Of a DNA stretch of 64,000 nucleotides, positions 1 to 64,000 are shown piece after piece (the stretch's first letter is position 1; each line of letters starts with the position of its first letter). The translations under genes were made by a program, and so were the position numbers. The notes under the pieces were generated by a model. That model worked only from the letters and a program-made list of their open reading frames with translations, had not been told where the DNA came from and ran no database searches. Source of the stretch: Myxococcota bacterium (lineage in GTDB: Bacteria; Myxococcota_A; Polyangia; Polyangiales; Houyiibacteriaceae); the NCBI GenBank assembly GCA_039030515.1, contig JBCCEA010000005.1, forward strand, positions 64,001-128,000, read 5' to 3'.

Positions 1-63
1 TGGGCCGCACCTTATTCCGATGCCGTCCCACGCTCGGCTTGTTCCCGTTTGTTGTACTGCGCA

Positions 64-1284
64 CTATGCTTCCTCTTTTGAAACCTCTTCGATCGCTTCG
101 CGCACCTTGGCAAGCCCTTCCTGCAGTTCTTCGAGCTCAATAGAGAGCGGCGGAGAAAGAACCAAAACGCCAGGGCCGGGTTTGACGTGCGCATGGACCC
201 CGCGCCGCCACAGTGCTTCTGGAAGCCTGCGGAAGGCTTTTTGTGAGAGATGAAGCTCGGTACCGCTGAGCAGGCCGAGCACTCTAGACTCGCCGACGGT
301 CTCGAGTGCACGCCACTCGATAAGGGCATCCCGGAGCGAAGGCTCAAGCTCCGCAGCGCGCTCGATAAGTCCGTCTTCTTCATAAACCTTCAAAGCAGCC
401 AGCGCAGCGGCAACCCCGAGGGGATGGGCGTAGTGGGTCAGACCGGAGGCGAGCACATTGGACTCGAAGTGGGACGCAACCCGCTTGTGAACCAATACCG
501 CACCGAGAACACCGTACCCTGCAGTAAGCGCCTTACCGCAGGTGATCATGTCCGGGGCCACCTCAAAATGCTCGAAGGCAAACCAGCTGCCCGTCCGCCC
601 AAAACCGACCAGAACCTCGTCAAAAACGAGCAGGGCTCCGTGTGCATCACACGCGTTGCGCAAAGAACGCATATATTCCGGAGTGGGAATCAGGACCCCG
701 TTGGCGCCGACTACCGATTCAACAAACACCGCTCCGACATTGCCCTCGTAATCGAGAACGTCTGCAATACGACTCCTCGACTGAGACATATCGTCGAGTA
801 CGTGCAGCACCCCAGGCAGACCGGGTTCCACCGCGACCCTGCGCCAATCTCCCGAAAGACTTGCCGCCCCCATCGTCGCTCCGTGATAGCTGCGATATCG
901 GGCGATCGCCTTGAATCTTCCGGTCACCATTCGAGCGATCTTCAGCGCAGTCTCATTTGCGTCCGAGCCACCTAAGGTAAAAAAGACTTTCGAGTAGCCC
1001 GGGGGCGCGATTTCAAGCAAGCGCTCTGCAAGCTCTACTTTCTCTGGATAGACCGCAGACGGCATGGACAAACACAGGCGATCTGCCTGATTCTTTACCG
1101 CCTCGATAATGCGCTGATTCCCGTGCCCTGCGTTTGCCTGATAGGTCAAGCTGCCAAGATCGAGAATGCGAAGCCCCTCGGGCGTCTCAAAGTACGATCC
1201 AAAGCCAGCGGATATCTCCACCGGAAACGCGTCATTTTGCGCACTCCAAGTAAAGAAAAACGGCAATTCATGTGCACTCATCAC
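64..1284 (-). CDS. Class III PLP-dependent aminotransferase (omega-amino acid/taurine-pyruvate type)
   Basis: Motifs GGSDANE, RSYHGAT, VFDEVLVGFGRTG, PDMITCGK (PLP lysine); start overlaps the stop of the upstream C45 gene. Confidence 0.92.
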   Translation of the reverse strand: MMSAHELPFFFTWSAQNDAFPVEISAGFGSYFETPEGLRILDLGSLTYQANAGHGNQRIIEAVKNQADRLCLSMPSAVYPEKVELAERLLEIAPPGYSKVFFTLGGSDANETALKIARMVTGRFKAIARYRSYHGATMGAASLSGDWRRVAVEPGLPGVLHVLDDMSQSRSRIADVLDYEGNVGAVFVESVVGANGVLIPTPEYMRSLRNACDAHGALLVFDEVLVGFGRTGSWFAFEHFEVAPDMITCGKALTAGYGVLGAVLVHKRVASHFESNVLASGLTHYAHPLGVAAALAALKVYEEDGLIERAAELEPSLRDALIEWRALETVGESRVLGLLSGTELHLSQKAFRRLPEALWRRGVHAHVKPGPGVLVLSPPLSIELEELQEGLAKVREAIEEVSKEEA

Positions 1285-2378
1285 TCAGACCAGCCGAATA
1301 CATGAGGTCTTGCACCATGGATGCATCCTGCAGCTGCACGCACCCACCTCGCTCTGAAATCGACGACCAGACCTGCGCACGTTGCAATTCCGTGTGGGTT
1401 TTCAGGAGAACTGCGGTGCGTGCAAACACTGTCCGGATAGCCTTCATGACTGCCAAGCTGAAGCCAAAGGTCCTCCCACCGGGCGATCGGGCTGCCTTCG
1501 AGCGCTTTTTGCAACGTGCTGTAACGCTCGTAGGTGGTGCTGTCTTTCGCGACAACCGCAAAAGGACGAATCTCATCACTCAAGCAATGATTCGTGTGGA
1601 TAAAGAGGCTTTTTTCCTCACACCACAACTCTTCCAAGACGGCCGATTGGCTGCCGCTCACCTCGATAGAGAACCCTTTCGCTTCATCTGCAAAAAAATA
1701 ATGATGCCCGGAACCTAACGTGGCTCCTAAAATCGTATCGCGTGCAGATTCCGCACTTCCGGCAGCCAGAGCGCGGCGCACCAGTGCAGGCCAAACCACA
1801 CCGACCTTTGCATCTGTGCAGCGCAAATTGTTGATGCCTCCGCCTACTCCATCGGCAGAAAGACCCGCCATCCCCAAACAGCCGACGATGCTGAGCAGCC
1901 ATGCCGAGGGACGTTCGTCAAACTCCGGGACCCGCATCATCATCACGTAGCCCATAGCCGAGCCGTGCATATCCCAAGTCTGGCCAAAAAGGGGGCTCTC
2001 CCCAGTGGTCGCGTAGAGCATGCTGCAGTCGTCGTCTGCGGGTCGATTCATGACAGCACCGCGTTCGGATCCGCGCAGATCTTTTAGGTCGGTGTAGTGA
2101 TTGACCACCACGATCTCCTCCGGGGTCACATCGGCACCTTCCGCGATGCCCAAGAGCTCGTCGTGTAGGCTGGAGCAGTAGCGCTCAAGCAGCGGCAGGT
2201 GATCTCGAGCTGCATCGAGCACGTCGCTGCGATGGTCAAAAGCGCCGCTCTCGACCGCCAAACCCACCCGGATCGCCGCGATTTCCTTGATCAGTGGACG
2301 ATAAGACTCTCCATGCGCTCGACCAAAAAGCCGAGGAGTCATACCGGGCACCGTCTGACCGAGATCAAAAACCCTCAT
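1281..2378 (-). CDS. C45-family Ntn-hydrolase (autoproteolytic acyltransferase/hydrolase)
   Basis: N-terminal GRAHG, ELLGIAEGA, putative cleavage site D-C-S followed by GQTWD, HTNH motif. Confidence 0.85.
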   Translation of the reverse strand: MRVFDLGQTVPGMTPRLFGRAHGESYRPLIKEIAAIRVGLAVESGAFDHRSDVLDAARDHLPLLERYCSSLHDELLGIAEGADVTPEEIVVVNHYTDLKDLRGSERGAVMNRPADDDCSMLYATTGESPLFGQTWDMHGSAMGYVMMMRVPEFDERPSAWLLSIVGCLGMAGLSADGVGGGINNLRCTDAKVGVVWPALVRRALAAGSAESARDTILGATLGSGHHYFFADEAKGFSIEVSGSQSAVLEELWCEEKSLFIHTNHCLSDEIRPFAVVAKDSTTYERYSTLQKALEGSPIARWEDLWLQLGSHEGYPDSVCTHRSSPENPHGIATCAGLVVDFRARWVRAAAGCIHGARPHVFGWSE

Positions 2379-2436
2379 CGTTCGTCTCGACGATACGTTG
2401 GACCATGCATTTTGTTCTTCGCTCTCACTGCAGCCC

Positions 2437-5400
2437 TCACTGACGCGCGCCCTTGGATGCAGTTCGGTTCAAGGCGGCGATCGACTCGTTAAAAGCGGAC
2501 TCAAGTGCATCCCAATCTCCAAAATCGAGCGGCAAAGCGATCGGCACCGCTCCCCCGGGAACAGTGCGCAAAGCAAAGCCACGAGATCTCATATGGCGAG
2601 TAAAACCCTCTGCATGTTCGTTCATGCAAAACACGCGATAGAGCCCAAGACCTCTTGTCTCAAAACCGCTAGAGACAAAAGCGGGCCTGCGCAGAAGCTG
2701 TTCGAAACGTTCTACTTGAGCGGATAGATCGACATGGCGAAGGTGCCTAAGCGTATGATCGCAGCGGATCATCGAGAGTTCATCTCCATCCCAAGTGGAT
2801 ACAAACGTCAGAGGCTTCGTGACAAAAATATCGTCACTGCAGTGCAAAAATCCTGACTGAGCGCCACTCCACCACCCGACAACGTCTGGAATCACAGGCG
2901 CAGAGGAGACGGCAAAAGGACCCCGTGCACTTCGGTAGTAAGAAGAGGCGGTTTCTATGGCGACGAGGGGAATGCCCGTTTCATCGCGGAACCGTTTGAG
3001 CTTCAAGAAAAAGGCATCTGAAATAGTCTGCCCGGTTCGCTCCTGCAGCGTTTCGAAAAATAGGCCCACGATTTTTTCAGCTCCACCCAGCGCATCGACG
3101 CGTCGCATGAGCGCCTGGATACTCAGCTCTTCGTCGTCACAGGGGTGCGGCACTCGAAAGAAATTGCGGAAGTAACTCGGTCCCTGTCGATGCAGATCAG
3201 GATCGCTGAGCGCACGGGCTGCAGCGGTCGTGTGCCCAAAGTATCCTCCCGAGAACCCCAGAACCGACTGTGATTCAGCGCGGTGATGTCGCAGCAGACG
3301 CACAGCTTTATCGAAAACCTCATCCCGAGAAGACGCGAGATAGAGATGAGGCAGGGCGGGCATGAGGGATTCCACGCACTCCACCGCCCGCGCTACCGCC
3401 GGAGTGATGTAATTGCAAAGGGTGATCTTATTGACCGCGGGACCAAACAGCCCTCCTCGCTCATGAAGCGCGGTGAGAGAAGCCGGCACGGACGATAGCG
3501 GCTGAAGTGAAGCTAAGTCGTAGTCGGGACTTGGGGCTTTCGGTATGCTTTTTCCGGGTGGCGGATCCACCTGAAAAGCTCCGAGCGGCATGCGGTAGTA
3601 CCGAGCTGCAGCTTGCGCTTCATACTGTGACTCCAGTCGAAAGACTTCATACCCACCGAGACGCTCGCTGATGCGCATCATCGCATCGGTCGCTCCAACC
3701 CGGTTTCGTGCCGTCGCATGCCGATAGCGGGGCGACGCATCTTCTCTTCGTATCGAGGCGGCTGCCCGAAGCTGCGCGCTCTTGAGCTTGTATCCAAGAC
3801 CCAACCCGCGGAACTCCGGATCTACGGTGAGCGCCAAGGAGTACAAAGTATGTTCAGCGCCATAGTAAGGATCGTCAACGCATCCATCGAGGTTTTTGAT
3901 CCGCTCTAGCGGTGCACCTAGGGCCGAACCGACCAGCCGCATACCAGACTCGGTCTTCACCTCAGCGACAACAGCGACGCCGCCCTCTTCAAAAGCCATC
4001 TGCAGCTTGGTCCGCGCATCACGTCGGGCCGCTTCATAGACCTTGGCTTCAAGCGCCATGATGGCGTCGAGAAGTGCCTCAGCCTCGTCGGGTGTGGCCA
4101 CCCGAACCGTCACCGAGTCGCATACGCTTCCCGCTCTCTCGGTCGACGGGATGCGGGAGTCGTCCTCCCATGCGGGCGCCGGACCTTGATGCTGCTGCAT
4201 CCACTCTAGGGTATGAGTGATCGCCTCAAATAGCCGTTCCACGTGAGCGAGCGCGAAGCTGCGATTCAGTCTGTAGCGCACGGTCTTGGTGCCCGAACCA
4301 AACACGATCGCTCCTCGATAAAAGCGCTGCGCGAGGTAGATCGAGAGCATCTCGGCGGAGGGCATATCAAACGCAAAGGCATACCCCCTGCATCGTGGAT
4401 TGTGCACCAACTCTGCAAACCGCTGGGCAAGCGAATCGAGCCGTGTATTCACCCACGCCTCTATGGAACGCGCATAGTCATCGCCCGCCAATACCTCAGC
4501 GTGAAGGCGACCACGCACGAGCGAAGCAAGATGAACGCTGGTGGGCTCCGGATCGGCAAACCGACTCAGAACCACGCCGACCTGAGCTCGCTTGGCAAAC
4601 GTCACACAGTCGGGAACATCCGGGCGACCGTCAAGATCGACGAGCCCATACTGGTGATGCCAAGCAAAAGTTCCTCCAAGACCGAAGCCGGTCTGAACTT
4701 CATCGAAGATGAGTGAAGTGTGGTGGACGCGGGTCAACACGCGAAGGGCGCGAAAAAAACGAGGGCTCGCGTATCGATCCCCGCCTTCGCTTTGCATCGG
4801 CTCGATCGCCACCGCGGCATAGGTATTCGTCAAAAGAGCCCGATGCAAAAACTCGAGCGAGTCCAACTCTGCCCGCAAAAGCGGATCGGCACCCGCATCA
4901 GAGCGCAGCGCATCGAAGTCGCCCTGAGCGACCGCATGCAAAAACCCTTCGGGCTCCACCGGGTCGCCAGAGTTGGGTGCAGTCCAATTGGGAAAAGGCG
5001 CAAAACACACTTCGTGACCTTCGAACTCATAGGGAGTCCGCTTCGATGGGCTGTGGCTCGCATGGAGCGCTAGTAAGGTTCGTCCGTGAAAACTGCCTTC
5101 GAATACGAGCAGCCGAGTCGCCTTAGGATTGCGTGCCCTCGCGCTACCTAGGCATAGGGCAAAGGCCTTTTCGCAAGATTCTGCACCACTATTGACAAGG
5201 CTCACCTCGAAAAGCCCCGGCACTAGAGAACGCATCGTCTGCGCAAAAGCATCAAGCTCCGGATGCCCCACCGCAGTGGTATCTGGGCACTGTAGAAGGG
5301 TATCGCCGAACTCGCCTTCAACGTACGCGCGAACCACGCGATCGGCCGCAAACCCGAGGGGCATGGTGGCCGTCTGACTCATCCCATCGAGGACAACCAG

Positions 5401-5664
5401 GCTCGGCTGGTCCAAGGAAGCCATGTACGGACCGTACGAGCGGAGATGATCGAACACCCCGGGTTTTTTCTCGCGAACCATGCGATCGCTGCCGTAAAAC
5501 CGGTGAAGCCAGCGCGTAGATGTCGGCAGGACACCGCCCGGGGGCAGCTGAATCCGCATCGGCCGAGGAGACCCAAGAAGCGACCGCTCCGCCTCTGCTG
5601 TTTCCTCCTGCTCGCAGGGCACTTCCGGTGGATCAAGCGTAGCGGTCGTCGAGGTGGTGGTCAT
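2437..5664 (-). CDS. Fusion protein: class III aminotransferase (lysine 6-aminotransferase-like) + GNAT acetyltransferase + degenerate aminotransferase domain
   Basis: Domain 1: NSGAES, SFHGRT, EPMQSEGG, IFDEVQTG, VTFAK. GNAT acetyl-CoA motif VDPEFRGLGLG. C-terminal domain: GYFGHT, ETLQE, STWDG but no DEVQ or PLP lysine. Confidence 0.85.
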   Translation of the reverse strand: MTTTSTTATLDPPEVPCEQEETAEAERSLLGSPRPMRIQLPPGGVLPTSTRWLHRFYGSDRMVREKKPGVFDHLRSYGPYMASLDQPSLVVLDGMSQTATMPLGFAADRVVRAYVEGEFGDTLLQCPDTTAVGHPELDAFAQTMRSLVPGLFEVSLVNSGAESCEKAFALCLGSARARNPKATRLLVFEGSFHGRTLLALHASHSPSKRTPYEFEGHEVCFAPFPNWTAPNSGDPVEPEGFLHAVAQGDFDALRSDAGADPLLRAELDSLEFLHRALLTNTYAAVAIEPMQSEGGDRYASPRFFRALRVLTRVHHTSLIFDEVQTGFGLGGTFAWHHQYGLVDLDGRPDVPDCVTFAKRAQVGVVLSRFADPEPTSVHLASLVRGRLHAEVLAGDDYARSIEAWVNTRLDSLAQRFAELVHNPRCRGYAFAFDMPSAEMLSIYLAQRFYRGAIVFGSGTKTVRYRLNRSFALAHVERLFEAITHTLEWMQQHQGPAPAWEDDSRIPSTERAGSVCDSVTVRVATPDEAEALLDAIMALEAKVYEAARRDARTKLQMAFEEGGVAVVAEVKTESGMRLVGSALGAPLERIKNLDGCVDDPYYGAEHTLYSLALTVDPEFRGLGLGYKLKSAQLRAAASIRREDASPRYRHATARNRVGATDAMMRISERLGGYEVFRLESQYEAQAAARYYRMPLGAFQVDPPPGKSIPKAPSPDYDLASLQPLSSVPASLTALHERGGLFGPAVNKITLCNYITPAVARAVECVESLMPALPHLYLASSRDEVFDKAVRLLRHHRAESQSVLGFSGGYFGHTTAAARALSDPDLHRQGPSYFRNFFRVPHPCDDEELSIQALMRRVDALGGAEKIVGLFFETLQERTGQTISDAFFLKLKRFRDETGIPLVAIETASSYYRSARGPFAVSSAPVIPDVVGWWSGAQSGFLHCSDDIFVTKPLTFVSTWDGDELSMIRCDHTLRHLRHVDLSAQVERFEQLLRRPAFVSSGFETRGLGLYRVFCMNEHAEGFTRHMRSRGFALRTVPGGAVPIALPLDFGDWDALESAFNESIAALNRTASKGARQ

Positions 5665-5780
5665 CAGAGCGAGTTTACCTCGCAGCGCATCGTCTTATGT
5701 GGATGAATCGAGCTTCGAGATCGAGTTGACGCGATTGCACAAAAACACGATGCGGTCCCCAAGTGCACAGCGCCTCACCT

Positions 5781-6632
5781 CTACTGATAGGTCACCGACA
5801 GACCCAACCCAAAACTATGGAACGAATAGCCGTCGGCGCTCGGGATACCGAGGTAGGTGTAGGAGACGGCCAATCCTAGGGCCCAACTATCGCTGACCCA
5901 CCACTCTTTGCCGCTGCTCGCTAAGAGCGCAAGTCCGATATCCGTATCGTACGTAAAACTGGTGGCTTCGACCCGCGCAGAGGCAAGACCTAGAGAGCCG
6001 CTCACAAAGATGTTCTTCGGCATCATCCAATAGGTCACCCCAATACCGAGCCCGCCGGCGCTTACGTAGACTTCTTCGTCGCTGCCTAAGGGCAAAGCGG
6101 ATCCGTCGGCTCTAGGCCCGGGGGCGGTGACGGCGAGGAGATTTCCGTGAAGCGTGAGATTTGGAGCTACGCTGCCGCCGATCGCGATGTCGGTGAACGC
6201 GACGCCTCCCCTCATGTTCAAGTCTGGGGTGGAAAAGTCTCCGGTCGCGTAGCCTCCGCCAAGCATGATGCGCAGCATGACCCCGTCATGTTCATGAACT
6301 CCGGACGCAGGCCGGACAGTTTGGGGGTCAGGTCCGCTCTGGACGGTCTCGGGCAGTGCATCCGAAGGCACCATGGACCGATACGCGGACGATTCGCTGG
6401 AAGCGGAGGGACGATAGCTGGCTGGGGGAGCGGGCACCTCGATCGGGGCGTCGGCGGACAAAGGCGACGCAGCGGAAGTGGGTTCGTCAGAGGACTGCCC
6501 GAGTGGATCGTCCAGCTCGGCAGAGCCTTCTTGGGCAAGAGAGGAGCGGACCTCTCCGAACACAAAAAAGAACACGGCAAACGCAACAGCGCACCGCGTC
6601 TGCGCTATCCGATGCATCTCAGAACCCGCCAT
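5781..6632 (-). CDS. Outer-membrane beta-barrel protein with Pro/Ser-rich N-terminal linker
   Basis: Signal-peptide-like hydrophobic stretch, alternating amphipathic strands, GKEWWV motif, C-terminal GLSVTYQ; start codon uncertain. Confidence 0.7.
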   Translation of the reverse strand: MAGSEMHRIAQTRCAVAFAVFFFVFGEVRSSLAQEGSAELDDPLGQSSDEPTSAASPLSADAPIEVPAPPASYRPSASSESSAYRSMVPSDALPETVQSGPDPQTVRPASGVHEHDGVMLRIMLGGGYATGDFSTPDLNMRGGVAFTDIAIGGSVAPNLTLHGNLLAVTAPGPRADGSALPLGSDEEVYVSAGGLGIGVTYWMMPKNIFVSGSLGLASARVEATSFTYDTDIGLALLASSGKEWWVSDSWALGLAVSYTYLGIPSADGYSFHSFGLGLSVTYQ

Positions 6633-7260
6633 AGAGTGCACACGGTAAGAAATGGTTCGCGTGCGGACAAGCAAAGGCCACCTTTTCTTGGTGACTTTGG
6701 ACGCTAACGTAGCCACGGGCGGACGGGGACCCATCCCGCCCGCCCGTGCACTCTAGCGCTGCTGCCGTATGTCGCAGCAGCTCCCCACCACCATGTTCGT
6801 CGAGCCCTATCCATCCGCGGACCGGTCACAGACCGGACGCTCATTCTTTGCAGTACCAGCGCGCGATGCCTCGGGATCAAACGCCGACGTCGGCCCGGAC
6901 AAGAGTCCTTAGTACTCTCTTGTAGCGTCTCTGCTGTCGTCGAAGGATTGTCCTGGAATGCGTGGTTCACTCTTTGTTGATGCCCCAGGAAAACGCGTCG
7001 CGTCAAGTCTGTGTGGCGTCATGGTTCGACCCTCAACAGCATGATTTCGTGTCAAAGGAGATCGAAAAAGATCTAATTGCGACAGAAGATGATCGCAACG
7101 GCGCATCATGACCGTTTTTTGCACACTTGAGTGCAGCATCGCTTTATGAGGCATCACACGACTTAGGAATCTATTTTGTGCGTTCTCTCAAAATCAAATC
7201 TAGGCCTTAAGATCTGGTCGAGCCGAGATGATCTGCACATCCATGCACGCCCCTATCGGC

Positions 7261-7320
7261 GCTCAATGGCAAGGAGCTCAATGGCAAGGAGCTCAATGGC
7301 AAGGAGCTCAATGGCAAGGA
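7261..7320. repeat. 15-bp tandem repeat (GCTCAATGGCAAGGA) x4
   Basis: Four exact adjacent copies. Confidence 0.97.
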
Positions 7321-7342
7321 GCTTGATGGGACCCCGACTGCT

Positions 7343-9281
7343 TCAGAGGCGATCGATCACCGCGACGTCTTCGAGCAGCAGACTGGTCAAAAAGCGAGTG
7401 CGGATCAAAGCGACCTCAGGATCGTCAAAAGCCACAAAATGCCCGCCAGCTGCCTGAACAAGTCCGGCGGTCGACACTCCGAATGCTGTATTTTGGCTTA
7501 CCGGCGCGACGACAGACGCAATGCCCAGTATCGACAGTGCAGAAATCGGCTGAAGCACCGGTTCGACCTGGGGGATCTGCGCTGCAGTAGCGAGCGCCTC
7601 GATGGAGCTCGGGGGGGTATATGCATCTGCAACGCCTTCGGTCTGCAGCAACGAATGGCCGCTCGGGACAGCGGAAGCGGCGTAGTTCACCGGATCTGCG
7701 GACTCCGCAAATGTTTGCACCAAACTGAGCACCGGATGCTCTAAGCGAAGCGGATCTCCCTCGGGGTCCGCTTCAGGCCCGATCCGGACGATCGAGCGAA
7801 GGAGGGTGGGCACATCCACCGGCTCCTCCTTTTCTACCAGAGCCACCGAAAGAACGGCGCCCGCGCCGCTGAGAACCCCCCCAAGGGTGACGTCGTCTAT
7901 CGCCACAAAAATCGATTGGCTGATCCCCCCTTGAGAATGACCAAACACCGCAATTCGGTCGGTGCGCAACGCGGCATTTCTACCGAGAAGCGACATGGGC
8001 AGCGTCAACCGTTGACACAGCCGTACCTGCTGAACTAGGTCGACCACGCTCTGACGGAAGTTGTCTCGAAAAGCTTCGGGATTCACCACGTTGAATGCAG
8101 CCAGATCCTCGGGAGCGCCGGTGGGATTCCGCTCGCCATGGTGAATCTGGTCAAACCCGATTACTGCGATGCCCTGCTCTGCCAAGTCTTGTGCCACGCC
8201 ACTGCGAACGAAAGACAAGTAGTCGCCACCTGCTTCCGTGAGCGTAGACCACGATGGGATAGCCGGCGCTGCCGAGGCCTGGTGACGTCGAGTCTGCAGG
8301 AATCGAAAGCGCAAACCTCGGCTGCAGCACGTCCTGCAGAATCGGTTCGCCATCGACCCATTGAATGTCGCCTCCGTCCTCAAAATAGGGAGCGTCCCCC
8401 TGCTGAAACACGGGCAGGGCATCGAACCGTCCTTCCAGAAGCGTGAACCCTTCGGCGTGCGTCAGAACGCGCCAGGCGCTTTCCATCGCCAAGGGCGGGT
8501 CGACGTTGTCGAGCATCCACTGCCGCAGCGTCTCGAGCTCAGCTCTAGGATCCTGAGTCGTGAAGACGGTAACACCGCGAAGCCTGTCGAGCGCGATCCC
8601 GGAATCTTGCGCCCAGTCGATTAGGGGACGCAGCACGGCTCTTGCTTCGTCTTGCCCATCCCCGGTCGCGCCAAACAACAACTGTTCGAGATACCGATCG
8701 CGAACGTAGCTTTCGCCATCTTCAGTGCGCACGTCATCGGTGAGGACCAAGCCGTAGGTCGTATCTCCGTCGAGCGGGATTCCTAGAATCGGCCGAACCG
8801 CCAGAGTATGGCTCGGCCAGTACGGGGTGGCGGTCTCGCGAAAGTAATACTCGACTGGATGTCGCCTGCCGTAATCGGAACTCTCTGAATCGAGATTGAC
8901 GAGAAACACCGAGGCGTCTGAGCTCAGGGCTGCCTGAGGATCTGCGGGTAAGGTCCCCAAGTCGGGCGGCTCCGAAAGACGCAGATACATGGCCGAGTTG
9001 GTGCCGAAACCGGTCAGCGAAGAAGCAGCGTCGATGTACTCCTGCAGTAAAGACAGCTCAAACGGATTGGGCCAGGCGTCCAATTCGAGTGTGCCATCGG
9101 GGTTTTTGCGTAAGTCCGAGGGAAATGGGAGGTCAAAAAAGGAGCCGTCCTCAGAAAAGTACGCAAAGGGCAACCCCTCGATCCTCGGATCGAGTTCGAC
9201 CGAGGCGTCGACTTCACTCGATCGACTCGTATGACAAGCGCTAGCGCAAGCTAGGAGAATCACGAAGACCTGCAGGCTCAT
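7343..9281 (-). pseudogene. Lipoprotein alpha/beta-hydrolase (lipase-like) split by a 1-base frameshift near 8232 (pseudogene or sequence error)
   Basis: Lipobox-like LACASAC, PFPSDLR, GFGTNS, VFTTQD. YPIVVYAHG in one frame continues as GGDYLSF...GHSQG in another. Confidence 0.8.
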
Positions 9282-9525
9282 TCGCTTTATTTGAAATGGG
9301 TAGCAGAACCTCAGCATGCTCTTTGGTTCGAATTGCGGATTCGAATTTCGTTTCATTTGACACTCTGTTTGAAGTTAGTCGTCTGTCGCTCGGCGTATCA
9401 AGAAGAATCGAAGACGTGCCTTGAGACGCATTTGGGTACGGAGCTTTGTCGGCAGACTCCATCTGCAAGCAAATGAGCCTTAAAAGAGCATGGCGCCGCA
9501 TTGAGAGCTCGTGTTAACGAGTCCC

Positions 9526-11754
9526 ATGGCTGAAGCGCCGATCGAACGATTCAAGACACGCGTCCAACTGTTCACCGGCAAGGGTGGCGTGGGAAAGTCT
9601 ACGCTCACAGCCGCAGTGGCGTTGGCCCTCCGCGAACGCGGTCTTCGGCCGCTTATTGTCGAGCTCGGCCACCGAGCTTCGATGGAGACGATTTTAGGCA
9701 AAGGGCCGATTGGCCACCGACCCGTTGAAGTAAGCCCTGGCGTATTTGCGTCCAACGTCGACCCTCGATTGGCGGTAGACGAATTCATACGAGATCAAAT
9801 ACCGGTCAAAGCCTTGGTATCGAGAGTCTTGCGAAGCCGAACCCTCGACCGATTCTTTGCAGCGGCCCCCGCGGTTACCGAAGTCGCGACGCTGCACTAT
9901 CTTGAGAAGCTGGCCAATCTGCGCCGTCCGGACGGTTCGCCTACCTACTCGACCATTCTGGTTGACCTCGACGCAACCGGACACGCCCTGATGTTTTTGG
10001 GGCTCCCGGCGGTCTTCCACAACATCGCAGACCAGGGGCCTTTGCGTACCCTGCTCGATCGAACCACCGCCCTTCTCACCGACCCACTACGAACTCACTT
10101 ACATCTCGTCACTTTGCCGACTGAGCTTGCGGTCGAAGAGACCATGCAGCTTTACCGTGCCTTGTCGCCTCGTCGTTCCTCGCTGCCCGCCCGCGCCACC
10201 AAACTCGCGTCAGTCGATGCTCCCGTTCAACTAGGGCATGTCGTGCTCAATCAAATGCCCGAGTCTCCGTTCATGCATGCCCTGCCTCAGGAAGCAGGAC
10301 CTATCGGGATCGCACCTTCGGAAACGACCGAAGGAAGAGACACGCTGCACGTCCGCGCCCACCGTCGATTCCAAAACGCAACCCACCTGAAGCAGCGGTT
10401 GGAAGCTGAGCTGGGAGTGAACTGCCTTGAGATACCGGAACTCGATTACGCACCGGTCGGCGAACAGCTGAACCTGCTGCGCGACCATTTGCTCGGTCGT
10501 TCGATGCCGCGCACGCGTACGCTATCCGAGGCGCCCGCATCCGGCGCGCATTTCTCGGCAAAAGATCTCGATCACGAACCCGCGCTCGATCAGCTCATTC
10601 AATCGAACCGGCTCGTCGTCTGCGTGGGCCCAGGCGGAGTGGGCAAGACGACCACAGCCGCCGCTTTGGCACTCCGCGCCAGTCGTCAGGGCCTCAAGGT
10701 GCTCGTCCTCACGATCGACCCGGCAAGACGACTGGCAGACGCACTCGGTCTAGACGGGCTGGACGACGCCATCCATCGGGTGCCCGCCGAGGGGAACGGT
10801 GCACTCTACGCAGCGATGCTCGATACCAAGCGGAGCTACGATTCGCTCATCAAACGCATCGCCCGAGACGAACGATCGCGACGTCAAATATTCGACAACC
10901 GAGTCTACCAAGCTTTTTCCAAGACTTTGGCGAGGTCCCATGCCTACGTGGCGATGGAGCGGCTCTACGATGTCGTCGAGGATGGCGACTTCGATTTGGT
11001 AGTGCTCGACACTCCGCCGACGCGCTCCGCACTGGATATTTTGGACGCTCCCGGGCGGCTCTCAGGATTTTTGCAAGGACGAGTCGTTCGCTGGTTCCTG
11101 AAACCATCCTCAGGACTGGGCGCCGGAAGGGCCATCATCGAACTGCTGGGTCTCGTTATCGGGGATACGGTCGTCGAGCATTTGGTTTCGTTCTTTGACG
11201 CCCTGTCCCATCTTCGCCTCGGTTTTGAGACGCGAGCCAACCGAGTCAAAGCTATTCTCGAGGAGTCGACCACTGCGTTTGTGCTGGTCACGGCTCCCGA
11301 AACCACGTCCTTGAGCGACGCCCGGTATCTCCGGGAAGGTCTGCGAGGCAGAGGCATCCGGCTCCAGGCCGTGGTGTTCAACCGAGCCTATCAAACGGAA
11401 CCAGGCACCCGGGAACCGGTAAAAGCTACGTCCATCGCACACGGCGGAACAACCAGCCGCCGGAGCAAAGTGGTGCTGAAGAACGATCGACTCTTTCGCG
11501 CCATGAGAGAGTTCCTCAAGGCCACCGCTCCGGAACGCGTCATCCTGGTACCCGAACTTGAAAACGACGTCCGTTCCGTGAAGGGCCTGGAGCAATTTTG
11601 GCAGCGTACACATGAGGCTTCCAGACCCCCGCTACAGAAACCGGGAGCACAACAAATCGGGCCCGTGAAGGCAAAGCCACCGGAGCCGAAAGGGACGCTC
11701 GAGTACGACCGACTGGCGGCCCCTACACGACGTGATAAGCCGGAGCCGTCATGA
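9526..11754 (+). CDS. ArsA/GET3-family ATPase with two tandem ATPase domains
   Basis: P-loops GKGGVGKST and GPGGVGKTT; switch motifs DLDATGH and DTPPT; TIDPARRLA. Confidence 0.88.
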   Translation: MAEAPIERFKTRVQLFTGKGGVGKSTLTAAVALALRERGLRPLIVELGHRASMETILGKGPIGHRPVEVSPGVFASNVDPRLAVDEFIRDQIPVKALVSRVLRSRTLDRFFAAAPAVTEVATLHYLEKLANLRRPDGSPTYSTILVDLDATGHALMFLGLPAVFHNIADQGPLRTLLDRTTALLTDPLRTHLHLVTLPTELAVEETMQLYRALSPRRSSLPARATKLASVDAPVQLGHVVLNQMPESPFMHALPQEAGPIGIAPSETTEGRDTLHVRAHRRFQNATHLKQRLEAELGVNCLEIPELDYAPVGEQLNLLRDHLLGRSMPRTRTLSEAPASGAHFSAKDLDHEPALDQLIQSNRLVVCVGPGGVGKTTTAAALALRASRQGLKVLVLTIDPARRLADALGLDGLDDAIHRVPAEGNGALYAAMLDTKRSYDSLIKRIARDERSRRQIFDNRVYQAFSKTLARSHAYVAMERLYDVVEDGDFDLVVLDTPPTRSALDILDAPGRLSGFLQGRVVRWFLKPSSGLGAGRAIIELLGLVIGDTVVEHLVSFFDALSHLRLGFETRANRVKAILEESTTAFVLVTAPETTSLSDARYLREGLRGRGIRLQAVVFNRAYQTEPGTREPVKATSIAHGGTTSRRSKVVLKNDRLFRAMREFLKATAPERVILVPELENDVRSVKGLEQFWQRTHEASRPPLQKPGAQQIGPVKAKPPEPKGTLEYDRLAAPTRRDKPEPS

Positions 11755-13574
11755 AGCCCGCGTCCAGAGAAAAACTAAGAAATATTGCGATTATCGCACA
11801 CGTCGATCACGGCAAGACCACCCTTGTCGACGCCATGCTGCAGCAGTCTGGCGTATTTCGCGCGAACGAAGCCGTCTCAGAGCGGGTGATGGACAACAAC
11901 GACTTGGAACGGGAACGTGGGATCACGATCTTGGCCAAGCATTGCTCGGTTTCCTGGCAAGGCCACCGGATCAACATCATCGACACGCCGGGGCACGCCG
12001 ACTTCGGCGGCGAGGTGGAGCGCACCCTTCGCATGGCAGATGGAGCCCTGCTCCTTGTAGATGCAGCAGAAGGCCCGCTACCCCAAACCCGTTTCGTGCT
12101 CGGCAAAGCGCTGGGCCTGGGTATGCCGATCATCGTGGTCGTCAACAAGATCGACCGGCAAGACGCCCGCCCCGACGAAGCACTCACCGAAGTGTTCGAC
12201 TTATTCTGCGACCTTGAAGCGAGCGACGAGCAGAGCGACTTCCCCACCGTCTTTGCTATCGGCAAGGACGGTATTGCAACCAAGGACCTGGCCACGCCGG
12301 GCCAAAACCTCACCCCGCTCTTTGAGACGATCATCGCAGAGGTCCCCCCGCCCAAGGACGATCCAAATCAGCCCTTCCGGATGCTGGTTCACAACACAGA
12401 GCACGACGAGTACGTCGGCCGACTGGCGATCGGACGCATTGCAAGCGGCACCCTGAAAGAGCAGATGCCAGTCCGTTTGCTGACCGAGACTCAGGATCTG
12501 CCGGCAAAAGTTGCAAACCTCTGGGGTTTTGAAGCACTCAATCGCGTCAAGATGGAAGCTGCTGAAGCAGGTGACATCATTGCCATTTCGGGGATGAACG
12601 ATGTGCAGATCGGGGACACGATCGCCTCTCCCGAACGCCCGGAGGCGCTGCCTCGCATTCGAGTCGAGGAACCGACGATCAAGATTCGATTTTGCGTCAA
12701 CACGTCACCCATGGCGGGACTCAGCGGAAAATGGGTCACTTCGCGACATTTGCGGGATCGGCTTTTCAAGGAGGCCAATCGAAACATCGCTCTTAGGGTT
12801 TCAGAGACCGAAGATGCAGATGTCTTTATGGTGCTCGGGCGGGGCGAGCTGATGCTGGCCATCCTCGCGGAAACAATGCGGCGAGAGGGCTACGAGCTCG
12901 CGATGGGCATGCCAGAAGTCGTAGTGCGCGAAGTTGATGGGGAAAAATGTGAACCCTGGGAAAAGGTTGTGGTCGATGTGCCGGAAGAGTTCGTCGGCGC
13001 GGTAAGCACGAGCCTTGGAGAACGCCGGGGTCAAATGACCAAAATGAGCAACTTGGGATTTGGTCGGGCACGTATCGAGTTTCAGATACCCTCGCGCAGC
13101 CTGATCGGCTACCGCAGTCAGTTTCTCACGGAGACCCGGGGCACTGGGCTACTCAACACACTATTCGATAGCTGGCAGCCTTGGGGCGGCACCATGCTCC
13201 GGCGCAAGAACGGCGCCATCGTCTCCGACCGAGCCGGCAAAACCACTCCCTACGCGTTGTTCAACCTACAACCGCGCGGGGTGCTCTTTGTCGGTTCCGG
13301 AACGCCAGTCTACGAAGGAATGGTCATCGGCGAGCACAATCGCGCCACAGACCTCGACGTCAACTGCACCCGCGAGAAAAAACTGACCAATATTCGTGCG
13401 GCCGGCAAAGACGAAAACGTTGCGATTTCCACACCGAAGGCGTTGACCATCGAGGGAGGACTCGAGTTTATCGACCGAGACGAACTACTCGAGGTCACTC
13501 CAGGCGCAATCCGAGTCCGGAAGAAAACCCTGGACACCAAGAGAAGGCCTCGACGGGACGCCGATGTAGTCTAG
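11751..13574 (+). CDS. typA: Translational GTPase TypA/BipA
   Basis: IIAHVDHGKTTLVD, ERERGITI, DTPGHADFGGEVER, NKID, GRGEL, C-terminal KKLTNIRAAG. Confidence 0.98.
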   Translation: MKPASREKLRNIAIIAHVDHGKTTLVDAMLQQSGVFRANEAVSERVMDNNDLERERGITILAKHCSVSWQGHRINIIDTPGHADFGGEVERTLRMADGALLLVDAAEGPLPQTRFVLGKALGLGMPIIVVVNKIDRQDARPDEALTEVFDLFCDLEASDEQSDFPTVFAIGKDGIATKDLATPGQNLTPLFETIIAEVPPPKDDPNQPFRMLVHNTEHDEYVGRLAIGRIASGTLKEQMPVRLLTETQDLPAKVANLWGFEALNRVKMEAAEAGDIIAISGMNDVQIGDTIASPERPEALPRIRVEEPTIKIRFCVNTSPMAGLSGKWVTSRHLRDRLFKEANRNIALRVSETEDADVFMVLGRGELMLAILAETMRREGYELAMGMPEVVVREVDGEKCEPWEKVVVDVPEEFVGAVSTSLGERRGQMTKMSNLGFGRARIEFQIPSRSLIGYRSQFLTETRGTGLLNTLFDSWQPWGGTMLRRKNGAIVSDRAGKTTPYALFNLQPRGVLFVGSGTPVYEGMVIGEHNRATDLDVNCTREKKLTNIRAAGKDENVAISTPKALTIEGGLEFIDRDELLEVTPGAIRVRKKTLDTKRRPRRDADVV

Positions 13575-13612
13575 GGAGCGCTCCCTTTAGACTCTACGAG
13601 CGAACAGGCCCT

Positions 13613-13927
13613 ATGCAGCACCGAATCTCCCACTCACTCTCGCTTGAGCTGGCCCGTAAAGCGACCGACGCCGCGCTTCAAGCCTATCAGGCCCGTTTTT
13701 CAGAGTATGCTCCGAAAGCCACATGGACGTCGGAACAAGTCGCTGAGATCGAGTTCAAAATTAAGGGGTTCACCCTCAAGGGCACGCTGACGCTAGAGGC
13801 TACAGCCATCGTGATCGAGCTGAATGTACCCTTTGCTTTTCGACCTTTTCGCAAACAGGCACTTCAGGTCATCGAACGTGAGATCGCATCCTGGATCGCA
13901 AAGGCAGAAGCCGGCGATCTCAACTAG
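13613..13927 (+). CDS. Polyhydroxyalkanoic acid system family small protein
   Basis: 104-aa ORF MQHRISHSLSLELAR...VPFAFRPFR resembling the PHA granule-region family. Confidence 0.7.
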   Translation: MQHRISHSLSLELARKATDAALQAYQARFSEYAPKATWTSEQVAEIEFKIKGFTLKGTLTLEATAIVIELNVPFAFRPFRKQALQVIEREIASWIAKAEAGDLN

Positions 13928-14120
13928 ATAGCTTCTTAGTTCGACGTAGCAGCGCTCGACTCGAATGCGGGTCCTTTCCCGCGTTTCACCAGCCTGTAGC
14001 GCTGGATGTCCAGCCCAAGACCGCATCACGGGAAGCGATTCGAGCACTTCGGATAAGTCCGGGAGTTCGGGGTTCTTGAGGAATTCCCTAGTTCAGCAAA
14101 ATTCACGAGCCATCGAACAG

Positions 14121-14154
14121 CTGTCCACTTTTTATATAGACAGCATATCGACAG
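14121..14154 (+). promoter_or_regulatory. Putative CarH/CarA-type operator
   Basis: Two adjacent 11-bp direct repeats TATATAGACAG and CATATCGACAG plus one inverted copy, all fitting nAnnTnnACAn, upstream of the operon encoding a CarH-like protein. Confidence 0.7.
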
Positions 14155-14183
14155 ATGCAGTGCGAGGCCCTAGGCTCGTGGTA

Positions 14184-14609
14184 ATGGACAAAACCATTCC
14201 GGCGGACGAATCGTGCGAAGGAGCCCACCGCGTCGAGGTGTTTTTTGACGGTGACTGCCCGTTGTGCATGCGAGAAATCAGGCTGCTCCGGCGCTTAGAC
14301 CGGGAAAATCGAATACGGTTTACCGATATTGCAGCCGCGGATTTCGACCCTTCGAGCTACGGGAAGACGCAGGCAGAATTCATGGCTCAGATCCAGGGAC
14401 GTCTGCACAGCGGTGCTTGGATCCAGGGAGTCGAAGTGTTTCGAGCACTCTATTCCGAAGTCGGATTCAAGACTCTTGTTCAGTGCAGCCGGGCCCCGGT
14501 TGTTCGACAGATTTTGGAATCATCCTACCGGTGGTTTGCAAAACACAGGTTGCGCATCACGGGAAGATGCTCCGCAGAAACATGCAGCGTATCGGACGCG
14601 GAGGCTTGA
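14184..14609 (+). CDS. DCC1-like thiol-disulfide oxidoreductase (DUF393)
   Basis: FFDGDCPLC (DxxCxxC) motif, YRWFAKHR near the C-terminus. Confidence 0.9.
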   Translation: MDKTIPADESCEGAHRVEVFFDGDCPLCMREIRLLRRLDRENRIRFTDIAAADFDPSSYGKTQAEFMAQIQGRLHSGAWIQGVEVFRALYSEVGFKTLVQCSRAPVVRQILESSYRWFAKHRLRITGRCSAETCSVSDAEA

Positions 14610-14613
14610 GAAG

Positions 14614-15513
14614 ATGGCAGGACTTAACGACGGTATTTATCCGATGCGAGCCGTGACCCGGATGACCGGTTTGTCAGCGGATACCATCAGGGTTTGGGAA
14701 CGTCGCCATTGCGCGGTGCATCCACAGCGCACGGCCGGCAACGCGCGTCGGTATACCGCGGATCAAGTCCGAAGACTGATCTTGCTGCAGGAGGCGACAT
14801 CTCGGGGACACGCCATCGGCGACTTGGCGACACTCAACGACGAAGCCTTGAGATCGCTCGCTTCGGGAAACTCCCCCGCCGTAGAGCAGCCCGCGCCACG
14901 ACATCCAGTTGTCGACGAGTACTTAGAAGCAGCGGCCGCGTTTCAGAGCCGGCGCGCGGCGGATGTTCTACATCGCACGGCAGTATTGCTTCCCCCGGGC
15001 GATATGGTGTTTCGAGTGCTGGTGCCGGTTTTACACGAGGTCGGAGGACGCTGGGAAACCGGAGAATTTACGGTAGCCCACGAACATATGGTCTCCAACC
15101 ACGTCAAAGCATTGCTTGCATCGATGGTGCGATTGATTCGAGTCGACGGCAGCGCGCCTAGAATCGTCATCGCCACGCCTCCGGGTCACCATCATGAATT
15201 TGGCTCACTGATCGGCGCGTTCATCGCCGCAAGCCGGAATATCGAGCCGGTGTATCTCGGAGCCAATCTACCCTGGGAAGACCTCACCGAATGCTGCAGG
15301 AGCGTCCGGCCGCGTGCTGTACTGCTGTCCGTTGTCTTAGACTCCGGGAACGATCAAAAAGACATAGTCGGAGAAGAGCTGCGCAAACTCAGTGAAGTCA
15401 CTCCGGTCTGGCTTGGGCTGCCAAAGTCCCATCCTCTCTCGAGTGAAGATATACCGATACGCAAATTTCACGATTTTGAACGGTTCGACACCGCCCTCAA
15501 TGCCGAACTGTAA
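14614..15513 (+). CDS. MerR-family regulator with cobalamin-binding domain (CarH/CarA/LitR-like photoreceptor)
   Basis: IRVWERR MerR motif, W-x9-EH (WETGEFTVAHEH), HEFG, YLGANLP. Confidence 0.9.
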   Translation: MAGLNDGIYPMRAVTRMTGLSADTIRVWERRHCAVHPQRTAGNARRYTADQVRRLILLQEATSRGHAIGDLATLNDEALRSLASGNSPAVEQPAPRHPVVDEYLEAAAAFQSRRAADVLHRTAVLLPPGDMVFRVLVPVLHEVGGRWETGEFTVAHEHMVSNHVKALLASMVRLIRVDGSAPRIVIATPPGHHHEFGSLIGAFIAASRNIEPVYLGANLPWEDLTECCRSVRPRAVLLSVVLDSGNDQKDIVGEELRKLSEVTPVWLGLPKSHPLSSEDIPIRKFHDFERFDTALNAEL

Positions 15514-15589
15514 AGAGCCAAACTCTAAAGATACGTAAAAAACTCGATTTCTATCCAACACGCTCAAACGCGGCGCTATCGGAGTCATC

Positions 15590-16081
15590 ATGATCGAATT
15601 CCGATCCAGTGTATCGACCACGTTGTCGGCTCAAACAGTATTTGACGAAATCGCTGATTTCAGAAACCTGCCAAAATGGGATCCCGGCATCGTCGAATGC
15701 GAAGCCTTGGGTATTGGCGACCCGCGTAAGCTGGGCGGGGAATACCTAGTGACGGCGCGTTTTATGGGCTCGACCCAACGACTGCGCTACCGAGTTACCC
15801 ATTGGGATCCTCCAAAATGCGCGGTGATGAGCTGCAAAACACTATTTTTTCAGGGAGTTGATTCGATAACCGTCGAGGGAGACGCTTCGAACGGCTGCAC
15901 GCTTACCTACCATGCTCAGTTCCGATTTCCCCTCGGCGCTATTGTAGAGCCGTTTCTAAGACCTGTGTTTGAGCGGCTGGGCAACAAGGCGATCGATGGA
16001 CTCAAGAACCACTTCAAGCGACGTGAAATGGATACATCCAGAGTAGCTGCAAACAAAGGTACTGTTGCTGCAGCCCACTGA
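15590..16081 (+). CDS. SRPBCC (START-like) family protein
   Basis: VFDEIADFRNLPKWDP motif and C-terminal amphipathic helix. Confidence 0.85.
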   Translation: MIEFRSSVSTTLSAQTVFDEIADFRNLPKWDPGIVECEALGIGDPRKLGGEYLVTARFMGSTQRLRYRVTHWDPPKCAVMSCKTLFFQGVDSITVEGDASNGCTLTYHAQFRFPLGAIVEPFLRPVFERLGNKAIDGLKNHFKRREMDTSRVAANKGTVAAAH

Positions 16082-16120
16082 CGACTGATTGGCAGTGTGA
16101 ATGAAACCCTGGTCCCAATC

Positions 16121-16576
16121 TCAATTGTGAGGGCTATCGGCTGTTTGTATCGGAACGCCCATGTCGAGCTCAATTCGGTGTACCGCCGGCTCTTTGACGA
16201 TGCGAAGCGCCTGAAGTCGGTCCATGGGAGCAGCCCACAGGAAACGCTCGATGCGACGCAGGCCCAACTTGCGGTAACGCTCCAGTTCCTCCAACTCAGG
16301 GTCTCGATGCAGCACTGCGCGTATATACACCTTTTCGTCCCATGCGCCGTCGAGCCACAACCAGACGTCGTGGTGTATTTTACGTTGTTCCCACGGGCTA
16401 AGCACGTTCTGCCATCCGGCAATCTCGGAGGGAGTGTCTGAGGCGGCTCGAGGATTACTGCTTGCCGAGGAGCTACCGCAGGCAGTGAGTGCAACGACGG
16501 CACACCAAATCCACAAAGGAACGCAAAGGTAGATGGGCAAGCGAGTTGTCTGCAAGGCCTTGCTTGAGTACAGCAT
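16121..16576 (-). CDS. Hypothetical lipoprotein (paralog of 16734-17207)
   Basis: Lipobox LTAC; shares GWQ..LS.W..RK.H...WLWLDG with its neighbour. Confidence 0.75.
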   Translation of the reverse strand: MLYSSKALQTTRLPIYLCVPLWIWCAVVALTACGSSSASSNPRAASDTPSEIAGWQNVLSPWEQRKIHHDVWLWLDGAWDEKVYIRAVLHRDPELEELERYRKLGLRRIERFLWAAPMDRLQALRIVKEPAVHRIELDMGVPIQTADSPHN

Positions 16577-16733
16577 GCGTTCTTCCCGAGTTCTTGTCCT
16601 AGCTAAGTCACTCGCCCTTGCAAATCAAGGTTCCTCTAAAGTTTCACTTCACCGATCTAACTTGAGCACGCCGGTACTGTGGGTCGGGTCGAGAGTTCCC
16701 ATGCGTTTGGGGCTTATGCGACTCAAGCTGCGA

Positions 16734-17207
16734 TTACATCCCGGAGGATGCGCCTTTGCCTACGACTGAAGTCGCAGTGCTAAACACGGAATCGATTTCT
16801 ACGTGTCTCACAGCTGGTTCCTGAACCAAGCGAAGTAAACGGATGCGATCGACCTCTGCAGTCCATTGATAGGGCCCAGACGAGGCCATACCCAAGGACT
16901 CGTAGCGTTCCACTTCAGCATCAGCCGGCTCACGATGAAGCGAGGCACGAATACGTATTGTGTCGCTTTGGCGTACCCCGTCGAGCCAGAGCCAAAGCTT
17001 CAGATGGACTTTTCGACGCTGCCACTGGCTCAGTATCCCCTGCCATCCAGTGCCTACTTCGTCAGCACCTAATTCTTCGGATGCCTGCTGCTCCGAAAGA
17101 TAGGAAGGATGCTCCACGGCATTTAGAGTTGTTGTCGTGCTGCTGCATGCAGCGAGCCCGATACATAGAAAAGGGGCTTTAAGACAATTGCTCTCGAAAC
17201 GCATCAT
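16734..17207 (-). CDS. Hypothetical lipoprotein (paralog of 16121-16576)
   Basis: Lipobox LAAC; similarity to its neighbour over the whole mature domain. Confidence 0.75.
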   Translation of the reverse strand: MMRFESNCLKAPFLCIGLAACSSTTTTLNAVEHPSYLSEQQASEELGADEVGTGWQGILSQWQRRKVHLKLWLWLDGVRQSDTIRIRASLHREPADAEVERYESLGMASSGPYQWTAEVDRIRLLRLVQEPAVRHVEIDSVFSTATSVVGKGASSGM

Positions 17208-17637
17208 GTCCTCCGAGCATTCGACACCACTGGGTTGGTCGGAGAAAACCTGACCACCGCAGTCGCTATGCCTTTGGATGAATCGATCACTGCAAAACCA
17301 CGCGATGTGCGCCTTGGCAATCTGTATGCCGCAACGAAAAACAGGTACCGAAGCGCCAAAAAAGCGGACCTAAGTCTCATAGAGCGCGAATTAGTGATGG
17401 AGACGGTCTTTTTCCGACCTCACAGGTGGCTTCTATATTAGCCGCTCAATTCGAGACAAAATCTGACGTTGTCGGTCCTTACACCCCTATATCCATGTTG
17501 CTTCAGAACATTCTTTGGACTTCAAGCAACAACCTTCACTCTACCTCCGTACATCTCATCGATTGAGACACGTCACCGTCACCGTCGTCACGGGAACGAA
17601 AAAAAACACCCCGTTTGGCTCACGAGGCGTCAAGTGG

Positions 17638-18510
17638 CTAATGTCGTGACCGGATGGCATCTGCCATGGCCAAGAGGGACCTTGCGGACTCAACGTGCAG
17701 GTTCTCGATGAGCTTGCCGTCTACCGTCACCACGCCCTTGCCCTGACGCAGTGCCTCTCGATGGGCATCGATCACCTTCTGAGCCAAAGCGATCGCTTCG
17801 TCAGCAGGCGCAAACGCTTTGTTCGCCGGACCGATCTGTTTTGGGTGGATCAAGGTCTTGCCATCAAACCCCAGTTCAGCGCCTTGCTCGCAACTGAATA
17901 CAAATCCGGCTTCGTCTTCTAAATCGAGATGGACTCCATCGAGCGCGGCGATACCGACAGAGCGCGCAGCCAACAACACGAGGCCCAAAGAAGGCAATAA
18001 GGGGGTTCTTGCATGGGTGTGAGCACAACCCAGATCTTTGGCCAGATCACTGGTACCCAGAACGAATCCCCCGATCCTCGGCGTGGCTTCCGCGATCTGG
18101 GCAGCTTGGAGCACACCGCGTGGCGTCTCGATCATGCACCACAAACGGAGCGTGTCGGATGCTCCGGCGTCAGAGAGAATCGAAGCAGACTTTCGAACCT
18201 CGTCCGCACTTTCCACTTTGGGCAGCAAAACCACGTCTGCGCCGGAAGCCGCGGCGACCTTGAGATCAGCCACCCCCCATGGGGTGTCTCTTCCGTTGAC
18301 GCGAATGATCAGCTCTCGATGTCCGTAGCCACCCTGCTTCACAGCTTCGACCACTTGTGCTCTAGCTTGCTCTTTCTGATCCGGAGCAACAGAGTCTTCT
18401 AGATCCATGATCAGCGCATCCGCATCCAGGCTACGCCCCTTGGTCAGGGATCGGGCATTGCTTCCCGGCATGTAGAGGACGCTGCGACGAGGTCTTGATG
18501 CAACACGCAT
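17638..18510 (-). CDS. CitE-family CoA ester lyase (citrate lyase beta / malyl-CoA lyase or thioesterase-like)
   Basis: RRSVLYMPG, DLEDSV, IETPRG, GTSDL, GKTLIHPKQI. Confidence 0.92.
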   Translation of the reverse strand: MRVASRPRRSVLYMPGSNARSLTKGRSLDADALIMDLEDSVAPDQKEQARAQVVEAVKQGGYGHRELIIRVNGRDTPWGVADLKVAAASGADVVLLPKVESADEVRKSASILSDAGASDTLRLWCMIETPRGVLQAAQIAEATPRIGGFVLGTSDLAKDLGCAHTHARTPLLPSLGLVLLAARSVGIAALDGVHLDLEDEAGFVFSCEQGAELGFDGKTLIHPKQIGPANKAFAPADEAIALAQKVIDAHREALRQGKGVVTVDGKLIENLHVESARSLLAMADAIRSRH

Positions 18511-18961
18511 GCATTTCGAATAACGCAGAACGGCAGACATGACCGGGTCCCCGCATGAGTTCCATCACTGAGACATTCTCAGCGTTACTTGTGAATTCAT
18601 CTCCGTTACGGAAACCTTGGTACGCGCCGCTGGGGCATGTCGACTCCACGATTGCTCGCTCCAAGAGCACCACCTCGCGCAAAACAAGAGCAGCAGGCTT
18701 CGCGACCCACGTCTTGACCCTCTATTCAGGGCAGATGTCTCGCTATGGTCGATAAATGCGGGGGTAGAAGACCGAGCTTCGTGCTATCTCTCACATCGAA
18801 CATCACGCATTGGGCAGTTCCGCTGATCTTTGATGTGTTGTCTCTCAAAGCGCTCTACTGCCTCAACTACCCCACTGTTTAGCGTACTCAATCGATGGGC
18901 CTCTCACGCGGGCCCTCGAAATACCCCGTCAAAGCAACCTCTTGACCGAAGCTACCTCGCG

Positions 18962-21007
18962 ATGGCCCAGCAAACACCTATGATCCCTCAGCAGAACTTG
19001 GCTGAGCAACCCCAGTTGATCGTCGAAGGAACTCCAGCGGCTACCTACGAAGGTGTCAGAGCACCGGCCCGCAAAACGCTAAAAACCTCTCCACGTGAGC
19101 GACTTCAGCGCACCAGCGACTGGACGGTCAGCAACAGTGAAGAGACCTATCATATTCGCGGTTGGGGCCATCCGTATTTTCGCATCAACGACAAGGGGCA
19201 CGTCGAGGTGCTGCCCGATCCGACGCGCCATCCGATCGATCTGTACGAAGTGGTGGAGCAAGTAGGAGCGCGGGGCCTCGAGCTTCCACTGTTGATTCGG
19301 TTTCCAAACATCCTCGAGCATCGGATCCGGCTCATCAACGAGGCATTTCAAGCGGCGATCGAGGAATACGAGTACCGAGGCAGCTACCGAGGCGTCTTTC
19401 CGATCAAAGTAAACCAGCAGCGACACTTGGTGGAGGAGGTCGTGCACTTCGGCCGACCGTTCCGATACGGTTTGGAAGCCGGCAGCAAACCGGAGCTCTT
19501 GATCGCTTTGGCGATGATGAACGACCCTGACGGTTTCATCATTTGCAACGGTTATAAAGACGAGATCTTCATGGAAACGGCCCTGGTGGGTTCGCGGTTC
19601 GATAAGGAGGTGATCGTCGTCCTCGAGCGCGCGGAAGAGCTGGAACTGATCCTGCGCGCGTCGAAAAAGCTGGGGATTCGCCCAAGTCTCGGAGTCCGAG
19701 CCAAACTCAGCTCGAAGGGCATGGGTCGCTGGAGCGGGTCGTCGGGCGATCGAGCCAAGTTCGGCCTTGCCACCGCGGAGTTGGTCAACCTCATCGATGA
19801 ACTCGCCGCTCTCGATATGCTCGACTGCCTCAAATTGCTCCACTTTCACATCGGGAGCCAAGTCTCGAGCATCCTCCCGATCAAGAACGCAATTCGCGAA
19901 GCGGCAAACCTCTATGTCGAACTGGCGAAAATGGGCGCAGCGATGGGGTATTTGGATGTCGGCGGAGGCCTTGCGGTGGACTACGACGGCAGCAAAACCG
20001 ACTTCCGAGGCAGCAAGAACTACGACCTCGCTGAGTACGCGGCGGACGTGGTGCACGGCATCAAAGAGGCCTGTGACAAGGCGGAGGTCGCCGAGCCGAT
20101 CATCGTCACAGAGGCAGGCAGGGCTGTCGCCGCGTATCAATCGGTCTTGGTTTTCGAAGCGGTAGGTGCCGACATCGTCCGATTTGGCGCTCCCAAAGAG
20201 CCTCCGGAGGACGCCCATCGCGTGCTCGACGAGTTGTACTACACTTGGAAAAATATCGTCCCGAAAAACGTCCAAGAATCCTTCCACGACGCGATGCAGG
20301 CACGCGAAGAAGCACGAAGTCTCTTTCGCTATGGCTATTTACCCCTGAGAACCCTCGCGATTGCAGAGCGGCTGTTCTGGCATTGCTGCGAAAAGATCAG
20401 CGACAATCTGAGCCGGCTCAAGTACGTGCCCGAAGAGCTGCAGCAGCTCGAAGAAACGCTCAGCGCGATTTACTACTGCAATTTTTCGATGTTTCAGTCC
20501 GCGCCGGACGTTTGGGCGATCCAACAGCTCTTTCCGATCATGCCGATCCACCGCCTTGAAGAACGGCCTTCCGAGCGGGCCACGCTTGCCGACTTGACCT
20601 GCGACAGCGATGGCATGATCAAAAATTTCATCGATCCCGAGGAGGACAAGAAAGTTCTCGAAGTCCATGAGCTGCGAAAAGGCGAACGCTACTTGATGGC
20701 GATGTTTTTGGTCGGGGCCTACCAAGAAATCTTGGGCGACATGCACAATTTATTCGGAGACACCAACGCGGTTCACGTCCGGCTCGAAAATTCAGGCTAC
20801 AGCGTGGCACACGTCATCAAAGGGGATGCCATCGACGAGGTGTTTCGTTATGTTTCGTATGATCCCGAAGACATGGTGGAACGAGTGCGTCAACAAGCCG
20901 AACGCGCGCTGAATCAAGGTCGAATGGACCTGTCCCACGTTCGCACTTTTATGCGGCACTACGAGCGCACCCTCAAGAGCTACACGTACCTAACCGCCGA
21001 GGAATGA
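18962..21007 (+). CDS. speA: Biosynthetic arginine decarboxylase
   Basis: PIKVNQ (PLP lysine), EAGSKPEL, HFHIGSQ, DVGGGL, LTCDSDG, GAYQEILGDMHNLFGD; start codon approximate. Confidence 0.96.
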   Translation: MAQQTPMIPQQNLAEQPQLIVEGTPAATYEGVRAPARKTLKTSPRERLQRTSDWTVSNSEETYHIRGWGHPYFRINDKGHVEVLPDPTRHPIDLYEVVEQVGARGLELPLLIRFPNILEHRIRLINEAFQAAIEEYEYRGSYRGVFPIKVNQQRHLVEEVVHFGRPFRYGLEAGSKPELLIALAMMNDPDGFIICNGYKDEIFMETALVGSRFDKEVIVVLERAEELELILRASKKLGIRPSLGVRAKLSSKGMGRWSGSSGDRAKFGLATAELVNLIDELAALDMLDCLKLLHFHIGSQVSSILPIKNAIREAANLYVELAKMGAAMGYLDVGGGLAVDYDGSKTDFRGSKNYDLAEYAADVVHGIKEACDKAEVAEPIIVTEAGRAVAAYQSVLVFEAVGADIVRFGAPKEPPEDAHRVLDELYYTWKNIVPKNVQESFHDAMQAREEARSLFRYGYLPLRTLAIAERLFWHCCEKISDNLSRLKYVPEELQQLEETLSAIYYCNFSMFQSAPDVWAIQQLFPIMPIHRLEERPSERATLADLTCDSDGMIKNFIDPEEDKKVLEVHELRKGERYLMAMFLVGAYQEILGDMHNLFGDTNAVHVRLENSGYSVAHVIKGDAIDEVFRYVSYDPEDMVERVRQQAERALNQGRMDLSHVRTFMRHYERTLKSYTYLTAEE

Positions 21008-21018
21008 TGGTTTGAGCA

Positions 21019-21744
21019 ATGGTGGACTCGCGCATCCTGGTCGTCACACCCACGTACAACGAACGCCCCAATATCGGCAGCTTCATCACTCAGCTCTTCG
21101 AGGCACTACCTCAAGCACACTGTTTGATCGTCGACGACAATTCTCCTGACGGGACCGGTGAACTTGCGGAAGAACTCGCCGCCAAAGATCCCCGTGTTCG
21201 CGTGATTCATCGCCCTCGTAAGCTTGGGCTCGGCAGCGCCTACCTTCAGGCATTTGAGCGCGGCCTGCAGGATGGATACGACGTACTGATCGAGATGGAT
21301 GCCGACCATTCCCACAATCCTCGATATCTCCCGGGCATGCTCGCCGAGTTGGACAGCCGAGCCGACCTGATCATCGGATCCCGCAACATTGCCGGCGGCG
21401 GCGTAGACGGCTGGGGCTTCGGGCGACACGTGCTCAGCAAGGGGGGCAGCCTCTACAGCCGAATGCTGTTGGGGGTGTCACCACGCGACCTGACCAGCGG
21501 ATACAAAATCTTTCGGAGAGAGGTGCTCGAGGCGATCGATCTTCAGACCGTTCGCTCCGAAGGGTACTCGTTCCAAATCGAGCTCACCTATCGAGCGATC
21601 CGCAAAGGTTTCACCGTTCGCGAATTTCCTATCGTGTTCGTCGATAGACATGCAGGTAAAAGCAAAATGAGTCGGCGCGTTTTTGCAGAGGCGGTGATGC
21701 TCGTGCCCAAATTGCGAGTTGAGGCGCTTCTTGGACGCATCTAG
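21019..21744 (+). CDS. Polyprenol monophosphomannose synthase (GT2)
   Basis: PTYNE, VDDNSPDGTG, EMDADHSH, GYSFQIE. Confidence 0.93.
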   Translation: MVDSRILVVTPTYNERPNIGSFITQLFEALPQAHCLIVDDNSPDGTGELAEELAAKDPRVRVIHRPRKLGLGSAYLQAFERGLQDGYDVLIEMDADHSHNPRYLPGMLAELDSRADLIIGSRNIAGGGVDGWGFGRHVLSKGGSLYSRMLLGVSPRDLTSGYKIFRREVLEAIDLQTVRSEGYSFQIELTYRAIRKGFTVREFPIVFVDRHAGKSKMSRRVFAEAVMLVPKLRVEALLGRI

Positions 21745-21854
21745 TCGACTACCCTGTAGGCGCCCTGACCACCCAGTGCGCGCAGTGCCGACCCGGCATC
21801 CAATGCCATGATCTGACGTCTACTGCAGCCATCTACAGCCGCGAGGGAGAACCT

Positions 21855-23243
21855 GTGGAACAAATAGAGCGGAAGGACCGATATGCGTCAGCCGGCAGAG
21901 CCGGATTATCGACCGCTACCGTGATCGACCACTGGGGCAACCCGATCACGACGAAAAGCGACCGGGCCGTAGACGCTTTGAACCGCTTCACGCTCGCCTT
22001 TGCCGCGCATCGCGCAGAGGCCCAATCCCTTCTCGATGAAATTTCCTGCGCCGATCCGGATCTGACCCTTCTGTTCGTCGTCCGCGGCTTTTCGATCTCG
22101 TTCTTGATGCGAAACGATCACTGGCAGCACGCACGCTCGATGTGTACGCGCGCCAAGCACATCAGTTCTCAGAGGGGAGCGACCCCACGAGAGAAGGGAT
22201 TGATCGCTGCCCTCGAGGCATGGCTACGCCGCGACGTGGATGCGGCTATCGATATGCTCGAGAGCCTCGTAAGTTGCAATCCTCGCGATCTACTCACCTT
22301 CAAACTCACCCACGCCTGCAACTTCATTCTAGGCCGGCCTCAGAGGATGCGGGCCAGTGCGGAGCGCGCGCTGAAGTCCTGGCACCCGCTCATCCCAGGC
22401 TACGGGCACGCTTTGGGCTGTCTTGCTTTTGCTCTTGAGGAGACCGGTGACTACGAAACCGCAGAGGTCGTGGGCAGGCAGGCAGTGGAGGCTGAACCAG
22501 GCAGCGCTTGGGCGATCCACGCAGTGGCTCATGTATTTGAGATGACCGACCGCCAAAAAGTCGGCACCGAGTGGCTCGAGAGTCATCGAATCGCGTGGAG
22601 TCAGTGTGGCAATTTCGCCGGACACTGCACCTGGCACCTGGCACTGTTTCATTTGGAGCTCGGTGAGATCGAAGAGGCGCTGGCCCTATATCCATCGATC
22701 CGTTCACATATCCAGCAAGATTTCCGCGACTTCAGCAATGCGGCTTCCCTACTGTGGCGCCTGGAGCAAGAAGGCTGCACTCTCGATACGGAATGGAATG
22801 AACTCGCTCGGTTGGCAAAAGCCAACGCCTTCGATCACGGCTGCGCCTTTGCGGACGTGCACTACGCACTCATTTTATTGCAGGCGGGTCGCCCTGAAGA
22901 GGCCTTGAAGGCGCTCCGATCGATGCGCGCCTACGCCGAACCGAGAACGCATCACTTTGCGAGCGTTATTTCAAAGGTTGCGTGTCCCATCGTGGAAGGA
23001 TTGATTGACCTCGACCAGGGCAGAATCGAGACAGGTCTTGAATACCTGGAGTCCATTCAGGGCAAGACGCAGCCCATGGGGGGCAGTCACGCTCAGAGAG
23101 ATCTTTTTGAACAACTGTGGATCGCTGGTGCTGTGCGTTGGAATCAGGCCCAGATCGCCGAGAGCGCACTGCAGAGCCGGCTTCAGCGGAGGCCTCAAAA
23201 CCGCTGGGCCATCCAAAAATTGCAGACGCTAAAAGACGGCTAA
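21855..23243 (+). CDS. Tetratricopeptide repeat protein (TTC38-like)
   Basis: AFALEETG, WAIHAVAHV, HCTWHLAL, SLLWRL, GGSHAQRD. Confidence 0.88.
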   Translation: MEQIERKDRYASAGRAGLSTATVIDHWGNPITTKSDRAVDALNRFTLAFAAHRAEAQSLLDEISCADPDLTLLFVVRGFSISFLMRNDHWQHARSMCTRAKHISSQRGATPREKGLIAALEAWLRRDVDAAIDMLESLVSCNPRDLLTFKLTHACNFILGRPQRMRASAERALKSWHPLIPGYGHALGCLAFALEETGDYETAEVVGRQAVEAEPGSAWAIHAVAHVFEMTDRQKVGTEWLESHRIAWSQCGNFAGHCTWHLALFHLELGEIEEALALYPSIRSHIQQDFRDFSNAASLLWRLEQEGCTLDTEWNELARLAKANAFDHGCAFADVHYALILLQAGRPEEALKALRSMRAYAEPRTHHFASVISKVACPIVEGLIDLDQGRIETGLEYLESIQGKTQPMGGSHAQRDLFEQLWIAGAVRWNQAQIAESALQSRLQRRPQNRWAIQKLQTLKDG

Positions 23244-23479
23244 CGAATATACTGCGCGCTGAATGCAATGCATTCGATAGCCGAATCTAGTGAGCAGTCG
23301 GGACGCGTCTGTCGCGTCTGATCGATGCGCTCACCGATTTAACTCGATTTCAGAAACCCGTCTCGTCGTGGACATCGCGTGTAGCGTGGCGCACGATGAA
23401 GGGCGTTCTATCAAAAGCTCTACGACCTTAAGGTCTGCAAGCTTCTGTGCACACCGCTCTCATTAAGAGAAATTCTGAT

Positions 23480-24352
23480 ATGACCGCGGAGGATCAGGCG
23501 GCGCGCACGATTCAGAGCATCGTACGTGGTTTCCTAGAAATTGGTCGTCGACGACATCTCGATCATGCTGCAAATGCAATACAGCGATGGTTCCGATCTT
23601 GTCAGGCGAGAGCCTACTTGCCCGAGCGCGTGTATGTCGATGGGGAAGGGGACATTTGCGTCCATTTCACCGCCGGAGTCTCATTCACGCTCGTTCCCCG
23701 AGACGTTGGGTCCCAAGACATCGAGATGGGGCCAACGGATAGATCTACCGCACGACTCGTTGCACAACGTCGGATCATAAGAACAAGCAAAGCTGTCCGA
23801 TGCGGAAACCCTGCATGTGGGAAAAGGGTCAGCAGCACAAGCAACCCGCCAGATTGGTGGTCACCAGCTGAAGTAAAGGCGCGAACGCTCTTTCTAAACG
23901 TCGGGGATCATGAAGGGGCCTTCGGCAACAGAGGCGGTTCTCAAGCTCGTCGCCCCGCCAGGACTAGCGGACTGTGTAGGAGCTGCCTGATGGAGGAGGT
24001 TCGCCGCAACGCTTTTGCAGGGATAGAGACAGGAGATCCCACCGGTTGCGACCCAGCCGCGACGCGCGAAGCTTTTCAGGCTTTGCTCGCCGCTTTGGAT
24101 GAGCGGCTCCCTATCCGCGTGGAGCACCTAGAATCCCCCCTACCCGTCGTTCAACCGCCTCCACAGAATGGAATATCGCAATACCAATGTAAAAAAAGAC
24201 CACTCCACTCTCAACTCAGGCATCGGATCAAAGTTGAGTGCTACTTTGCGTTCATCGTTTTCACTCTCATCGCCTGTGCTGCCCTTTTCGGATGGATCGT
24301 GTACGAGCACACCTATTCGTCTGACCGACTTCTCGGCAGCGTCAGCCCTTAG
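23480..24352 (+). CDS. Hypothetical protein with two IQ-like motifs, Cys pairs and a C-terminal transmembrane helix
   Basis: IQSIVRGF and IQRWFRS; CGNPAC and CRSC; hydrophobic YFAFIVFTLIACAALFGWIVY. Confidence 0.55.
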   Translation: MTAEDQAARTIQSIVRGFLEIGRRRHLDHAANAIQRWFRSCQARAYLPERVYVDGEGDICVHFTAGVSFTLVPRDVGSQDIEMGPTDRSTARLVAQRRIIRTSKAVRCGNPACGKRVSSTSNPPDWWSPAEVKARTLFLNVGDHEGAFGNRGGSQARRPARTSGLCRSCLMEEVRRNAFAGIETGDPTGCDPAATREAFQALLAALDERLPIRVEHLESPLPVVQPPPQNGISQYQCKKRPLHSQLRHRIKVECYFAFIVFTLIACAALFGWIVYEHTYSSDRLLGSVSP

Positions 24353-24419
24353 GGTAGCTGCAGGGACCAAACAGGCAGCTTTTCCTTTTCAAGCCACGCA
24401 TAGACTCCGTAGGTCTGCA
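24232..24419. repeat. 188-bp direct repeat, copy 1
   Basis: Matches 26086-26273 with about 6 mismatches counted by eye. Confidence 0.95.
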
Positions 24420-24724
24420 TGCCGCCAATCGCTCATGAAGCCGTCAAGAACGCGAGCTTTTTTCGCAACAAATCTATGAATTATTGAAATCGCTATCCTT
24501 TGGATGCACTTGGCGTATCAGCACAGAATAGCGAAGCCGATAATGCAATCAGGGTACTTAGAAGAGTTGATTTAGCGAGACGTAGAGCATGACAAATGAA
24601 GCTTGGATTCCTATTGATATCTCATATCTAGAAACAGCTCTTGCGCACTTGACCAGATGGACGTGACGTGCAGAGTTAAGGATGATATCCGAACAAGCAG
24701 GCCTCAGTCTCCGATGGATACTAG

Positions 24725-25906
24725 TTGATGAGTCTTAGTCCTACAAATACTGGCTCTGACCGACATGATCCAGTCGTTGACCCGCAAGTCAGGCCCCCTC
24801 CTGGTGCAGCACGTCAGCAGCGATGCAGAATGAGGCCTCAGTACTTGTTACTTCTCTACGTGGCAGTGCTTCTGCCTCACTATCGACGCATCGGAGCGAT
24901 CCTGCGAGGCAGAGGATTTGCACCCTTAGGTCCGGTACAACCACTCAATCGCTGGTCTTCTCCGGACACGACGCTTGCCTGGTCCGGCGACTTTGCATGG
25001 CCCAATAACTGGGTGAACGCGACGCATCCCTCCGGGGGGGCGCATCAAAGCGTTCTGCCTTGCGTGGCTCTATGGATCCACGAGTCGAATCCAACTCAAA
25101 TGCATCGAAATCCTGATGAGCCTGTCCTACAGGATCCCGGCAAATGGCTGGATAGAGACAAGTGCGTTCCGGTTCCCGGAGGCAGCCGAGCAGTGGTCGT
25201 CGTCTACCCGGGATGTGAAGCCACCGTGACGAGCAGTGACGGGGCGATGTCGGTTGTGGTGACCGCGGTAAGACCTCAAACATTTGCTACGGGAGAACAC
25301 TCTGGAACATATTATGTATCAGCTCATCCAGTGAATCCTAAAGAACAACGCATCCAAAATTGGTACGATATCCGCGGGACACCACCCCACATCAACCCCT
25401 CCCAACGATTTCAATACATGCTTGACAGTATGCCAGAGGATGTAACTGGGTTTAACGGTGTATACGGCACGGGTTTATTCGTCGTTCACGCTTCTCTCGA
25501 GCCATCCTTCATGATGCTATTTCGTCCGCAACGGCGTGCGAAGATGGAAGCAGGAATCGTCACTAGTCGGAGAACGGGACACGAGAAAGTCCTCAACTTT
25601 TTGCTCCGTGCTTACTACGGACCGGGGCCCGACCCAGATGCAGGCACAGTAGGATCACGACGACAACAGGCGCAGAACCTCATGAAGCAGCTGGACCTGG
25701 CAGGCTTTGCACTAGTGATGAAGAGAAACCGGAAAGGCTCCGTCGTCCGACTCGGACTGAGCTTCAAGTCGAGGGGGATCAATTGCCGAGGCTCGGGAGC
25801 CAACGGCCTCGCAGACGAGCGTATGCAGAGGGCTATCACCCGGAAAGTCGAGAGCCTATTCCAGGGGCCAGTAGTGAGGATCGAACATCCACCCGTTATG
25901 TGTTGA
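24725..25906 (+). CDS. Hypothetical protein lying between the 188-bp direct repeats
   Basis: 393-codon ORF with no family recognised; start uncertain. Confidence 0.55.
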   Translation: MMSLSPTNTGSDRHDPVVDPQVRPPPGAARQQRCRMRPQYLLLLYVAVLLPHYRRIGAILRGRGFAPLGPVQPLNRWSSPDTTLAWSGDFAWPNNWVNATHPSGGAHQSVLPCVALWIHESNPTQMHRNPDEPVLQDPGKWLDRDKCVPVPGGSRAVVVVYPGCEATVTSSDGAMSVVVTAVRPQTFATGEHSGTYYVSAHPVNPKEQRIQNWYDIRGTPPHINPSQRFQYMLDSMPEDVTGFNGVYGTGLFVVHASLEPSFMMLFRPQRRAKMEAGIVTSRRTGHEKVLNFLLRAYYGPGPDPDAGTVGSRRQQAQNLMKQLDLAGFALVMKRNRKGSVVRLGLSFKSRGINCRGSGANGLADERMQRAITRKVESLFQGPVVRIEHPPVMC

Positions 25907-26085
25907 ATAGGGGCATCTGGGAGTGCGGGTGTCTGGGAGTGCTCTCGCTGCTGCCCTGCACCACGCTTCACGTAGTCAACCAACGTCTTCGCTTCCGGAA
26001 CAGACTCATGCACTCTCGGTTGAAAGAGCCGTAAGCACATGAACTCACCGCTTCCGTAGGCCCTAAATATCTCATATCAGATTAG

Positions 26086-26273
26086 AGTTGAGTGCTACTT
26101 TGCGTTCATCGTTTTCACTCTCATCGCCTGTGCTGCCCTTTTCGGATGGATCGTGTACGAGCACACCTATTCGTCTGAACGACCTCTCGGCAGCGTCAGC
26201 CCTTAGGGTAGCTGCAGGGGCCAAACAGGCAGTTTTTCCTCTTCAAGCCACGCATAGACTCCATAGGTCTGCA
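26086..26273. repeat. 188-bp direct repeat, copy 2 (includes the 3' end of the Slt gene)
   Basis: Matches 24232-24419. Confidence 0.95.
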
Positions 26274-28527
26274 GCACTCTTCGGGTGTATCTTCGGGTTT
26301 CTTCAAATGGAATCGTTTCGATAAACGCGTCCAGAGGCAAGTCGCCACGGGAACGCAGCCATCGATTCACCGCCCCATGACCCGCGTTGTAGGCCGCAGG
26401 CACCAGGGCGGGGTTTTCGGCAAAACGATCCCAGAGAAATCGAATGTAGTGCGTGCCGATACGAAGATTGGTTTCGGGATCCCGAAGCGAAGCGGAATCG
26501 GAGGGAAGGTCAAGTTCGCTAGCGAAACGCTGGGCGGTAGGCTCGATAAGCTGGATGAGCCCGTACGCGTGCGCGGCAGAAACCGCACGAGGATTGAAAG
26601 CACTTTCCTCTCGGGCGATCGCACGAACAAATGAAGGAGCGATCTCTTCTGAAGCGGCAACTTGCTCGATAAGTGGCGAAAAAGCATTGGGGTAGGCAAG
26701 TCTCCACAGAGCCTTGCCTCCGGAGGGACTGGTGCGGCTTAGGCCAGGCAGACGTCCGCGTACCAGAGCGCTCGCTTGGGGTAACGCACCGGCCCTATCG
26801 AGCAGCGCGGCGGTCAGCCACAAAAGAGAGGCGTCGCTTCCCTCTCCCGTAGCGCCAAGATAGTCGAGTTCGATTTTCGCCAGCTCGATGTCCCCCACGC
26901 GAAGGAGATCGATCGCCCTGAAAAAGCCGGGTTGTTCCAGCTCAGTGCGATGGGGAAAGCGAAGATCCGCCGGCTTGGACGCATCACGCATCGAACTGAG
27001 GAGGCTCTCGGCGCGCGCTGCATCCAGCTCGCGGATGCGCATCAGAGACTGCTGAGCGTAGTAGCTGAGTGGATACTTTCGAAACAGCGACTCCCACTGC
27101 GAGAGCGCATCGTTAGGGCGTTCCAGTTCAGCGAGGAAGCGGGCGCGCCAATACTCACTTCGTCCAAGAGAGCCGTCTGTGGTTTCGGTCGTGCCCTCGT
27201 CGATCGCGGTGGTCAGCGTCTCAATCGCCTCCTCAATCGCCCCTTGGGTATGTAGATGCCAAGCCAACTTGAATCGCGCCCTTCCGCGCATATCGCCCTC
27301 TGGATATACGAGAGGTAGGGTCGCAAGCTGTTGGGCCATCGCCTCTTCGTCGTTCAGCTCTTTTGCGCAAAGCGCAGCGCGGTATCGGGCGTCGTCTGCA
27401 AGGCTGCTCTCCTGGTGGTCTCTTTCGAGCTGTCCGTATTGCTCTATAGCCTCTTGGTAGCGACCCAAACGGGCCAGAGCTCGAGCAGCATTGAACCGGG
27501 CGGCCGCTCTGACCGATTGAGTCCGGCATCGTGAGGCGACCTGCAGCATGTGCTCGGCTCCGCTGGCGCGCTTTCGCCGGCGCAGCATGGCGCGACCTTG
27601 CATCAACTGGGCCTCGCATTTCTGGGCCTCGCTCGCGTCTGTGCGGCCGGCGATGGCGCCAAATGCATGCTCTGCATCCTCATGCCTCATGGCCCGATAG
27701 AGTGCTTGGCCGTTCGCGAGCGCGTCTTCGACGGATGCCGAGCCGAGTTGACGGCGACGGGGCCCGGCGAGCTTGGCCAAGACTTTTCTCGAAGCCTCCG
27801 CAGCGTGACGGCCGGCGGAGGAAAGCGGCGCTCGACTCTGAACTCTTCTGTAGAGCCGCAAAGCCTCCTCCAGAGATTCTGGGGTCGCTCGGGCCTCCAG
27901 GATGCGCACCAAGGGAAATACCGCCGAGGCGCCGCCCACTTCCGGAGGCGTTTCTTGCAGCAGTGCGCGCAGCAGTGGCTCCGCCTCTTCGTGTCTGCCG
28001 GCTCGTTCAAGACCGCGGGCATGGATCCGCCGGGCCCGCAATGCCCCCGCCCATCCGGTCGCAAGGGGGCCGGTTTGCTTTGCAGCCGCCTCGGGATCGT
28101 CGACCTCGATCAGGCGCGCAAGCTGCAGCGCGGCCCACGGTGCAAGCGGCGCTCCGCTTTTTTCGATTCGGCGGTAGCTCTGCCGGGCCAATTGCAAAAG
28201 GGCCGGTTCCGACTCTGACGCTCGCGCACCAACCCAAAGCAAAAGCGTTTTCTCCTCCTCGGTCGCTTCGGGCAGCGCGTCGTCGACGATCTGTATCGCC
28301 TGGGCCGGCGTGCCAAACCGCCATGCCTGCTTCGCTCGCCCCAAGGCCGAGCTGGGGTCGACTCGGACGATATTCGGATCAAACCAGCTTCCCGATCCAT
28401 TTGAGTCCGGAATCATCCGGGAGGTTCCCGAGAAGCTTTGCGCGCTACACGTGCTGGAAAGGGTGGTCAACGCCGCAAAGGCCACCGAGGTATGCTTTGG
28501 GGTCCATCGGATTCGAAATGAGCGCAT
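26203..28527 (-). CDS. Soluble lytic murein transglycosylase (Slt-like) with TPR repeats
   Basis: AREESAF catalytic Glu motif, GLIQL, AAYNAG, IPFEETRRY, PLSYYA; TPR-like helices upstream. Confidence 0.93.
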   Translation of the reverse strand: MRSFRIRWTPKHTSVAFAALTTLSSTCSAQSFSGTSRMIPDSNGSGSWFDPNIVRVDPSSALGRAKQAWRFGTPAQAIQIVDDALPEATEEEKTLLLWVGARASESEPALLQLARQSYRRIEKSGAPLAPWAALQLARLIEVDDPEAAAKQTGPLATGWAGALRARRIHARGLERAGRHEEAEPLLRALLQETPPEVGGASAVFPLVRILEARATPESLEEALRLYRRVQSRAPLSSAGRHAAEASRKVLAKLAGPRRRQLGSASVEDALANGQALYRAMRHEDAEHAFGAIAGRTDASEAQKCEAQLMQGRAMLRRRKRASGAEHMLQVASRCRTQSVRAAARFNAARALARLGRYQEAIEQYGQLERDHQESSLADDARYRAALCAKELNDEEAMAQQLATLPLVYPEGDMRGRARFKLAWHLHTQGAIEEAIETLTTAIDEGTTETTDGSLGRSEYWRARFLAELERPNDALSQWESLFRKYPLSYYAQQSLMRIRELDAARAESLLSSMRDASKPADLRFPHRTELEQPGFFRAIDLLRVGDIELAKIELDYLGATGEGSDASLLWLTAALLDRAGALPQASALVRGRLPGLSRTSPSGGKALWRLAYPNAFSPLIEQVAASEEIAPSFVRAIAREESAFNPRAVSAAHAYGLIQLIEPTAQRFASELDLPSDSASLRDPETNLRIGTHYIRFLWDRFAENPALVPAAYNAGHGAVNRWLRSRGDLPLDAFIETIPFEETRRYTRRVLQTYGVYAWLEEEKLPVWPLQLP

Positions 28528-28643
28528 GGCTGCCTACAGTAAGAATAATGGTCTCATCACAGCAAATTCGCGAGCGCAGGTGGAGGCTCCCGGGCCGGTT
28601 TCTAAACCATGCGTGCAGGCCCGGGCACGTCGTTGATCGAGGG

Positions 28644-28712
28644 GAACGTCATAGAGCGAGACGTCATCAAAGGGAACGGCATCAAACGGGACGGCATCAA
28701 ACGGGACAGCAT
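28644..28712. repeat. Degenerate 15-bp tandem repeat (consensus near GGCATCAAACGGGAC), 4-5 copies
   Basis: Visible period-15 pattern between the Slt and LolC/E genes. Confidence 0.75.
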
Positions 28713-28817
28713 CGCTGCAGGCACCTACCGACGGCCCCCACGGAGTTGGCCCGCCAGCTGCCTATGTGATACGGACGCTGGCGTACGGAGGCGACGGTTC
28801 AGGCCATTATCATTGGG

Positions 28818-30353
28818 TTGCGTTATCTTCGCAGCAAGAAGCGCAGTACGATCTCACTCATCACCTTTATTGCGATAGCGGGTGTGGCACTTGGGGTCGC
28901 CGCCTTGCTCAGCGTGCTTTCGATCACCAGCGGTTTTCAGCGTGAGTTCCGGGACAAGGTCCTCGGGGTGAACTCACACGTACTGGTGCTGCGTTACGGC
29001 GTGGACTTTGACGAGTACCGCGAGGTGATCGCGCAGGTATCGGAGCTGCCTGAGGTGGTGGGTGCGGGGCCGTTCCTTATCAACGAGATGATGCTCGCCA
29101 AAGGCGAGGGACTCAGCGGGGTCTTGGTCAAGGGCATCGACCCAGCGCAGATGCGCGACGTACTCGACCTGCCCGGTCAGATTCTCAGCGGCACGCTCGA
29201 CGGTCTTCGGGTGCGAGGCGCACCGGTCCGCCCCTCCGATCTGGATCAGCCGCCGCGAGAAGACGGCGAACTCGACCGCTATCTGCAGCAGATGCGCTTG
29301 TCCGACCTGGACGCACGCGAGTCAGAGGCAAGCGACTCGGAGGAGACCCTTGGAGCGCGCGACAACCCGCATTCGACACCCGAGGCGGCTTCTCCCGAGA
29401 TGCCGTCACTCGCAGATGTGGAGGCCGCTTTACGCGCCCTTGAAGCAGACACGCAAGATCCGTTTTCGGGCATCGACGCGGAAATGGAACAAAGGATGCT
29501 GCAGAGCGAGCTCGCGGAGATCGAGCGAGAAGAAAGCGGCATCGACGCGCTTCCGGGCATCGTGATCGGTATCGGCCTGGCTCGGGAACTGGGCATCGGA
29601 ATAGGAGATCGGGTCAAGGTAATCTCGCCACTGACCGGTCTCGACATCGGAAGCTTTGCTCCTCGAGCCCGTACGCCTCGCAGCATCGATTTTCGGGTCG
29701 TCGCCATCTTCGAAGCGGGCTTTCAGGAATACGACACCAGACTCGTGTACGTCGATCTCTACGAGGCCCAGCGCTTCTACAACAACGGAGACTCGGTCAC
29801 CGGCGTAGAGATTCGTCTCGCCGACTTGGAGCTCGCAGACGAGGTAGCTCGCACTCTCGAGGAGCAGCTAGGCGCGCCTTTTCACACGCTGGACTGGGCG
29901 ACCTTGAACCACAATCTCTTTACCGCCCTAAGGATTCAGAAAGTGATGTTGAGTCTGGTGATCGCGACGATCATCTTTGTCGCCGCATTCAACGTGATCG
30001 CCACCCTCATCATGATCGTGCTCGAGAAGAAGAGAGAGGTGTCCATCCTCAAAGCGATGGGCGCTCGAGACCGCACCATATTGGGCATCTTCATGCTGCA
30101 GGGAACCGTCATTGGGGTTGTAGGCACCGCGATCGGCCTGACGGTGGGGGGCGCTGTGGTCGGCTACCTAGACCGATACCGTTTTCCACTCGATCCCAAA
30201 GTCTATTTGATCGACCACCTTCCAGTGGTGGTCAGTCCTTGGGAGTTCGCCACCACGGTCTTGGTCGCACTGACGATTTGCATCACCGCAACGGCGATTC
30301 CGAGCATATGGGCTGCAAGAATGCGTCCTGCAGAGGGAGTCCGCTACGAGTAG
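28818..30353 (+). CDS. Lipoprotein-releasing ABC transporter permease (LolC/E family)
   Basis: LRYLRSKKR, IAGVALGVAAL, VAAFNVIATL, ILKAMGA, PAEGVRYE; start codon ambiguous. Confidence 0.92.
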   Translation: MRYLRSKKRSTISLITFIAIAGVALGVAALLSVLSITSGFQREFRDKVLGVNSHVLVLRYGVDFDEYREVIAQVSELPEVVGAGPFLINEMMLAKGEGLSGVLVKGIDPAQMRDVLDLPGQILSGTLDGLRVRGAPVRPSDLDQPPREDGELDRYLQQMRLSDLDARESEASDSEETLGARDNPHSTPEAASPEMPSLADVEAALRALEADTQDPFSGIDAEMEQRMLQSELAEIEREESGIDALPGIVIGIGLARELGIGIGDRVKVISPLTGLDIGSFAPRARTPRSIDFRVVAIFEAGFQEYDTRLVYVDLYEAQRFYNNGDSVTGVEIRLADLELADEVARTLEEQLGAPFHTLDWATLNHNLFTALRIQKVMLSLVIATIIFVAAFNVIATLIMIVLEKKREVSILKAMGARDRTILGIFMLQGTVIGVVGTAIGLTVGGAVVGYLDRYRFPLDPKVYLIDHLPVVVSPWEFATTVLVALTICITATAIPSIWAARMRPAEGVRYE

Positions 30354-30611
30354 TGCCGCTACGATGACCGTATCCCGGCCCTGAATCATCGCCTGCAGAC
30401 GGAGCGCTTTCGGGATTTGCGATCAAGAAGTGCGGGTGGCGCATGTCGAATCGGGCACGGGTGGATGCGCAAGGGTGCGACAACAAGCCGCCCCTCGACG
30501 GGTACCGATTTAAGGTGGGTATGGTAGTCGTCTCTGGATGAGAGAGATTCTTGCAAACCGTAATATCGATTCTTTGAGTGCATCTCGCCGCAGACCGTAT
30601 CGGGACTACGG

Positions 30612-30677
30612 TGAACGGGTAGGCAGAGATGAACGGGTAGGCAGAGATGAACGGGTAGGCAGAGATGAACGGGTAGG
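30612..30677. repeat. 18-bp tandem repeat (TGAACGGGTAGGCAGAGA) x3.6
   Basis: Three exact copies plus one partial copy. Confidence 0.95.
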
Positions 30678-30699
30678 TAGATTGCGTAGACAGGAACCG

Positions 30700-31674
30700 G
30701 TGCGGTGGTTTGACCCACAGTCTATTCGCCCACGGTCCGCCCTCGTGACCCAACTGGTACTGCTCCTCTCATCGGCGAGCTTGGTCGCCTGCGGAGACGA
30801 CAGCAGCAGCACGACATCCCTAGCTCTGGAGTTCCGTGCAAGCGACGGGGTGAACCCCGTGACCTGTGAAGAGGGTTTTGATGTGGCCGGAGAGGGCACA
30901 GGCTCGTTCAACGTGGGCGTCAGCGACATCCGCTTTTACGTCAGCAACTTGAGAGCTTTTGACTCAAGCGGCACTGAGCTCTCTCTTGAACTCGACGAAA
31001 ACGAGTTTCAGTACAGTGGACCCTCAGGTTGGGTCGGGCTCATCGACCTGACGAGCAACAGTGCGGGAGATTGCTCGCCAGAGGCGATCGCTTTTGCGGA
31101 GGGAACAGGCAGAACGAACACCGAAATCACCGGCATCGCGGGTGGTGAAGTGGATCGAATCACCTTTGACGTCGGCGTGCCCCAGGCGGTGATGCGCGAG
31201 ACGATCGCCGATTTCACTGCGGAAGGCGCCCCTTCACCTCTGAATGAAATGCACTGGTCCTGGGCAAGCGCCCACCGACATTTCGTATTCAACTTCACCG
31301 TCGAAACTCAGGGCGGAGAAACAGGAGACGGCTATGTGCACGTGGGCAGCCGTGACTGCGGAGGCGACGGGGCACGCGCGTTGACCGATCGAGAAGCGTG
31401 CGGGCTTTTGTATACGCCTTCGGTTGACTTGACCGGTTACGACCCGGCGCAGGTGATCGATGTCAACCTAGCACGACTCCTCGAAGGCCTGGATTTCGTT
31501 GCGCCGGTCTACGACCCGACCACGTTTGAGATCATCGGCGAGGGACCTGGAGTGGAATGCCATTCAGCCCCGGCAACGCAACCTCACTGCAACCTGCTCT
31601 TTGGCGCGTTGGGCGTCGATCCTTCAGGCGGCCTGTCTGACGCTGATTTGAATGAGGTCTTTTCGCTGCAGTGA
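30700..31674 (+). CDS. MbnP-family copper-binding lipoprotein
   Basis: Lipobox LVAC, DIRFYVSN, MHWSW (WxW motif), HVGSRDC; lies directly upstream of an MbnH-like gene. Confidence 0.85.
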   Translation: MRWFDPQSIRPRSALVTQLVLLLSSASLVACGDDSSSTTSLALEFRASDGVNPVTCEEGFDVAGEGTGSFNVGVSDIRFYVSNLRAFDSSGTELSLELDENEFQYSGPSGWVGLIDLTSNSAGDCSPEAIAFAEGTGRTNTEITGIAGGEVDRITFDVGVPQAVMRETIADFTAEGAPSPLNEMHWSWASAHRHFVFNFTVETQGGETGDGYVHVGSRDCGGDGARALTDREACGLLYTPSVDLTGYDPAQVIDVNLARLLEGLDFVAPVYDPTTFEIIGEGPGVECHSAPATQPHCNLLFGALGVDPSGGLSDADLNEVFSLQ

Positions 31675-31718
31675 GCGCGCTTTAATATACCTTCGATAGG
31701 GAAAGCTTGAACTACCCG

Positions 31719-33377
31719 ATGATCGCAAAGCGACCTGCACAGTCAGGCCTTCACATCACGCTGCAGTATACCTTTGTATTCGCGCTGTTGTGCACGGGGC
31801 TCGGGTGCGTCGCGGACAGCTCCGAGCGTGCGCCGCTGACGAGAGAGGAACTGAGGCGGCTACTTGGAGTGCCCGATCACTTCCTGCTCCCGGCGATTCC
31901 CGAGTTCAACCCTCCCACCGCAGAGAAGATCGAGCTGGGCAGGCATTTGTTTTTCGACCCGGCCCTATCCGGCAACGGCACTCAGTCGTGCGCCAGCTGT
32001 CATGATCCCGCCCACGCATTTGCGGATGGCCTGGTGCGCCCCGTAGGCTCCACGGGACAAAGTCTCCTCAGAAACAGTCAGGGTCTTGCCAACGTCGCTT
32101 ACTCCGCATCGCTCACCTGGGCAAACAAGGACCTGCACACTCTGGAAGCACAGATTCGGGTGCCGCTCACCAGCGATATGCCGGTCGAGCTTGGCCTGAC
32201 CGACGGAGTGCGAGCGGAGGTTGTTGCGAGATTCGACGCCGATCCCGACTACCAACGCCTCTTTGAGCGCGCGTTCCCGAGATCGGAGCCCGGTGCCACC
32301 CTCAACAAGGTGATCTTGGCGCTGGCCGATTTTCTACGCACCATGGTCAGCGGCGCCAGCGCCTACGATCGCTATCTCAACGGCGATCCGGACGCGCTCA
32401 GCGAGCGTCAAATCGAGGGGCTTCGGCTGTTCAACGGGGAGAAGTTCGAATGCCACCACTGTCACGGCGGGATCAACTTCACCACCTCTTATGCTGACGA
32501 ACGCCTTGACGAGAGCACGTCGATCAATCCGTTCTTCAACAACGGTCTGTACAACGTGGACGGCACCGGAGGCTATCCGCAGGGCAATCAGGGCCTTTAC
32601 GACCTCACGTTTGATCCCGATCATCGAGGTCTTTTTCGACCCCCGGGGCTTCGCAATGTGGAGCGGACTGCTCCCTACATGCACGACGGTTCGATCTCCA
32701 CGCTGCGTGGAGTGGTCGCGCACTACGTGGCCGGTGGACGCCATATCGAGGAGGGTGCGTTTGCGGGAGATGGCCGGATCAGCCCTCTGAAATCTGGATT
32801 GATTCGGCCCATCGATGCGACAGAGGAGGAGATTACTTCGCTGGTCGCATTTCTCACGGCGCTTACCGACGAGCACTTCATCACGAGCCCACAACTCCAA
32901 AATCCTTTTGAGTGTGTGGACGGTAGCTGCCTCGGACAGGGCAAGGATGCGCCGGCACCGGATGCATCACCTTCTTTGCCGCTCGGGCCGGAGGACGCGT
33001 TTGCACAAGAGGGCTGCGAAGCCTTTGATGCGGCGGAGCCCCCGACTCTTGAGGCCGCCAGCGCGATCGACGAAGCACCATCGGTCGCGCTAGCATTGCG
33101 ACAGGTTCAGCAAGTTCAGGTAGAGAACGAGGGCTTTGTGACCCTCCGCATCGATCGAGCGCACCACGACTGGGCGCTTTTTTCAGACGAAGACCTTACG
33201 ATTCAGTCTCCTGACGGTCTGTTCACGGTTCACTACCTTGCCGGCGCCTGCCCCGAGCAGCGTATCGTCGATCGTCGCGCCCACATTCACGACGAGGGCG
33301 ACTACCTGCTGATCTTGCGAGGCAGCGGTACGTTTCGAGTGTTCACGACCCACAACGCCTCCGACCACGCCGGGTAG
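31719..33377 (+). CDS. MbnH-family di-heme enzyme (bCcP/MauG superfamily) with extra C-terminal domain
   Basis: LGRHLFFD, CASCH, CHHCH, PYMHDGS, GGRHI...SPLKS; about 155 extra residues after LQNPF. Confidence 0.9.
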   Translation: MIAKRPAQSGLHITLQYTFVFALLCTGLGCVADSSERAPLTREELRRLLGVPDHFLLPAIPEFNPPTAEKIELGRHLFFDPALSGNGTQSCASCHDPAHAFADGLVRPVGSTGQSLLRNSQGLANVAYSASLTWANKDLHTLEAQIRVPLTSDMPVELGLTDGVRAEVVARFDADPDYQRLFERAFPRSEPGATLNKVILALADFLRTMVSGASAYDRYLNGDPDALSERQIEGLRLFNGEKFECHHCHGGINFTTSYADERLDESTSINPFFNNGLYNVDGTGGYPQGNQGLYDLTFDPDHRGLFRPPGLRNVERTAPYMHDGSISTLRGVVAHYVAGGRHIEEGAFAGDGRISPLKSGLIRPIDATEEEITSLVAFLTALTDEHFITSPQLQNPFECVDGSCLGQGKDAPAPDASPSLPLGPEDAFAQEGCEAFDAAEPPTLEAASAIDEAPSVALALRQVQQVQVENEGFVTLRIDRAHHDWALFSDEDLTIQSPDGLFTVHYLAGACPEQRIVDRRAHIHDEGDYLLILRGSGTFRVFTTHNASDHAG

Positions 33378-33574
33378 CGCGCGCTGCACGACCCCGCCCG
33401 GCAGTCCGGTCCACCGGCGCGGCACTCACTCCAGTGCGTGACTCGATACAGCAAGCCCATCGCCGAGGGAGTCACTCAAAAAAGAGAGGGTGTACGTACG
33501 GCACAATCGGGTCGGCCTTGAGGGATTAGCGAAATCATGGTTGTCTGCATCATCTATTTGTGTACATTTACAGT

Positions 33575-33829
33575 ATGAAGGCATCTGAGGAGCCCGATTC
33601 GCCTCGCACAGAACCACGTGCCGAACGTTTTCTCACCCTCCCGCAGCTCGCAAAGGCGCTCAGGGATGCCGTAGGCGATCCAATTCTCTTTTCCACTGTG
33701 GCCACCCGCGTAGTGCTTCGAACCGGCGTCGACCTTTGCAGTCAGGATCAACAGGGCGGGGCTATCCCGGAGTCGGAAGCCATCAAACTGGCGGTCCAGG
33801 CGATCGAGGATATGAGCATCGCGCTATGA
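33575..33829 (+). CDS. Small hypothetical protein coupled to the FIST gene
   Basis: ATGA overlap with the FIST gene; resembles the protein at 34937-35146. Confidence 0.65.
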   Translation: MKASEEPDSPRTEPRAERFLTLPQLAKALRDAVGDPILFSTVATRVVLRTGVDLCSQDQQGGAIPESEAIKLAVQAIEDMSIAL

Positions 33830-34950
33830 ACTACGTCAGCGCCTACAGCAAAAATCCTGTCACTCACGAGGCTGCGCGGGAGGTGTCCGGAGCACTCGGT
33901 CGCGACCCACTGCGTGTCATCGTCTACTTTGCGGGGCTTGCACACGACGGCGCGGAGATCGGTAGGGTGTTGTCAGAGGCCTTTCCGCAAGCCCACGTCA
34001 TTGGCTGTTCCACCAACGGTGAGTTTGGCAACGGGTGGCACGGTGAGGGTGGAATCAGCGCTCTCGGACTCGGCCCTGCAGTCGTTCGCAAGGCCGCCTC
34101 GGCTTTGGCCGATTTGACCGACGGCGTTGCGCCGGGCATCGAGCGTGCATGCTTTTCTCTTGAATCACAGATAGGGTCACCGCTTCGGGAGCTTTCATAC
34201 AAAAATCACGTCGGCGTGGTTCTTCACGAGGGCGCAAAAGGTCAAGAAGAAGCCCTAAACGAGGTGCTTGGCAACAGGGCTCCTCAGCTCGCGATCGTAG
34301 GTGGCTCAGCGGGAGACAACCTCACATTCGAACAGACCTGGGTGACTCGTGGTTCGCAGTGCGCCCACAACGCTTCGGCCATCCTGATTCTTGATCTAGC
34401 AGTGCCGTTCAAGGCCCTTCAAGCCTGCCATTTCCTGCCCAAAGCCGAGGGAGTTGAGATTACCCGCTCGGAACCACTGTCGCGCTTGGTGCATGAAATC
34501 GACGGCATCCCAGCAACCTCTTTTTTCGAAAAACACCTCGGCGTGGATCAAGGCTGTTTGAATCTGAGTCATCTTTTTGGAGCACCGTTCGGCTTGATGT
34601 TCGAGGGGAAGCCTTGGCTGCGAAGCCCGGTCGCCGTTGAAGGCACTTCGGTGAGGTTTGCCTGCCGGATACCTCAGGGAACCCGCTTGAATATGATGCA
34701 GCCGAGCGAACATATCGTGACCCACCTTCGTGGTGTACTTCGCGGTGCAGACTCTGATCTCGGCGGTACCGGTGCCGCATTGCTCTTCAACTGCGCGTTC
34801 CGGAAGCTTGAAGTGGACAGGCTTGGTGTAGCCGATGAGTACCACGCGCTACTGAGCGAGATCATACACGCCGGATTACATACGAATGGTGAGACTTACC
34901 TAGACCACCTCAATCAAACCTTTACAGGGCTTTTCTTTGGCAACCACTAG
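33826..34950 (+). CDS. FIST signal transduction protein (FIST_N + FIST_C)
   Basis: IGCSTNGE, VGGSAGD, VHEIDG, FNCAFR, TNGE, HLNQT. Confidence 0.9.
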   Translation: MNYVSAYSKNPVTHEAAREVSGALGRDPLRVIVYFAGLAHDGAEIGRVLSEAFPQAHVIGCSTNGEFGNGWHGEGGISALGLGPAVVRKAASALADLTDGVAPGIERACFSLESQIGSPLRELSYKNHVGVVLHEGAKGQEEALNEVLGNRAPQLAIVGGSAGDNLTFEQTWVTRGSQCAHNASAILILDLAVPFKALQACHFLPKAEGVEITRSEPLSRLVHEIDGIPATSFFEKHLGVDQGCLNLSHLFGAPFGLMFEGKPWLRSPVAVEGTSVRFACRIPQGTRLNMMQPSEHIVTHLRGVLRGADSDLGGTGAALLFNCAFRKLEVDRLGVADEYHALLSEIIHAGLHTNGETYLDHLNQTFTGLFFGNH

Positions 34951-35146
34951 AGCGACTTTGTTATTTGATAGAATAAGGAGAGATCGAGGCCCTTTTTTCC
35001 TCGCTCGCGTGAAGCTTCGTGCGGGGCAGGACCTTATGCGTGACCGTAAGACTGGCCAAGCGCGATCGATCGAGGAAAGCCCAGAGTACTTTCAGGCGGT
35101 GGTGGAGGCCGCTCGAGGACTTGGCTACGAGCCTGAAGTGCCCTGA
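34937..35146 (+). CDS. Small hypothetical protein downstream of the FIST gene
   Basis: Overlaps the FIST stop by 14 nt; ARVKLRAGQDL resembles TRVVLRTGVDL of the upstream small protein. Confidence 0.6.
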   Translation: MATTRATLLFDRIRRDRGPFFLARVKLRAGQDLMRDRKTGQARSIEESPEYFQAVVEAARGLGYEPEVP

Positions 35147-35525
35147 GGCTGGGAGTTGAACGACACCTGCGGCCCACAGATGCATAAGCACCCGGCGATG
35201 GAGGTCGGTATCTATTGAAGACAGGTCGCGGTGCTTCGAAGGGAGAGTAGGATTGGGGCCACGCGACGGAAACCTTATGTTTCCTCCAGATAGGGATCTC
35301 CTGCGGATACGTATCGAGGGTATGGGCGATGGCATTTGTGATGTGCCAACACAGCGTATCGAGCGACCCGTTAAGCCTGTTGGCTCAAAATACACCCACC
35401 AAGTATAGAAATGCGGAGCGATGGAGATTGCCGTGGGAAGCGCTACGCTGACCGTTGATGCGCTGTGACCACAGTTCTGATGTAGACCTGCCTGCCCTAC
35501 GTCAGCCTGCCGCCGACCGGAGCGC

Positions 35526-36692
35526 ATGGCATTCGCGGAGACTCTCCCGATGACCTTACCCCACGGTTGGGAGGAGATTGTTTTTGGAGCCATGTGGGAA
35601 TGCGCTGCTCCCACGGATGTTGCCGCGCAGCTCGCTTCCGTTTCACGCGCCGGACGTACCATCCATGGCCCCAATGCACGCGACTTGCGAGCTGCCGCAA
35701 AAGCCGCTGCCGACGCCCGAACATTCTTGGAAAGTCGTGATCGCCCCATAACCCATCTGGCATTTCTGCCGGGCCCCGACGGTGGTCGATTGATTTGGGT
35801 AAAAAAGACACCAAACGGAGTTCTCTTGGGCATCGACGATCGGAACATCAACCATCGGGTCATCTTGAGTGAACCCGGCCTAGTAGAGAACAAACCGCTC
35901 ATCGCGAGTGAAGACGGCTCTCTTTTTGCATTAACCATGATCGATGGTCTTCACGTGTTCGACCGTGATGGGAGAGCTCTCGGCGCAGTGGGGCCAGCCC
36001 CGAACACGATTCAGGACTACGCTCTCTCCTCATCTGCCGGTGTCCTTCTCATAGTCACAAGTCCGGTTCCGATCGGTATCGCACTGCAGCCGACCACCCT
36101 ACACGCGTACGATCTGGCGACACTTCAGCCAATCTGGACCCGCGCCGGATTCCACCCCTTTGCGCGCATCGCTCTTTTCAAATCCGGTACCCACCTAGCG
36201 GTAAGCCGCGACACCCAAGTTCGAGTCTTCCAGTTACGCAGCGATCGCTCCTTGTCGGAACATCCGGCGATCAAACTTGGAAGACTCCACTCGCCTTCGG
36301 GCCCCCACAACTACCTGGTGGATTTGAAGTGTTCCGCTGGCCCATCTGGGCGACCCATCGTCGCCGCGCTCTCTTCGACGGGAACACTTAGGCTCTACAC
36401 ATCACGGTCCAGGAGATCGCCTAGAAGTTGGGGACGCCTCAGAAAGCATCGGTATCAAGGGCCCCTTGCCCAGTGGAACCTCTTCGTCGAGGGCAGCCTA
36501 GCGTTTTCTCCAAACGGGAGATTTCTGGGCATCAACCAAGTAGATAAAGAGAGGATTTTCGACCTTAACGCAGGCCGTTGGGTCCGAGACGAGACGCGTG
36601 TAGGTCAAGTGTTCACGACGCTGTCCGATCGAGCTGCCTGGACGGTGAGTCATGAGGAACCTTGGAACGTTGCTCGGTGGCCACTTCCGTGA
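35526..36692 (+). CDS. Hypothetical beta-propeller (WD40-like) protein with possible F-box-like N-terminus
   Basis: SEDGS, AFSPNGRFL, LHAYDL repeats; paralogous to 43151-44335. Confidence 0.65.
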   Translation: MAFAETLPMTLPHGWEEIVFGAMWECAAPTDVAAQLASVSRAGRTIHGPNARDLRAAAKAAADARTFLESRDRPITHLAFLPGPDGGRLIWVKKTPNGVLLGIDDRNINHRVILSEPGLVENKPLIASEDGSLFALTMIDGLHVFDRDGRALGAVGPAPNTIQDYALSSSAGVLLIVTSPVPIGIALQPTTLHAYDLATLQPIWTRAGFHPFARIALFKSGTHLAVSRDTQVRVFQLRSDRSLSEHPAIKLGRLHSPSGPHNYLVDLKCSAGPSGRPIVAALSSTGTLRLYTSRSRRSPRSWGRLRKHRYQGPLAQWNLFVEGSLAFSPNGRFLGINQVDKERIFDLNAGRWVRDETRVGQVFTTLSDRAAWTVSHEEPWNVARWPLP

Positions 36693-36807
36693 CTATGTAC
36701 GAAGCCCCGGCACTCCATGCTCCAGCGGATGTAGAGTAGACCGCTGACGCAGTCCGAACCGGAATTTCTCGAGAGGCACAGCAGCGCAGAAGAGATCCAG
36801 GATCGCC

Positions 36808-36836
36808 TTGACACGCGAGCAGCCTACGGTTACGTG
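36808..36836 (+). promoter_or_regulatory. Native sigma70-type tRNA promoter, now upstream of the truncated tRNA copy
   Basis: TTGACA-17 nt-TACGTG, 10 nt before the tRNA 5' end. Confidence 0.75.
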
Positions 36837-36842
36837 AGCCTT

Positions 36843-36886
<44 letters not shown>

Positions 36887-37047
36887 ACAGCGCTCCCACT
36901 GAAACCCAGAGAAAGCGCTGAGAACTTCGGGGTTTACCCGTTTCCGGCTGTTGCATGCCGTCCCGGGGTGTCCCAGCGAAAGTGAGGACTCAGGTGGGGC
37001 CTTCCGCTCCCTTAACTGCACGACGTGAACTCGTGTTGGGCTGGCTT

Positions 37048-37743
37048 TCAGGTCATCCTAGCGAAGTCGTCAGCAAGCAATGATAGAACTTGCTCGCCTA
37101 GGGCAGCAGCCGTTGAGAAAGTCGCAGGAATATCCCCGGTTGCAGCTCCCGCCACTACCTCCTCCGGGCGGTAACGCACGCAGTTTCCCACCTCACTCTC
37201 GACCGCGGCTACGTGCTCGCATGACGCCTTGGGGTCACTTCGTAGAGCCTCGACGATCTTTTCTTGCCACGCGGTGTCGTCGTATCGAGACGGCCAGCTA
37301 TCCATTTCCAGGAGCCTCACGCCGATGCCACCCGTCAAAGCCAAAACAAACGTTGCGCAGGTCAAGCCAACTTCCCCCTCGCCCAGAAGGAGCTTCCCGT
37401 CAGACTTGTCGAACGAAGTCTGGCAGTGCTTCAGCGCGTAGGGGATTTCACTGGTCGAATGCCTGTCTACGACCAGTCGGCAAAATGCTGCGACGCTACG
37501 CGATATCGGTGAGGGAACTGGCAGATCTGCCAGTCGCATCCACTTCGCGTCTGGTTCCAACGCATCATCTCTCAGTCGGCGGTGGAAGGCGAGATGGACG
37601 ACTCGAACGGAATTCAAGGCGCCGGTCCTGTAGGCAAGGCCGACGTGCTGTTGCTCTCCATCGGTCGTGCATATCGCGACGGCGACGTGGTTCCCGTCGG
37701 TCAGTATGGGACGCTCAATCTTGCGGACGGCGTGAATTCCCAT
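37048..37743 (-). CDS. Hypothetical protein, permuted papain-like (NlpC/P60) motif order
   Basis: HVGLAY...HLAFH...IPYA...GLTCATFV, with His before Cys. Confidence 0.7.
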   Translation of the reverse strand: MGIHAVRKIERPILTDGNHVAVAICTTDGEQQHVGLAYRTGALNSVRVVHLAFHRRLRDDALEPDAKWMRLADLPVPSPISRSVAAFCRLVVDRHSTSEIPYALKHCQTSFDKSDGKLLLGEGEVGLTCATFVLALTGGIGVRLLEMDSWPSRYDDTAWQEKIVEALRSDPKASCEHVAAVESEVGNCVRYRPEEVVAGAATGDIPATFSTAAALGEQVLSLLADDFARMT

Positions 37744-37764
37744 TGGTCCGTCGCTCGTTCGGCA

Positions 37765-38205
37765 CTAGCCAAGATGGCGCATGGTCTCGTCAGCGGCATC
37801 AGCGCCGACGGCGCCGACCAAGCGAGTTCTCAGCCGTGTCAGCAGGCTCCCGTAAGCTTCCGTACCGCTCATCGTACGAGCGATCATCATCAAGCCGACC
37901 GTGGTATCGGTATCGACGCGCTCCACAGGCCACCAGTGCAAAAGGAGCCCGAGTGTGTCGGTGCGTTCTGCATGTAGGAGGCTGTCGCAAAGCAGGAATA
38001 GCATGTCTAGTGCAGCGTCGATTTCGCCACTGCTGTCAAGTGCGCATATCCTGTCGACCGTAAGCCACGGAAAGCCCGTCGATGTTTCTTCTTGATGGAG
38101 GTAGACCTCATGAATCGCGCTGTCTAGGCGCTGTCCGGCTTGGCTAGACAGTCTCGGACGCCGCAGCAACGGAGTCACGCTCTTAGAAGTAGCGACTGAT
38201 GTCAT
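37765..38205 (-). CDS. Hypothetical helical protein, middle gene of the cargo operon
   Basis: ATGA overlap with the upstream gene, 21 nt gap to the downstream gene. Confidence 0.7.
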   Translation of the reverse strand: MTSVATSKSVTPLLRRPRLSSQAGQRLDSAIHEVYLHQEETSTGFPWLTVDRICALDSSGEIDAALDMLFLLCDSLLHAERTDTLGLLLHWWPVERVDTDTTVGLMMIARTMSGTEAYGSLLTRLRTRLVGAVGADAADETMRHLG

Positions 38206-38924
38206 TGGTAGCGCCTCCATAGTTCTTCTTTGACGATTGCGTAGAACACCTTGTTCTTGACGGAGCGGTGTTGCTCCAGCCGGTCCCACACTTCATCCGA
38301 ATGTGCGTCAAGTTCATTTTGAATGAATACGTCGATATCTAGAACCACTGATGCAGAAGTGTCCTCGGGTTTCACAGGCTGTACCAGCATAGTCACGATA
38401 CAGGAGGAGCCCTCGCTCTCAAAAGGGATTACCGAGCGTACCAGGAGCTCCGACATACTTGCCGGGAGGGCTGCGGGAGTCCTGACCTCGAGAGCGAAGA
38501 AGTGCCCAAGGTCACCGATGGGAAGCTCCAGGTCCATCCTGTTCACGTAGCGGACAGCTGTTCGAACCACTCGTTTTGGGCTGGCCGCAGTTCGATACAC
38601 GTTCCAGAGCCCACGAGCCTTGTCCCGCAGCTCCTGCCAGGACTCGTATCCGTTTATCCGGCTTATCGAGAACCCATTGGGTCGTGTCTGAGCCGCCCAA
38701 TGATCCGCCGAATCGCGGAATTCGAAACCATTGGATCGTCGACCCACATTTGTTTCGTCGGATGCCAGCCCTACACGAAGCTCCTGCATCGGCCGAACTT
38801 TCGGGAAGGTTTGGCCGAGCTGAGATTTCAGGGCTTCAAGCGAGGTCGAATCGACGGTAGGTTCGACTCGGATATCCAGAAGAGCTTCCACGATGGGAGC
38901 GCGCGACAGGTGTGGTATATCCAC
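38202..38924 (-). CDS. TIGR04255-family protein
   Basis: N-terminal APIVEALLDIR, YESW, VRYVNR, VLDID, C-terminal KNKVF pattern. Confidence 0.85.
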   Translation of the reverse strand: MDIPHLSRAPIVEALLDIRVEPTVDSTSLEALKSQLGQTFPKVRPMQELRVGLASDETNVGRRSNGFEFRDSADHWAAQTRPNGFSISRINGYESWQELRDKARGLWNVYRTAASPKRVVRTAVRYVNRMDLELPIGDLGHFFALEVRTPAALPASMSELLVRSVIPFESEGSSCIVTMLVQPVKPEDTSASVVLDIDVFIQNELDAHSDEVWDRLEQHRSVKNKVFYAIVKEELWRRYQ

Positions 38925-39272
38925 CCCACGAAATTATCACTGAAAGCTCGGATCGTCGAGAGATCACTGCTGATCTCCCTCATGAGCACTCGTCCTCGGC
39001 CGGCGCCCCTCAGGCATGGCCGAACGGTGTGGCTTCACTTGAACAAGCCGCCGATTGGCAGAGCCTCTGGCGCTGTCATGCCATCCAAGGTGCTCTTCGG
39101 GTTGGCAGGTCGCGTCGCCCGGCATTGCTCTAGGATTAGGGCATCCTACTGGGAAGCGGCCTCCGACGATCAACGACGTCTCTGATCGTCGGAAGCCACT
39201 CTTGAAGCGCTCGTTCCCGGTTGCTCCTTTAGCTTGGTCGTCTCGGCCATTGCGGTCACCATGGATCACAGA

Positions 39273-39770
39273 ATGTCACGATCTTCATCCAAGCTAACCG
39301 AGGCTCAGCGACTGGCTCTCATGTCTCTTCTTGGGGGTTCGTCGTCGACCGAAGCGGCAGAGGTTGCCGGAGTAGCTCGTGAAACGGTGTCCCGTTGGCG
39401 TAGCCGGAATCCCGACTTCATTGCGGAATACAACGACCGACGGGCTGCCGCATGGGAGTCTGGAATGGCTAACCTGCACGCCCTGCTTGATAAGGCGACC
39501 TCAGCGTTGGGAGACCTGCTTGGGAACTACGACACTCCAGCCAGCATCCGGCTCCAGGCGGCCTCCCTAGTGTTGAAGACGCTGAGAGTTCCCGAACTTG
39601 CACGAGCACCAGACGTCGATGCGCCCCGCACTTCTCGAGCCGTCTCAGATGCCATGGCAGCGGAGGACCGGCGGCAGGCTCGTGTTGGTCATGAGGATGC
39701 GCTCATTGAAGACGCGCTACGAGATCTGGAAAAAGTGCTGTCTGAGAATCTCAAGAAAACCGCTGTTTAG
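39273..39770 (+). CDS. Helix-turn-helix protein of the type found in phage satellites and small elements
   Basis: LTEAQRLAL...EAAEVAGVARETVSRW...PDF...IRLQAA. Confidence 0.75.
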   Translation: MSRSSSKLTEAQRLALMSLLGGSSSTEAAEVAGVARETVSRWRSRNPDFIAEYNDRRAAAWESGMANLHALLDKATSALGDLLGNYDTPASIRLQAASLVLKTLRVPELARAPDVDAPRTSRAVSDAMAAEDRRQARVGHEDALIEDALRDLEKVLSENLKKTAV

Positions 39771-40088
39771 AAGGTTTTCCGTTTTTACGGCAAAATTATT
39801 TTCGATCGACTTGCTTCAAATTGGCCAATAACTAGATGTGAAGCCAGACGACCCCCGGGGCCTCGGCCGAAGACAAGTCCTGCCCTCCGCCCCCGCCCGC
39901 AGATCGGCACCCATGAAGACCCGAGCTACGAGGCTTGGTTCCTTACCGGCCGCAGTGCGAGATATGAGGGGGAAAGTCGGCCCCCCCCCAACGCGCGCGC
40001 TTTAGGGCGCAGCCGAAGGTCGGTAGGCCTGAGGGCTACGCCCCCACAGCATGAAAAACTAGGGTTTCGAACTCTGGCCCGACGAACA

Positions 40089-41102
40089 GTGTCCAGCTTC
40101 GTCGACGCCATCAAGCTCGCGGGTGAGCCATCTGGAGAACGCTTCTCCATCACGCTCACGGTCAGGCCGCCTTTCGACTGCTCGCTCGTCGTTCTCGCTC
40201 CGAAGATTCGCGGTTTTCTGAGGGCGCTGGATGGCAACTCAACCAGCGCGGTCCTGGCGCCTGACCGGCGGCCGAGCAACGGAGCGTGGCATGCCCATGG
40301 GGTGATCTGGGTAGGAGAGGCGATGACGCTCGGTATGGTGCGTCACCAGTGGCGTTCTCTGTTTCATCCGGGGAGGAAGCCAAACCGCCGTCACGGCGTG
40401 TTCCTCGATGAAAATCCTAGTCTTTGGAGCGCGATGGTTCATTCCTGGAGCTTCTCCCGTGCTGGAAGATTCCACGTTCCTCCCCTGGAAAAGCGGACGT
40501 TCGCCACGACCAGTCTTCAGCCGATAGTCGAGCGTGTTTGGGAAGCGCCTCAGCTTCGTCCCCAACTCACCTCCGGACATATCACCCAGCGCCGGCTCCC
40601 TCGAACCGACTACGGATGCGAAGCGCGACGACGTCGTGGTCCGAAATGTTCCTGGTGTGGCACGTCGCTGAAGGCCGAGACCCGTCGCTGGTTGACGAAA
40701 GTCGGCCGTGGAGAGCCACCTCGATTCTGCGGCAAGGATGATCGACGGGAGCGCAACCGGGCCATCAAACATGCAACCGGTTCGTTGACCGGTGAACAGG
40801 TGGCCTGGCTGAGAGCTTACGTCGCAGCGAGGGAGCTAGGTCGACCCGGAGGGAGTCACACGTCACCCAATCGGACTCCATATCTGACCCGCGATGTTAT
40901 TCGAAGCGGTCGAATCTGGTTGGACTTCTATGAGGGTGCGGCCTTGCCCGAAGCTAGGGAGACTCCCCTGGCGGCCAATAGCTGGCGATGTGCCTGGTGC
41001 CGCTTTGTATCTTCGGAGGCTTCCTCTGCCGAATCGGAGGGGCAACTACTGCCGAGATTCAGCGCGGCTCAGGGGTCTGTCACGCCGATTGACTCGGTTT
41101 GA
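40089..41102 (+). CDS. HUH-endonuclease (rolling-circle Rep)-like protein with C-terminal Cys cluster
   Basis: Motif 1-like ITLTV, motif 2 WHAHGVI; CSWCG...RFCG; no clear catalytic YxxK. Confidence 0.5.
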   Translation: MSSFVDAIKLAGEPSGERFSITLTVRPPFDCSLVVLAPKIRGFLRALDGNSTSAVLAPDRRPSNGAWHAHGVIWVGEAMTLGMVRHQWRSLFHPGRKPNRRHGVFLDENPSLWSAMVHSWSFSRAGRFHVPPLEKRTFATTSLQPIVERVWEAPQLRPQLTSGHITQRRLPRTDYGCEARRRRGPKCSWCGTSLKAETRRWLTKVGRGEPPRFCGKDDRRERNRAIKHATGSLTGEQVAWLRAYVAARELGRPGGSHTSPNRTPYLTRDVIRSGRIWLDFYEGAALPEARETPLAANSWRCAWCRFVSSEASSAESEGQLLPRFSAAQGSVTPIDSV

Positions 41103-41333
41103 TACGCCAGCTGGATTGCCGCAACGCCTACAAGAGGTCTGGCGATGGCATCACGACCACGCCCTGAAACGTGGGCAGGTAGATCCTATTGTTTGCGCCT
41201 GGGAGGGTCTTGCCCGAAATGTGAGAAAGTCAGGCCAACCCGGCGAAAGAGAATTACTGCAGCGGCACTCGCGTGCTCCCGGCTCGCATGTTGATGGGGA
41301 TAGCTGGGTACCAGAGGGAAGCTTGCAAGCCTG

Positions 41334-41825
41334 ATGAGCCAAGAAAGCTCATCGCTACAGTGGCTGTCGCTTCGCGACGCTGCGGCCTACGTCGGATTCA
41401 CGCCGTCTGGGCTACGGACCGTGCTTTATCGCGGTGAGCTGCGGTCGGATGGCCGAGGCGCCGGCAACACACACCTTTTCCGTCGGGAGATCTTGGACTC
41501 ATGGGTCGTTCGAAGAGCCGAGCGCTACGCTTCTCGGCAGCATGCAACAGCCGGGGTTGGAGATGAAGATGCGCAAGAAATCGACGCGCACGAAGTACCC
41601 CGGTGTGAAGAAGATCGCGCCAGGTCGCTTCCGAGTTCGCGCGAAGTTGAAGGATCCTCGCACCGGTCGATTCGTGGAAATCGATCGGGAGATCGAAGCA
41701 GGAAGCGTGCGGGACGCGTCCCTCGTCCGCGAGGAACTCCGTCAGGAGATCCTCGACGTCGGCGCGCTCCTGAATCCTCAGCGGGTGACCGTTGGGGAAT
41801 ACGCGAAGCGATGGGCCTCGCGTAA
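41334..41825 (+). CDS. Excisionase-like winged HTH protein overlapping the integrase
   Basis: WLSLRDAAAYVG...GEL...FRREILDSW in the first 60 aa. Confidence 0.75.
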   Translation: MSQESSSLQWLSLRDAAAYVGFTPSGLRTVLYRGELRSDGRGAGNTHLFRREILDSWVVRRAERYASRQHATAGVGDEDAQEIDAHEVPRCEEDRARSLPSSREVEGSSHRSIRGNRSGDRSRKRAGRVPRPRGTPSGDPRRRRAPESSAGDRWGIREAMGLA

Positions 41826-42753
41826 GTCCCCCGAGCTGAAGCCGTCCACCCGGGTCCGCTACAAGGACGCCCTCGAACACATCTGCGACCACCTCGGTCA
41901 CGTCTACCTCGACCGTCTCACCGTCGACGACATCGTCGAATGGCGGGATCGTCAGAAGCTCGCCCCGTCGACCGTCAACGGGCGCCTTCGGGTCCTCAGG
42001 ACGATGATGAAGGCGGCAACACACGAGCTTTGCCTCGCACGGAATCCCGCCGAGTACGTCGGGGCGATCCGCGACCCGAAGGACACCGACGACAACGTTC
42101 TGAGCGCGAGCGAGCTGGCCGACGTGCTCGCTTTCGTCGAGAGTGAACGCCCGCACTGGTATCCCTTCTTCCTCACTGCGGCAGTCACCGGCGCACGCTT
42201 TGGGGAACTCTCCGCGCTTCAATGGTCGGACATCGATCACGAGCGGCGCCAGATCCACATTCGACGCGCTCAGGTGCGTGGCCACGTCGGAGACACGAAG
42301 ACCGGCGAGCGTCGCAATGTCCCGATGCCGGAGCAGCTGTCCGAGGCGCTACGAAGCCATCGCCGGCGGCTGGTGGCGGAACAGGCTCCAGGCCTTGCCG
42401 TCGGATGGGTCTTCCCCAGCCGGACCGGCGGCCTGATGTACAACTCATCGCCGTCGAGGGCCCTGAGAGCGGCTTTGAGGCAGTGCGAAATCAGCAGGCC
42501 TTTCACCTTTCACGGATTCAGGCACGCTTTCAACGATTTGACTCGTCGAGAAGTGTCGGGAAAGGTCGTTCGATCTATCACCGGTCACGTCACCGAAAAG
42601 ATGACGGAGCACTACTCCCACGTGGATTTCGAGGAGAAACGACTGGCGGTGAATGCCGTCATCGGCCTGATCGACCGGAGTTGGGAGACAAAAAGTTGGG
42701 ACGCAGGTGGGGACGCCTGCGATCCCCTTGACACCCCCGCCCGCAATAGCTAG
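41569..42753 (+). CDS. Tyrosine recombinase/integrase
   Basis: TGARFGEL (R), TKTG (K), HGFRH (HxxR), TGH, EHYSH (Y); GGAG RBS before ATG 41569. Confidence 0.96.
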   Translation: MRKKSTRTKYPGVKKIAPGRFRVRAKLKDPRTGRFVEIDREIEAGSVRDASLVREELRQEILDVGALLNPQRVTVGEYAKRWASRKSPELKPSTRVRYKDALEHICDHLGHVYLDRLTVDDIVEWRDRQKLAPSTVNGRLRVLRTMMKAATHELCLARNPAEYVGAIRDPKDTDDNVLSASELADVLAFVESERPHWYPFFLTAAVTGARFGELSALQWSDIDHERRQIHIRRAQVRGHVGDTKTGERRNVPMPEQLSEALRSHRRRLVAEQAPGLAVGWVFPSRTGGLMYNSSPSRALRAALRQCEISRPFTFHGFRHAFNDLTRREVSGKVVRSITGHVTEKMTEHYSHVDFEEKRLAVNAVIGLIDRSWETKSWDAGGDACDPLDTPARNS

Positions 42754-42756
42754 GTG
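42728..42756 (+). promoter_or_regulatory. Element-borne replacement promoter for tRNA-Gly
   Basis: TTGACA-17 nt-TAGGTG, 12 nt before the tRNA; overlaps the last integrase codons. Confidence 0.75.
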
Positions 42757-42768
42757 TTTCGACCTCTT

Positions 42769-42844
<76 letters not shown>

Positions 42845-43150
42845 AACACCTTGTGCGCTTCTCGCTTTCATAAAATCAAGACGGTGGCGACTCGATCTTG
42901 CGTCCGATACTCGGAAATGCATCCACGAGGATGTTCTCCTGTCATGAAGCGTTGGGTCAGCAGAAATAGGCTGAAACAGCGAATTCTGCAGTTCAACGTA
43001 CGTTACGGCCGATCACGCTAAACGCCAGCAGCATCCCTTGCTGGTGCAACCTGACCAGTTTTGCGTGCGGAGGTAGTATGAGCGAGCGCTCGCGCTTCGA
43101 ATCGATCCAGTATCCGGCAGAGTGGATCTTGAGCAAACACGGGCCGGGCT

Positions 43151-44335
43151 TTGAAATCCTTCTCGGCGATGCCGCAAGTTTCGCGAGGACTGCATAACGC
43201 ATACAGCGAAATAGCGACGGAGAACCGTGCCAAGCGTAACGATTACGCTGTCGAGGCAGCCAACGCAGCTGCGCTCGCCAAGTTTCGGTTAAGGACCGGA
43301 AACTGCAGCATCAAGGGGTTGGCGTTTGCCGGGGGAACGAGCCGCCCGGGCCATGGGCAGTTGATTCAAGTGAACGCCGCTGACGAGCAAACAAGCATCT
43401 TGCGTTTTGGCGACAAGGTCGTTCGAGTTGGAAGCATCCCAGGCAAGCCGATCGCGGTCAGCGAAGACGGCTCCCATATCGCTTTAGCAATCGACGACCA
43501 TATCTGCGTTTTCGACCCTTGGAGTCGCATTTTGGGGAGCGTACCGAGACGGGGCGCGAGGGTCCTCTCGATCGCCGTTTCTGTACATGCTGGATTGCTT
43601 CTTGTCTTAGACCAGGGCTTCGTACCGCCGGGCGGCACCGGCGTACTGCAAACATCTACGCTCCGAGCCTATGATCTCCAAAGGCATACGTTTCTTTGGA
43701 GATGCCCCAACCTGCATCCAAGTGCGCTCGTATCATGTTCGCCATGCGGGACTATGCTAGCGCTGAGCCGTGGCGATCGGATCGACTTGTGTTCACTTCA
43801 CAAAACTCTTGGTCCCGCAAAGCACACTACCCTGGGCTGCGGAGGGCTTGGCTTCTTTCCTAAACGCAAAGCAACGCAAATCGCAAATCTGTCGTTTTCA
43901 TCACACCGCGTGCACGGACTCATCTTGGCCGCACTCTTGTCAACTGGAGAAGTACAGCTTTGGAAACAAAGACGCTTTCCAGCGCCTCTTCGATTTCAGA
44001 AACTTGGAAGCGTTCGAGGTTGGTCAGGAGGCGGGGCATCGCTGGTCAGGTCACGGCAGCCGCGCGAAGGCTCTCTGATGTGGTCACCAGGAGGGCGATA
44101 CCTCGCGGTCAGTAGTGACTGCGATCCAAGCCAGAAAAGGCCTAGGCTGTGCGTTCTGGACCTCGATAACAATATCTGGAGAGATACTGAGTTGTCTCCT
44201 GCAGACAGCGGAATCTTGGCGATCTCAGACACCGAAGTGTTTACCGCCGACCGCCGTAGTCCCTGCAGCATCACCCGGAAGAAACTCCAACCAAATGCTG
44301 CATCGAGTCGGACAGCCCAGCCCGTTCAATCTTGA
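43151..44335 (+). CDS. Hypothetical beta-propeller protein, paralog of 35526-36692 (5' end possibly frameshifted)
   Basis: KPIAVSEDGS, LQTSTLRAYDL, EGSLMWSPGGRYL align with the paralog; a GGAGG-preceded ATG at 43078 is out of frame. Confidence 0.65.
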   Translation: MKSFSAMPQVSRGLHNAYSEIATENRAKRNDYAVEAANAAALAKFRLRTGNCSIKGLAFAGGTSRPGHGQLIQVNAADEQTSILRFGDKVVRVGSIPGKPIAVSEDGSHIALAIDDHICVFDPWSRILGSVPRRGARVLSIAVSVHAGLLLVLDQGFVPPGGTGVLQTSTLRAYDLQRHTFLWRCPNLHPSALVSCSPCGTMLALSRGDRIDLCSLHKTLGPAKHTTLGCGGLGFFPKRKATQIANLSFSSHRVHGLILAALLSTGEVQLWKQRRFPAPLRFQKLGSVRGWSGGGASLVRSRQPREGSLMWSPGGRYLAVSSDCDPSQKRPRLCVLDLDNNIWRDTELSPADSGILAISDTEVFTADRRSPCSITRKKLQPNAASSRTAQPVQS

Positions 44336-44475
44336 TATTCGGCGTTCGTCACGCATCCCCTGCGCACCTGCTCCCATCAGACGCGTAGGTCCCGTTCGAA
44401 AGCCTGCAGGCATCTGCCGGACCGAAGATCAAAACATTGTGCGCAACTCGAGACATATGCAGCCGATGACTGGGT

Positions 44476-45540
44476 ATGACGCGATTCCAAATCTCTCAGA
44501 GGCATCAAATCCTTCAAACCGGCGGAGTACAAAAGAACGAACGCCATATCTCACCAAAAACGCAAAAATGCACTTCTCGTAAACTCACCGATCTACCGTG
44601 CCTGTCGACCCAAGAGCCGGCCATCCAAACGAAGATGTCCGCTCCAAGTACATCCCGATCGGGCTTCCTTCCGTCGGCAGCAGCCGGGTTGGCTATATCC
44701 CAGCCTGATCGGTCCCAGCCTGACCGATCTCAGACTAGTCGATCCGAGTGTGACCGGTCCCAACCGGTAGCGCTTCGGGACATACTGAAAAACCTTGTCC
44801 TTCCGTCCATCCGTCCGATAGGCCCGGCGGTGCGTAACAAGGCGGCAACCAAACCCTACTCCAACTCGGCAGGTCAAGTTCGGTCTACCCAGTCCAAGAC
44901 GCATGCCTGTGTCGTTAAGGACGTCATCGCTAGCCGACATCGGGCGTTTGGGGTTCAGCCAGGATTGCCGGTGCCACCTGATGCGCTGCAAACGTTCACC
45001 GGAAAAGCATGTCAGCTTCTAAGAGACAGTCGGTTCAAGATTCACGTTGCCCAACTACTCACCCCACTGCCTCCATCGCTGCGAAGTGGTTTACCGGACG
45101 ATGAATTCATGTCGCTATTCATCGAGTTGGTGCTCATTCATGTGCATTCGGGAGGTTTGCTGGTGCTAGTACCAACCTCTGATGTATGCGACACGGAGCT
45201 AGAGGTCACCGAGCTTTTGCTCCATCTGGTCGCCAAAAGTGAGGAACACCGAGACTTCTTGGTAAGAAGCGTACGCTTCAATCCGTGGCCGGCCATCTAT
45301 GAAACGCGAATGGCGTCCGTAACGATCGATTCTCTCCTCGCGGACGCACATAAAATCGACAATGTCTACCAAAGTGCCTTTCCGCAGCCGCCTCAAGTCG
45401 AGCCGGCTACGGTGTTGTCAGCACTACGCTCGTTACGCTATCCGGTACTCACAGCCGACCAATGGGTGCGTTGGGTTACATGCCTCGACCAGCGTAGCGA
45501 CTCTGTTTTAGAACTGGAAGCCGCTATGAACCAAACCTAG
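44476..45540 (+). CDS. Hypothetical protein
   Basis: 354-codon ORF, low-complexity N-terminus (QPDRS repeats), helical C-terminus; start uncertain. Confidence 0.45.
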   Translation: MTRFQISQRHQILQTGGVQKNERHISPKTQKCTSRKLTDLPCLSTQEPAIQTKMSAPSTSRSGFLPSAAAGLAISQPDRSQPDRSQTSRSECDRSQPVALRDILKNLVLPSIRPIGPAVRNKAATKPYSNSAGQVRSTQSKTHACVVKDVIASRHRAFGVQPGLPVPPDALQTFTGKACQLLRDSRFKIHVAQLLTPLPPSLRSGLPDDEFMSLFIELVLIHVHSGGLLVLVPTSDVCDTELEVTELLLHLVAKSEEHRDFLVRSVRFNPWPAIYETRMASVTIDSLLADAHKIDNVYQSAFPQPPQVEPATVLSALRSLRYPVLTADQWVRWVTCLDQRSDSVLELEAAMNQT

Positions 45541-45578
45541 TTGTATTGCGTAAACAATAGCCTAGAGAGCTTATCTCT

Positions 45579-45947
45579 CTATTGACTCGCGCGATTGGTC
45601 ACCTGGATTCTTCGAGGTTTCGCAGCCTCGGACTTACCCAGCTGCACGCGAAGGACTCCGTTTTGCAGTTCTGCTTGAATCTGCTCTGGATCAACCGTCC
45701 TCGGCACGCGAAATACGCGTGAAAAAACGAGAGGCTCAAAGCCATCGAATTCGCTCTTTTGTTGCGCTCCTTCAATCAGCAGTTCAGAGCCGTCAAGGCG
45801 TACATTGAGCTGTTCCGGGGGCACTCCAGGAAAGTCTGCAGTGAGTAGTATTTCCTCCTTATTTTCGAATACATCTACCCGAACGGGTACCGCGGCTGGC
45901 TTGTGATCCATCCGTTCAGTTGGTTGCTCGATTGGATTTTGATTCAT
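45579..45947 (-). CDS. Hsp20/alpha-crystallin small heat shock protein
   Basis: PVRVDVFE, ADFPGV, AELQNGVL, KPRRIQV. Confidence 0.93.
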   Translation of the reverse strand: MNQNPIEQPTERMDHKPAAVPVRVDVFENKEEILLTADFPGVPPEQLNVRLDGSELLIEGAQQKSEFDGFEPLVFSRVFRVPRTVDPEQIQAELQNGVLRVQLGKSEAAKPRRIQVTNRASQ

Positions 45948-45990
45948 GACATGGATCCTTTTCGCTATGCACTGTATTCAAATATCTATT

Positions 45991-46446
45991 TTATATCGAC
46001 TTGACAGAGATCTTCCGAGGCTGCTCACTCGCCTGCTTGTGCAACTCCAATGTGAGAACACCGTGTTGCAGAGATGCGTTCGTCTTCTCCGCATCCACTC
46101 GAAATGGGAGCGTGAATCGTCTTGTAAACTCGAGATCGGTGCGTTCACGGCGATGAGGTTCGTATCCTTCGGGGGTGTTCAGCGCTCGAGTACCTTCAAC
46201 GGTGAGATTATTTTCTTCCAGAGAGATTCGGAGGGCATGCTCATCCATACCTGGTACTTCAATACGCAGTTTTAGTGCTTGCTCCGTATTTTTCGTGTGG
46301 ATTCTCGGAGCGCCACGAGCGAAAGCGCTCGGCTTTTGGTGGTCAAAATCTTCAAAGAACCGATCCATTTCTCTGCGAAAACTATCCCAAGAGGCTAGCT
46401 GTGGAGCTGTTCTTCTTATGCCGATGTCATTCCAGCGTACGAGCAT
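45991..46446 (-). CDS. Hsp20/alpha-crystallin small heat shock protein
   Basis: EVPGM, HRRER, FTRRFTLP, ASLQHGVL, QPRKISV; AAGGAG RBS. Confidence 0.93.
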   Translation of the reverse strand: MLVRWNDIGIRRTAPQLASWDSFRREMDRFFEDFDHQKPSAFARGAPRIHTKNTEQALKLRIEVPGMDEHALRISLEENNLTVEGTRALNTPEGYEPHRRERTDLEFTRRFTLPFRVDAEKTNASLQHGVLTLELHKQASEQPRKISVKSI

Positions 46447-46824
46447 TAGGTTTCTCCTTTTTATTACCACACACTGAATGGATATTATTCTCCACGACTC
46501 AGAACCGTGAGCAGATCCCACGATGCAAGAGAGTGATAAACAACCTTCAGTCTACTGGGCAGAGTTCATTAAATTTGCAGAACCCATACACGCTAAGACG
46601 ACAAACTCTGGGCCAATTGGCGCGTACACCAATCGCATTACCGGCGCACCACTTTGTCAACTTGCGTATTCTGTCGTCTACGTGTTCAGGGATAACCACG
46701 CACCTATACGTGTCAACCGCGGGGCCTGGCTGTGATGACCGGACTCATCTCACAAAACGTGAGTGAGGCGATCCAGAAGCTCATGCTCGAACAAAGGCTG
46801 CACATCTAAGCGCGCAAAGACAAA

Positions 46825-46884
46825 ACTAAACAGCGCGCATGGGCTGGACACTAAACAGCGCGCATGGGCTGGACACTAAACAGC
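46825..46884. repeat. 25-bp tandem repeat x2.4 overlapping the xth stop codon
   Basis: ACTAAACAGCGCGCATGGGCTGGAC repeated. Confidence 0.92.
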
Positions 46885-47667
46885 CGAATCTGCTGATATA
46901 TCGCAACATACCGGAGCGTGGTCGGACGGAGTCCACCCGTTCAGTTTCTTTCGCCAGGTACGCTCGACAAACACGTCCTCTACTGAGTCCGCAAGAGCGC
47001 GAGAGCTGAGGACCAGGTCGATCCTCAACCCGTGTCCTTTGTGAAATGCCCCCCCTCGATAGTCCCACCAGGTAAAGGATTGCTGGTCGGGATACTTCTC
47101 GCGGTAGAGATCGTGCAGGCCGAGGTCCCGCAGACTCTGAAATCTTTGGCGCTCCGCCTTCGTATGGAAGATAGAACCCTGAAACAACTCCTCATTCCAG
47201 CTATCAACGGGATCTGGGACGATATTAAAATCGCCACAAACAACCAGAGGGGTCTGCTCTGTACACTTTGAGTGCAGAAACGCGTGCAGCTTATCGAACC
47301 AACCCAGTTTTCTGGCGTAGTCTTCGTGCTCGATACTCTTACCGTTCGGGCAGTACACCGTGATGAACTCAAAGCCTAGGGGATGCTTTGCCGCGATAAG
47401 TCGCGCCCCTAGTTCTTCTGCATCCGGCAACCCTCGTTGAGTGATCTCGAGAGGCTCTTTGCTGAGAATAGCGACCCCGTTCCAGCTCTTCTGGCCGTGG
47501 GCGTAGGCGTGGTATCCACGCTCCTCGAAGTTGGATTGAGGAAATTGCGCATCCTGCATCTTCAACTCCTGCAACCCAACGATGTCCGGCTGTACTTCCT
47601 CAAGCCAGGCCTCGAGGTATGCCGAGCGCGCTCGGAGTCCGTTGACGTTCCAGGTAGCGATCCGCAT
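46876..47667 (-). CDS. xth: Exodeoxyribonuclease III
   Basis: ATWNVNGLRAR, LQELK, YCPNG, GDFNI, WWDYR, LRID, SDHAP. Confidence 0.96.
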   Translation of the reverse strand: MRIATWNVNGLRARSAYLEAWLEEVQPDIVGLQELKMQDAQFPQSNFEERGYHAYAHGQKSWNGVAILSKEPLEITQRGLPDAEELGARLIAAKHPLGFEFITVYCPNGKSIEHEDYARKLGWFDKLHAFLHSKCTEQTPLVVCGDFNIVPDPVDSWNEELFQGSIFHTKAERQRFQSLRDLGLHDLYREKYPDQQSFTWWDYRGGAFHKGHGLRIDLVLSSRALADSVEDVFVERTWRKKLNGWTPSDHAPVCCDISADSAV

Positions 47668-47854
47668 GTTCCAACCATAGTCTCCCGGTATCTGCGGTCG
47701 ACCCCCAAGAGTGATTTTTCAAGCCAGCCTTTGAGTGAGCTCGTGGCAGACAACTGGTTCGTGGCAGACAACTGATTGGGAGGAACATGGAACCGGCGAG
47801 GCCGCGTCGCAGCGCTCGGAGCAGGGCATCCACATGCTCAAGGTCACGCTTTAG

Positions 47855-49408
47855 CTAGTTCCGTCGCGAGACCACTTGGTGTGCAGTGGTCACCTGAGCG
47901 ATTGCGTGAAGCAGCTGCATGCGGGAAACGGGCTTTTCCAAAATGGGATTGGTGGCTCTCGAAATGAGAGACCGACTTCGCTCATTCACCGCGCCTCCTG
48001 TGCAAAAAATAAACTTATCTTGAAGCGACGGGCTGTGGTGTTTGACCTCATCATAGACGGCAACGCCATCGTACTCTGGCATCATGAGATCACAGACGAT
48101 AACGTCGAAGTCCTGGTTTTCACGCAGAAGATGAACTGCGCCCGCACCGTCGGTAGTCAACACTTGATGCGGCGCCAACATGCGTTTGTATGCTCTGCAA
48201 AGAGGCTCTTCATCATCGACAATCAAAACGCGAAGCGAGGGAAGATGCTCTTCGCAGACCAGATGATCCGGCGCGGTTGGAGTTACGGTAAGTCCAGTTT
48301 CAATTGGAATAGACACCTCAACCCGCGCGCCTCCACCGTTGCGATCTAAGATTCTAATCTGACCGTTGTGAGAGTGAACGATCTCAGCCGCCACCGCCAT
48401 GCCCAAACCCGTACCAATTCCCGGAGGTTTGGTAGTAAAAAATGCTTCGGTGACTCGTGACTTTACCTTATCCGGTATGCCTGGACCGTCATCTTCAACC
48501 GAGATTAAGATGTGGTCGGATCTTCGAGACACGTCGATCCCCACAGAACCGGATCCGTGAGTCTCTTTGATCGCATAAACTGCATTGGTCGTAAGGTTAC
48601 TGAAGACCTGTGTTAGCTGACCTGCTCGGCCAGCGAAATGCGGTATCGAACCGTTGGAGACCACTCTGAGGCGAACTTCGTTTCCAAGCTGTGGCTTTGT
48701 AAGAGCAACGGACCATCGGATCACCTCCAATATGTCTACGTGATCTACTGGGTCATTCTCGTCTGGCCTTCTTGCGAAGCGTTGCATCCTTCGGACGATA
48801 TCGCCTATTCGGCGCATCCCACTCATGCTCTCTTCGACGACCAGGAGGGATTCAGATATCTTACCGATACGAGCGGACACATCGATAGCAGAGTCGTCTA
48901 GCGACATTCTTAGTAACGTAGAAATGATCTCCAGATTCGCCGAAACAAGTGCAGCAGGATTGTTTATCTCATGAGCCACACTGGCAGCCATCTGTCCCAA
49001 AGCGACAAGACGATTGGTATGCTCGAGGCTCGATCTGAGCTTGATGACTTGTTTTCTCTCGATCGCGTAACGGATCGCCCGCATTAAAGTATCTTTATCG
49101 ATTCTACCCTTGATCAAATAGTCTTGAGCACCCTGACGGATTGCGTCCTGTGCTTCTTTACCGTCATCAGTACCGGTGAGAACGATAACCGGGGTAGTCT
49201 CAAGCGATTCAAGGAGCTCCAGTCCATTTCCATCGGGCAAGCTGAGGTCGAGCAGCACGCAGTCATATCTACTATGAGCCAATGCGCGACGTGCCCCGCT
49301 TAGATCGGAGGTAGAATCGATTACAAAATCACTCTTAGCGGCGATACGCTGAATAGAAGTGCAATCGACATCATCGTCGTCAACGAGGAGGATCCGCCAG
49401 GAATTCAT
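47855..49408 (-). CDS. Hybrid sensor histidine kinase (REC-HisKA-HATPase-REC)
   Basis: LLVDDD/LLDLSLPD, AHEINNP, DDGPG, FFTTKPPGIGTGLG, IVDDE/CDLMMP. Confidence 0.93.
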   Translation of the reverse strand: MNSWRILLVDDDDVDCTSIQRIAAKSDFVIDSTSDLSGARRALAHSRYDCVLLDLSLPDGNGLELLESLETTPVIVLTGTDDGKEAQDAIRQGAQDYLIKGRIDKDTLMRAIRYAIERKQVIKLRSSLEHTNRLVALGQMAASVAHEINNPAALVSANLEIISTLLRMSLDDSAIDVSARIGKISESLLVVEESMSGMRRIGDIVRRMQRFARRPDENDPVDHVDILEVIRWSVALTKPQLGNEVRLRVVSNGSIPHFAGRAGQLTQVFSNLTTNAVYAIKETHGSGSVGIDVSRRSDHILISVEDDGPGIPDKVKSRVTEAFFTTKPPGIGTGLGMAVAAEIVHSHNGQIRILDRNGGGARVEVSIPIETGLTVTPTAPDHLVCEEHLPSLRVLIVDDEEPLCRAYKRMLAPHQVLTTDGAGAVHLLRENQDFDVIVCDLMMPEYDGVAVYDEVKHHSPSLQDKFIFCTGGAVNERSRSLISRATNPILEKPVSRMQLLHAIAQVTTAHQVVSRRN

Positions 49409-49429
49409 CTTCGCTCCTCAGACTGCCGA

Positions 49430-50845
49430 CTATGCATGCTCGACCGTTACTTGGAGAGAAGACCAACGTTTTGGCCAGTGAAAACGGAAGACACTTCCTC
49501 GTCCACTTTGGGATGAGTCGATTTCAATATCGCTACCGCAGGAATGGAGGATACGACGTACCAGAGGGAGCCCAATCCCGAGCCGCGCATCCGTTTGTTT
49601 GCTGCGAAGTGTCTGTAGCGGTTCGAATATTCTTTGGTGATGCTTGTGAGCTATTCCAGGACCATCATCCTGAATGCTAAAGAGGTAACTCCAAGGAGTT
49701 GCCTTAACGCTGACATTTACGCAAACTACGTCATCATCATGATGATAAACTGCATTTTCAATCAGTTCAGTAAGCACGGCTCGAAGTGGATTGACTGCAG
49801 TCTGGATCGGCAATTCCACGTCCGTATTCACTGCGATTTGCAGATCGCGCCCTTCTAACTCGACGCCCTGGCCAAGCTGATGAATAGACTTCTCTATATC
49901 GAATGAATCGAAACCTGCTTCTGGTTGCGTTGAACGACTGAACCGAAGGAGTGCGTTCAACAGGTTGTCCATGCGCTCGGTTCTGTCGATGAGTTTCCGA
50001 AGATGTTCCTGGCATTGCGGGTTCAGGGAACCCCGAGCATCCTCGACAATCCACTGGGCGAGATGGGTAATCGCTCGCAATGGCGCCCGCAGGTTATGGG
50101 AAGCCATTTTCGTAAACTGATCGAGAGAGGTTTCCAAACTGGCAAGCCTCTGATGCATCTGCTCGTCATAGGTGTGATCTTCGAGAAGCCACCACGCATG
50201 GGAAGAGGATATTTTCCGAAAAGTAAGGCCGATGTGGCGTTTGACGTTCTCGATAGCCACGGTGGTGGTGAACGTTCCGGTTTCACCGATTGCAATCGAC
50301 TCCAAAGAACGGCGTAGTGCATTGGCACTTTCCCTGCTGAGTAGATTTTCGAGCAGTTCACTTGGAGTCGTGAGTGGGGTTGGGTCACCAAAGGAGCGCA
50401 ATACGGTGAAATTTTCAGTTTCAAAAATGGTCGTTTCACTGCGCATCAGCAACTCGTCCGGAGGTCCGATTTTGACGTTGCTCGTATCTTGCATGTTGGC
50501 ACGCGCGACCGATGGCGTGACTTCGCAAAGCATTGCGGAGCGATCGTGACTCGGCGCACTTCGGAGCGAGAGCAGGCGGAAGCCTCCGCGACTCCTGAAT
50601 CGAATACTAATTTCTTGTGGCTTATCGTGTTCGACAAGGTCCTTTAGGGAGCGCCTGAGAGCTTCGCGATCTTCAGGATGAACGAGGGTTCGCAAATTGA
50701 GGTCAGAATCGGGCGGTTCTACTTCTTCGTTAAACGCCCGGTTGGACCACTGGATGGTCCCGTCGTACGTGGCGATCGCAAGGGCATCGCTGCTGCTTTC
50801 ACACAGTTGCTTGAACAATTCGGTGCGGACTTCGATACCAGGCAT
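49430..50845 (-). CDS. PAS-domain sensor histidine kinase
   Basis: VHPEDR PAS motif, SHNLRAPL H-box, DDGPG, GIGL. Confidence 0.9.
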   Translation of the reverse strand: MPGIEVRTELFKQLCESSSDALAIATYDGTIQWSNRAFNEEVEPPDSDLNLRTLVHPEDREALRRSLKDLVEHDKPQEISIRFRSRGGFRLLSLRSAPSHDRSAMLCEVTPSVARANMQDTSNVKIGPPDELLMRSETTIFETENFTVLRSFGDPTPLTTPSELLENLLSRESANALRRSLESIAIGETGTFTTTVAIENVKRHIGLTFRKISSSHAWWLLEDHTYDEQMHQRLASLETSLDQFTKMASHNLRAPLRAITHLAQWIVEDARGSLNPQCQEHLRKLIDRTERMDNLLNALLRFSRSTQPEAGFDSFDIEKSIHQLGQGVELEGRDLQIAVNTDVELPIQTAVNPLRAVLTELIENAVYHHDDDVVCVNVSVKATPWSYLFSIQDDGPGIAHKHHQRIFEPLQTLRSKQTDARLGIGLPLVRRILHSCGSDIEIDSSQSGRGSVFRFHWPKRWSSLQVTVEHA

Positions 50846-51347
50846 GACGTGTCTAGGTCTAGTCTTTCAAAGACTTGTGAGTTGAGTCTAGCTGAAGCTT
50901 TGCCGTGTCCTCCTAATTGTAGTACAGGCAGTTGTCATATTTTGCACGTTTTGACGGCGAAATTCCTATGTTCAGTTCGCAGGAATGCTCCGAACTATCG
51001 GAATCCTATAAAGAATCGGACTTGGGGATGTCGCTATTTGCGGTCATTTCAGATACGGGGCTATTTCGTCGTTGCAGGCTAAGAAAAGTCATCGAAGGTA
51101 GGCACAGCAGGCGCAAATCGGTCGGTGTTCGGTCGCAGATGGGTTTGAAAGCAGACCGGCAGTGAAGGCTCGACGGTGGCTGATGATCAGAAACCAGCCG
51201 GTCACCGCGGAAATTTCCGAGGAGTACCTAGACCTTCAAGAGGTGCCGAAATCGTATTTTGAATAACATTAATGTTCAACACCGTGATCCCAACTACTCG
51301 AGCGCATAAAAACAGCATCGTGAGCTACTCAACTCAAGCTCCGTTTT

Positions 51348-51577
51348 ACCGTACCTGGTCAGCTTTGTCTTGGTTTCGTCCTGGACGCTGCGACCATCAC
51401 CGTACCCGGTCAGGACAGTCCATCACGAGCGTCACCGTACCCGGTCAGCTTTGTCTCGGTCACGTCCTGGACGCTGCGACCATCGCCCACGTCACCGTAC
51501 CCGGTCAGCTTTGTCTCGGTCACGTCCTGGACGCTGCGACCATCACCGTACCCGGTCAGGACAGTCGACGAGCGTCA
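51348..51577. repeat. Modular intergenic repeat array
   Basis: ACCGTACCCGGTCAG x5 interleaved with a 36-bp unit x3 and a GACAGTC...ACGAGCGTCA unit x2. Confidence 0.9.
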
Positions 51578-51594
51578 TTCGTCAACTTCGGATC

Positions 51595-52404
51595 TTAGAT
51601 GTCCGCCTGCAACACGCGACGCCGAAGCGACTGAACTGCCCATCGCGCCGCACCTTCATTGTGTCGGCTGACCAGGAACGACGGAACCGGAACCTCGGGC
51701 TCAGCGATCAGCTGTAAGGATACCTGGGTCGCTTGCCCATCTTCCGAAGGGGTGATCTCCCACCGTGCTTTAAAGCGGTCCATGTTTCCATCGACCATTT
51801 GGGCTTCCACGATGCGGGTACTGCCTTTTGGCGGACGGGCGTAGATGTTGAGTTGCGCCCACATCGTCAAGCTACCTCCCACCATCTCGGTCTGAATGTA
51901 GACCGTGGCGTTCATCCCATTTCGACTCAGGACACGCGAACTGGTGACCTGCGGGAGAAATTGCCTGTAGCGCTCGTAGTCGGTGATCACCGAGAAGATT
52001 TCGTCAGTCGTCGCGCGAATCGTGGTCGTCGCTCGACCCCAGTCCACCGAGGTATGCGGATGGTCCACTCTACCCGAACAAACACCGGTGGATGGAACAT
52101 CGGACGAAGCGCCACGGCTCGGGGAAGACGTCCCGCTTGTGCAGTGATGGGAACTCGAGCGTGTACTAGGAGAAGCTTCCGGCAAACGCTGCGCCGAGGC
52201 TTCAGCCAAGGCCCAAACAAATCCGGCGACCCCGCATATATAGAGGGAGCGGCAAAACAGACGAGTTGGGTTCGATTTCCGCACTGCTACTTGCTCGTCC
52301 AATTCCTTATCAGCGACACAACGATCGTGCAATCTTTTACAAAAGCCAGAATCATGAGTCGACGCGCACCCAGACCGCTGCGAGCGTTCCGCGGAAACGT
52401 GCAC
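51595..52404 (-). CDS. SRPBCC / polyketide cyclase-dehydrase (Coq10-like) family protein
   Basis: IFSVITDYERYRQFLP motif; true start probably downstream of 52404. Confidence 0.8.
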   Translation of the reverse strand: MHVSAERSQRSGCASTHDSGFCKRLHDRCVADKELDEQVAVRKSNPTRLFCRSLYICGVAGFVWALAEASAQRLPEASPSTRSSSHHCTSGTSSPSRGASSDVPSTGVCSGRVDHPHTSVDWGRATTTIRATTDEIFSVITDYERYRQFLPQVTSSRVLSRNGMNATVYIQTEMVGGSLTMWAQLNIYARPPKGSTRIVEAQMVDGNMDRFKARWEITPSEDGQATQVSLQLIAEPEVPVPSFLVSRHNEGAARWAVQSLRRRVLQADI

Positions 52405-52794
52405 AATTTCCGTGGTGACCGCGAAATCTGCCGCGAGTTTGGCGGCAAATGCACTCGATAGATGCCCGTACGTGACCTTTAGATTGGGGAGTGGTACCCC
52501 TACCTGCTGTGGACGCCGAACTTAGGGCGGAGCGGTCTGGTGGTGAGCACTTGCGAATTCGGAGCCCAGCGCTAGCCCGTCAGTCGCGCTTTGAAAGACA
52601 CTCCACCGAGAGTAGAACTCCGGATCGGGTTTCTTTTTGGGACAAACCCAGCATGACAGCCCCAGGAACCGACTGTACGTTCACAATCCGTCATCACACT
52701 ACCACCACAATGTGCCCTCATAGCCAACTCAGCTATCTGTATCGCGACTCCCGCTGCCTCGATGACAGGGTCGATCCAAAGGGAATGGGTTAAG

Positions 52795-53943
52795 ATGTCT
52801 ACGATTTACTACGGAGTGGCCGGTGAGGGACGGGGCCACGCGGCGCGCGCGCGCGCAATCACGGAATGTCTTCGGCAGCGGCATCGGGTGGTGATCTACG
52901 CCAATGCACATTCCTTAGAAATGCTCGCTCCGCAGTACAAAGAAGACGAAGACGTTGAGGTTCGTGCGCTTCCTCCGCTCGAATTTCAATACGGTGCGGA
53001 TGCGCGACTCGACTACCTAAAAACGTGCGTATCGAGCTTGATATATCTGGCCAACATGCCCGGACTGATTCGAGAGGTGATGCGTGCGGCAGAAGTCGAT
53101 GCCCCCGACCTGATCATCACGGATTTTGAGCCAGTCCTGGTGCGGGTCGCTCGAAAGATGGGCATCCCTTTCATCAGTCTCGACCATCAGCACTTCCTCA
53201 ACACCACCGATTTTTCGGACTTGCCGTGGACACTTCAGGCCTACGCGTCGTTCATGTCTCCGTTCGTTCGCGCGCTGGTTTCCGGTCAAACGCATACGAT
53301 CGTCTCTTCTTTTTTCAGACCACCACTAAAACCTGGACTCACCGATGTAACCCGTATTGGCGTGATGCTTCGAGACAGCATTTTAGAAGCAGCTCCGGAA
53401 GATCGCGGTCATGTCGTCGCCTATCTACGCCGAGACAGTTCCGCATCGGCACTACCCGGGCTCGCTAGATGTGGTCGGAGGGTTCGGGTGTACGGTTTGG
53501 CGGAGCGAGCGCCCATCGGAGCCCTATCTTTTCATCCGATAGACCCAGTCCGCTTTGTCGAAGACCTAGCTACCTCAACGGCATTGGTCTGCACAGCTGG
53601 AAACCAGTTGGTCGGCGAGGCCCTTTACCTCGGCAAGCCAGTGCTCGGTGTTCCAGAACGCGGGAATTTCGAGCAACACATCAATGCGCACTATCTCGCA
53701 AAGAGCGGATCCGGTGAAGCGGTGACGCTGGAGTCGCTAGACGCGGTCAGCATCAAGGCGTTTTTGGCGCGCCGAGAGCAGTACCGCGCCGCAATCGATC
53801 GCAGATTCTTAGATGGAACTCCAGCGGCCGTTCGCGTGATTGAAACGGTGCTTAGCTCTTGCGGAGCTCTGTCCACCTCGCTGAATCAAAAGCGCATCAC
53901 CTCCCGAATTCAAGCAGACAGCGCAGTGTCTGCGTCTCTATGA
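52795..53943 (+). CDS. GT-B glycosyltransferase (MJ1255/VC2487-like)
   Basis: YGVAGEGRGHA, ITDFEP, TAGNQLVGEALYLGKP, EQHINA. Confidence 0.9.
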   Translation: MSTIYYGVAGEGRGHAARARAITECLRQRHRVVIYANAHSLEMLAPQYKEDEDVEVRALPPLEFQYGADARLDYLKTCVSSLIYLANMPGLIREVMRAAEVDAPDLIITDFEPVLVRVARKMGIPFISLDHQHFLNTTDFSDLPWTLQAYASFMSPFVRALVSGQTHTIVSSFFRPPLKPGLTDVTRIGVMLRDSILEAAPEDRGHVVAYLRRDSSASALPGLARCGRRVRVYGLAERAPIGALSFHPIDPVRFVEDLATSTALVCTAGNQLVGEALYLGKPVLGVPERGNFEQHINAHYLAKSGSGEAVTLESLDAVSIKAFLARREQYRAAIDRRFLDGTPAAVRVIETVLSSCGALSTSLNQKRITSRIQADSAVSASL

Positions 53944-53986
53944 CACCCGCACTCCCTGCGGAGACCTGGACAGATACTGAGCCGAG

Positions 53987-54075
53987 ACCTACCCGGGCAC
54001 GGGGCTGAGGCCTGACCAGGTACGGATGCACCTACCCGGGCACCGGGCTGAGGACTGACCAGGTACGGATGCACC
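53987..54075. repeat. 43-bp tandem duplication
   Basis: ACCTACCCGGGCAC...GTACGGATGC x2 with two mismatches. Confidence 0.9.
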
Positions 54076-54240
54076 GGGGCATATTTGATCTCAGCGTGAA
54101 GTGAAGCCCTTGCGAATGCATTGGCAACGGCCTCGTCAAATGCGACCGACGTAAGGGTATCTGCCTTGCAGATGAAGCCTTTACGCGTTCCCCGGGGCTT
54201 CTCGATGGGACTGGGCGCGGTTTGGTGCGGAACCAGAGCC

Positions 54241-54421
54241 AGCACAGAAACGCCCAAGGCGAAATCGACGGTTATCGAAGGCGAGCGAAACATGTGCACA
54301 TTAAAATCGCATGGTTCACGAGCAAGCAATCACGCCCTCGTTGTGCGTACGGCATGCCGAGAATCGACCAATTCAAAACGCTATCGTCAATGGCCAGATG
54401 AGTACGCCCTGAACTCCTCAG
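54241..54421. repeat. ~180-bp conserved leader, copy 1
   Basis: About 90% identical by eye to 56719-56898. Confidence 0.93.
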
Positions 54422-54459
54422 CTCTCATGAGATGATGTGACTAATGAAGAGACACTAAG

Positions 54460-55493
54460 ATGTGGCTTATTTGTGGACAACGAACAAGACCGCATGCACC
54501 AACAACACTGCATTCACAGCGGGTCCTAAGGTGCGATAGACTCATTAGGCGATTGTCTGAAGTCCGGTATGACGCGCAACGCAAGGCATGGAAACTGGAC
54601 GGTAAATATTACGAACCAAAAGATTTTGGTGCACGACGGCCTTCACCATCACTCGCTGCTGCATTTCCTCGCTTCCTAGCAAACACGGAACCACCTGCAG
54701 ACGTGAAAGGCATGCGCCCGGCTGATCTACCCCATCAACTACTTGCTTTGAGCTCGACTGTTCCAGGGGCGAAACTGCACCTTAAGCGTATTGCAGAACA
54801 TATCAAGTTTACGACTGTGGGACTTTTTCCTCACGAGCGGCCGATAAAATCACATCATCCCCTGCAGCTGTCGCAATGACAGACACAATTCGTGAACTTG
54901 CTCGAACAAGGCAACTCCTGCCAAATTCGCTTCCTCTCGCTGTTCGCAAAGCAGATAGTTTACATAGCGTGTTAGGAAACATGTGCGTAAATCAATGCTT
55001 CTATTTATATACTGGGAGCGCTAGACATGCAGTCTTCATGTTGTTTTTTAGAAAAGAGTTGAGTGACAATTTGTACTTGGCCGAATGCAATACTGGCTCA
55101 GGATGGTGGCGAGGAGGCACTTTAAATTACGCACGTAAAGTCGTGCCTCACATCTACCGATTACGGAACAATCCTTCGCCATCAACCAGCTTACGAGAGA
55201 TAATCTGCTGGATGATTTTAGGAAGGCTCAATCCACGCTACGATGAGTCTGAGCGAGGCTATCCGGGGCACTGGCTTCAGAGGTGCCGTGACACCGCGGA
55301 AAGAGCAGAACGATGTGGTGATCTTGGATTGGCGGCACAGTCTGCCGCCAATCCGTTTCAGCGTGGGGGGAGCTGTGCCGTTCGATCCTTGATAGCGGCG
55401 ATACGCCTTATGTTTGCTCTCGACTGCGTGCCTATCGATGCCGATTTCTCCGTCGGCAGGCGGCTGGAAAGGTGGATCCGAAACCAACAGTAG
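54460..55493 (+). pseudogene. Frameshifted gene for a putative cysteine-protease-like protein, copy 1
   Basis: Two ORFs that join into one after restoring 1 base in the C-run near 54860, judged by alignment with copy 2. Confidence 0.65.
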
Positions 55494-55872
55494 ATCCGAG
55501 ACGATGAACGGGCGACGAAGTGCGCCCGTGGGCCGATCCGGGCGATGCCTCGAGTGCGTGCCTTGCGCTCATCGATAGCCCCATCAAAGCACGGAGCCCG
55601 AAAGTCGGCGTGGCCTTCGTACCGAGGCTCTCACCCATCAGGTTGACTGCCGAGTCTGTCTTCGATTCCTGGGTTGGGTGATGTTGAATAGCGAGATCTT
55701 GCGGCCAACGCCCGTCTAGGTAGGGTTGCGCTGGACGGCCGTAACACGTGGCCCAAACACACAGCGCTGCGAGATCAACCTGATGCACGATTCGCAAACG
55801 TGGTACCCAAGCTCAGTCAGCTGCAAATGCGCTTTGGAGTGCGAATCAATAAGAAAACGCTCACGGTTTGTC

Positions 55873-56703
55873 ATGGGCTTGGTGTTGTGGAGCTGTCTTG
55901 TTTCTTGTTCCGCCACCGCGGAGCCTCAAGCGCCGACGCTGCCAGAGGTCTCGACTCGCCCAGCGAATGCCGAGATCGACTCTATGGCTCATCTTACAAC
56001 GGCTGGCGTCGATGTGCGTGAGCATCAGATCCTCGGAACACGCAGCTTTGAGGCGGTGATCGGCGAGTCCGTACCGGATGCGGTACTGCCGCTTGTCGTT
56101 CAGATTCACGGCCGAGGCGGCCAGGCGATGACGCCAAAGGGCGACTTCTTGAGCGTCCAATACCCGTACCGGCTCTTGATTCCTCAGGCACTCACGCCCC
56201 ACGCGCACGGATGGACCTGGCTCCCTCACAGCGTAACGAGTGGACGCTATCGCGAACTAGCGCATGCCCTGGCTCAGGAATCAGAGCGGCTTGCACGGGT
56301 GATCGAAGCGTTTCTTGCGATGCGGCCCACTCTGGGTCGTCCGATCGTCACCGGGTTTTCTCAGGGAGCGATGCTCACGCTATCCCTCGCTCTAAACCAC
56401 GCCCGTTTAGTGCACACCGCGTTGCCGATAGCGAGCTGGCTGCCGCTATCGATGGTTCCCCTAGAGTTCAGAGAGAGTGCCTACCGCCCGCAGATTCGCG
56501 CAATGCACGGCACCCACGACCGGATTACTCGGGTCGGAGCGATGATCGTACTGGTAGAGCGACTGCGAGAGTTGGGAATCGAGGTAGACCTGAGACTCTT
56601 CGAAGGCGTGGGACATGAAATGACCAAGGAACTCTGGGTGGCGCACAATCGAGATATCGAAGAAGCACTGCGTTCTGTGCGCAAGGCAACGCTCAGCCTC
56701 TAA
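55873..56703 (+). CDS. Phospholipase/carboxylesterase (alpha/beta hydrolase), probable lipoprotein
   Basis: IHGRG, GFSQG nucleophile, HGTHD, GVGH; lipobox-like LVSC. Confidence 0.88.
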   Translation: MGLVLWSCLVSCSATAEPQAPTLPEVSTRPANAEIDSMAHLTTAGVDVREHQILGTRSFEAVIGESVPDAVLPLVVQIHGRGGQAMTPKGDFLSVQYPYRLLIPQALTPHAHGWTWLPHSVTSGRYRELAHALAQESERLARVIEAFLAMRPTLGRPIVTGFSQGAMLTLSLALNHARLVHTALPIASWLPLSMVPLEFRESAYRPQIRAMHGTHDRITRVGAMIVLVERLRELGIEVDLRLFEGVGHEMTKELWVAHNRDIEEALRSVRKATLSL

Positions 56704-56718
56704 ACCGCCCGCCGGGTG

Positions 56719-56898
56719 AGCACAGAAACGCTCAGGGCGAAATCGACGGTTATCGAAGGCGAGCGAAACATGTGCACATTAAGATCACATGGTTCGCAAG
56801 CAAGCGATCACGTCCTCGTTGTGCGTACGGCATGCCGAGAATCGAGGGCTTCAAAACGCTATCGTCAATGGCCAAGTGAGTAGCCCTGAACTCCTCAG
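56719..56898. repeat. ~180-bp conserved leader, copy 2
   Basis: Matches 54241-54421. Confidence 0.93.
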
Positions 56899-56906
56899 TT
56901 TGAGTG

Positions 56907-57076
56907 GGTTGCTGGGTCGAATAGGTTACTGGGCCGAATGGGTTGCTGGGCCGAATAGGTGACTGGGCCGAATAGGTGACTGGGCCGAATAGGTTACTGG
57001 GCCGAATAGGTTGCTAGGCCGAATAGGTTGCTGGGCCGAATAGGTTGCTGGGCCGAATAGGTTGCTGGGCCGAATA
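56907..57076. repeat. 17-bp tandem repeat (GGTTGCTGGGCCGAATA) x10
   Basis: Ten adjacent, slightly variant copies with no spacers. Confidence 0.97.
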
Positions 57077-57086
57077 AGATATTAAG

Positions 57087-58100
57087 ATGCGACCTTATGG
57101 ATGCCATTTCGCCGGATACGCAAGAACATCACCAGCCTCACGTGTCGCAAAGTGCGATCAACTCTTTAGCCGACTCTCTAAAGCCCAATACGATCCGAAA
57201 TCTGCTGTGTGGAAACTGAACTGTAAACCGTCAAGACCAGCAGATTTTCGCGCGCGAGCACCTACGCCGTCACTCGCCAGGGTGATTCCTCACTACCTGG
57301 CTAATCGGGATCCATCTGAGGAAAAAGGCATTACATCGACGGCGTTGTCCGAACAGCTATTTCATTTGGGGTCAACCGATCCAGGAAAAGAGCTTTGCCT
57401 TACATCGATTGCAGAACATGTCGCGTTTGTGAATATAGGACTTTTTGCTTACGAGCTGCTAGCGAAATTAGGTCTTCCCAATGCAACTATCGCAGTACAA
57501 GACAAAACAATTAGTGATCGCGCTCAACAAAACTAACTCCTGGAGGAATCGTGTCGTTTTGTCGCTCGCAAAGCGGTCAAAGTATGCAGCTTGCTCAGCA
57601 ACATGGGAGCGAATCAATGCTTCTTTCTACATGCTGGGAGCGCATACCATAACGTCGGCATACTGATCTTTAGAAAAAAACCAGGTCGCTCTTTCTACTG
57701 GGCCGAATGCAACACTGGCTCAGGATGGTGGCGAGGGGGCACTCGGAATCAAGAGAATAGGATCGTGCCTCACATCTACCGATTAAAAAACTACCCAACA
57801 AAGAACAGTCCTTTGTCATCAACCAACTTACGAGGGGTGATCTGCTGGATGATGTTAGGAATCCTCAATCCACGCTACGACCAGTCTGAACAAGGCTACC
57901 CGGGGCACTGGCTTGGCAGGTGCCATGACCTCGTAGAGAGAGCAGAGAGATTTGATGATCTTGGGCTGGCAGCTCAGTCTGCAGCCAATCCGTTTCAGCG
58001 TGGAGGGAGCTGCGCTGTTCGGTCCGTGGTAGCGGCGATACGTCTTATGTTCGCGCTTGACTGCAGACCTATGCTGATTTCGCTACCGGCAGGCGGCTGA
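57087..58100 (+). pseudogene. Interrupted gene for a putative cysteine-protease-like protein, copy 2
   Basis: In-frame TAA at 57534-57536 where copy 1 has CAA; a further small deletion near 58070. Confidence 0.7.
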
Positions 58101-58236
58101 AAGAGTAGGTCCGAGACGATGAGCGCGCGACGCGGCGTGCCCAAGGGCCGATCCGGGCGATACCGCTGCCTTCGGGAGCATGCGTGTCCTTGGTGTGGCG
58201 CACAGATTTGTGGCTCTGGTGGGGGTCAGGTAAAAC

Positions 58237-59256
58237 GTGACGGTGGCGCGCTCTTCGCGAATACGTCTCGTTGTGCTGAGCGACTCCGGTCGTTCGGCGA
58301 AAACGCTGGAGGTGCGACGCTGCTGGGTGTACTCGCTTGGAGCCCTACCCCTCTCGCTTTTGGCACTTGGATTTATGCTGGGCAAAAGCGCGCGTCCCCT
58401 TCCCGTTTCCTTGGAAGCCCGTGTGGAACAAGCGCCCTTGGCCGCTCCCAGATCACCAGCGCCTGAGCAACCACAGCCTCCCTCTCCCGGGCGGCATGCT
58501 CCTCCGCCCGTCATCCCGGCAACTCCCGAGCTCGATCGGAGTCCTCAGCGATGCTCCGGCAGACTCGTGCCCGATCGCGGCAACTTTCACGGCAAAGTCG
58601 CGCTGACCTTTGACGACGGCCCCCATGCCGAGGCGACGCCGAAAATCCTCGATTTGCTTCGCCAGCACGAAGTTCCGGCAACCTTCTTTGTGAACGGAAA
58701 CGCCATCGACGATTCAACCCGTTGGATCGTTGAGGAGATCGAGGCCGATCCAAGTTTTTCGGTAGCGAGTCACGGTTACGCTCACGAGGATCTCTCTCGT
58801 CTTCCCTTTGATGAGGCGGCCTATTTGATCGATCGAAATCACGAAGTCCTCAGCAAATTGGGAGTTTCACCCCGTTATTTTCGTTTTCCATTCGGCCACG
58901 CGAACTGCGCGATGACGAGGGCGGTGCGCGCTCGAGGCTATCGGGTGGTGGGTTGGCATGTGAGTAGCGCAGACTGGTGTTTTGCCGAGCGTGGCGGAAC
59001 CTGCATGCCGCGTCGTCATAGATGGGTACAGACTCGATATCGTAGAGACATGTCCGGTCATGTAATGAAGCAAGTCCGGAGGGGAAACGGGGGCATCATT
59101 CTTTTTCACGACCGTCTCATGTTCACTGCAGAGCAGCTTGGCGGTATTCTGGAGCGTCTGCGGGATGAAGGTTACGTCTTCACCCGCCTCGGCGACGTGG
59201 GAACCTTTCCACGACTTAATGGCCATCGAATAAAGCGGTCCGATTCGACGATCTAG
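58237..59256 (+). CDS. Membrane-anchored polysaccharide (peptidoglycan-type) deacetylase, CE4
   Basis: TFDDGP, HGYAH, FRFPFG, ILFHD; N-terminal transmembrane helix and Pro-rich linker. Confidence 0.92.
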   Translation: MTVARSSRIRLVVLSDSGRSAKTLEVRRCWVYSLGALPLSLLALGFMLGKSARPLPVSLEARVEQAPLAAPRSPAPEQPQPPSPGRHAPPPVIPATPELDRSPQRCSGRLVPDRGNFHGKVALTFDDGPHAEATPKILDLLRQHEVPATFFVNGNAIDDSTRWIVEEIEADPSFSVASHGYAHEDLSRLPFDEAAYLIDRNHEVLSKLGVSPRYFRFPFGHANCAMTRAVRARGYRVVGWHVSSADWCFAERGGTCMPRRHRWVQTRYRRDMSGHVMKQVRRGNGGIILFHDRLMFTAEQLGGILERLRDEGYVFTRLGDVGTFPRLNGHRIKRSDSTI

Positions 59257-59267
59257 GGGGTGTTTCC

Positions 59268-59705
59268 ATGTTTGGAAAAAAGACAGCGGGTAGCCAGGGT
59301 GGAGCGACTGTGATCGGCCGCGGCGATCGCTTTGAGGGCACGCTACGCGTTTCGGGAATGCTGCACGTCGACGGTGAAATCGTTGGAAGCATCGTCGTCA
59401 ACGGCCTAGTTTCCATAGGCCCTGCGGGGCTGGTGCAGGGAGAAATTGAGGCGGATAAGATTTCCGTTGCCGGGAAAATCGAGGGGCGCACCTACGCGCG
59501 AGGCCATCTGCATATGCTTGCAACCGGCATAGTCCGCGGAGAGGTTTGCTTTGCGTCTCTGCAGGTGGATCGCGGCGGTCTTCTCGACGGACATACGAGC
59601 GTTGTTGAACTGGACTCCAGCGCGGTCGCGCTACTCTCCGAGGGGGACGCCGAGGGAGACACAGGGGAAGACCCGAAGGATGGTGAGGAGAACGCGGCGG
59701 CATGA
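59268..59705 (+). CDS. Bactofilin (polymer-forming cytoskeletal protein)
   Basis: MFGKK membrane-targeting N-terminus, TVIG..., LHVDG, V.GEI.A repeats. Confidence 0.93.
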   Translation: MFGKKTAGSQGGATVIGRGDRFEGTLRVSGMLHVDGEIVGSIVVNGLVSIGPAGLVQGEIEADKISVAGKIEGRTYARGHLHMLATGIVRGEVCFASLQVDRGGLLDGHTSVVELDSSAVALLSEGDAEGDTGEDPKDGEENAAA

Positions 59706-59845
59706 AAGGATTCACCATCCTCATCGTTGACGAGCACGGCTGTTCAAGTCGGAGTATCTTTATCTCGCATGCGACTTTAGGAGTCGCGATAGGGATCGGT
59801 ACCGTTTTGGTGTTTTTAGGAATGGCTCTTGGTTTTCACAGCTAG
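59702..59845 (+). CDS. 47-aa membrane miniprotein
   Basis: Not in the ORF track; ATGA overlap with the bactofilin stop; MKGFTILIVDEHGCSSRSIFISHATLGVAIGIGTVLVFLGMALGFHS. Confidence 0.7.
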   Translation: MKGFTILIVDEHGCSSRSIFISHATLGVAIGIGTVLVFLGMALGFHS

Positions 59846-59887
59846 AGAAAACAGCTCGCGAAGGCGGCAGATCCGTCGGTCACCGCT

Positions 59888-60577
59888 TTGTACGCTGCTG
59901 TGCCACATGCGGGCTCGAACGCGGTGGTGACGCGTTCGGAGGGAGAAGGTTCACGACGACGCCGAGCCCCAGACGAAAAGCGGAATCGAATCCTAGAGGC
60001 GGCGCAACTGCTCTTTTCTGAGCGGGGCTATGCGGAAACGAGCACTGCGGAGATTGCACGTCAGGCAGGCGTATCGGAAGGCATCGTATTTCACCACTTT
60101 GGCAACAAACAGGGGTTGCTGGGAGAAGTGGCCGCCGCATTTGGCCGAGGCGCCTCACTCGCGATGTTCGCGGGAATCTCGCCAGATCAGCCCCCAGACG
60201 CCTACGGCATGATCCGCCGGGTTTTCGAGTACTGTCGCGATCACGGTTTGCTGCATCAGATGCTGGTCCACGCGCGAGACCCCTCCGACTGGAACGTAGC
60301 CATGCAGGCCCATCGCCGAGTGATCATCTCCTCTCTAACGGAAGCGTTCACCCGGTGGAAAGCTTCAGGCCATATTCATACGGATCGACCCGAACTTGCA
60401 GCGCCTATGCTCTTCGGTCTCGTCGAGTCGGCCTTGATCAACTGTTTTGGAGACCGAGACGGCGAGGATTGGGAAGCCTACTTGGAAGAAGCAGTACGAC
60501 TTATCGAGGGTGCACTCTACGATACGCGCCCCTCGATTCCCCGCCCCATCGGTGCGGTTCGAGCAGATTCTGAGTAA
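59888..60577 (+). CDS. TetR/AcrR-family transcriptional regulator
   Basis: ILEAAQLLFSERGY, IARQAGVSEG, HHFGNK; start uncertain. Confidence 0.93.
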   Translation: MYAAVPHAGSNAVVTRSEGEGSRRRRAPDEKRNRILEAAQLLFSERGYAETSTAEIARQAGVSEGIVFHHFGNKQGLLGEVAAAFGRGASLAMFAGISPDQPPDAYGMIRRVFEYCRDHGLLHQMLVHARDPSDWNVAMQAHRRVIISSLTEAFTRWKASGHIHTDRPELAAPMLFGLVESALINCFGDRDGEDWEAYLEEAVRLIEGALYDTRPSIPRPIGAVRADSE

Positions 60578-60630
60578 AAAAAGCTCGGAATATCGGCGAT
60601 TCACCTTTCGAACCTAGGCTCGTTTGATTA

Positions 60631-60690
60631 TTGAGCTTGACTCAACAAGGGACAACCTCTATCCACAGTAGAGAGTTGAGTACCACTCAA
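60631..60690. promoter_or_regulatory. Two putative TetR operators (TTGAG-N5-CTCAA)
   Basis: Palindromes at 60631-60645 and 60676-60690, upstream of the efflux operon. Confidence 0.7.
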
Positions 60691-60709
60691 TAATCAGCCA
60701 GAGGTATCG

Positions 60710-61798
60710 ATGTCCCGCTTGAACCGAGTGTTCTTTGCTTTCGCCATAACGTGTGCAGCCTTCTTGTGGTACGGCCAGAGCGCTTCCACCAAAGCCGCTG
60801 AAGAACAGGAAGATCGACTGCGCATACCCGTCCGTACCGCGATGGCGGTGCAGCATCGAAGCGTTCATCGGCACCTACTCTATGGCACGACGCGCGCCGC
60901 AGACCGGGCTCGAGTGGCATTCACCGTTGGGGGGCGGATGGTCGCACGTTTGGTGGGCGTGGGAGATGAGGTGCGTGCAGGCCAAATCATCGCCCGCCTC
61001 GATCCACAACCTTTTCGAAATCAGCTGCAGGTAGCGGCTGCAAACGTCAGTAAAGTAGATGCACAGTTACTGAAGAGTGGGCAAGACCAAACACGAGTGT
61101 CGGCGCTGCTAAGAGATGGGGTAGCGACGACTGCGCGCTGGGAGCAGATTGAGGCGCAGGCAGATGGTTTGAACGCCGCAAGACGAGCTGCTGAGGCTCA
61201 AATGCTCGAGATGCGTCGAGTCTCGGGTGAGGCCGAATTGCGGGCGCCGCTTTCGGGTACGGTACTCGAGGTGGTCGCTGAATCCGGCGAGGTTGTGGCC
61301 CCAGGGTCGCCGATACTCTTTCTAAGTGGTCAACAATTTGAAATCGCTGTAGATCTTCCCGAGACGCTGGTAGGGCGCATGCACCCTGGCCTACAAGCCT
61401 CCGTGCTTCTGCCGTCCTCAGGACGGCGCGTTCGCGGGGTGGTCGAATCCATTGCCGATGCGCCAGCAGCGGGCCGGCAGTTTCCGATGATCGTGCGGCT
61501 AGAGCCAGCGGAGGATCACACTGGGCCTCCGTTGCGAGCCGGATTCTCGTCCGAAATAGAAATCGAGATCGAGACACAAAACGCACTTTTTGTGCCACTT
61601 GCTGCCGTTGTCGATCCGTCCGGACAACGACCTTTTTGTAATCGAGTTCGTGCAGGATCTATTGACCGAGCCTTCGTCAAGGTAGGTGGTCTCAGCTCCG
61701 AGGGTGTTCTGATCGAGCGCGGCTTGTCGGCTGGGGACGAGGTCGTGGTTGAAGGGAACCACCTCTTGCTTGAGGGTGACCTCGTCGAGGTTCTTTAG
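60710..61798 (+). CDS. RND efflux periplasmic adaptor subunit
   Basis: Lipoyl-like half-motifs GDEVRAGQIIARLD and LRAPLSG, coiled-coil hairpin, GLSAGDEVVVEG. Confidence 0.93.
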   Translation: MSRLNRVFFAFAITCAAFLWYGQSASTKAAEEQEDRLRIPVRTAMAVQHRSVHRHLLYGTTRAADRARVAFTVGGRMVARLVGVGDEVRAGQIIARLDPQPFRNQLQVAAANVSKVDAQLLKSGQDQTRVSALLRDGVATTARWEQIEAQADGLNAARRAAEAQMLEMRRVSGEAELRAPLSGTVLEVVAESGEVVAPGSPILFLSGQQFEIAVDLPETLVGRMHPGLQASVLLPSSGRRVRGVVESIADAPAAGRQFPMIVRLEPAEDHTGPPLRAGFSSEIEIEIETQNALFVPLAAVVDPSGQRPFCNRVRAGSIDRAFVKVGGLSSEGVLIERGLSAGDEVVVEGNHLLLEGDLVEVL

Positions 61799-61799
61799 G

Positions 61800-64000
61800 A
61801 TGCACTCTATTCTTGCACTTCTAATGAGGCCGCGTCTGACCTTGTCGGTCGCGCTCGTTCTTTCAGCGATTGGGGGGGTTTGCTGGAGCACCATGCCGAG
61901 GGAAGAAGATCCAAAGCTGGCAGAGCGGCAGGGGATGGTGATCGCGTCTTATCCCGGGGCCGATGTCGAGACGATCGAACAGCAGGTCGTCGATCCCCTT
62001 GAGGAGGAGCTGGCTGCGGTGGACGAGATTCGCCGGGTGTCTGCAACGATTCGATCAGGAGTTGCGGTGCTGCAGGTGGAGCTCTTGGGAGAGATCATCG
62101 ACACCGATGAAGCTTGGAGGAACGTAGAGGAAGCACTGGAGAAGGCGAGAGCCGACTTTCCAGAGGACGCGCGGCATCCTGAGCTGAATCACGATCTCTT
62201 CGATACCGAGTCGGTACTCATCGCGATCACCGGCACCACCGATACCCTGCACCTATCCGACGTTGCTGAGGACCTTGAACGTACCCTTTTGGAGCTTTCT
62301 GAGGTTTCGCGCGTCGAGCGGAGCGGAGATCCCGAGGAGCAGCTGACGATCAAGTATGAGGACCGAACGGCGCGCCAACTGGGAATCAGTCCGATGCAGC
62401 TCGCCCGGATGCTTCGTGGTCGCAACACAACCACCCCGGGAGGACGCATTCGGGTCGACTTCAAGAGCGTCGATGTACGCCCTCTCGCAGAGTTTCAGAG
62501 TGCGCAAGAGCTGCGTCAGACTCCGATCATGCTCGCGTCTGGGTCCTCGGTGCCGCTCGCCGATGTGGCCGAAGTTTCCCGAATGCCGCTCGAGCCCGTG
62601 AAGAGCTACGCGCGATTGAACGGCGCCCCCGCGGTGGTGGTGGGAGTCGTTCCGCGAAACCGCATCGACGCAATTCGGTTTGGGGTGCTCGTGCGGGAGA
62701 AAGTGGCGGAGTTTCGATCTAAGCATCCCGAAGTCTCCTTTGTCGAAGTGGCTTTTCAGCCCGACAAAGTACAAAGCCGACTCTCAGAGCTTGGCGGATC
62801 GCTTGCGCTAGGAATCGGAATCGTAGCGCTGGTCGTGATCTTTTTTATGGGAGTGCGTCTTGGACTGGTCGTCGCCGCCATCGTGCCCCTCGTGACGTTT
62901 GCTGGGCTCGCGATCTACGCGGCAGGCGGCGGCATCTTGCACCAAATCGCGGTAGCGGCGCTCGTCTTGGCGCTTGGGCTGCTGGTCGACAACGCGATTG
63001 TCGTTGCAGAGCATATTCAACATCGCATCGACCTCGGCAGCTCCGGAGCGGATGCAGCAGCAGACGCCATTCGAGAGCTCGCCGTACCGCTCGGGGCGGC
63101 AACCGCTACGACGCTCGCCTCCTTTTTGCCGATGCTTCTCGCAGCAGGAACGAGCGGAGACTTCACTCGGGCGATACCGGTGGTCGTTATGATCACCCTG
63201 TGTGCGAGCTATCTCTATGCTTTGGCGGTCACTCCCTCGCTCTCCGCGCTTTTTCTCAAGCCATCGGCAAAAAGATCCTTGCGCATGGAGTCCATTTCGC
63301 AGCGCATCGGTGCGCTAGCCGTTAGCAAGCCGCTTGTGGTTCTCTCTGCTTCGCTCGCACTCACTATCGTCGCTCTGTCCTTTGCAACTCAGGTCGCCTT
63401 CAACTTCTTTCCTTCTTCCGATCGAGAACAGATGATCGTCGAGATAGAGCTACCGGAGGGAACCCATATTTCCCGTACAAGCGACGTCACGAGACAGCTT
63501 GAGGCACAACTGATCGGTCATCCAAAGGTGCGTCAAGTGGCAGCATTCGTGGGTCGGAACGCACCGTACTTTTACTACAACCTGAGGCGTCTACCGGATA
63601 GTCCTCATCTCGCGCAGATCATCGTCACCACCACGGGTCCCGAGGCCGTCACTGAAGTGCAAGAATTTGCGCGCAGCTTTGCCCGTCAGGAACTTGCAGA
63701 TGTCGTCCTCATCGCGCGTCGTCTCGAGCAAGGACCGCCGACAGCAGCCCCAGTTGAGGTTCGCGTCTACAGCGAAGATCTGCTTGCACTATCGGAGGCC
63801 ACCGACGCGGTGATGCGTGTCGTACGTAGCACACCCGGCGCCATAGATATCCGCTCTACCCTCGGCAACGGTAGGGCAAGCCTACGCTACGAGATCGACG
63901 ACGCGGCCGCTTCTCGGCTCAACGTAGATCGCTCGGCAGTCGCCTCTTCACTCTACGGCCGAACCACCGGTCTCTTGGTCGGGCAGTACCGTGCAGGAGA
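61800..64000 (+). CDS. RND efflux permease (AcrB/AcrD/AcrF family), truncated by the window end
   Basis: Not in the ORF track; MPREEDP, YPGA, LGLLVDNAIVV, FFPSSDR. Confidence 0.93.
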   Translation, partial: MHSILALLMRPRLTLSVALVLSAIGGVCWSTMPREEDPKLAERQGMVIASYPGADVETIEQQVVDPLEEELAAVDEIRRVSATIRSGVAVLQVELLGEIIDTDEAWRNVEEALEKARADFPEDARHPELNHDLFDTESVLIAITGTTDTLHLSDVAEDLERTLLELSEVSRVERSGDPEEQLTIKYEDRTARQLGISPMQLARMLRGRNTTTPGGRIRVDFKSVDVRPLAEFQSAQELRQTPIMLASGSSVPLADVAEVSRMPLEPVKSYARLNGAPAVVVGVVPRNRIDAIRFGVLVREKVAEFRSKHPEVSFVEVAFQPDKVQSRLSELGGSLALGIGIVALVVIFFMGVRLGLVVAAIVPLVTFAGLAIYAAGGGILHQIAVAALVLALGLLVDNAIVVAEHIQHRIDLGSSGADAAADAIRELAVPLGAATATTLASFLPMLLAAGTSGDFTRAIPVVVMITLCASYLYALAVTPSLSALFLKPSAKRSLRMESISQRIGALAVSKPLVVLSASLALTIVALSFATQVAFNFFPSSDREQMIVEIELPEGTHISRTSDVTRQLEAQLIGHPKVRQVAAFVGRNAPYFYYNLRRLPDSPHLAQIIVTTTGPEAVTEVQEFARSFARQELADVVLIARRLEQGPPTAAPVEVRVYSEDLLALSEATDAVMRVVRSTPGAIDIRSTLGNGRASLRYEIDDAAASRLNVDRSAVASSLYGRTTGLLVGQYRAG

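Follow-up and report, generated by a model that had tools for sequence, protein, structure and literature searches.

The cassette described here is real, widely mobile and apparently undescribed: no named system in PADLOC 2.0 and no paper in the literature searched matched it. It was identified in the window, which is the whole stretch of 64,000 nucleotides that was analysed, and contains a TIGR04255 gene (gene 1), a gene for a helical protein (gene 2) and a gene for a predicted cysteine enzyme (gene 3). The fixed unit is genes 2 and 3, not the triad, and this unit recurs across many bacterial phyla behind a first slot that is exchangeable between front-gene families. Our favoured reading, with a probability of about 0.5, is an abortive-infection-type anti-phage module composed of an effector, a restraint and a swappable sensor.

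The cassette and its integrated element

Genes 1 (240 aa), 2 (146 aa) and 3 (231 aa) are three coupled minus-strand ORFs. The ORFs of genes 1 and 2 overlap by ATGA, and the length of gene 2 was counted from the ATG there; the spacing between genes 2 and 3 is 21 nt. These ORF coordinates agree with the tight operon described in the sequence-only reading. The cassette and its element have the following features.

37048..37743, minus strand: gene 3, a 231-aa predicted circularly permuted NlpC/P60 (papain-like) cysteine enzyme and candidate effector (AlphaFold model, structural matches, conservation)
37765..38205, minus strand: gene 2, a short variable N-terminal tail and a helical domain of about 105 aa, candidate restraint or adaptor (alignment, locus survey)
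38202..38924, minus strand: gene 1, TIGR04255 family, in the first, exchangeable slot (NCBIfam score, model, locus survey)
36843..36886, plus strand: left att repeat, 4 nt and the 5' 40 nt of tRNA-Gly(GCC) (exact repeat)
39234..39770, plus strand: backbone HTH protein, weakly like the Sf6 small terminase (Pfam, E 1e-4, below cut-off)
40089..41102, plus strand: backbone ORF, a probable replication initiator judging by its HUH-type motif (motif reading; no Pfam match at 0.01)
41334..41825, plus strand: backbone HTH_17 excisionase-like ORF (Pfam, E 0.002, below cut-off)
41563..42753, plus strand: tyrosine integrase, in an ORF open from 41434 with its likely start at ATG 41563
42765..42843, plus strand: right att repeat (42765-42808), continuing into the intact tRNA-Gly(GCC) at 42769-42843 (exact repeat)

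The ends of the element are an exact 44-bp repeat (36843-36886 and 42765-42808) that represents the 5' half of tRNA-Gly(GCC). The two copies are 5922 bp apart, giving a 5.9-kb element in tRNA-Gly in which no capsid genes were found. Because the four backbone genes all lie on the plus strand, the triad on the opposite strand is the sole cargo, as the sequence-only reading had proposed. No promoter or terminator signals above chance were detected.

The region 36951-42794 was found as a single contig at about the depth of its flanks in one public run, which may be the source sample. The DNA was present in marine metagenome runs, all from one study, and there were no RNA datasets among the matches listed. 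Judged by the kinship of the genomes searched, the host is a member of the Polyangiales (Myxococcota): one genome of the same order encodes a gene 3 protein identical to that of a Polyangiaceae record. No excision joint was seen in contigs, which drop rare forms. A search of 30 relatives recovered no more of the element than the tRNA and short stretches of the integrase.

Gene 3 is a predicted permuted NlpC/P60 cysteine enzyme

No sequence match to gene 3 was found in Pfam (E 0.05), NCBIfam, PADLOC or the PDB, and 189 proteins were found in the protein collection, its own record included. An AlphaFold model built from 118 sequences reached a pLDDT of 94. When this model was compared with 48,161 chains, the top seven structural matches were all permuted NlpC/P60 folds. 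The best was YiiX (Z 9.9, rmsd 3.6, 154 residues aligned), followed by TseH (Z 7.2), BcPPNE (7.2), RID (5.4), Aichivirus 2A (5.2), PLAAT4 (5.0) and DeSI (4.5); unrelated rows had Z values of at most 2.6, with one exception at 4.3. A Foldseek search of the model against the PDB and a viral library returned nothing significant. For the YaeF/YiiX family (PF05708, C92) there was no Pfam match at E 0.05, and the Atlas TM of 0.53 was under the bar.

The predicted catalytic set, assigned by conservation and spacing, consists of His33, His50 as the polar third residue, Tyr102 and Cys129. Among 106 non-redundant relatives, Cys129 was conserved in 106, His33 in 105 and Tyr102 in 102, and position 50 was H, D, E or N in 103. 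The His-before-Cys motifs that had been read from the letters are therefore borne out. According to the available part of PMC3142127, this set agrees with the four catalytic residues of BcPPNE and YiiX, and the 27 residues between Tyr102 and Cys129 equal the distance from Tyr127 to Cys154 in BcPPNE. With the YiiX match and the pLDDT, the conserved residues uphold the earlier assignment to permuted NlpC/P60: gene 3 is predicted from its model to adopt a permuted papain-like fold in which the catalytic set is complete. No hydrophobic stretch was present in its first 40 residues, consistent with the earlier statement that it has no signal peptide; this was a hydropathy check, and no signal-peptide predictor was used.

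Gene 3 has its predicted fold in common with YiiX (2if6), BcPPNE (3kw0), TseH (6v98), PLAAT4 and DeSI, together with the order and spacing of the His, polar residue, Tyr and Cys in the part of PMC3142127 that was accessible. However, its identity to these enzymes is 8-17%, with no Pfam or PDB sequence match, and it is set apart by its own conserved motifs, W150-x-x-R-x-x-D and R190-x-R-P-E, and by an obligate helical partner. In the same source, as far as available, BcPPNE/YiiX-type enzymes are proposed to hydrolyse fatty-acyl amide bonds, and their S1 pockets are described as hydrophobic. By analogy with YiiX and PLAAT, gene 3 would most likely act on a fatty-acyl amide or ester bond, by hydrolysis or by transfer.

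In the literature searched, which left most subscription papers outside its coverage, no permuted NlpC/P60 anti-phage effector was found, and none of YiiX, BcPPNE, TseH, PLAAT4 and DeSI was described as one. Cytoplasmic toxicity of such an enzyme is therefore without precedent there. The main text of the DefensePredictor preprint likewise makes no mention of papain, NlpC, cysteine, peptidase, protease or amidase. As a separate observation, one gene 3 homologue (P0109) is fused to a ParA-type ATPase domain.

Genes 2 and 3 form the fixed unit

The gene 2 domain is helical, about 105 aa long, and belongs to no Pfam or PDB family; none of genes 1-3 had a PDB sequence match. The alignment shows no invariant residue in the domain, which argues against catalysis. 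The rest of gene 2 is an N-terminal tail, which is short in the window copy (about 44 aa). Behind front genes of the TIGR04255 (T), X, Y and Z families, the tail is poorly conserved, 26-213 aa long, and richer in Ser, Thr and Pro and poorer in Leu than the domain.

Loci were pooled from GTDB, metagenome, viral and annotated records, giving 166 with a long gene 3 match. At below 90% identity, 143 were non-redundant, and 128 of these had at least 450 nt upstream. The gene directly upstream of gene 3 ended in the gene 2 domain in 126 of the 128. In the GTDB set the figure was 62 of 64; the two misses were a copy that begins at a contig edge and a gene 3 fragment on a short contig. In 106 of 106 loci the domain ended no more than 9 residues from the C-terminus, and the median distance from the gene 2 stop to the start of the gene 3 match was 10 nt. 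Because the gene 2 profile had been built on the 64 GTDB loci, independent loci were tested as well.

In 401 genomes of the phylum, gene 3 gave 25 matches in 24 genomes and the gene 2 domain 27 matches in 26 genomes. The two were adjacent for 23 of the 25 gene 3 matches and 23 of the 27 gene 2 matches. The remaining two gene 3 copies had weaker gene 2 matches; of the remaining four gene 2 matches, three were weak and lay in long ORFs, and one was without gene 3. Furthermore, the pairwise identities of gene 2 and gene 3 were correlated (rho 0.53, permutation maximum 0.19). With the gene 2 domain before gene 3 in 126 of 128 loci, the 2-3 gene order is far beyond chance.

Gene 3 was absent or broken beside an intact gene 2 at four loci (L099, L060, L088 and L089), where the broken copies may be assembly errors, and the reverse, gene 3 without a detectable gene 2, was found at one (L222). 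This asymmetry is a weak supporting sign for an effector-restraint design. A search for long proteins with the gene 2 domain found nothing, and this search was weak because such fusions exist in the loci. In other TIGR04255 operons, the HEAT-like second genes gave no match to the gene 2 profile.

The first slot is exchangeable

The first slot was surveyed at 106 loci with at least 1400 nt upstream and a gene 2 domain. It was occupied by a TIGR04255-like gene in 35 loci, the window included, and by families X, Z and Y in 16, 13 and 8, with two of the Y/Z calls weak. The others were long fusions (11), ParA/KGGVGR ATPases (4), ABC ATPases (3), family D (4) and other genes (12). Of 55 upstream proteins of the GTDB set that were run against NCBIfam, 21 were confirmed as TIGR04255. 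On a quick gene 3 tree, in which 17 of 103 branches were well supported, the slot label changed 30 times (minimum 8, shuffled mean 65). The three-gene system that the sequence-only reading expected to co-occur elsewhere was thus recovered for genes 2 and 3 (126/128 loci) and not for TIGR04255, which is not a fixed part (35/106).

Family X is prokaryotic COMMD-like and matches PDB 9q6a (E 1.5e-24, 204 of 227 profile positions). Such proteins (PDB 9q6a; PMC13392464) are the first-slot family in 16 of 106 loci, but gene 1 of the window belongs to TIGR04255. The available text of PMC13392464 (2026) describes rings of 8 or 10 members and calls their function unknown; its main text does not mention defence, phage, papain or operon. 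The COMMD-like first-slot genes are mostly from Planctomycetota (L002:4615-5295, L003, L007, L009, L015, L024, L036, L037 and metagenome loci).

At 11 of the 106 loci, the gene 2 domain was fused to restriction enzymes or HTH-IrrE proteins. It stands at the C-terminal end of a restriction subunit of type III (L035), of an MmeI-type enzyme (L053), of the reading frame that follows a type IIG gene (L019) and of HTH+Peptidase_M78 proteins. A further cassette copy stands behind a MAD3 ATPase (L020).

Several first-slot arrangements were observed besides. A Myxococcota clade (L033, L047, L054, L056, L077, L078, L083, L086 and L090) carries HTH-Peptidase_M78 (IrrE/ImmA-like) proteins with a C-terminal gene 2 domain directly before gene 3. 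At L011, L028 and L062, a protein of about 1470 aa, with a SIR2-like domain in one and TPRs in another, and a KGGVGR ParA-type ATPase precede genes 2 and 3. Family D is a small first-slot family without a Pfam match (L052:5089-5454, L071, L074 and L182), and presumably resembles DUF3467. Families Y and Z looked TIGR04255-like by eye, but this link was unsupported at a profile-profile probability below 1%, and both families were left unassigned.

In a different interpretation, genes 3 and 2 would be a secreted effector and its immunity protein, resembling the TseH/TsiH pair of type VI secretion, and gene 1 would serve as an adaptor for loading. Among the fold matches TseH ranks second (Z 7.2), the Atlas neighbours of gene 3 include PAAR-fused permuted papains (TM below 0.5), and Myxococcota COMMD-like genes lie near T6SS-like genes according to the part of PMC13392464 available. 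We consider this highly improbable: across the 64 loci no family of secretion genes was seen repeatedly, none of the phage and plasmid records inspected shows T6SS genes, with the tiny plasmids carrying no secretion genes, and the putative immunity domain, which is encoded ahead of the enzyme, also occurs fused to DNA enzymes of the cytoplasm.

TIGR04255 as a front gene of other cassettes

Gene 1 scored 105.6 bits against the TIGR04255 model (cut-off 30), in line with its earlier family assignment. Its model (pLDDT 89) resembles tandem TBP-like alpha/beta repeats, with a Foldseek E of 4.5e-5 at TM 0.35 and a VIA Z of 7.5 that is within background. Neither the top 50 VIA rows nor the Foldseek rows listed contained SecB, an absence that does not exclude it. 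A catalytic role of GS/guanido-kinase type for TIGR04255 was considered and set aside, the McsB match (Z 7.2) being at background level. No literature on TIGR04255 was found, within a search that left most subscription papers outside its coverage.

The 401 genomes contained 74 TIGR04255 copies in 59 genomes. The survey of what follows TIGR04255, suggested with the sequence-only reading, placed the gene 2+3 pair behind 12 of the 74 copies and other cassettes behind 62. Downstream genes were scanned at 26 of the 30 best TIGR04255 loci. At 11 loci the second gene matched an HTH and at 3 it matched HEAT repeats, in most cases behind a variable N-terminal tail, and the third gene matched PIN in 2, HEPN in 1 and HNH in 1. 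TIGR04255 therefore serves generally as the front gene of three-gene cassettes, whose second and third genes can be exchanged. A third slot that generally holds a toxin rests on these four loci, because the third gene is uncharacterised in 18 of the 30 best loci.

The commonest TIGR04255 cassette in the phylum, which accounts for these 18 of the 30 best loci, consists of TIGR04255 followed by a tail-HTH protein and a protein of about 260 aa (noted at L117-L131, L136, L137, L139 and L142). This uncharacterised third protein has WRQG...TQTCD motifs and no Pfam match, and the cassette is a second candidate system. At L129, L133, L138 and L144, TIGR04255 is followed by a tail-HEAT or other protein and by small proteins that look ADP-ribosyltransferase-like by eye and have no Pfam match.

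Defence and mobile-element context

PADLOC neighbours were scanned at 36 of the 39 long loci (E 1e-25, 222 proteins; one locus in part), and generic matches (Ser/Thr kinases, ABC/UvrA-type proteins, FtsK, cysteine desulfurase and sigma-54 activators) were set aside by judgement. As a control, the same pipeline was run on 33 randomly chosen windows of 12.6 kb in four genomes of the phylum (222 proteins); these were counted permissively and not taxon-matched. Defence neighbours were found at 16 of the 36 cassette loci and in 3 of the 33 random windows (Fisher p 0.001, which overstates the difference because kin are not independent). They include type I, IIG and III restriction, DISARM, Druantia-like genes, DpdA, Uzume and HEC/MADS ATPases. 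The other 20 loci had no PADLOC neighbour, and some cassettes lie among housekeeping genes (gyrB, ftsK).

Seven records of P2-like Burkholderia phages match gene 3. In the one inspected for position, the triad lies between the replication/integrase genes and portal Q, beside a toxin-antitoxin pair; in the available part of PMC9122126, this position is an anti-phage hotspot of E. coli P2-like phages. On a 6.6-kb Psychrobacter plasmid, no cargo other than the cassette is annotated; the cassette is also present on a 6.9-kb Acinetobacter johnsonii plasmid, and a Rhizobium plasmid carries it next to multi-ubiquitin/ThiF and PfkB/QueC genes. Versions of it also come from the Psychrobacter plasmid pA46P4, from Marinobacter and from Pseudomonas mandelii. 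The defence and mobile-element setting that the sequence-only reading had assumed was thus found. Its expectation of no full match to a named defence system also stood: in PADLOC-DB 2.0, genes 2 and 3 had no match at E 0.1, and gene 1 matched only LmuB (E 0.033 over 44 residues).

The occurrence on small plasmids, prophages and an integrative element, the patchy distribution (24 of 401 genomes of the phylum) and the decay asymmetry, which fits any toxin-antitoxin pair, would also be expected of a toxin-antitoxin module for addiction or stress, one that stabilises mobile elements and plays no part against phages. We regard this as unlikely, as the enrichment near restriction, DISARM, Druantia and similar genes, the restriction-enzyme fusions and the P2 hotspot position favour defence.

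In the main rival to the favoured reading, gene 3 would encode an enzyme that is not toxic and serves in processing or de-modification (an isopeptidase, deacylase or protease; DeSI-like), and the gene 2 domain would be a docking tag recruiting it to any defence protein that carries or binds the tag. This would fit a domain found on the C-termini of unrelated defence proteins and conserved in the position of its C-terminal end, the DeSI fold match (Z 4.5), the copy beside the multi-ubiquitin/ThiF cluster and the ParA-type fusion of P0109. However, the cassette stands alone, with no obvious client, on small plasmids and in the window element, known nucleases fill the third slot in other TIGR04255 operons, and the conserved unit has no ligase. 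We hold this rival to be somewhat doubtful.

Proposed mechanism and comparison with known systems

In the proposed effector-restraint-sensor module, gene 3 would be a thiol enzyme that is toxic when free, and the helical domain of gene 2 would bind it and keep it silent. The product of the front gene may act as a sensor or as a stabiliser of gene 2; this protein, TIGR04255 here and a COMMD-like ring elsewhere, would bind the variable Ser/Thr/Pro-rich tail of gene 2. At fusion loci, the fused enzyme itself would carry the gene 2 domain. A phage protein that displaces the tail, or that attacks the fused restriction enzyme, would then free the enzyme. The 2-3 contact, the toxicity of gene 3, the front protein-tail binding and the phage-triggered release are all presumed steps, as would be any toxin, antitoxin and chaperone roles of the cassette genes. 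The sensor/chaperone-antitoxin-effector triad first suggested from the sequence keeps its predicted thiol enzyme, a co-occurring partner and a defence context, and loses TIGR04255 as a fixed part.

By analogy, the cassette may work like a TAC system and like restriction-tied guard systems. The TAC systems HigBAC and CmdTAC (10.1101/2024.02.24.581848, as far as that source was available) are likewise three small coupled genes on mobile elements; in both cases the middle protein has a folded domain and a variable, likely disordered tail, and the third component is a plausible tail-binding sensor. The same source, in its available part, defines the TAC antitoxin by a disordered chaperone-addiction segment at the C-terminus, whereas the tail of the cassette is N-terminal and the folded domain ends gene 2 in 106 of 106 loci. 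The gene order is reversed, and the TAC effector is an RNase or ADP-ribosyltransferase in what was available, in contrast to a predicted cysteine enzyme. Gene 1 had no SecB match among the rows listed and its model resembles a TBP-like tandem fold, with a COMMD-like ring in other copies, and, unlike in TAC, the first gene can be replaced by a fusion to a restriction enzyme. The position of the tail and the unmatched SecB are why the cassette was not filed as TAC. Of the TAC-like logic with a thiol-enzyme effector proposed earlier, the predicted cysteine enzyme was retained, and the N-terminal tail and reversed order depart from TAC.

Among guard systems, PrrC-EcoprrI is one that we take to be an abortive system coupled to a restriction enzyme. 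PARIS, a guard-type abortive system in the available part of PMC9122126, resembles the cassette as an effector module appended to restriction/ABC-ATPase genes and found in the P2 hotspot. Both differ from the cassette in effector chemistry and in that the cassette couples through a new helical domain; the window genes, furthermore, have no PADLOC match.

Tentatively, the cassette could represent a new modular immunity class, in which many sensors (TBP-like TIGR04255, COMMD-like rings, ParA/ABC ATPases, restriction enzymes and IrrE-type proteases) would share a single cysteine-enzyme effector and a single helical restraint domain. If true, this would give a first function to TIGR04255 and to the bacterial COMMD relatives, as tail-binding immune sensors, and a first anti-phage role to the PLAAT/YiiX enzyme fold. 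The cassette is a small, clonable candidate immune system with a putative effector chemistry absent from the defence literature searched. Prokaryotic COMMD-like rings gain a place in a defence-associated operon, in a slot whose genes are interchangeable, so that their function can be tested directly by swaps, and TIGR04255 emerges as a general front gene of three-gene cassettes.

Other features of the window

The element duplicates the 5' half of tRNA-Gly and not the 3' half (36801-36886 and 42721-42843). A TTGACA hexamer lies about 35 nt upstream of both repeat copies, which suggests that the restored tRNA receives its promoter from the element. Two paralogous proteins of about 390 aa flank the element and tRNA, one on each side (35526-36692 and 43151-44335); they share 29% identity (E 1e-23) and have no Pfam match. 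At 30538-33377, an MbnP-like protein and an MbnH di-haem enzyme form a copper-handling pair upstream of a FIST/NosP gene.
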